Below are positions 1 through 64,000 of a stretch of DNA of 64,000 nucleotides, in pieces; positions within the stretch are counted from its first letter, which is position 1, and every line of letters starts with the position of its first letter. The DNA comes from Amoebidium appalachense (taxonomy: Eukaryota > Protista > Ichthyosporea), in NCBI GenBank assembly GCA_963693365.1, contig CAVNZM010000014.1, forward strand, positions 7,006,001-7,070,000. The letters are read 5' to 3'. The position numbers and the translations under genes are program-made. The notes beneath the pieces were generated by a model that had not been told where the DNA came from, made no database searches, and saw nothing but the letters and a program-made list of their open reading frames with translations.

Positions 1-123
1 CTAGTGGGTGTTGCATTCGGAGACACGAAAAAGCCTAAGCCTAAGCAAACACAGGGAACTTCCACATTTAAAAAAAACAACAGTATCGAATTAATCCCCC
101 CCCCCCCCCCCCCCCCCCCATTT

Positions 124-227
124 TTAGTAGAGGTCGCTGCTCTCGACTCTTCTCATCAGCAGATACAGTTTAGCGTCTTGCTCAATCCCCTGCAAACATA
201 CCCCAACAAGAATGATCAGATATGGTT

Positions 228-264
<37 letters not shown>

Positions 265-403
265 ACATCCCCCCAAACGCACACGCACACACGCACACCA
301 ACCCACATACACAAGCAACCAAACAAATAAACGAAAAAGCACACACACACCCATACACCCGCACACATACACACTTTCTCTCTCTCCCTCCCCCTCCCCC
401 CCC

Positions 404-436
<33 letters not shown>

Positions 437-1112
437 CCCCCCCCCCCCCTCTCAACCCCACACGGCCATATTATCACCCCCATATAAACCACCACCATCC
501 ACCCCCCCACAACCACCCAAAACACAAACCACCACTCGCACACATACCTTCCCTCCAACCAACAAATCCATCGAGCACATACACACTAATCAACACGAAC
601 ACCACTGCAAAAATCCAGGGGTAATCCGTGCACACACACACACGCACGTACACATGCACCACACCCATTCACATGTACATATATGCACACACGTCCATGC
701 ACACACAAGCACACATATCTCACACATGCACGCACACCCGTGCACACACACACACATGTGCACACCACCGTATGTACTTATACGGTGTACAGAACAGGAA
801 CCCCCGTCTTCACAAACCAAACGATAACTTGCAAACCAACAGACACACACGCCACAGACACAGCCTGAATCCAACGGCATCTCTACACAATGGAGAAAGG
901 TAGAACATGCGCGTTGGGGTGGGGGTGGGGGGTGGGGGGATGGGGGCAGCACGGAGGCCTAAAGGGGGTTGGGGGGGGGGGGGGTGGGGGGGGGGGGGGT
1001 CGGGGGCACGCCAAGCATGCATAGCAGATGCGCTGGGCAAGTAGACGGAGAGGAAACTAATGAATTGGAGCATCACTGTGGAAGGTGTGTGTGTGTGTGC
1101 AAATGCATGCCA

Positions 1113-1164
<52 letters not shown>

Positions 1165-1978
1165 ATGTGTACATGCGTGCGCATGTGAGCCTGTGTGTGT
1201 GTACATGTGCCTGCTTGCCTGTAATGTGTCCCTGTGTGTGCATTGTGTCTGTATGTGCACATGCATGTGCCTGGATGCCTGTGTTTTTGAGGCTGTGTGC
1301 CTGTATGCCTGTGTCTATGAGCCTGTGTATGTCTGTGCCCTTGAGTGCCTGTGTATTCTTCCTGTGTGTGTGCGCCTGTGTCAACTGTGTATTCCTGTGC
1401 CTGTGTGTCTGTGCGCCTGTGTGCCTGTGTATTTCCGTGTCTGTGTGCCTGTGCCTGCCTGTGTACCTTATCCTCGTATCTGTGTTTCTGTGGGTGTGCT
1501 TGTGCCTGTGTGTGTGTGCCTGTGCCTGTGCCTGTGTGTGTGCTTGTGCCTGTGCCTGTGTGTGTGCTTGTGCCTGTGCCTGTGCACATGTGCACACTCT
1601 CACCTGCAGGTTCCTAGCATCCCCCCTCAGGCACATCAGCAGTCCCCCGTAGCTCACATACACTGCCAGCTTATCTTTCTCCTCCTCATCTAGACGGTAC
1701 ACCCGCCCATACATCACATACTCGAACTTATCTGCTAGGGTGGCACGCATCTGGGGGTCGTACTCCCTGGAAGGGGGGGAGGGCGGTTTGAGTGTGGCAA
1801 AGGGTGCCAAGTACACATTTATAAATAACCTTAGCGCGAGGAAAGGGTTAGAAGGGAGAAGGGGGGGGGGGGGGGGGGGAGGGGGGGTCAAGGAGGAAAG
1901 GGGAGAGGGGCTTTACAGCTCAGATCACGTTACGAAGCTACAATATGAGAGACTGTGCAGGAGACATCAAGAGGGAGC

Positions 1979-2010
<32 letters not shown>

Positions 2011-2745
2011 CAACAAGAGGGACAGAGTGTGTGTATACTTGTGCAGAGGGAAGGGCAGCGCGAAAAAGCGCAGCTACCGGGGGGGGGGGGGGGGGAGATG
2101 TTCCGGAAGAAGCGACAGTTGTAGGGGACAGGGATGCAAAGAACATAAACAGCCCCCTTCCCCCCCCCCCCCCTCCCCCCCCCCCACACACACATACACA
2201 CGCACACCATGGGAGAAGCATACACAAATGTTACGTGGGAGGGAACTAAAAAGAAGAACCTTTCCTTGAAGAGGGAAGGGGTTGAAGGGGGGAGGGGGGA
2301 GAGGGGGGGAGGGGGGTTGGAGCTGGGAAACACGGCAGCAACAACATAAAAAAAGACAAACCAAAATAGGTGGACTAGAGGAGAAAACTAGGTGTGCATG
2401 GAAGAAACACTAAGGGCTCGGGGGTGCTGGTGGTGGTGGTGGTGGTGGGGGGGGGGGGGGGGGGGGGGGGAGGGGAGGGAGGGGTTCAAGCCCGGGGGTG
2501 TTGGGTGGATGTAAACTGACAGCTCAGCACAAATGCCCGTGTACGTCAGTGTGTGAACACGTGCGTGCATGTGTGCACGGATACATGTGCTTGGTCTACA
2601 TGTGCAGTGTGTGTGGGTGACCGCATCTGTGCTTGTGCACGTGCCCGCTGCGTGTGCCCGTGGGGTTGTACAAACACGTGTGTTTTCACGTGTGTCTGAT
2701 ATCTGTAGTGTGTGCACACGTGAGCATTGTGTGCGCGTGCACGCG

Positions 2746-2800
<55 letters not shown>

Positions 2801-2963
2801 CGTGTGTGCTTGCACCTACCCCGAGTCTGCAATACCCTCCTCGCTAAGTCGTGTGGCCAGGGCAATGGTAAACTTATCCCCCAACTCCACAGGGTAAAGC
2901 TCCGTATTAACGTCCAGAAGAAGATCCATCTCGTAGTTCTCAGATGAGCACCACAGACGTGTC

Positions 2964-3012
<49 letters not shown>

Positions 3013-3079
3013 GCGTGTGTGTGTGTGTGTGCGTGTATTATGTGTTTGTGTGTGTGTGTGTGCATGTGTGCGTGTATTA

Positions 3080-3120
<41 letters not shown>

Positions 3121-3769
3121 ATGTGTGTGCATGCACATGTACCCATGACCCGCGTATGTTAAAAAGAGTGTACTATGAGTATCCAGGACCTCCGGGGTTT
3201 GAAAGGAAAGAAGGGGGGGGGGGGGAGGGGGAGGGGGGGGGGGACTTTAGAAGTAGCAACGAGGATTTCCACGAGAGGACGGGAGAGTGGCACCTCCTCG
3301 TCCTCCCGAATTACTGGAACGGAGGGGGGGGGGAGAAGGGGGAGGGGGGGGGGGGGGGTGTCACGGGGAGGGGAAGCAAGTATACACATGGCTGAGCCAT
3401 CAAAGAATGACAGTGAGCGAAAGGGATTTCCAGGAGTGAAGGCGGGGGGAGAGGGGGGGAGGGGAGGGATGAGGGGAAGGGCGGGAAAAGGAGGTGTAGA
3501 GCAAGGGCATCGTAAGCGTGTGATGTGCAGGCTCAGAATGGAAAAGAAAGAGGGAAAAAGGCTTGGTGGGTAGGAACACGCACAAACGCGTTAATCAAGC
3601 AATCACACACGCAAGGGAGCACGCATAGACACACCCACACGGACAGGCACGCACACACACACGCTCACGCACCTCTGGGGAAGGGCTTCCTCGCTACATC
3701 GTTAACGTCTGGGTCGAGCTGTTTTACGCCGAAGATGTCCTCCAGCAGGATGGGGTTGACGCCTGCCAT
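124..3769 (-). CDS. RPB8: RNA polymerase I/II/III shared subunit RPABC3 (Rpb8), 4 exons
   Basis: Exons 3769-3673, 2964-2820, 1766-1604 and 189-124 have GT-AG ends and consistent phases. They join to [21 protein letters not shown]...[37 protein letters not shown]...[15 protein letters not shown]...[36 protein letters not shown]. The EYVMYG and SYGGLLM motifs are Rpb8 hallmarks. Confidence 0.96.
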
Positions 3770-5615
3770 GGCTATAGGAAATAAATAGAGGGCGCAAACA
3801 AAAAGTGCGTGTGCGTGCGTGTGGACGTACGTATACGCGTGTGGGTTTTATTCACCCCACAGCTAGCTTTCCACTTGGTTGTGATTTTCTTCCGCCAGCT
3901 CAGATGTACATGTGACAAGAAGCGTAGCCTAAATTGTAAAATATTTTTAGGCGTATTATTCGCAAAGAGTATTTAATAATCCAATCGTACGGCTACTTGG
4001 TGCAATCGAAGCGATGCAGCCACCGATTTCTGGGCCTAAGACTGAAATCGAATATGGCGGGAGCTGTGAGAACTGAACTTCGCGCGCAGATCTGACGGCC
4101 GCGGTAGAGGGAAGCAGAGAAAGACGCCTGTGTGGAAGGCCCTGACAAGACCAGCAAGTAGACCGCCGAGTAGCTAAGCTCACAGTGACGTGTATGTGTG
4201 CATATTTTCATGCATGCATGCTACGTGCGCCCGCCCTCCATGTGCACATGTTTTTACACAAGCCGAAATTACACTCGCGCCTAAAAGTGGGCCCGGGTAC
4301 GAACGTTAGGCTCTACGTGCTGAACGGATACGCCGTAGCTCTAGATCTTCGTGGTAACCAAGTGGCCAGGAGATAAGGAGCCGGTTGTGGGAGTGGTGGT
4401 GGTGACGGCGATGGTGGTGTTGGGAGAGGGGAAAGGGGGGAGGGGGGATCGGGTCGGGGCTGGGAGGGGTGGAGGAAGGGTAAGGGGACTGGTGAGCGAG
4501 CACACAGTGAGAGCTGAACATTTTCTGTAGGTAGGAGGGGGAGTTGGGGAGGGGGGAGGGGAGGGGGGGAGAGAGAGGGGGGGGGGGGGGGGGCGGTGGG
4601 GGATCAGGGGGGGGAGAGGGGGGAGGGGGAGGGGCGAGAAAGGAAGAGGGTATATGACTGGTGACGGTGAGCAAGAGTCATGGACAAAGTTTGTACGTAT
4701 GTACGTGTATCCAGCCTATATCTACGGAGGAGGAAGACCGGTGAACGGGGCACCACCAAGAAAGATAAACGACTGAACGTCAAACCGGTATAATAATACG
4801 CATGTGCGCCAGCTCAGCTGGTCTGCATCTCTGCATCTGACATCTCTCAAGTCTTCGTCAGTTGATCATGTTTCATTTTCGTACTGACACACATAACCCC
4901 CTTAGCTGGTTTTCAGGGCATGCAGCGCAGGTGCGGACCCGGAGAGTGGGAGGGGGGAGCAGAGGCCTATAGTGCAAGTATAGCTATAAGCAAGTATATA
5001 AGCTTAGGCACAGATGTCTGGCACTAACGTTGGTCGGGAGGCCTATACATAGAAATTGTAGTCTTCCGAAGAGGGAGAGCTTATGATGCGAACACAGTAT
5101 GAAGCACAATAACTCGAGAAGATTGAGTTCTAGATTTGCGGATATATACAGCAATTTAAAAACAGCTGAAGGTGAGACCAACCTGCCAGCCCGGCCTGCT
5201 GGGAGCAAGATCTTAGGAGGAGGAGGAGGGGGAGGGGGGGAGGGGGGGGGGGGGGGGGGGGGGAATAGGATATAGTCGTCGATCGCAAAGATGTTACACA
5301 TCTCGTGTGTATTTGGACTCTTACATATGTGCCTTCCATGTTGGCAGTGGGCCCAGCCCCGCTGCCTGACCTTCGTGATTGTGCGGCCATTATTGGCGCC
5401 TCTGTACTATATTTAGAATATCCTACACTATATACTGGGTTTTGCATGCCTATTTCATACTGTATCCCTTTCTGGTCAAAAGGTTCTGGTAGTTCGATTA
5501 CGATAAAATTAAAACGCAGAGTATCCACATGCATCACTGCACTATTATCAAATTAGACTTCATAACTGTGCACTTTCAACCGGTCATTCACTCAACTTTC
5601 GCATTGGCCTCTTTC

Positions 5616-7160
5616 TCAATTCGTCAGCACAGGGGCCCATGTGTGCTCCCATTCCTGCAGCCAGTCGGTTTTCAGAAATTCGAACGCAGTAGTATGGAGA
5701 GACGGGCAGAAGTCATAACTGAAGAGGGGGGTGTCCAAACATAGATCATCGGGTGTGTACAGGCCCGTAGGGGAGGGGGGAAACTGCATATCAGGGTCCA
5801 CGAGGTGGAATGGGCTGGGAAGGCACGTGGTGGCCGTGGGTGGGGGAGACAGCGGAGCAGAGATGTCGTGTGGGGGGGTGAAGTCTACTCCCATGGCTGC
5901 TAGAAGGTCTTCCACCGTCTGTATTTGGGGGGGTGTGGGTTAGAACTCCGACACCAGAGCCAGGAGTACAAGACAGCCAGTGATGTTGGTGTGGAATTGA
6001 TGGGGGGATGAAGTTGTGGCGGGAAATGGGCTAACGGCAGTTGAGGGGAAGGGAAGGGGCACGGTACGTTAGACGAGGCCTCCCGGGGGGAAAGGGCCCA
6101 GATGTGGGTGTGGGTGTGGGTGTCTGGGGGGGGGGGGGGGGGGGAGGGGGGGGAGGGGGGGGTACACAGCACAAGGTGCCAAGACAAAAACTAGACCGTC
6201 GGAATACCTTCATCTTATAACAGGCACATCTAGGGGTTCCTATAAAAAGGTTTCCCTAACCCGGTGGCTACCGCGTGGTTATTGTGTGTGTTAGGGAAGC
6301 GGGGTGGGTGGGTGGGGGTGGGTGGGGGGGAGGGAGGCAGGTAGGAATCCAAGTGTGAACGATGGGAGAGAAAGGGGGTAGGGAGGTAGAATGACTTGCA
6401 CACACACCTGTGCTGTGTCGATGGAGGCCAGAGACGAGGTATCATCCTCAAGTTCTGTCCAGCTGGCTGCAGAGTGAATACTGTGGGAGCTAGGTGTGTC
6501 TACGGAAGCAGGAGACAGAGGAAACACGTATTGATTAGTGCTGGATGACAGCTCCGTAGGGAAGGAAAATGAGACGGGGGGGTGTGAATACGACGGAGGA
6601 CTGAGCGGGCTGGCGATAGCGGAGGATGTGGAGTGGGACCTTTGCTTCTTTGGCCTAGGGAGGGTGGGGGCATCTGGGTGGGAGGGACGTTTGCGTGCAG
6701 GCTGCTTGTTCTCCTTTGCGTCCATGTGATTGTAATCTATCGCCCAGAAGGCCCCCTTGCCTGGTTCATGGTCCTCTCTTGGTACCTTCACAAAGCACTT
6801 CTTGAGAGACAGATTGTGCCGAATGGAGTTCTGTGGGGAGGCGGAGGGGAGGTTAAAAACTGGACGGACGACAGTTACACGTTAAACCCCTTCCGTTCCC
6901 CTCTCCCCCACCCTCGAAGTAACATCAAAGAGAAAAACCTGTCCACCCTTACACATACGTGCGCATGCACGCACGCACACACACACACGACCCGCACAAG
7001 CTCTCACCTTCCAGCTCTGGTCGGCCTCCCCATAGAAGGGAAAGTTCGATTCTATCCACTGGTAAATGCCCGCAAGTGTTAGCTTTTTCTCCTCCGTGCT
7101 GGCGATGGCGAGCATAATCAACGCTGCGTACGAGTACGCGGGCTTCTCTGCGTGAGACAT
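5616..7160 (-). CDS. Forkhead-box (winged-helix) transcription factor, 3 exons
   Basis: Exons 7160-7008, 6830-6408 and 5918-5616. The forkhead domain reads [14 protein letters not shown]...[18 protein letters not shown]...SWK|[29 protein letters not shown] and is followed by an S/P-rich tail. Subfamily not assigned. Confidence 0.92.
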
Positions 7161-8819
7161 ATTGCCGTTTCTCACCTTTCTCACTGTCCAAAGAATATAC
7201 AAAAAAAAATGCTTTTCTTTAAGTGTTATGTATGACCTTAGTGGTTGTGTTCAAGAAATGAACGAATAAGTGTGCGATTGTGTGCGATGGTGGTCTTTTT
7301 CGGCTTTTATACATCGGAGATCGACACACATCTCCCTACACCTGCAGGAAGGTCTAATAGGGCATTAGAAAGCTAAGAAATATCTTCATTATTGAACAAA
7401 AGTTCTTCTTGGCTTTGGGCAAAACTAATTATAAGTTATCTATTTTGGTGTTCTTTTGGGTACTTTCCTGGTCGTTGTGTCGGACTGGTACGTACAGGTC
7501 GCTTGTTACAAGATTCAAACCAGCATGGGGGGTGTTGGGGGACAAAGGGGTCTCTGTCGCTCATCCTATTGGTTGACTTTTCGCGCGCAGCAAGCCGGTT
7601 TCCCAATTAGGCTATTTCAATTGAGCCGCCAGTCAATAGGAAAGTGCATTCCCAGCCGCAGGCTGGAGCAGCTAGCAATGCAGAAACTCGGCGGTGAGTC
7701 AACTATTAATCAGACTGGAGTTTCGCATGGCATAGCAAAAAAAACTGAGTAGGAAAAAAAGCATGTAGAGCCTAAAAAGATTAAGAAAATAGCTGCATTC
7801 AATTTATGGCAACTTTTTTCTAGCGCATTTTTCTCCAACTTGACCGGATGCCGGTCCCACTCCGCCGCCCCGCGGCACGCTGGAGTACCAACACAAGTGT
7901 TTCAAGGTGTGACCGGGACCCGGGCAACCTTGGCGAAGGCTTGGCGAAGCATTCTCAGGCAAATGAAGATTTATCTGTACTCACACATAATCTATATGCA
8001 TGTATGAGTATACTTATCCAATGTGTTATAAAAGAAAACATGCGACAATACGCGCTGGTTTATGATTTGTAGGACTCGTTTACGAGTAAAGCGCATGATC
8101 ATCCAATTGGTCCACATGTAAGGTATGTGGGCTGGCATGCATGCGCGTTGGAATGTGGATGGACGAATTCTAACTGCCAATCATTGAGCCCGTTTTAAAC
8201 TAAGCCTTCAAGCATGGGAGCATCACAAATTCACAATCCCTGCACGTGAGACCCCCTCTATGCTCTATCATACTCGAAAATTACCAACTGAAGATTATAT
8301 TCTTTGCATAATACTGTTTGTTGTGTCAAATATTCTTTCTGTTATCAGTTTGCTTCAACATATATGCTTGGGTACAGCGCCTTATCATATCACTGAGCTG
8401 AGCCTCATCATGATGCGCATCGGCGCCGCCCCCTGCACACTGTGCTCTGCACAGCACAGAGCACAAGGCATATGCTGATGATGTGCATGATCATGGATTT
8501 ACCATGATGGTGTATGGCATAAGAGCCTCGGGATCTTCAAGTCACTCGAGACTTGGCAAGTTATTTTTTTATTATTATTTTTTTTTCTGTACAAGTAGTT
8601 CATTTCAGTACTTGTATGGTAAGTTACTAAGGCTGTAAGGGCTGTGAATCACTATTGATGCTAATACTGTGTTACAGTGAGCCAACATATGTACAAAAAA
8701 GTTTTGAAGCTCCCACACAGGTACGCGTATGCACGCGCATGTGAATTCAAATGGTTGGAAAATTGTGTGCCGCATATATCGAAAGAGGGATTGACATATA
8801 TCTGCGTAACTGTGTATAC

Positions 8820-8850
<31 letters not shown>

Positions 8851-8943
8851 CGTGTGACACGTGTCTGTGCACATGTGTGTGTGTGCGCGCGCGTGTGTGT
8901 GTGTGGAAGTGGCATGCGTCACACCCTCACACGTACTGACGGT

Positions 8944-9154
8944 CAGGGATGTGTCGGTCACTGGCCGGGTGGGTTTCGGGCGGGTTTACGCAAAGGCCGG
9001 GTGGATCTCGGGCCGGGTCGTCTTTTTTTCGGTCCGGGCCGGGTTGGTTCTCGGGTCTTGGACCCTTGTGATCGGGTTGACCCGCGGGTTACCAAATGCG
9101 AAAACCTCGGGTGTTCGCCCGGACTGGCCATATATGATACGTGTGTACATGTAT

Positions 9155-9188
<34 letters not shown>

Positions 9189-9790
9189 ACGTGTGTGTGT
9201 GTGTGTGTGATATGCTTGCGTGCGTGCGTGCTGTGTGTGCACATGTGCTCGCGGTGTGTGTGTGGCTTTTCCACGCATGGTGTCTACATGTGAACAGACA
9301 GCGCTCGTGTGCTTGCGGCTTACTTGATTATAGAGAGCTTGGTAGTGGTGACTAAAGCAAACACAACGTAACGTGCACAGCAGTTACGATTGTCTCTCTC
9401 TTTTTTCTTTTTCTTTTTCTTTTTCTTTTTATATTAAAGCGCTAGCCTAGCCTCAGTACTCTACTACTGTAGCTAACTATGCCTCGGCAATGTTTATACT
9501 GTCTACCATATATGGACATGAATAAAATACCGTATTGTTATTAGTTCACTGTGCAATCCCTGAAAACCAATTATCAATCCAAATTTACTACTTATTATGG
9601 TTAATAGATCATGCTTTACCCTGACTCGGCGGGAACTGACCGGGTCAGAGCCATCGGTCGGGCTGGGTACGGGTCTGACCCGCCGGGTCATAAAGCCGAC
9701 CGGGTTTGGGCAAAAATGCCCCGGTCGGGGTTGGGTAACGCCGACCTGGCCGGGTTGGTTCTCGGGTCGACCCAACCCGACACATCCCTG
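8944..9790. mobile_element. Non-autonomous hAT-superfamily DNA transposon (MITE, 847 bp)
   Basis: 14-bp TIRs CAGGGATGTGTCGG (8944-8957) and CCGACACATCCCTG (9777-9790). A perfect 8-bp TSD CTGACGGT lies at 8936-8943 and 9791-9798. Dense CGGGT/ACCCG subterminal repeats at both ends; no coding core. Confidence 0.9.
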
Positions 9791-11287
9791 CTGACGGTGT
9801 GCACGCGCTGCGATGAACTTTAACGTTCGCTGCAGGCCGATTTTTCCTTACACTCTCGCGACCGCGTGCATGCTTTCTGTCGCGACGCCTCGATGGTTCG
9901 ATAGAGTCCAGTGTTCGCTGAATGTGTAAGGAAAAATAAGGAGCCATCTCAGTACAATAGGTGGCAGGCGTCACACAACAAATGACGGGGTTTACCGTCT
10001 GAAACTGATTGGAAGGAAGAAGGAAAGCGCAGGTGTGCGTCGCAAAGAATGCGTAATTTCGGAGACGTTTGGGTCTATCTATTCTATTTGTTATCCCAGA
10101 TCCGACCTGTCTAAATCTGAGCTTGACTGAGCGGCCGGCGCTATTATATACCCTTGAATATTTATAGTGCGGCACAAGGATTGCACCCTAAATCTTTTAT
10201 ATAGTGCTAAGAGGGCTAAGACGTCTAGAAGGTGCAGCCAAGTTTACGTAATGCTGACGTAATGGCTATAGAAACTGATCGAACTGAACGGAAGGCTGAT
10301 AGCGAACTTATAGTCTTGGCTATCCTAATATAGTAGCTTTCCCGAATATATCTAGAGTCTGAAGAGCCTAATCTAAGGTGATCGGGATCCTATACAAATC
10401 TACCATAAAAAGCTATATTCCTTTCTCTATACCATTGGTCTAGCACGCATTCTAAAAACTAACCATATATAGTCTATTTTTCCCTACTACTATTGGTCGA
10501 TAATGGTCATACATGACACCCATTATCATTTAGCAATACGATTGGCGCAGAGGGCACCAATCGAGACGGCAGCATGCAGGCCTTGAAATCAACACTGAAA
10601 AATAATGGAGGTTACTACATAAATCAGATGCTACGGGTAAAAGGAAAACATTGTATAATTCTCTACATAAATACTGTATTCAAGCCACAAATACCGCATG
10701 TACCAGTGCTTTTGCCGTGCCTTTGTGATATGCTCACCACTTGCTCACATTGGCATATCCCCCAGACGTCGACATGCATTCCAGATGCGTTCCGAGCCAA
10801 TCGCACGCGAGCATTGGACCATGTGACCTGTTGGAAAACATGGTGCCTGCGTCATGGCGTAATGCTTGCGGTCACGCGGTGGTGACCAAAAATGGGCTTG
10901 TGGCAGATGTGTGTCGCATGGCGCGCAGGTACAGTAAAAGATATATGTCATATGCCCCACTTATTATTTTAGGTAAGAAAGGAAACAAAGAGGAATCAAC
11001 TTCGGTGAGAGAATCGCAACATAGAGGTTCAAGCACTCTGTCAAGGAAGGGGAGAGAAAGTGGAGAGAGGAGAGAGGGTGGGCCGGGGGGAGGGAGGAGG
11101 GGGGTGGGGGTGGGGGGAGGGAGGGGGGGTATACATACACACAAGCATGCGCGCGCGCGCACACACACTCACTCATTCACACACTTACACACAGGCATAC
11201 AGAGAGTGAGAAAGACAAATGCGGCATAGAGACCCGCACACACGCCAGACACACACACACTCGCATACAAAATGCGAGAGAGAGAGA

Positions 11288-11325
<38 letters not shown>

Positions 11326-11864
11326 GGGGGAGGGGAGGGGGAGAGAAGGGGGGGGGGGGGGAGGGGGGAGGGAGGGAGGGAGAGAGGGAGGGAGGGGGAG
11401 AGAGAGAGAGAGCCTTTGAGAGAGAGAGAGTGTGTGTGTGTGTGTGACACACACACACACACGCACACACGCACACACACACACACGCACACCTGCACGC
11501 GTGCGCACACACACGCAAACACACCAGGGACAAGTAGGCTGCCCCCCACCTTCACGTACATAGGTCGAGTGAATCAACTCTGCCTTAAAGATCTGCTTCG
11601 CTGCACACTTCCCTTGTCCGTTTGTTTCGACACTAATTACTAATGCGTCTCCGATTTCCAACCCCCCTCCCCACCCTCCTCCCCCTCCCCCTTCATCCGT
11701 TCCTTCTCCTACCACCTCTCCTCCTCTCCTATTGCTCCATATAACACGCTCTCCCACGGCGATTCATTTCCTCCCCCACTTTAGTTTTTTCCGCATCCCC
11801 TTCATCTTTTATTTGTAACTGCAAGGCTTCAGCATTACCATGCAATTATGCACACGTGGGTGCA

Positions 11865-11937
<73 letters not shown>

Positions 11938-12042
11938 GCATGCACGTGCGCGCACACACCCCTGCACAGTGTGAGCCGCCAAAAAATCAGTGCTCGAACA
12001 GCTCCTCTTGCTCTAAAGTGACCGGGCCACTCGGCTAACCCC

Positions 12043-12084
<42 letters not shown>

Positions 12085-14347
12085 CACCACCTCAACAACA
12101 AAAGAACCAAGACGAACCCCCCTCCCCCCCCCCAAAAAAAAAAAAAAAAACACACACACAAACACACCCACACGCGCCCTTAATGCCGCCCCCCCCCCCC
12201 CCCCTCCCCCCCCTCCCCCCTCCCCCCTCCCCCCCCCCCCCCCCACACACACACACACCACCAACACTGCCTGCCCCCCACGTGTGGAATGAATTCGAAA
12301 ATAAGAAACCGTTCAGCCGCGTACAGCAGTATAGTATGTGCAAGGGGAGGAAGGGGAAGGGGGAAGTGGGAAAGCTTCCTGGGAAACCCTACGTTAAGAA
12401 TTTAAAAAGGGCCATGGGATTGGTTGGCGTTAATGGAGTAGCTGCTATAGGTATTCTTTGCTCCAGGACTCGGGTTGATGTGACTGCTGCCACCCGGGGG
12501 AGGGGGAGGGGCTCCTCAAGTGCCTTTTCTTTTTGAATTATTTTTCTCAAGTTGTTTATTTTTTGTTTTTACTTGTTTACAAGAGGCAGAAACAGAACCT
12601 GCCACGTATTACACCGACGTAGAGGTGTGTGGTGCGATTTCAAACAGAGGTTTTCATGTTGTGAATTTATGTTGGCGGCCGCGGCCCAACCTATTTAGGA
12701 TGACCGGGTTGCTGGTCATGCCGATAGTATGTCTCTGCTATTAATAGGATCATATTGGACATGCTTAGTTTGGTGGCCCCATGATTAGAATATATGTCGG
12801 TCTTTCTGTTCGACTCTTTTATATCGCGATTGCGCATTTCCCAAAGAGAATTCACCATAAAAATTATATAAAGGCAAAGCCAATCATCTCATGCATGTGA
12901 TGGAAGATTGACTCACGCCACGAAATCTGACACACACCTTATGCTTTCCCCTTAAATATCAACCAATGGTGTGGGTGTGCATTTAAAGCAATAATGATGA
13001 CGTGTCTTCCAATCTTCCAGGTGCCCCTTTCCTATTATGGCTATATTGTGCACACCAGGATTAGACCGTGGGCTAATTGATGGTGCTGTGTCACACATGT
13101 GTGTGGGTGGGTGGGTGCACGTGTGTGTGTGTGTGTGTGTGTGTTTCAAAGTTTTTTTATTTGTTTGGAATGATTTGTTTTTGTTTTTTCAATTATAAAA
13201 AAAAAGTAGCCTAATTGTTGTTATGATTAGTAATATTACTAAGTTTATTTTCAAGTATCAAGTTATTTATATGGCATTTATTATTCTTTGGGGGTGGACT
13301 AGGGGGCGGCGGGGGGGAGGGGGGATGTTTGGGGGGGGTGGGAGGGGGGGGGGGGGGGGGGGAGGGGGAGGGGGAGGGGGAGGGGGGAACATGTAGTGTA
13401 CGTGAATAAGAATCCTTTAGCTCCCCATATACAGCGTCACAGGGTTTCTCCCCATGCCAATTTGTTTAAACCAGTGTTTTCAGGCCCTTTCAGTTTCAAA
13501 TGATTTATTTTCTCGACTCAAGTTGATATGAGCTATCAGAGCTCCTTATGTATGCGCCCACACCGGCTGTATCAGAATAAATGTGGAGCAGAGGCAGGGT
13601 TCGGTCCTGTGACTTTGAGACCTCGGATCCTCCGATACGTATACCATCTGAGGATGGTCCGGCTGCTCTATATACCTGCGCGGATGCCAGTCCGCGAATA
13701 CATCGTCCAATAGGATTACAGATAGTCTCTCAGGATAGATCGGGATTATGTACTAGCCAATAGGAAGACAGTTACGGTTCCTGGCGTATGCGGCCCCAGG
13801 CGGTCCCCAAATACGCGGGGCTGGGATGGGCGGGAACAGGCTAAGTACGTGACTGGGAAGAGCAGGAATACACAGATAGACTATTCTATCATAACAGGCT
13901 GCAAGATGAGAGCATACATGCTAGGGGTATTCTAGCTGCACCGCTTCGGGGAGGGTTGAACGGGAGAGGAGGGGCCCGAGGGGCGGGGGGGGGGGGGGGG
14001 GGGGGGGGGGGAGAAGAGCCTTGGAGGGGGGGGGGGGGGGGGGGGAGGGGGGGGGGGAGAGGGGGGAGCGGGGGCAGGGGGCGGGGAGTGGGAAGCGGGA
14101 AGGGGGAGAGAGAGGCCTACATATCGGTATGTTATTTCATAGCTTACAATTATGGCGGGAACTGTTTCATGACACCCCCCCCCTCCCGCTCCCCACCCTT
14201 TGAACACCACTATGTACCACCACCACCATTGCTCGCAAACATCACCAGCACACACACGTACAACCACAGTGACTCTCCTAGGCCTAATGGAACATGAAAA
14301 GAGTAAAGACGACTCACCACAAGAGCACATAAGTATCATGTGGTGAG

Positions 14348-14378
<31 letters not shown>

Positions 14379-15470
14379 CCCCCCCCCCGGGGGCCTTTTC
14401 CCCTCCCTCGCGGTTCCCATAAAAAAGCACAGACACACACACACACACCCCGCTCTTCCACCGTTTTTACTCCCACCGCACATGGTATGACCGACATTTG
14501 CACAATCATTGGCTGATGCCTAACGGTCAACTCTTGTTTCGTGGATTGGGCGTTAACCATTGCACGAACATGCTGCTTGAAGATGTTTTTTTTTTTAGAA
14601 GGGAAAGTGCAAATGAATGAACGGTGCAAACCGTTGTGTAAAGCGTCCGAGTGGTGGTGTAAAGCGTTATAAGACGTTCAAGTGCCATATGTAAACACTA
14701 ACGGGATAGGCTTGATCCTTGCCTGCAAGAGTATACGACCCTCAGGGGTTCACCTGGAAATAAATGCAGACGTACATACGTTTGAATCACACACACGCAC
14801 ACACACACGCATGCACATGCATACACACACAAACACACCATCTGCATATACACACAGCATGATGCTTGCATAATGATGATGGTTGTTATAGTAAAGTGAT
14901 ATGAAGGCTGTTTATTTCAAGTATTTTCAAGAAACCACCATACAAAAAGGTCGAGTGATTTTTGTCTTTTATGTTTCCTTCAAAAAACGATCCTTCAAAA
15001 AGCAGTTTGCGTGCCGCGCCAGGCAAGCCGCATGATAAAAAAGAGAAAAAGTCGCGTCTACGGATGCCCAAACAAACAAACAAAAAAAGACACATACAAA
15101 CACTACAACATTCGATTAGGTTGCTGTTCTCAAGAATAAAAGTTTCAATCCAGCGCGTCTTTAAGATTAGGTCACATATGGGCATATGACACACGGGCAT
15201 ACAATCACACACCATCATCCACCCACCCACACGCCATACACGATACCCAAATCAAACACCTTTAAACAGCACTATATATGCAGCCACCCCTGCTTTTAAA
15301 CTTTAGCGAACAAGTCGGTATTTCTGAGTCACAAACCTTAAATGGGATTTGCCTAAGAAAGGACATCTGGTGACGATAGCACATAGGTCAACATGACATG
15401 ATAATGATATTAACGTCACATTTACATCACACCAAGAAATACCTCCATACACCTTTAACACTCATGCTTC

Positions 15471-23627
<8,157 letters not shown>

Positions 23628-23904
23628 CTATGGCAAGAGCAGACAATGACTTTAACCGAATCAAAATAGTGTTTGACTCGCGTGGCGATGGTGGCGTGGA
23701 GTCGGGCCGTGAAGCCTTGCAACGACATGCCTGCGCGCTTCATTTTCTTTTCCGAAAAACTTCCGTTTTTTTTTTTTTTGGAAAAGAATTTTTTTGTAGG
23801 CTCCATACTTCTTACAGCAAAGATTTTAATTTTTCAAAACAATTTTAGAAATTCCCAGCCTTTTATATGTAATGCAATTTTGCTATCATGATTTGCTTTA
23901 ACCA

Positions 23905-24242
23905 AACAGCCAATCAATAGCCTGAGCCATTTCACGAGCTTACCTTACCATATAAAGCAACCCTTACTACCATATATGGTTAAACCTTATCTCAAGCCAA
24001 TCACAACAGAGCTTTTACAGTTCGTCCAGTGATATGCATGCATCTGCTGACCAATCAAAGCAACTTATTTTACTGATTGGCTTAGAAAGCAGCAGATGGC
24101 TAAGTAATGTATCCAATCAGCAGGCCGCCTGCACGGTGTAGACCGTGTAGTTGTATTCTTCAGTTCAAGTTTAAAGATGTGTCGACCTTTATAATGCTAT
24201 CTCGTACTAATTGACACATATGAAATGAATACGCCAATCAAA
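23905..24242. promoter_or_regulatory. CCAAT-box cluster upstream of PGM
   Basis: About six CCAATCA/GATTGG motifs (near 23910, 23997, 24051, 24076, 24113 and 24235), 0.4-0.7 kb upstream of the PGM ATG. Fits the NF-Y/CBF consensus. Confidence 0.55.
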
Positions 24243-25921
24243 TGCGACTAAATAATCCGCTGCAAATTGCTATATCATACGCTGTGACATGCGGCAGCTT
24301 TTGCGCAGCGAAAAGCCGGCGAACGGCCTGTACAGGGTTTGCCTTACGAATCGAGTTACGAATTGCCCAAAATACGATTTAGGAAACCCCGCAATACGAT
24401 TAAAAAGGGGCATTCAATTAGTGAATAACGACCCTGAAGGGTGTCAAAATGCTCGAACTTTTACTAAATACGATTAAGAGCGCCAAACCACGGCCCTCTG
24501 AAAAAAGAGGGCCGTGGCCAAACCCAGGTAACCCCTGGGCCTGTATGAGCCGAGCCTGTATGAGCGCTTTTTTCTTTTCTTTCTGTCTCTCTTTTTTTTT
24601 TTTTTTTTTTTTTTTTCTTTTCTTTTTTTCTTGTTCCCTCGAGATCACGGATGGCTGACGACCCTTCTAGAACATCAACGTTCCAGGTTATCTTTTTCAA
24701 AAACATTAAAAACAAGGGAACATTTGATGTTTCCCCCCCAACGAGAGCCCCAACGGCCGATCAGCCCGGGAGCATGAGGTAACGCTGTTTGTGCAAGGAT
24801 GCTTCAGAGGGAAAAACACTCACGCACACGCATGAGTACACATTCGCCCTTTTACCAGGCTGTTCTCGGAGTTCCACCCGAAACGTTTTAAGTTGCCAAG
24901 GGCATATGTAGCAGCGTGATGCGTAAAAGATAGGTTTTTAACCCATAGCACGCAAACAGTTAAGAGCAAGGGTCATGTGCGAAATATATCCTGGCTAAAA
25001 GGAAAACACTTTTATCCCTGTGCCTGTACGTCACACGTGCAAGGTACGCTTAAAGTATCGCGCACGAATGCTCACAAACAAGTGTACGCACGCGCGTGCA
25101 CACGCACATGCAGATGTAGACACTTGCAACCATAACCATTCCCTCCTTGCGCGTCCACACATGCACTTATACCTCGATGCCTGTACTGGGCCACACACAC
25201 ACAGTCACCCACGAATATGCACGCACGTAAATACTGTGTGACGTCAATACATACACACAAAGCACGCACAGCACGCACGCACACACGTTTACCTTTGTAG
25301 TTGTGTATGTATGTGTGTGTGCCGTGTTCGTGTGCGTGTGTTTGTGTTTGTGTGTGCATGTGCATGTGCCTATGTGCCCGCGCATTTGTCCGTGTGTGTG
25401 CGTGAAGGCCGCAAAGTTAACGCTTGTGTCCGTGTGCACAAGTGTGCGTGTACCACAGGCGTGTACCTGTGAATGAGTGGATGCATGTGATTATTATGTT
25501 ACTCAGTGCATACTCCAACGTACAGGCCTAGGTGTATATGACCACACACTCACTAGCAAGACTATGAGTAACCACAACACCCAAAAATGGAAAGGTACCG
25601 TAGCTAATCTTCTGCAGGTTACGTGATATCTGAATAGTATGTGTATTAGTGCTACCTAAATGCAAAAGGATGTCTGCTTACCACAGTGACACCTAGGAAT
25701 GCACCATTACCGATGACTTACGAAAAGGACAACTTTACAAAGGTCAGTGATTGATTTCTTTTCACGTCATGCCGATCGTGTCTATAGACCCGAAATTCAC
25801 AAGCATGACTAAGAAATAAGAGCTCACGGTACCGCGCTCTTGTGTGTGTGGAAGTGTTGGAGAGTTTGGGTTGGTGGGTGGGTGTGGTTGTTTGTGTGTG
25901 TGTACGTGTTGAGATGGTGCG

Positions 25922-25964
<43 letters not shown>

Positions 25965-26354
25965 ATAGAAAGAGTTACAGCCTACGGTACGAAGTACACA
26001 TTCATGACGGACAACTCAACGCATTTTGCAACTTCAAATAACCTTGAAAGAGTATGCCTCGAATATTTGTTGTTGTTGTTTGGGGGGGGGGATCATGATG
26101 GTTGCCCATATGACAGCTCAGGACCTGCAGCTGGGCTCGGTGGGCTGCGTGACGACTGCAGTGCACAAGTTTCAAGTGTGTAAGAGGTGCCGTGGGGGCG
26201 ATGGGGAGGTGCACTGTTGCAAAGCAAATGCATTAAGCCGTCCTTTTTTTGCTTTTCCAGTTAGACTCTGTACAGGTGCACGTACATGTTGAAGTGCAGG
26301 TCTTTATATAGGTGTATTGTGTGTACGGTGTACGGTGTACGGTGTACGGTGTAC

Positions 26355-26501
<147 letters not shown>

Positions 26502-26775
26502 ATGTGTGTTGTGTGTGTCACGTGTGTGTTTGTGTGTGTGGTGTGTATACGCGTGGGTGGTTGAGTGTTGATGCACTACATCACAGGGCATACACACTAC
26601 ACATGCCAGTACGGTAATCACTGCCACGAGGAGAAATGATTCGAATTTCTTTGTAGATGGGGGCTTCTGTGTCGAAAGACACAGAACCAAGGACCCGAAA
26701 GGGACTTTATATGAGGTAGCTTTCTAAGGCTCGAGATATTTGTGGTGTGTGGATGTGTGGCTTTTTTTTTTTTTT

Positions 26776-26806
<31 letters not shown>

Positions 26807-26880
26807 GGGGGGGAGGGGGGGGGCGGAGGCGGGGATCGATCGGGAGATACCCACGGAAAAGAACAAACACAACACACACA

Positions 26881-26917
<37 letters not shown>

Positions 26918-26981
26918 GCATTCACCTCGTCGACGAAATCAACCAACTCAATACTGCTTCACTTGAAATAAAAGGGGGGAA

Positions 26982-27019
<38 letters not shown>

Positions 27020-27487
27020 CTAAAGCGAGTGGAAAAAAATAAAACAATAACAAGGAGGATTGCATTCTAGGGCAAACCAAAACCTGTGACACAACCTTTG
27101 AGACCACCGTGAGGGCACAGCAGGGAAGGGTAACTTAAGGGATTGCAGAGACGGAGATGTGGGCAGAAAGGGTGTTGTGGTGTCGAATCAATATTGCGTT
27201 GGGAAGATGTTCAGAAGGTGTAGGAATTTGGATTGTTTGGGAAGGGGGGGGAGGGGGGAGGGGGGGGGGGGGGGGGGGGGGGGGGAGAGAGAGAGAAGGG
27301 AAGGCTAAGAGAGGCCGTGTGCGCATGGGAGAAAGGGTGGTGAGTGATTGAGAAGAGTGAGAGAGTGAATGAGTGAGGGAGGGAGTGAGGGGGAGAGGAA
27401 GAAAGAGAGGGGGGGCCGAGAGAGAGAGAGAGAGTGTGTGTGTGTTTTCACATGTGTGTGTCTTGAGGAGTGTAAAGAAAAAGAAGG

Positions 27488-27518
<31 letters not shown>

Positions 27519-27667
27519 GGGGGGGGAGAGAGAGAGAGAGAGAGAGAAAGAGCAAGAGAGAGGGAGGGAGGAAGGGAGAGAGAGAGGATTAGGAAGGATG
27601 AAGGGAGAAAGAGGACGGCGGGAAGAGACGGCAGCCGGTGGGGAAGGGGAGGGGAGGGGGGGGGGAC

Positions 27668-27836
27668 TTAAATGCGGAACACGGTACGAAGTACACATAC
27701 ACGATGAGAAGCATGGTGCAGGACACATGCAAAGGCAAACATTCAAGTATGCAACATCAGCAATGCGCACAGTATGAGTCATAAGCACAGCCCATCCTCA
27801 GGGAGGGTCCAAGTCATCAATTGCGTCTGAGTTTCG
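27668..27836 (-). mobile_element. 5'-truncated copy of the poly(C)-associated structured repeat
   Basis: The reverse complement matches 39880-40035 (cgaaactcagacgcaattgatgacttggaccctccctgaggatgggc...ccgcattt). Flanked by G/C runs. Confidence 0.85.
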
Positions 27837-29193
27837 GGGGGAGGGAGGGAAGGGGGGAAGATGTTAAAGAAAAGGAGGAGGGAAAGAAAGAGGCCGTGTG
27901 TGCATGTGAGAGCTGACGGTGCTGAGTGAATAAGGGGGGAGGGGGGAAGGGAAAGAGAGAGAGTGAGAGAGAGTGTGTGTGAGATTGTGTGTGTGTATGC
28001 ATGTGTGTGTGTATTGGGGAAGGAGGGTATGGAGTTGGAGGTTCGAGAAATTTGCCTTGACCGATGTGAGTGGCCGCAAGACATGACAAAACAAAATAAA
28101 AAAGAAACAAGGAAAACCCAACAAAAGGAGTGGGTGGGTGGGGAGGGGAGGGGGAGGGGGGGGGGGGGGGGGTGTTGGCGAGAGGGGGAGGGCGCAAAGA
28201 TGGGGGGGAGAAGGGGGGGGGGGGGGGGGTACCTTGGTAGTTCAACGCAATAGAAGAAGCTTGGTCGAAAGGAGGGACCGCAATAACCTGACCGTGTGCA
28301 GTAGGTGTTGGGAATAGAAAAAAAGAAACGGCGCGGGGGGGGGGGGGGGGGGGGGGGGGAGGGGGGGGGGGAGGGGGGGGGGGGGTAAGTAAAGCACTAA
28401 AGCCGAAAGATGGGAAACTGTGATGACTTACCCGTGTGCAGTAAGTAGATGTTGAGAATAACGAAGAAAGAAAGGAGGGAGGGAGGGGAGGGGGGGGGGG
28501 GGGAGGGGGAGGGGGGGAAGGAAAGCACACGGGGGGCGGGGGGGGGGGGGGGGGACCTACCCTCTGAATAAGAACCACTTCTTAATGCTGAGATTGCGAC
28601 TGACATGACTGAAACGGGGATGGTAAACGGCTGGCATCTGAATAGGAGGTCGAGCTAGGCTTGGTGGTTTGTAATGTGTGCTCTTAGTAAGGACACAACT
28701 CAGGGCTCTACTCATTTGCTCTACTCGGTATGGTCCATGTTTGCTTCAAGACTATTTAAGTGCCGGCCCTGGATGGCTCTCGCTAGCCACGACCCCGCAA
28801 GCTTCTACCATCGTAACACTATAAGCTGAAAACTATGAGTCCTGGAGCGCTTCGCCTCAAACTCACAGGGCGACAAACTCAACTACAGTCAGCCTGTACA
28901 GCCAGTACATACATAATGCCGAGACACAGTGTGACCTTTGTGAGACCGGCATTGGCACACATTCGACTTGCGCAAGCATGACATCAGAGTCTCCTCCGCC
29001 CAGCGCCCCTTAAAAAGGTCGACCGCTATAAAGCAGCTGCAGGATCATAACACGGCACATATCAGGCAAAGGGAGTAGCTTATGATATGCTTATGATATT
29101 GGGTGGAAGATAACCGTTCGAACTCAGCCTGTTACTTCGTACATACAAAAGTCTGCCTGCACACACACACACACACACACACATGCGCGCGCG

Positions 29194-29248
<55 letters not shown>

Positions 29249-29778
29249 GCACACAGCACACACAGCTACGTGGCCTACACGTGGCAGCCGGGACCACCCA
29301 CACCATTGGAATCAGAGTGTACTTTCCGTACTGCAAGCAGTTTCACGGTTTCATCTAACAACAATTATTTGGATGGGTATTTGTATTCGATGAAAAGTAC
29401 TCTATGTGCCAGACCAGCTGGCTATCTGATATAATCATAATCCCCCCCCCCCCCCCCCCCCCCCCCAAACAACCCCCCCCAACCCCACACGCGCACACAC
29501 ACACACTCCCCCCCTCCACCACACACACGCCCACCCACCCACCCACACCTTACCCCCCCCCCCACCACCCATTGTCAGGGCACCCACGTGGAGCAGCCGG
29601 CTGCATATCGCAATAAACCGTGGGGTGGGCAATCCAAGCAGCTACGTTCAGCCATTTCAATACTATCTAAGCCAATTTATGTACATGCCCCCCGGAGAAC
29701 ACGCTTAATGATATTTGTGGCCATATGAGCCAATCATTCGCAGTTTTTATATGCAGCATAGAATTGTAAGAATTAAGT

Positions 29779-33772
<3,994 letters not shown>

Positions 33773-34404
33773 CCTGCCTATATGTTACCTTGAAGAGACA
33801 AGGGGAATAAAGATATGGAATAATGGTGGGAGAGACGATTGAAAGGTATGAAATAAGGGGGCGTGAATAAAAGGTATATGATAGCGGGTGGTCTGATGAT
33901 GACGAAAGAGTTTTAGGATCTCAGTTGTGGTAAGTTTGAGCAAGGGGCGGCAAAACTCAAAACTGCTCAGCAAAACTACCACATGAAGTCTCTCAGCCTA
34001 TAGCATCGTATACGGTTTGTTGATAAGAAGAGGAGACTAATATTCTATTTGAAAGCTATCCATCACCTATTCCACTCAACATCAAAGTTCTGTTCAACAA
34101 ACTACATGTATGTGTCGGTGTGCACGTGTATGCACTGTGCGCCAGCACGAACAGTAACATAAAACTTGATCTAACAAAAAAGGGGTCAATTCAAATTTAC
34201 ATTAGTCAAACGGGGTTTGCTATCCATGAAAATTATGTAATTTAAGAAAATGAAGATGTCAGTTGGCGGCCGTTCGTGTCGATCAACTCCGCATACACGT
34301 GTAAGCGTCACACACATAGTGTAAGGGGCACATATAACTTGTATGCTCAGACAACAAAACAACACATCTAGCCTAGGTTTCACTTAGTCTCTGAAGCAGC
34401 CAAG

Positions 34405-35005
34405 ATGTCGCGGCCGGAGCACGTAGCTCCCGCTGAAATTGTAAGAGTCAATTCCCGAGTTCCTGGGTGATTTGACACGGGGCCTGGACGGAGCATGTGT
34501 TTGTGTTGGTTGTGGTGGTTATTGTTTTTTTTTTTTTGTTTTTTTTTTTTTTGGGGGGGGGGGGGGGGGGAGTTTGACAGAGAGGTTGCGAACACGGTTC
34601 TAATAGGAGCGTTAGGGAGGCCAGTGTGCATTTGATGGGGCACTGTAGAGCGGCCGTGTAGGTGCTGGCAAAACATTACAGATGAGGCCAAGGAAGACGT
34701 CGTCTTATCGCACTTACGGAAAAGCACGCGCTTGTGCTGTGCAACACACAAGCACGGCATGGTGTCTGTAAGCGATGGACTACCTAATCACGCGTCACAT
34801 GCGCCTTCATCCACCACCTGTAAACATCGGCTTGATGGCTGGCAAGCTCACAAGCATAAGCACGCAGAGCCACACTTGCAGGGCATATGGACCAAAAATG
34901 AATGAAATAACACAGGCTGGCATACACATACACACAGTTTTTCGTTTATCGCATCAACATGCACACGTACACACACACACACGTACACACACACACGTGC
35001 GCGCG

Positions 35006-35055
<50 letters not shown>

Positions 35056-35239
35056 CACGTTTGACATGCACATGCACACACACCCACCCATAAGCATTCA
35101 CTTGCGCACAAGCACAAACGCAGACACATAGACATCACACACACCCAAGCACTCACACCTACACACAGTCACGATTTGTCCACACAGCCGCGTTATAGAT
35201 CCTGCCGAAAAGCTATTTCGCCTCAATCCCTGGCTCTTC

Positions 35240-35275
<36 letters not shown>

Positions 35276-36513
35276 CACACACACACACACACACACACCG
35301 CCGCCACCACCACCACCACCCCACCTCACCCTGCACACATATACACACTTACGACTTTCCTACAGTTCTACAATGCCGAGGAGGCTGGAAAATATTCCAC
35401 AAAGTGAGTCTTCCCCCCCCCCCTCCCCCCCCCCCCCCCCCCCATCCCCCCCACACGTCCTCCACCGGACAGCAACCCCCTGAGTAGACACCCCTTTTGC
35501 TCCCCCCTCCCCCCCCCCAGAGCCCATAACAGCTGTTTTACTCGTTATTCGTTCTCTGTGTGCCTTTGTATTTTTTTTTTATTCTTTCGGTCACTCATAT
35601 ATGCTCCTCAACATCGTACATCCTAATTAACCCCCTCCCCCTCCCACTTTTCTTTCTCGCCTCCCCCCCCCCCCCCCCCCCCTCCCCCCCCTCCCCCCAA
35701 GGAGCCCATGTGAGGGCGTGCATTCTGAACTTTTTGCCTTGGTGGCACAAGTGTGCATGCCACATCCTGCATGTGATTGGCCCCCGTCTTTGCTCTGTGT
35801 ATTCCTGTTGAACTGAAATGTACCCATCCAATCAGATTGCATTCACGCACTGCCTGATCACTATTAGTAGTGTACCACATCCTTACCTCCCCCCCCCCCC
35901 CCCCCCTGCCCCCTCCTGCCGCGGATGGGCTCTTCTTATCATGCATACTCTTTGTGTGGTTTACACTCTGCATTATATTTTCCATATGAATGTGTACTTC
36001 GTAGTCTGTAACACATCCTGACCTCCCCCCCCCCCCCCTCCCCCCCCCCCCCCCCCCCCCCAGCTCCCGCATGATAGCCATCCAGACACAGATGACACAG
36101 CGTGCAGTCGAACTGCTCAATCTCCCCCAAGGACAGGTACCAATAGAACCTCCCCCCCCCCCCCCCCCCCCCCCCTCCCCGCTCCCCCCCTTTTCTCCCC
36201 GCCCCCCTTCCCCCTTTCCCCCTTCCCGCTTCCCCCAATTTCTACTGGCAGGTCCCCCCTCCTCCCCCCTGCGTTCCCCACCTCTGCCCTAACATACGGG
36301 TGTGTCATTCCTCTTACTACTTTGTCCACTTTGTTTGTTTGTGGATGGACACAATTAAAGAGAAATGGTGGAATGATTAAAGGTTTACTTATTGTACACC
36401 CCCACACACACACACATGCCATGCACGTGCATGGAGGCACGCATGTATGCATGCAGACAGACAGACACACAGGCACAAGCACAATCAACACCACGCCACT
36501 TGACCAAACAAAG

Positions 36514-36561
<48 letters not shown>

Positions 36562-36777
36562 TCATAATCGAGTGTCTACACCATTCCTTGGCCATACTTG
36601 AACGACCCTTATTCATATCCAACAACCCCTGCCCCCCGGGCTCTGCTTAGTATGCAAACTCTTTGTGTGGTTTCAAACTTAGCATGCTGCATCTTGTTGT
36701 CCGTTGTTTATGCGTACTTGGTACTTATGGTGCATTCAAACTCCCCCCCCCCCCCCCCCTCCCCCCTCTCTCCCCTC

Positions 36778-36814
<37 letters not shown>

Positions 36815-36878
36815 ATTCCCTCCGGCCACCCCTTTTCTTTCCTACCCTTGCCCTCCATTGTCCCTCTTGGGAGGATCC

Positions 36879-36918
<40 letters not shown>

Positions 36919-38292
36919 CCCTCCCCCCTCCACACATACTCACACACAGAATTATATATACACCAGCTCTTCACTATCTATCCCACTCAAATAGACATTT
37001 TAATTTTTTAACTTTAACGTTAAAACCATCAGGAGTGCCTGCTTCTGGACATAGGCTGTGGGTCGGGCATCAGCGGGGAGGAGCTGTCGGCAGATGGTCA
37101 CGTATGGATCGGCATGGACATTAGCCCCCACATGCTCGGTAATAGCCTTATATGGTCATGCGTGCAGGTGTCTGGTTGGTTGATTTGTTGGATGTGAAAT
37201 TAGCCCCCTCGCTCGGTAATAGCCTTATATGGTCATGCTTGCATGGGCTCGATTGGCTAATTGGTTGGATGTGACATCAGCCCCCACATGCTCGGTAATA
37301 GCCTGATATGCTCATGCGTGCATGGGTCTGATTGGTTGGTTGGTTGGATGTGATATTAGCCCCCACATGCTCGGTGAGCGCCTTATATGGTCATGTGTGC
37401 ATGTGTCTGATTGGTTGGATGTGATTTCCGACATCGTCTCGGTATAGCCTGCATGGTGTGAAAGGGTTGTGTGTGATTGCCTAGTTATTGATATCCACCT
37501 ACACAGGCATCATCTTGGCTGGCCCTTTTAAACCAACTACCGCTTCTCCCATTTTAGCGTCTGGGCGCTGACCAGCCGAGAGCCACATTTTTCAGATGTG
37601 CCTCACCAAACAAGAGATTTAATCAAATTGTGTCAAATACCGATGTCGACATATGATTCAGCCTTTCGCGCCCTTTTTAGGGCGACACGGCATCATGGAA
37701 TTTGTGCACAGAATGACGTCACCAATGTGGCTCGCCGCCCAGCAGTTAAAATGGAAGTAGCGGTGGTTGATTTAAATAACGAGGCAGATGGGTTGAGAGT
37801 TCCATTAAGTTTTCCACCAAATTTCACGAATTTGAGCGTTTATCTCACACGTGGTGGGCGTATGCAGGGGTGGCGCTAGAGAAGGAGGTGGATGGGGATC
37901 TGCTGTGGCACGACATGGGCCAGGGCATGGGGTTCAGGCCTGGAATGTTCGATGGTGTCATCAGGTGGGTCACGTGCACGTGCACACACGCATGCAGATG
38001 TGCACACACACAGACACATACACTGTGTCACTGCATCCACACCGGCATGCACATACACAAGCGTGCGTGCAAACAGGCTGTTACAGGCGTACACACTTAC
38101 AGGCATAGACACATCAACACACACCCATGCATACCCACAACAACCCCTTCCCCACCGTCTCCTCTCCCTTTCCCTCCCCCTCCCCCCCCCCCCCCCCCCC
38201 CCTTCCCTTCCTTCCACCACCACCACCACACCATGCACACCCACTGGTAGTCTGCCCCCGGATTTACAGATATCTAAGGCGGCGTCCTAGCA

Positions 38293-38332
<40 letters not shown>

Positions 38333-38362
38333 AGAGAGAGAGAGGGCTGGTGAAAGAGAGAA

Positions 38363-38398
<36 letters not shown>

Positions 38399-38779
38399 GG
38401 GGGGGGGGGAAGGGAGGGAGCGAGAGAGAGAGGGGGGAGGGAAGGAGGGAGGGAGGGAGGGGGGAGGGAGCGAGTGAGCCAGAGGGGGAGCGGGAGGGAG
38501 GGAGCCAGGGAGAGATGGTGTACATGTGACTGGTTTCATCACCATGTGACACAATTATAATACTGGTTCACCTCTTCTTTTCTTTATCCCCCCCCCCCCC
38601 CCCCCCTCCACCTGTCCCTTTATGCTTTCCTTCCGTTTCGTTTCCTCATGTTCTCATTTTGAAATATCCTCCCCCCCCCCCCCCCCCCCCCCCCCCCCAC
38701 CTCGCTCCCCCCCGCCCCGCCCGTGCCCTTCCTCCCCAGCCACACACACGCGGCATGCACACGCACACGCACACACGTT

Positions 38780-38830
<51 letters not shown>

Positions 38831-39079
38831 AGCATCTCTGCGCTCCAGTGGCTGTGCAATGCGGACCAGAAGCACCATGTGCCCAAAAAGCGAATGCAGC
38901 GTTTCTTTGCCACCCTCTATGCTTGCATGGCCAGGGGCGCTAGAGGTACGTGTGTGTGTGTTCGTGCATCCGTGTAGTGACAGTGGTGTTTTTTTTTTTG
39001 TTGTTGTTTTTTCTTTCTTTTTTTTGGGGGGGGGGGGGGGGGGGGGGGGGGGGAGGGGGGAGGGGAAAGAGGAGGGGTG

Positions 39080-39112
<33 letters not shown>

Positions 39113-39264
39113 CATACAGTACACACACATGCATACAGTATTTGTAAACACTGTCCTGGTGTTGTTGTTTTTGTGTGTGTGTGTGCATACAGTACACACA
39201 CATGCATACAGTATTTGTAAACACTGTCCTGGTGTTGTTGGTCAAATGTCCCCAGTTTCCATCC

Positions 39265-39298
<34 letters not shown>

Positions 39299-39321
39299 CG
39301 CCTCCCCGACACACACACACA

Positions 39322-39366
<45 letters not shown>

Positions 39367-41051
39367 GTCTCTTTCTTCCCCCCCCCCCCCCCCCCCCCCC
39401 CCCCTCTCTCTCTAGACCCAATTGATGACTTGGGTCCTCCCTGAGGATGGGCTCTGCTTATGACGCATACTGTGCACATGGCTGATGTTGCATACTTGAA
39501 TGTTTGCCTTTGCATGTGTCCTTCGTGTATGCGTACTTCGTACCGTGTTCCGCATTCAAACCCCCCCAGTCTTCTTTCAGAGGTGTCCTTTCAGGACAGA
39601 CCACTGTGTGGAGACCGCTTTACTTCCATGCAACCGGGCATGGTTGCTCTGTGTCGTGCATCTGTAAGCACATACGCATTTTTGCTCTGTGTCGTGCATC
39701 TGTAAGCACATACGCATTTTTCGCTGCACTGCATTAGCTTGCACACACATCTTCACCGTTTTGCTCACCTTGCTTGCATAAGCAACCCTGCTCGTCTTTG
39801 ATCAAGACGGGTTGACCCGCCCAAGTTCAGTTGATGCTGCTGTCTGAGTTGGAGCGTCGTATATACGCGGGCTAAGGGGTCGAAATTCAGACGCAATTGA
39901 TGACTTGGGTCCTCCCTGAGGATGGGCTCTGCTTATGACGCATACTGTGCACATGGCTGATGTTGCATACTTGAATGTTTGCCTTTGCATGTGTCCTTCG
40001 TGTATGCGTACTTCGTACCGTGTTCCGCATTCAAACCCCCCCCTCTCTCTCTCTCCCCCCCTCCCCCCGCCCCCCTTTATCTCCCTAAACCCCCCCATGG
40101 CTCCTATTCCTCTGATTTAAACCTCCCACCCCCCAGCCGTGTTTCAGTTCTACCCCGAGACACCGCAACAACTTGAGCTTCTGACCCAGGCTGCCATGAA
40201 GGCTGGCTTTACGGGCGGTGTGGTGGTGGACTTCCCTAACAGCACAAAGGCTAAAAAGTAGGCAGTGTCACGTGCACACACATGCTGACTGGACGTATAC
40301 ATTCACGTGCACACACATGCTGACTGGACGTATACATTCACGTGCACATGCAGTCAGATACACGTGTGTGCGCACAAACACTTGCATGTGCATGCATATG
40401 CGGCGTGCATGTGCGTCCACAAAAGCATTTCGGTTTGGTCTTAGCATGGAGTATTCTCTTTGCTTTTGTTATGTTATTTGTTCTGCCTAGATGTGTGGCT
40501 ACTGGTGCGCTGTTTTCTGCCTCGCCACAACTTAGTACTTTTAATCAAGAGCCCTCCCCCCCTTTCCATACGATTTCTTTTTGCACATATCATTACATCT
40601 CTCCTTCAATATCTAATTCGGACTGTGTACCGCAGGCTACCCCCCCCCCCCCCCCCCCCCCACCCACCCACCCACCCACCCTCCCACCCCAAAATGATGC
40701 ACACCCTTTGCGTGTTTTTCAAAATTGCATCGTGTTGTCCGCCGTGCATGTTTACATCGGCCATTACGCAATCTGTTCTGTACCACATGCTAATTCTCCC
40801 GCCCCCCCCTTTCAGGGTATTTCTGTGTCTGTTTGCCGGCACTACTGGACAGCTGCCTAAAGGATTGGAGGGTGAACCAGAGGATGAACACACGGCACAG
40901 TTCAACGCGTAGGTGGCCCTAAATGGGGGGGGGGGGGGGGGGGGGGATGTTCAATTAGGATTTTTTGGGATCTATTGGGTGACAAGACACAACCAAATAA
41001 GGGGCAAGCAGGAGAACTGGAAACAGTCGGCCAGGTGGGCCAAGGCACGGG

Positions 41052-41095
<44 letters not shown>

Positions 41096-41209
41096 GGGGG
41101 AGGGGAGGAGGAGGAGGGGGGACTCGAATAACCGAGCATGTGTGCATTAGGAGGGCAACAGGGCTTTTCCCCCTTCTCTTGTGTTTGTGAGAACGGTTTT
41201 TTTTTTTTT

Positions 41210-41253
<44 letters not shown>

Positions 41254-41632
41254 TTAGAATGGGTTACAGAGTATGAAATACACATGCATGACGAATAATA
41301 CAATGCATATTTGCAGAGCACACATTGAAAGTACGAATCATTAAGCAGAGCCCTATCCTCAGGGGGAGAAGGTGGTGGTGATGAGGGAAGGAGGGGGGAG
41401 AGAGGGGCAGGGGGGCGGGGGGGAGAATTTGAATATAGGGCTTTTCGTGTTGCTAACACACGGGTTTATTGGCATGCAGGAGTGTGCGAGCCAAGAACCG
41501 AGGGAGGGAAAAGAAGGTGTCGGTGAAGAGCAAAGAGTGGGTGCTGAAGAAGAAGGAGAAGGCACGCAGGCAGGGCAAGGAGACACAGAACGACAGCAAG
41601 TACACGGCCAGGAAGAGAAAGCCGAGGTTCTA

Positions 41633-41633
<1 letters not shown>
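34405..41633 (+). CDS. BUD23: 18S rRNA m7G methyltransferase Bud23/WBSCR22, 9 exons
   Basis: Exons 34405-34440, 35366-35403, 36064-36136, 37033-37138, 37868-37964, 38833-38945, 40137-40257, 40816-40908 and 41480-41633. Protein: [32 protein letters not shown]...[13 protein letters not shown] (SAM motif)...[13 protein letters not shown]...VFQFYPE...[19 protein letters not shown]...[13 protein letters not shown]. Confidence 0.97.
37115..37452 (+). repeat. About 78-bp tandem repeat that copies the BUD23 exon-4 end and its splice donor, about 4.3 units
   Basis: Units begin ga(c/a/t)att/cagcccc near 37117, 37196, 37273 and 37351. Each carries gctcg followed by gtaatag or gtgagc. Confidence 0.9.
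39419..40035 (+). mobile_element. Partial-tandem (pseudo-LTR-like) copy of the structured repeat: 3' segment, spacer, longer copy
   Basis: 39419-39560 matches 39894-40035 (period 475 bp). The second copy extends 5' to about 39769. Both end in cattcaaa plus a C run. Confidence 0.85.
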
Positions 41634-41669
<36 letters not shown>

Positions 41670-41768
41670 CGTGTGTTTGCGTGTGTGTGTGTGTGTGTGT
41701 GTGTGCATGTGCGCCCGCACGTGCCCGTGCAGGTACACGTGTGTTCGTGTGGGTTTGGAGAAGGGGAG

Positions 41769-41813
<45 letters not shown>

Positions 41814-42115
41814 GAGGCTCATTAGTTGGGCTTCTTAGGCATGGGAGAGTGTGTGTCTTAAGATTTTCAAAGTGCCCGCTTGATATTTTTGAGAGGAAGA
41901 CTAAACCTTGGCTAGGGTGTATGGCATGCTATAGTGCAAGGTGAATGCGCGAATGACTGATCACAACTGTATAAATCTTTAGGTGGGTGGGAGGATGTGT
42001 ATTTGTCTTGGATGTTTTCTTTCGTCTTTTTTTTTTTTGCGTGTGGAGGAGAGGGGAGGGTGATGTGTGCATTGGAGGGTTGGTGAGGGGTGGTGGTGGT
42101 GGTGGTGGTGGGGGT

Positions 42116-42147
<32 letters not shown>

Positions 42148-43040
42148 GAGGAGGGGGAGGGAGCAAAGGAGACATGATTTTCTGTACGAATCTTTAATAC
42201 ACTTGAGACGGTATTCACATTGTAGCGGTTTAAATCTTTGGCCGGCCTGGTGCCTGGCATCCGTAGAAAATAAAGAAACCTACTTTTTACACAAAGAAGA
42301 GAGAGGTGAAGTCAAGACAATTGCAAAAAGAACATCTTTAGGTTTTTGCAGAACAAATTTTTTTAAAACTCACTATTAAACAATTAGAGTGGTGTTCCAT
42401 TTGTTGACCTAGGTAGGTGCTTGTGTTTGGTATGTTTGGGTATCAGTGAAGAAAGATGGGGGGTAACCGGTGTGGTCAGTCGATCAGGAAGAGTCGAGGT
42501 GAGGGGATAACAGACTCTAACTCAGCTGCTGATGTCGTGGTGGGAGGGAGAGGGATAAAGGTGAGGGGAGGGAGAGGGGGCGGGGGGGGGGGGGGGGGGA
42601 GGGGGGAGAGAGGGGAGGGGGGAGGGAGGGAAAGGAGAGAGAGAGGGAGGGGGGAGGGACGGAGAAACCGACACAGAAAGAATATGGGTTGGAGGGGGAG
42701 AGAGAGAGCGGGGGAGGGGGGGGGGGGGGGGGAAGGGGAGGGGTTTGGAGGGGAGGGAGGGGGGCAGGGAGAGAGAGAGAGAGAGATACAGAGAGAGAGA
42801 GGACGCGGGCGAAAGAGAGCGGAGAGAGAGAGATTGGGAGGGAGAGGGGGGGGGAAGAGAGAGAGAGAGAGAGAAAGAGTGAGTGAGTGAGTGTTTGTGT
42901 GTGTGTGTGACAGTGTGTGTGTGTGTATTTGTGTACGTGTGTATATTCGAGTTGTGGGTGCAAGTTTGTGTATAGCGATGAGAGCTGCACTAATAAGGCA
43001 GTTCCCCCCCCCCTGCCCCCCTATCTCCTTCGATCTACGC

Positions 43041-44051
43041 CTACATGGTTGCGCCCATCACCGTGGTAGCATAAAGCTCGAGCAGTCTGTGTGTGTCGAC
43101 CCCCACACAGATATCCAGCAGTCTGTGTGTGTCGACCCCCACACAGATATCCACCAGGGGACCTTGCCACATGTTCTTGGGCGACTCCTGCCTCCTGTCT
43201 GCTACCGTCATGCCGTGGGCTATACCCCCGACTGCTACACGCACGCGGTGACGCGTTACTTTAAACAGCGTTGGGTCGATAACATACGCCACGGCCGTCG
43301 GATCGTGTGTGTGGAGTATTCTCTCACCGTAGGCCTCCTCGTGGAAGTTAAAGTAGCCTACAACTGCCTTGGAAATCGCATCCGTGTACGTGTTTTTGGC
43401 CTGTGCAAGCCGGGCGATGAATGCCTCATTCATCACCACCTGCATGGTCACATCCAGTCCCACCATCACCACTGGCCACGGGGCACGGAACACAACATCG
43501 GCAGCGGCAGGGTCATTGTGGATGTTTGCCTCGGCAACCGGACTCACATTCCCGGGAGCAAGCATGGTGCCACCCATGAGCACCACCCTCTTCACGTGAT
43601 GCGCTATTTTGGGCTCTTGCTGGTACGCAAGTGCTATATTTGTCAGTGGGCCAAGGGGCACCAGGGTCACCTCACCAGGCCTAGCCATGATAGTGTCGAT
43701 GATAAACTGTGCGGCGCTCTTCTCTATGGGTGAGGTCTTAGGTTGGCCCTCTGCCAGGCCAGCATCACCCAGCCCATCATCCCCATGCACAAAGGTGGCG
43801 GGGGTTTCAAACTTGTCTTTGCCCAAGGGTGCACCGGCACCACGTGCCACGGGTATGTCGCTCCTTCCAGCACGTTCGAGAAGAAGCAGGGCATTGCGCG
43901 TGGTTTCGTCGATGTAGTGGTTGCCAAATACGGTAGTTAGGCCAAAAACCTCAACGGAGGGGGAGGCGAGGGCGAGGTAGATGGCCATCAGGTCATCGAT
44001 GCCTGGGTCCGTGTCGATGATGAGCACCTCGCGCGTGCTTTGGGGTTGCAT
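43041..44051 (-). CDS. Inosine-uridine-preferring-family nucleoside hydrolase, intronless, 336 aa
   Basis: Single ORF with the N-terminal DTDPGIDD metal-binding motif, TTVFGN, VHGDDGLG, LGPLTNIA, AEANIHNDPAAA, VGLDVT and HDP. Confidence 0.95.
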   Translation of the reverse strand: MQPQSTREVLIIDTDPGIDDLMAIYLALASPSVEVFGLTTVFGNHYIDETTRNALLLLERAGRSDIPVARGAGAPLGKDKFETPATFVHGDDGLGDAGLAEGQPKTSPIEKSAAQFIIDTIMARPGEVTLVPLGPLTNIALAYQQEPKIAHHVKRVVLMGGTMLAPGNVSPVAEANIHNDPAAADVVFRAPWPVVMVGLDVTMQVVMNEAFIARLAQAKNTYTDAISKAVVGYFNFHEEAYGERILHTHDPTAVAYVIDPTLFKVTRHRVRVAVGGIAHGMTVADRRQESPKNMWQGPLVDICVGVDTHRLLDICVGVDTHRLLELYATTVMGATM

Positions 44052-45324
44052 CTTGGGTTGTATAAGTATTTCGTGTGTTTACTTATAAGAGAAGAAAGAG
44101 GCAGGAAGATATATAACAGTGAAGTGGAAATAAGACGAAAGGCGCAAGTTAGCAAAGTTTGGGAAGGTTGAGTTTTGGGGCGTCAAAGTTTTGAACGGAA
44201 CTCTGACGGAAGGTGTTTATATAGTCTAGCAGGCAACCAATCATTTTTCGTTTTCATATGTCGACATTCCCCCTATACTCACTTTCATTGAACCGAATTC
44301 GCTTTAACTGTTTTATAAATGTAGGTAAATCGCTTTATAAAAAGCTTATATTCCAAATCAAGAGTAAATTTTTATCTTTTGGCTAAACGGCAGAAGTTAT
44401 TTGGCTAGAGCATACGAAAAATAGATAACTAGCCTTATAGATTTATTTTTCCGGATACAAAATTTCAACTTAGAACCCGCCACCCTTTTAATCTGTAGAT
44501 CTAGAAGCAAGAAGCCACATAAGCCAATCGTTTCTCAGAAAAGCCCCCGTTTTGCATTCCGGCATGCCCAAACAAGGCGATTTGCATAGTCGATTTCTAT
44601 TTTGATTAGCGTTATATCACGCATCTATCTGCCGAAGATAAACTTGCTGCGCAAATCATATCGCTTCTTGCATTTCGAATCAAGCCTAGGAACCCTTTCG
44701 GGTCGGGTTTTGGGGCTCATGGGCCAAAGTTCCTCTGAGGCTCTACGATGATTCACAGCTGAAAACTCAGAAAAATGTATCACTGTGTTTTCAAGTATCA
44801 TGTGGGATGAACGGGTATTTCATGTGGTAACCAGATGCCTTAAAGTGGCGAGTGAACATATGCATAATGCTGATCTAATGCTTTTTCTGGCCCTATAACA
44901 CTTATGTTTGTGCCCTTGGTTATGGAATAATCATAATCAATCTGGTCCGCAGACATTTGGTGCTTGGTTCCGATTGCAAGCACACAATCGAGTCTCTTAT
45001 TCCCAGGTGAAACGAAGAATCTACTGCAACATTTGAATCACAGTTGTAAGAACCAGCGACAAACAGCATCCAAAACCTACAGCCGCACGGACACACACAT
45101 ACATCCTTTGATACACACCCTCCCATCACACGTTGAGGGTAGGAAACACAGAGGATCTCCTCACATAGCAACCCAAAGTGCCTGTCTAAACCCCATGTAG
45201 CCACAGCGCCGGGGTATGGGTCCCTTCGGGCCACCCCAGGCCTTTTAAATGCACCTCAAATCAAATCAAATGAATCCAGTCACTCATGATTAGAACTTAA
45301 AAGGTGCTGGAAATTTGAACGAAA

Positions 45325-58098
<12,774 letters not shown>

Positions 58099-58714
58099 CA
58101 TGCCTGGATCTAGATTTAGATCTAGATCTACATCCAGATTAGATTGAATCGAGATCTGTGGTTTTTTGCTGGGGTCTCCCGGGCATGTGTCATTACTGAA
58201 GGTTGCCCCAATCATATTCCTAGCTTGCTTCTGATGTACACCAAACCCCTAACAGTATGCCGCACACACACACACACACACACACACACGGGCACACGTA
58301 CACATACACACGCAAGGGCGCAGGCGTGCAGGCTTAATCGGCACATCCACCACACACACACACACACACAGACACAAACTTTTCTCCTGCCTTTCCCCAT
58401 GTGCACATGTACATTTTTCTTCACACGCATTCTGCTGGTGTTTCTTTAACACGTGTTACAAGATTTTTTCTGTTTGTAGAAACCACCACCCGCCACACCC
58501 ATCGCCCGTAAGTGAAGTAACATAGGAATTGCTGTGTGACATATTTGCTCTGTCGTTGGTGTAGATAAGGTTTACTGCACCTAAAAACTGGATCTAGCCA
58601 ATAGGAAATGCGAGTTAAAAAGTAAACTCTTGTAACAAGCATGTAACTCTGAAGGCACGTGTAGGCTTACAGGATGATGTCTTGTCTCGTAATTGTGGCA
58701 TATATGCTCAGTGC

Positions 58715-58786
<72 letters not shown>

Positions 58787-59047
58787 CACATGCACACACA
58801 TGCACACGCACGCACACTGTACTGCACACATAGGCGCACATGCACACACATACACACTGTACCGCGCGCGCACGCGCACACACACACACACACACACACA
58901 CAGTGTATACACACACACACACACAGTGTATTTCCAATTCTGGCAGCAAATGGTTTATATGATTGCCAAGTAAAAATCCAGAATGTTCAAAAGTTCACTT
59001 CAACTCCCCCTTCCCCTCCCCCCCCCCCCCCCCCCCCCCCCCCTCCT

Positions 59048-59462
59048 ATATAGTTAGGAACTCAGGAGACGGGGCTTCTAGGAAGCTCCCCCGTCGATAC
59101 CTAAGTCGATACTTCCCTGGCTAACATACTACACCAGCTGAAAAGAATTAAGTCCCGAAGGCCGCAGAATTCGCAATCAGAGGGGAAAATATGAGATTTG
59201 ACCCACGCCGCAGGGTAGTAACACGCTTACTAGGGCGGGGGCATAGCTTTCCGTTCGAAGACGATAAAGTTCCGCCCTAGTAAGCGTGTTACTACCCTGC
59301 GGCGTGGGTCAAATCTCATATTTTCCCCTCTGATTGCGAATTCTGCGGCCTTCGGGACTTAATTCTTTTCAGCTGGTGTAGTATGTTAGCCAGGGAAGTA
59401 TCGACTTAGGTATCGACGGGGGAGCTTCCTAGAAGCCCCGTCTCCTGAGTTCCTAACTATAT
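59048..59462. mobile_element. Foldback/MITE-like perfect inverted repeat (191-bp arms, 33-nt spacer)
   Basis: 59048-59238 is the reverse complement of 59272-59462 with no mismatch seen. The ends can be read as TA|TAGTTAGG...CCTAACTA|TA (possible TA TSD). Confidence 0.85.
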
Positions 59463-59516
59463 TTTTCTTGCTTCTGCTTACTGCTGCAACTTTAACCCCC
59501 GGCCTTTCCCACTGCC

Positions 59517-59763
59517 CTTGCCTGCATAAGCAACCCTGCTCGTGTCTGATCAAGACGGGTGACCTACTCATGTTCAAGTGAAACAGTATCTGAGTTGGGT
59601 TTCGTTAAGGAGGGGAATAGGTCGAAACTCGGGTACTGTGGATGACGTGGCCCCCCCTGAGGATGGGCTCTGCTTATTATGCATACTCTTTATGTATGGC
59701 TTGCATTCTGCATCGTGTTATCCGTTTGTTCTTGTGTACTTCGTACTTTTTGACGCATTCAAA
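59517..59763 (+). mobile_element. Divergent long copy (second subfamily) of the structured repeat
   Basis: Shares cttgc.tgcataagcaaccctgctcgt, gatcaagacgggt, tctgagttgg, ggtcgaaa, ccctgaggatgggctctgcttat, gtacttcgtac and gcattcaaa+C run with 39769-40035. The stems differ in sequence. Confidence 0.85.
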
Positions 59764-61089
59764 CCCCCCCCCCCCCCCCTTCCATTCCTTCCCTCGCCCC
59801 TTCCCCCCCCCCCCCCCCCCACCCCCACCCTCCCACGACGCGTAAGCTTCCCCAAGGGCAACCAACATACATATGCATGCACAACCACGTGGTGGGGTTT
59901 ACGGGTATATGTGGCTGTGACGGCAGACACACAGCATAGGATAGCCGGCACGTGCATCCATGCCCACGTGCAATGCCATGCATGACGTATGCATGGCCTG
60001 GGCCTGTCACCAACTTGGACATGCTCGTGCTACAAGATGCAGAATCCAAAATGGCCTCACCCACCGTATAGTCTCCAGGGCTTTGTACCCGCTGGCTTAC
60101 GTAAGTGGCTGGGCCCTACTACGCTGCGGGATGTCGCCTGCGGCAACATAAAAAAAAAAAGAAGAAGAAGAAGAAGAAGAAGAAGAAGGAGAGGCCGCGC
60201 AGGGAGACAGCACTCAGAGTAACTACCCACCACAGTCCTAGTATGGCAGGGATACCTATATAGCTCCTTTTTTTGCTGTTGTTTTATTAAAAAGAAAAAA
60301 TATTGCGTGCCAAAACTTCCAGCTCAAATTTCCATATTTGGCTAATCAGTGCAATCGTGCGCGGATATATTAGTTCATACGTTTTTATTTTTTTGAGAAT
60401 GCAATATCCCACTTTTTTGGTTGTTTTTATACAGGCAGATACAGTGGCTGTCATGTTCGAATTCACCCACCGGGGTACGTACGTAGCTGAACACCGTGCA
60501 CACGTACGTGGTATTACAAAATATTATAACCCAGGCCTGAGCATGCCCGGCCAGAACTCGATTGGAAGCTTACTGGTGGGCTTACATGTGTGCGTGCCCG
60601 TGCCTGTGCATGTGTGTTTGTGTGTGTGTGTGCGCGTGTGTGTGTGCATGTGTGGGCCCGGCGTGCTTGTGTGTTTGTGTACGTACGTGTGCGCACGTGC
60701 ACACTTGCAGGGGGATCGTTGTCTTAAACTCTATGACAAATCCCGCTAGCGCACACATTGGTCACAGTCACATGTGGCCTTTCTATTGGTCAAATAAACC
60801 GGGTTAGGTACATGACTCTTGTTCCCGGACCATACACATCATGAGTCTCGGTTGTGTGCACGTGTTCAACACTTCGCATGTGTGCTTGTCGGAGAATACT
60901 CACTCCGTGTTAACAACATCGAGGGGTTTATTAATGAAGAGATGGTGCAAGTGCAATCATACACATCTTACAAGCCGGCATCATAACAATACAAAATACA
61001 TTATTCACGGGAATTTGGCCCTCCACAATCACCATTTTAAAATTCGCAGACATCTATCCATCAGCTATCTAAGATTTACCTCTGCATAT

Positions 61090-61720
61090 TTAAGGGACAC
61101 ATTTATACAGACGTGCCAGATATCTTATCAGTAGGGTCCCCTGCCGACCTAGAGGGGGGTCTGTGTAATTTAGTGATCGGTACAGCCTTTGTGCCCTCGA
61201 TTCAAGCTCGCTTTTGTTCTGCATCCTTTGCTCAAATGAGGGCTTTAACAGCTCTGACACATCTTCCTCCGTCTCGATCGTCTTTTTAAACCTTTCAGAA
61301 ATTATCACCAACCCCACTATCAAACCACACGCCACCGCAACGACCCCTAACCCGATTCCAATTTTGGCCCCCTGACTTAGACCCCCACTTTGGCTTTGTG
61401 AAATTTCGCCCGCTTCGTTGGAACCCCCCACTTCTTGTCCCTCAATGGTTCCCCCATCTCTTCCCCCGGCTGGTACGCCGGTTGGTGTGGCGGAAGGGGT
61501 GGGGGTTTGTTGTGAATCCGAAATTGGCCTTGAGGGGGTTTGTATGCTCGTTTGGGTGGTGGTAGAGGGGTTGACGTTTAGGGAGACACTGTCGAAATAC
61601 ACTATGGCCTTGACGCTGGAGAGCTCTAGGGAGACATTAAATGACGTCACGTGTTGGTCTGGGGTGACGTTGAAGTAGCTGTGGTGCCACCTGCCTGCCT
61701 GTGTCGGTCTGAACCCCATG

Positions 61721-61761
<41 letters not shown>

Positions 61762-61802
61762 CGTGCGTGTGTGCGTGCGTGTGTGTGTGTGTGTGGTTTG
61801 CA

Positions 61803-61842
<40 letters not shown>

Positions 61843-61849
61843 GTTTGCG

Positions 61850-61883
<34 letters not shown>

Positions 61884-61890
61884 GTTTGCG

Positions 61891-61950
<60 letters not shown>

Positions 61951-61981
61951 CGTGTGTGCCGGGGGGGGGGAAGGGGGGGGG

Positions 61982-62045
<64 letters not shown>

Positions 62046-63038
62046 GTGGTTTTTATGAACACGGTTAGTATTGGACAGAATTTACCAATTGCAAAGAGAC
62101 ATTACAGTATCACGGGGAAGGACGAATGAGGGGGAGCAGACGTTTCTAACACGCAACAGGGCAAAAACGAAAGGGTAGCATTGCTGGGCGGTGTTAAGTC
62201 CAGAGAGGTATGGTGGTGCGGGTGTGGTGTGCTTGGTGGTGCTGTGGTTGGTTCGGATTGGGGTTGGAAAGTGGGCGTCGGGGGGAAGGCAAGGGCGGGA
62301 GAGGGCAGCGGGGAGGGCGTGAGAGAGAGGTTGGGGGAGGAGGAGCCGGGGGGAGGGGGCTCGAGGGGGGGGGGGGGGGGGGGGGGGGTTTGGCTGTGAG
62401 AGTTGGAGTTGGATTGATTGATATTTGGTCGGTAATGGGCGGAAACGGTTTGGTAGCAAAGACTAAACCAGACGTTTTCATGCCCCGTCGTCCACCTCGT
62501 CGTTCTCTGAGAAACTAGCGTTGAAAATTTGACAGTATGAGACAAAAGCCCCAAATCCGACAATTTCAGTCCGCCAGCAGGCTTGATTTCGGCCGATCTG
62601 ATCGATCGGATCACCCCCATTTTTAAGCCAAAATTTATCCCCCGAGTCACAAACAGGTGCTAGGGTTAGAGGGTGTGTGCTCTCACCTTGTGCTCCGTGG
62701 TGCCGTTGGCCAGTGTGATGTACAGGTGCAGGGCATATCGATTAGCCTTATCGGGAAGTGGGAATGCATTCTTATTGGCTCGTGTCCAGGCCCCCACCTG
62801 GATAGTGCCTTGGATCCCCCCCGGATAATTCACGGCCTGCCACGCACCTATATAGGACCCCCCCCTCCAAAAGATCAGAAATGGATGTGGAAGGGATCGG
62901 GGGAAATGGAGGCGTGGGGGGGAGGGGGGGGTTGTTGGGTGCTTTTTTTTTTGCATGTGGAGTGATGAAGAAGAAAAGGCAATGTGGGGCTCATGACGAG
63001 ATGGAAGGTGAGTGGTTGATAGGACGAGGTGGTGGTAG

Positions 63039-63116
<78 letters not shown>

Positions 63117-63146
63117 AGGTGAATGGTTGATAGGACGATGTGGTGG

Positions 63147-63215
<69 letters not shown>

Positions 63216-63744
63216 ACGCGTGTGTGTGTTTTTGTGTGCGTTCCACACGCGCGTGTGCCTGTATGTTGTGTGTGTCTTTCTTCCATTCTTTCATTCTTTT
63301 CGTTTCTTCTTCTTTCTTTCTTTTTTTTTTTTTCTTCGTGGGGAGGGGGGGGGGGGGGGGGGGTTGATTATTTGGTGAGTAGAGGGGTGGGAAAAAGTGT
63401 GCAGCAATAAAACGTACTTGTGGCACGTACTACTACTAGCTCAATAACGGCGCTAGCTTTGCTCTTACGTGTTTTAGCGCAGTACATTTAGCTATTATAG
63501 GGGTCTAACTGGCTAATTCGTAGGTGGGCGGGCGGGCGGGTGGGCAGGGGGGCGGGGGGCCGGGGGGGGGGGGGGGAGGGGGGGGGGAGGGGGGTTCCTT
63601 ATGGGGCTGCATACCTCCCCTGTCCTTGTCTTTCTTTGTGGCCACCACGATGCACCTCATGCCGTCATAGCAGCCTGTGCCCAGTTTGTAGCCCACATTG
63701 CCACGTGCATGCCAGCTGCTCCCTCCCTCCTCGAATGAACCGTC
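61090..63744 (-). CDS. Single-pass membrane protein: CBM4/9-like domain, S/T/P stalk, TM helix, short tail (5' part not identified)
   Basis: Exons 63744-63615, 62847-62687 and 61722-61090 join in phase: [11 protein letters not shown]...GAWQAVNY...IQVGAWTRA...[10 protein letters not shown]...VYFDSVSL, then a T/S/P-rich stalk, then [27 protein letters not shown]. The domain call is by pattern only. Confidence 0.75.
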
Positions 63745-64000
63745 CTGTAGGGTCGGTGGACCTTTTTTTTTTTTTTTTGGTGTGTGTGTGTGGGGGGGGG
63801 GGGGGGGGGGGGGAAGGGGGGGCATGTGTGTGTGTTCGGTCGTTGTGGTGGTTGGAGGGGGAAGGGGGCAGGTGGGCGGAGGTCGTGGTGGTCGTGGTGG
63901 TCGTAATAATAGATAGAGACGAAAAAAAATAAGAGGAAATGAAACGAAGAAAGACAGAATAAACAGAATAAACCGTCCAGCGGCAGAAGGAAAGGGTTTT

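What the first reader, a model, noticed from the sequence alone, without database searches (positions are those of the whole stretch)
39769..39937. Repeat-borne RNA with all hammerhead core strands in a non-canonical pseudoknotted order: candidate new ribozyme architecture
Seen: comparing copy A (39769-40035) with divergent copy B (59517-59763), the invariant blocks include the hammerhead core strands. These are CTGAGGA (A 39916-39922; B 59657-59663), C-GAAA (A 39881-39885; B 59623-59627) and a GUU triplet (A 39848-39850; B 59594-59596). The helices next to them co-vary. Stem III: A tgtctgagt/attcagacg, B acagtatctgagt/actcgggtactgt. Stem I: A ggag right after GUU pairs with ctcc right before CTGA; B ggg/ccc. 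Stem II-like: A gaccc/gggtc, B gaccta/taggtc. There is also a closing helix cataagca/tgcttat(g), a hairpin gctcgt..acgggt, and cccaagt/acttggg (B catgt/acgtg). G-U wobbles imply the + strand is the RNA. Established: type I/II/III hammerheads have CUGANGA joined directly to stem II. Here the strand order is II5'-III5'-UH-I5'-II3'-GAAA-III3'-I3'-CUGAGGA, and stem II is completed by a distant strand. That is a multi-pseudoknot or dimer-requiring topology that standard hammerhead descriptors would likely miss. Inference: a self-cleaving RNA cutting after U39850 (B U59596). Caveat: the covariation rests on only two long copies.
Basis: partly seen in the sequence, partly recalled or inferred. Interest (0 to 1): 0.88.

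Follow-up and report, generated by a model that had tools for sequence, protein, structure and literature searches.

The report
Split, scrambled hammerhead ribozyme in retroelement
A repeat scattered through this eukaryote's DNA carries every catalytic letter of a hammerhead self-cutting RNA in scrambled order, with one core strand split and predicted to be bridged by two extra helices as in several animal Naiad retroelements reported to lack hammerheads, so it likely cuts its own RNA, though cutting is untested.

Summary
Observation confirmed at every coordinate. What differs: CUGAGGA-U is not joined to stem II. The stem II 5' strand lies about 100 nt upstream, and the gap is bridged by a closing helix (P0) and a hairpin (H1). 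Support: 4 double-compensatory changes in 45 pairs between copies A and B (simulated P about 0.002; 0.02 if transitions only); the descriptor hits both copies and 0 times in 191.5 Mb of random sequence; by eye, 4 of 9 published Naiad 3' ends I read show the same helix order with unrelated sequence. The carrier behaves like a non-autonomous Penelope-like element (retrozyme): about 470-nt head-to-tail unit, C-run targets, 5' truncations, inverted 5' segment. Against: stem I is only 3-4 bp, the site is GUU, no cleavage or RNA data, no reverse transcriptase found. I found no paper on the split form; this scan noted similar motifs before in animal genomes. New variant of a known kind.

The parts
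39570..40035 (+). Full repeat unit of subfamily A (about 470 nt), ending in a C-run; non-autonomous Penelope-like / retrozyme-type unit (class inferred)
   Evidence: Head-to-tail joints 40035->39570 with a short C-run between, listed for runs X1, X6 and X14 (table 5c); no long ORF
39414..39565 (+). 5'-truncated upstream copy of the unit's 3' part, forming a partial tandem (pseudo-LTR-like)
   Evidence: 151 of 152 bases identical to 39889-40040
39777..39788 (+). P0 5' strand (8-bp outer helix, 1 unpaired nt, 3-bp inner helix)
   Evidence: Pair probabilities 0.79-1.0 in A; P0 5' strand plus H1 are 33 of 36 identical between A and B
39790..39812 (+). Hairpin H1, first pair G-U; loop holds a palindromic tetramer
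   Evidence: 9 of 9 pairs in A, probabilities 0.83-0.99
39814..39818 (+). Stem II 5' strand (G10.1 = 39814), detached from CUGAGGA
   Evidence: 5 Watson-Crick pairs with 39877-81; C-G to U-A change in B; unpaired in the MFE of A
39820..39827 (+). 5' strand of the stem I-II joining helix (helix 'I' of type SGC)
   Evidence: 8 pairs with 39902-09, -10.6 kcal/mol
39841..39850 (+). Stem III 5' strand and GUU triplet; predicted cut between 39850 and 39851
   Evidence: cut site by analogy with hammerheads, untested
39851..39854 (+). Stem I 5' strand
   Evidence: 4 pairs with 39912-15 in A, 3 in B with an A-U to G-C change
39877..39893 (+). Block G: stem II 3' strand, GAAA (39882-85), stem III 3' strand
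39902..39915 (+). 3' strand of the I-II joining helix, 2-nt link, stem I 3' strand
39916..39937 (+). CUGAGGA, extra U, and P0 3' strand
   Evidence: 21 of 22 identical between A and B
59525..59678 (+). Same motif in subfamily B (predicted cut between 59596 and 59597)
59239..59765 (+). Subfamily B insertion; its upstream body is unrelated to A's
   Evidence: No alignment longer than 14 nt between the upstream bodies; covered in 4 of 4 runs
59048..59238 (-). Inverted 5' segment of the B insertion (191 nt, 100% complementary to 59272-59462)
   Evidence: pair I1
47544..47727 (+). 5'-truncated A-type copy starting 17 nt after the predicted cut; lacks the site block
31439..31603 (-). 5'-truncated A-type copy starting 26 nt after the predicted cut
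27660..27836 (-). 5'-truncated A-type copy starting 30 nt after the predicted cut
26915..26967 (-). Short diverged B-like fragment that spans the predicted cut site

Best explanation
This is a type-SGC-ordered hammerhead motif with its CUGANGA strand split from stem II, sitting near the 3' end of a repeat that is likely a non-autonomous Penelope-like (Naiad-related) retroelement, and it is predicted to cut its own RNA after U39850. Shown in sequence: all core residues, stems I, II and III, the SGC helix that joins stems I and II, and two extra helices (P0, H1). Predicted folding: P0, H1, the I-II helix and stem III form a nested scaffold; stems I and II then close as two pseudoknots around the core. 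Inferred geometry: P0 and H1 stack end to end as a crossbar, so the nick between them brings A9-U (going into P0) next to G10.1 (coming out of H1) and replaces the direct A9-G10.1 bond with a four-way junction. The RNA's ends open in P0, which amounts to a further permutation of SGC. Chemistry would be that of any hammerhead (recalled: G12 base, G8 2'-OH acid, products 2',3'-cyclic phosphate and 5'-OH). Inferred role: cutting tandem or read-through transcripts into about 470-nt monomers, possibly circularised, that a Penelope-type reverse transcriptase encoded elsewhere copies into C-runs.
For: Core and helices. Covariation A vs B over 45 pairs: 4 double-compensatory (one each in I, II, III and the I-II helix), 5 single compatible, 4 broken in the raw copies; with three family-majority letters 4, 4 and 2, both breaks at helix ends. 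Simulated P(double>=4) = 0.0018 raw at the observed transition share, 0.020 if all changes are transitions. Descriptor: 0 in 191.5 Mb random. Scaffold pairs in A have probability 0.76-1.0 except one terminal pair at 0.16; z = -2.26. The motif is 117 of 161 identical between subfamilies whose 3' tails are 49 of 98 identical and whose upstream bodies do not align. Type SGC is validated by cleavage, core mutant and compensatory mutants of all four helices (PMC10085705); predicted SGC variants include GUU sites, the extra U, and three rows with the same letters as A in stem II and the I-II helix (Suppl. Fig. S8 rows, by eye). By eye, Naiad-3_Chem, Naiad_Amil, the record before Naiad_Plae (Naiad-2_Movir by table order) and Naiad_Plae have the order P0-H1-II5'-helix I...site-GAAA-helix I-CUGANGA-P0 with every helix paired; in Amil the first four pairs of H1 equal ours, and in Movir the same U.U faces the junction. 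Carrier: tandem joints, partial tandem, inverted 5' segment, 5' truncation and C-run ends match PLE traits in PMC8557442. One extra residue between A9 and G10.1 is tolerated in a viroid hammerhead (PMC1636495 passage).
Against: Stem I is 3-4 bp (4-5 in the four Naiads; the published SGC descriptor asks 4-7). The link from stem I to stem II is 18-22 nt, against typically 3 in HRIMA-1 and 4-8 in the Naiads. Keeping the core and the I and II strands open costs 11-12 kcal/mol against the free MFE (A -51.9 vs -63.0; B -40.2 vs -52.4), which the two pseudoknots must repay. Copy B folds no better than shuffles (z = -0.34), and its H1 and I-II helix have probabilities of 0.05 or less. P0 and H1 show no covariation within this genome. 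Only 2 full-length copies could be compared. Copy A lies in the sense strand of an intron of a BUD23-like gene (exon frames; gene name recalled), where fast cutting might be harmful. 5 of 9 Naiad ends and 4 of 4 Chlamydomonas Chlamys ends read showed no such motif by eye. No reverse transcriptase was found (0 Pfam hits in 2 B-body frames; none of the 13 frames scanned hit an RT family), so the Naiad link rests on RNA architecture and insertion traits. The Naiad parses were not computed.
Confidence: 0.7

Rival explanations
1. The fold is real and inherited from a Naiad-type ribozyme, but in this lineage it cuts very slowly or not at all and is kept as a recognition or packaging signal for the reverse transcriptase.
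For: Short stem I, GUU site, long linker and competing hairpins. The most conserved blocks are P0, H1 and CUGAGGA-U, with no compensatory change. Copy A sits in a sense intron. In PMC 10.64898/2026.07.22.740005, 8 of 9 tested retrozyme dimers did not cleave (passage).
Against: All core residues are unchanged between subfamilies that differ at 44 of 161 motif columns, and stems I and II, which matter mainly for the catalytic core, each carry a compensatory change.
Confidence: 0.15
2. The ribozyme is active only as a dimer or across two tandem units, with RNAs paired through the palindromic H1 loop and the core built from strands of both.
For: The H1 loop holds a palindrome in our family and in 2 of the 4 Naiads with the motif (by eye), with different letters each time. 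Units occur head to tail. Short stem I would gain from extra contacts.
Against: The loop is not palindromic in Naiad_Amil or Naiad_Plae. Published SGC constructs cut as single-motif transcripts. All strands are present within one unit.
Confidence: 0.08
3. It is an ordinary intact type-SGC hammerhead: stem II uses the strand right after CUGAGGA with a 2-nt insertion, and the upstream strands (P0, 39814-27) are an off-switch.
For: With a 2-nt insertion that strand can make 6 pairs in A and 4 in B; Eckert et al. allow 1-2 inserted nt.
Against: Rival stem II -5.1 (A) and -1.5 (B) against -7.1 and -6.7 kcal/mol; rival I-II helix +1.0 and +2.2 against -10.6 and -4.8. The A-to-B change in the stem II 3' strand breaks the rival and is compensated in the upstream strand. 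That strand is held in P0 at probability 0.79 or more in A and 0.92 or more over its core-proximal pairs in B.
Confidence: 0.05
4. The core words are chance matches in a structured 3' UTR.
For: The model was first drawn from two homologous copies, and flanks are as conserved as the core.
Against: 0 hits in 191.5 Mb random, covariation test, match to a validated class, and four sequence-unrelated Naiad ends with the same seven helices in the same order.
Confidence: 0.02

Closest known systems
Type-SGC hammerhead ribozymes (HRIMA-1 and SGC variants; Eckert et al. 2023, PMC10085705; read: main text parts 1, 3, 4, 5, 6 of 8; supplement parts 1, 6, 8 of 42)
   Same: Block order S-G-C, full core, extra U after CUGANGA, about 5-bp stem II followed by a helix that joins stems I and II; three variant rows share A's letters in stem II and that helix.
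   Different: There stem II follows CUGANGA directly (0-1 nt in all 30 rows shown; the authors assume blocks cannot be interrupted). Here it is about 100 nt upstream, bridged by P0 and H1. Stem I is shorter and the S-G link longer. The authors found type SGC in no genome of a known organism; this one is in a eukaryote's genomic repeat.
Naiad Penelope-like elements (Craig et al. 2021, PMC8557442; read: passages, and supplement parts 1, 9, 10, 12, 28, 29, 51 of 59)
   Same: Partial tandems, inverted 5' segments, microsatellite targets; reported to lack canonical hammerheads while some keep core words. 4 of 9 Naiad 3' ends read carry the same split motif (by eye).
   Different: Naiads are autonomous, 3.3-4.8 kb, known from animals and biased to (TA)n. 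This unit is about 470 nt, non-coding and C-run targeted like Chlamys; the host's PGM exon has no relative above 57% among 120 listed hits, with fungi on top. No RT could be tied to it.
Non-LTR retrozymes of animals (bioRxiv 10.64898/2026.07.22.740005, passages only)
   Same: Short non-coding tandem units with one hammerhead each, derived from Penelope-like elements.
   Different: Those carry type I (circularly permuted) hammerheads.
Canonical hammerheads types I, II, III
   Same: Core residues and the three helices at the core.
   Different: Their order is a circular permutation of S-C-G without core pseudoknots; Rfam gives 0 matches here.

Membership tests
Hammerhead ribozyme | Core residues C3-U4-G5-A6-N7-G8-A9, G12-A13-A14-A15.1, U16.1-H17 | tested here: met
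   Both copies; G10.1-C11.1 present with the upstream strand
Hammerhead ribozyme | Stems I, II, III abut the core residues | tested here: met
   I 3-4 bp, II 5-6 bp, III 8-12 bp beyond U16.1-A15.1, each with a compensatory change
Hammerhead ribozyme | Site-specific self-cleavage dependent on the core | not testable with these tools
   Needs in vitro transcription; only contigs were laid
Hammerhead types I/II/III | Circularly permuted order S-C-G | tested here: not met
   Order is S-G-C; Rfam 0
Type-SGC hammerhead | Block order S, G, C | tested here: met
Type-SGC hammerhead | Fourth helix joining the strand before stem I 3' with the strand after stem II 5' | tested here: met
   8 bp, one double and one single compatible change
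Type-SGC hammerhead | Block C intact: CUGANGA joined to stem II with at most 1-2 extra nt | tested here: not met
   Upstream strand favoured by energy and covariation; so it works like SGC but is not filed as a strict member
Type-SGC hammerhead | Short (typically 3 nt, descriptor 0-8) link from stem I to stem II; stem I of 4-7 bp | tested here: not met
   Link 18-22 nt; stem I 4 bp in A, 3 bp in B
Penelope-like element (Naiad/Chlamys clade) | Partial tandem, 5' truncation, inverted 5' segment, microsatellite target | tested here: met
Penelope-like element (Naiad/Chlamys clade) | N-terminal GIY-YIG endonuclease plus RT in an autonomous partner sharing this 3' end | not testable with these tools
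   No genome held; no RT hit in 13 frames scanned
Non-LTR retrozyme | Short non-coding tandem unit with one hammerhead per unit | tested here: met
   Unit 39570-40035 with head-to-tail joints; ribozyme type differs
Non-LTR retrozyme | Circular RNA monomers in vivo | not testable with these tools
   No raw RNA reads were available to lay
HERO-type non-LTR retrotransposon (lead from e1-8157649) | RT plus restriction-like endonuclease in the partner element | not tested
   No partner ORF in the window

The most novel reading that the evidence does not exclude
A hammerhead whose catalytic CUGANGA strand is joined to stem II only through a stacked two-helix crossbar is the ancient, overlooked ribozyme of Naiad-type Penelope-like elements, shared between animals and a non-animal eukaryote. 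It opens a set of permutations beyond the six thought possible, makes circular 470-nt retrozyme RNAs, and in some lineages uses the palindromic H1 loop to couple cutting to RNA dimerisation.
Probability: 0.3. Interest if true: 0.88.

Novelty: new variant of a known kind. Interest (0 to 1): 0.74.

Why it matters
Eckert et al. counted six possible hammerhead permutations by assuming that CUGANGA cannot be parted from stem II, and found type SGC in no genome of a known organism. If this RNA cuts, that assumption fails, and a non-circular hammerhead is shown in a eukaryote's chromosomes. It also makes an open point testable: Craig et al. reported that Naiad and most Chlamys elements lack canonical hammerheads although some keep core words. 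The motif can be tested with one 170-nt transcript, and the descriptor can be run over all Penelope-like consensus sequences. A four-way junction at A9/G10.1 would also be a new docking place for engineered ribozyme switches.

Tried and rejected
No whole genome is held, so no copy census. Rfam: 0 matches. Pattern scan of viral contigs: 0. Pattern scan of metagenome contigs: 15 loci; 0 of 15 pass the full descriptor, 1 of 15 (L013) passes the level without the I-II helix; all dropped as chance. Sequencing runs: no RNA holder listed; only contigs could be laid, which give unphased letters and cannot show a cut. Summed contig depth was not used as a copy number. Minus-strand reading: 0 descriptor hits and weaker folds. 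HDV-like, twister, pistol and hairpin readings were compared from recall only and dropped for lack of their core elements. A decayed type III reading (a degenerate CUGANGA between site and GAAA) was dropped because the G5 position is not G in A or B. Chlamys as the source of the motif: not seen by eye in the 3' ends of Chlamys-1 to -4 of C. reinhardtii; Physarum-Pp1 and -Pp2 show canonical type I hammerheads. Pfam on two B-body frames: 0. A search of the Eckert supplement for figure names gave 0. Earlier findings on this genome or sequence: none; one word search also empty. Host lineage: one exon search left it open.

Full report
Setting. The window is from an intron-rich, microsatellite-rich eukaryote: Pfam finds Rpb8, forkhead, PGM1, nucleoside hydrolase and kinase pieces. 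One PGM exon has no relative above 57% identity among the 120 hits listed of 289, with fungal proteins on top and animal ones close behind; a non-animal opisthokont is my inference, not a result. No genome is held.

Observation. Rfam has no match. A descriptor for the order site-GAAA-CUGANGA with stems I and III, an upstream stem II strand and a helix joining I and II hits copies A and B only, on the + strand, and 0 times in 191.5 Mb of random sequence of like composition; looser levels hit 14 and 7 times. Over 45 homologous pairs, A and B differ by 4 double-compensatory, 5 single compatible and 4 broken pairs. With three family-majority letters from laid contigs the counts are 4, 4 and 2, both breaks at helix ends. 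Simulated P for 4 or more doubles is 0.0018 for the raw copies at the observed transition share and 0.020 in the transitions-only worst case. These tests lean towards the model, because it was drawn from the same two copies.

The carrier. A profile finds 12 pieces of the family in 64 kb, and blast one more fragment. They share the 3' end, stop in C-runs and are cut short at the 5' side. Subfamily A is a unit of about 470 nt (39570-40035); laid contigs show head-to-tail joints through a C-run in runs X1, X6 and X14, and 10,612 contigs of X1 lie on it (X1 may be the source of this DNA). In the window the unit is preceded by a partial copy (39414-39565). Copy B has an unrelated upstream body and a perfect 191-nt inverted 5' segment. 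Craig et al. list partial tandems, inverted 5' copies and (C)n or (TA)n targets as traits of Naiad/Chlamys Penelope-like elements (PMC8557442 passages). No reverse transcriptase was found in the 13 frames scanned, so the class is inferred. The motif is the part that A and B share best: 117 of 161 columns, against 49 of 98 in the tail.

What the RNA is. Eckert et al. (PMC10085705; main text parts 1, 3-6 of 8; supplement parts 1, 6, 8 of 42) divide the hammerhead into blocks S, G and C and validate the non-circular order SGC by cleavage, core mutant and compensatory mutants, at 0.007-0.19 per minute. Three SGC-variant rows carry the same letters as A in stem II, in this helix and in CUGAGGA-U, and two rows have GUU sites (by eye). 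The difference is that in all 30 rows shown stem II follows CUGANGA within 0-1 nt, and the authors assume this block cannot be interrupted. Here CUGAGGA-U runs into P0, and G10.1 follows hairpin H1 about 100 nt upstream.

Is the split real? The rival is an intact block with a 2-nt insertion (6 pairs in A, 4 in B). It loses on energy: -5.1 and -1.5 against -7.1 and -6.7 kcal/mol for stem II, +1.0 and +2.2 against -10.6 and -4.8 for the joining helix. It also loses on covariation. In B-type contigs the stem II partners 59565 and 59619 change together to C and G at like shares (3.1 and 3.3% in X1, 4.1 and 3.8% in X6, 3.5 and 2.8% in X3, 11.6 and 6.5% in X14), though these are unphased and may come from A-type pieces. 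Independent support came from reading published consensus ends after a lead from this scan's earlier notes. Of 9 Naiad 3' ends read (of 54 in the table; one incomplete, one seen only in its last 290 nt), 4 show the order P0, H1, stem II 5', joining helix, stem III, site, stem I, stem II 3', GAAA, stem III, joining helix, stem I, CUGANGA, P0, with all helices paired: Naiad-3_Chem, Naiad_Amil, the record before Naiad_Plae (Naiad-2_Movir by table order) and Naiad_Plae. Their sites are AUA, GUA, AUC and GUA. Links match ours: 0-1 nt from H1 to G10.1, 0-1 nt from stem II to the joining helix, 1-2 nt from that helix to stem I, 0-1 nt from A9 to P0. In Amil the first four pairs of H1 equal ours; in Movir a U.U faces the junction as in ours. 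Five Naiad ends and four Chlamydomonas Chlamys ends showed no such motif. These parses are by eye and were not computed; the unread parts of that supplement may change the tally.

How it most likely works. In A the nested scaffold P0, H1, joining helix and stem III is the predicted ground state (probabilities 0.76-1.0 but for one terminal pair; z = -2.26), with the stem II 5' strand free. Stems I and II then form as pseudoknots. I infer that P0 and H1 stack, so that the nick between them holds A9-U next to G10.1. One extra residue at this step is tolerated in a viroid hammerhead (PMC1636495 passage); the passages I read in Perreault 2011 (PMC3088659) describe only 1-2 nt core insertions at other steps. 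Chemistry would be standard hammerhead chemistry (recalled). Cutting once per unit would give 470-nt monomers with ends fit for ligation, as proposed for animal retrozymes (bioRxiv 10.64898/2026.07.22.740005 passages). A hint: 4 of 4 young A-type truncated pieces begin 17-38 nt after the predicted cut. But six older pieces begin further down, one fragment and both full copies span the site, and stalling at stem III explains the same pattern.

Against. Stem I is 3-4 bp, the S-G link is 18-22 nt, and the site is GUU. Opening competing hairpins costs 11-12 kcal/mol. Copy B alone folds no better than shuffles; it carries private breaks at 59544 and 59609 and a minority letter at 59651. Copy A has a private G.U at 16.2/15.2 and lies in the sense strand of an intron of a BUD23-like gene (name recalled). 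P0 and H1 do not covary within this genome. Nothing here shows cleavage.

Novelty. Eight searches of the held library returned no paper on a split-block hammerhead or on SGC hammerheads in retroelements; 'type-SGC' with 'hammerhead' occurs in one paper. Papers other than the five named above were seen as listings only, and most subscription journals are not held. This scan has noted SGC-like motifs in Naiad and HERO elements of other genomes; those notes are leads, and I checked the Naiad claim only on the nine ends above. Verdict: works like a type-SGC hammerhead, fails strict membership on the intact block C, new variant of a known kind; interest 0.74.

Noticed in passing
window 39798-39804 and 59546-59552 (H1 loop): The loop holds a palindrome; so do the H1 loops of 2 of the 4 Naiads with the motif, each with other letters. 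A possible kissing-loop dimer signal.
   Followed up: partly
window 43041-44078 (-): Intronless 345-aa nucleoside hydrolase frame (PF01156, E 5e-92) in an otherwise intron-rich region, with a short duplicated peptide near its C-terminus; retrocopy or horizontal transfer are possible.
   Followed up: no
window 59048-59462: Perfect 191-nt inverted repeat with a 33-nt spacer at the 5' end of insertion B; would form a long RNA hairpin if transcribed.
   Followed up: partly
window 39414-40040, 47544-47727: These copies sit in C-runs on the sense strand of introns (BUD23-like gene; kinase gene), which suggests that intronic C-tracts set the orientation of insertions.
   Followed up: no
window 35914-36030, 36630-36750, 41255-41366 (-), 25980-26060 (-), 1787-1829 (-), 55046-55095: Older, more diverged 3' pieces of the same family or sister families; 41255-41366 keeps CUGAGGA with one more nt before the P0 strand.
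   Followed up: partly
window 37117-37421; 21604-21783; 39089-39240; 63006-63229: Local tandem duplications of 70-110 nt units.
   Followed up: no
PMC8557442 supplement, ends of Naiad-1_Chem, Naiad-2_Chem and the last Naiad record: Three Naiads without the split hammerhead share a different conserved 3' UTR motif by eye; possibly another structured RNA.
   Followed up: no
PMC10085705 supplement, Fig. S8 rows: Three metatranscriptomic SGC-variant rows share with copy A the letters of stem II, the 7-bp joining helix and CUGAGGA-U; homology or convergence not resolved.
   Followed up: no
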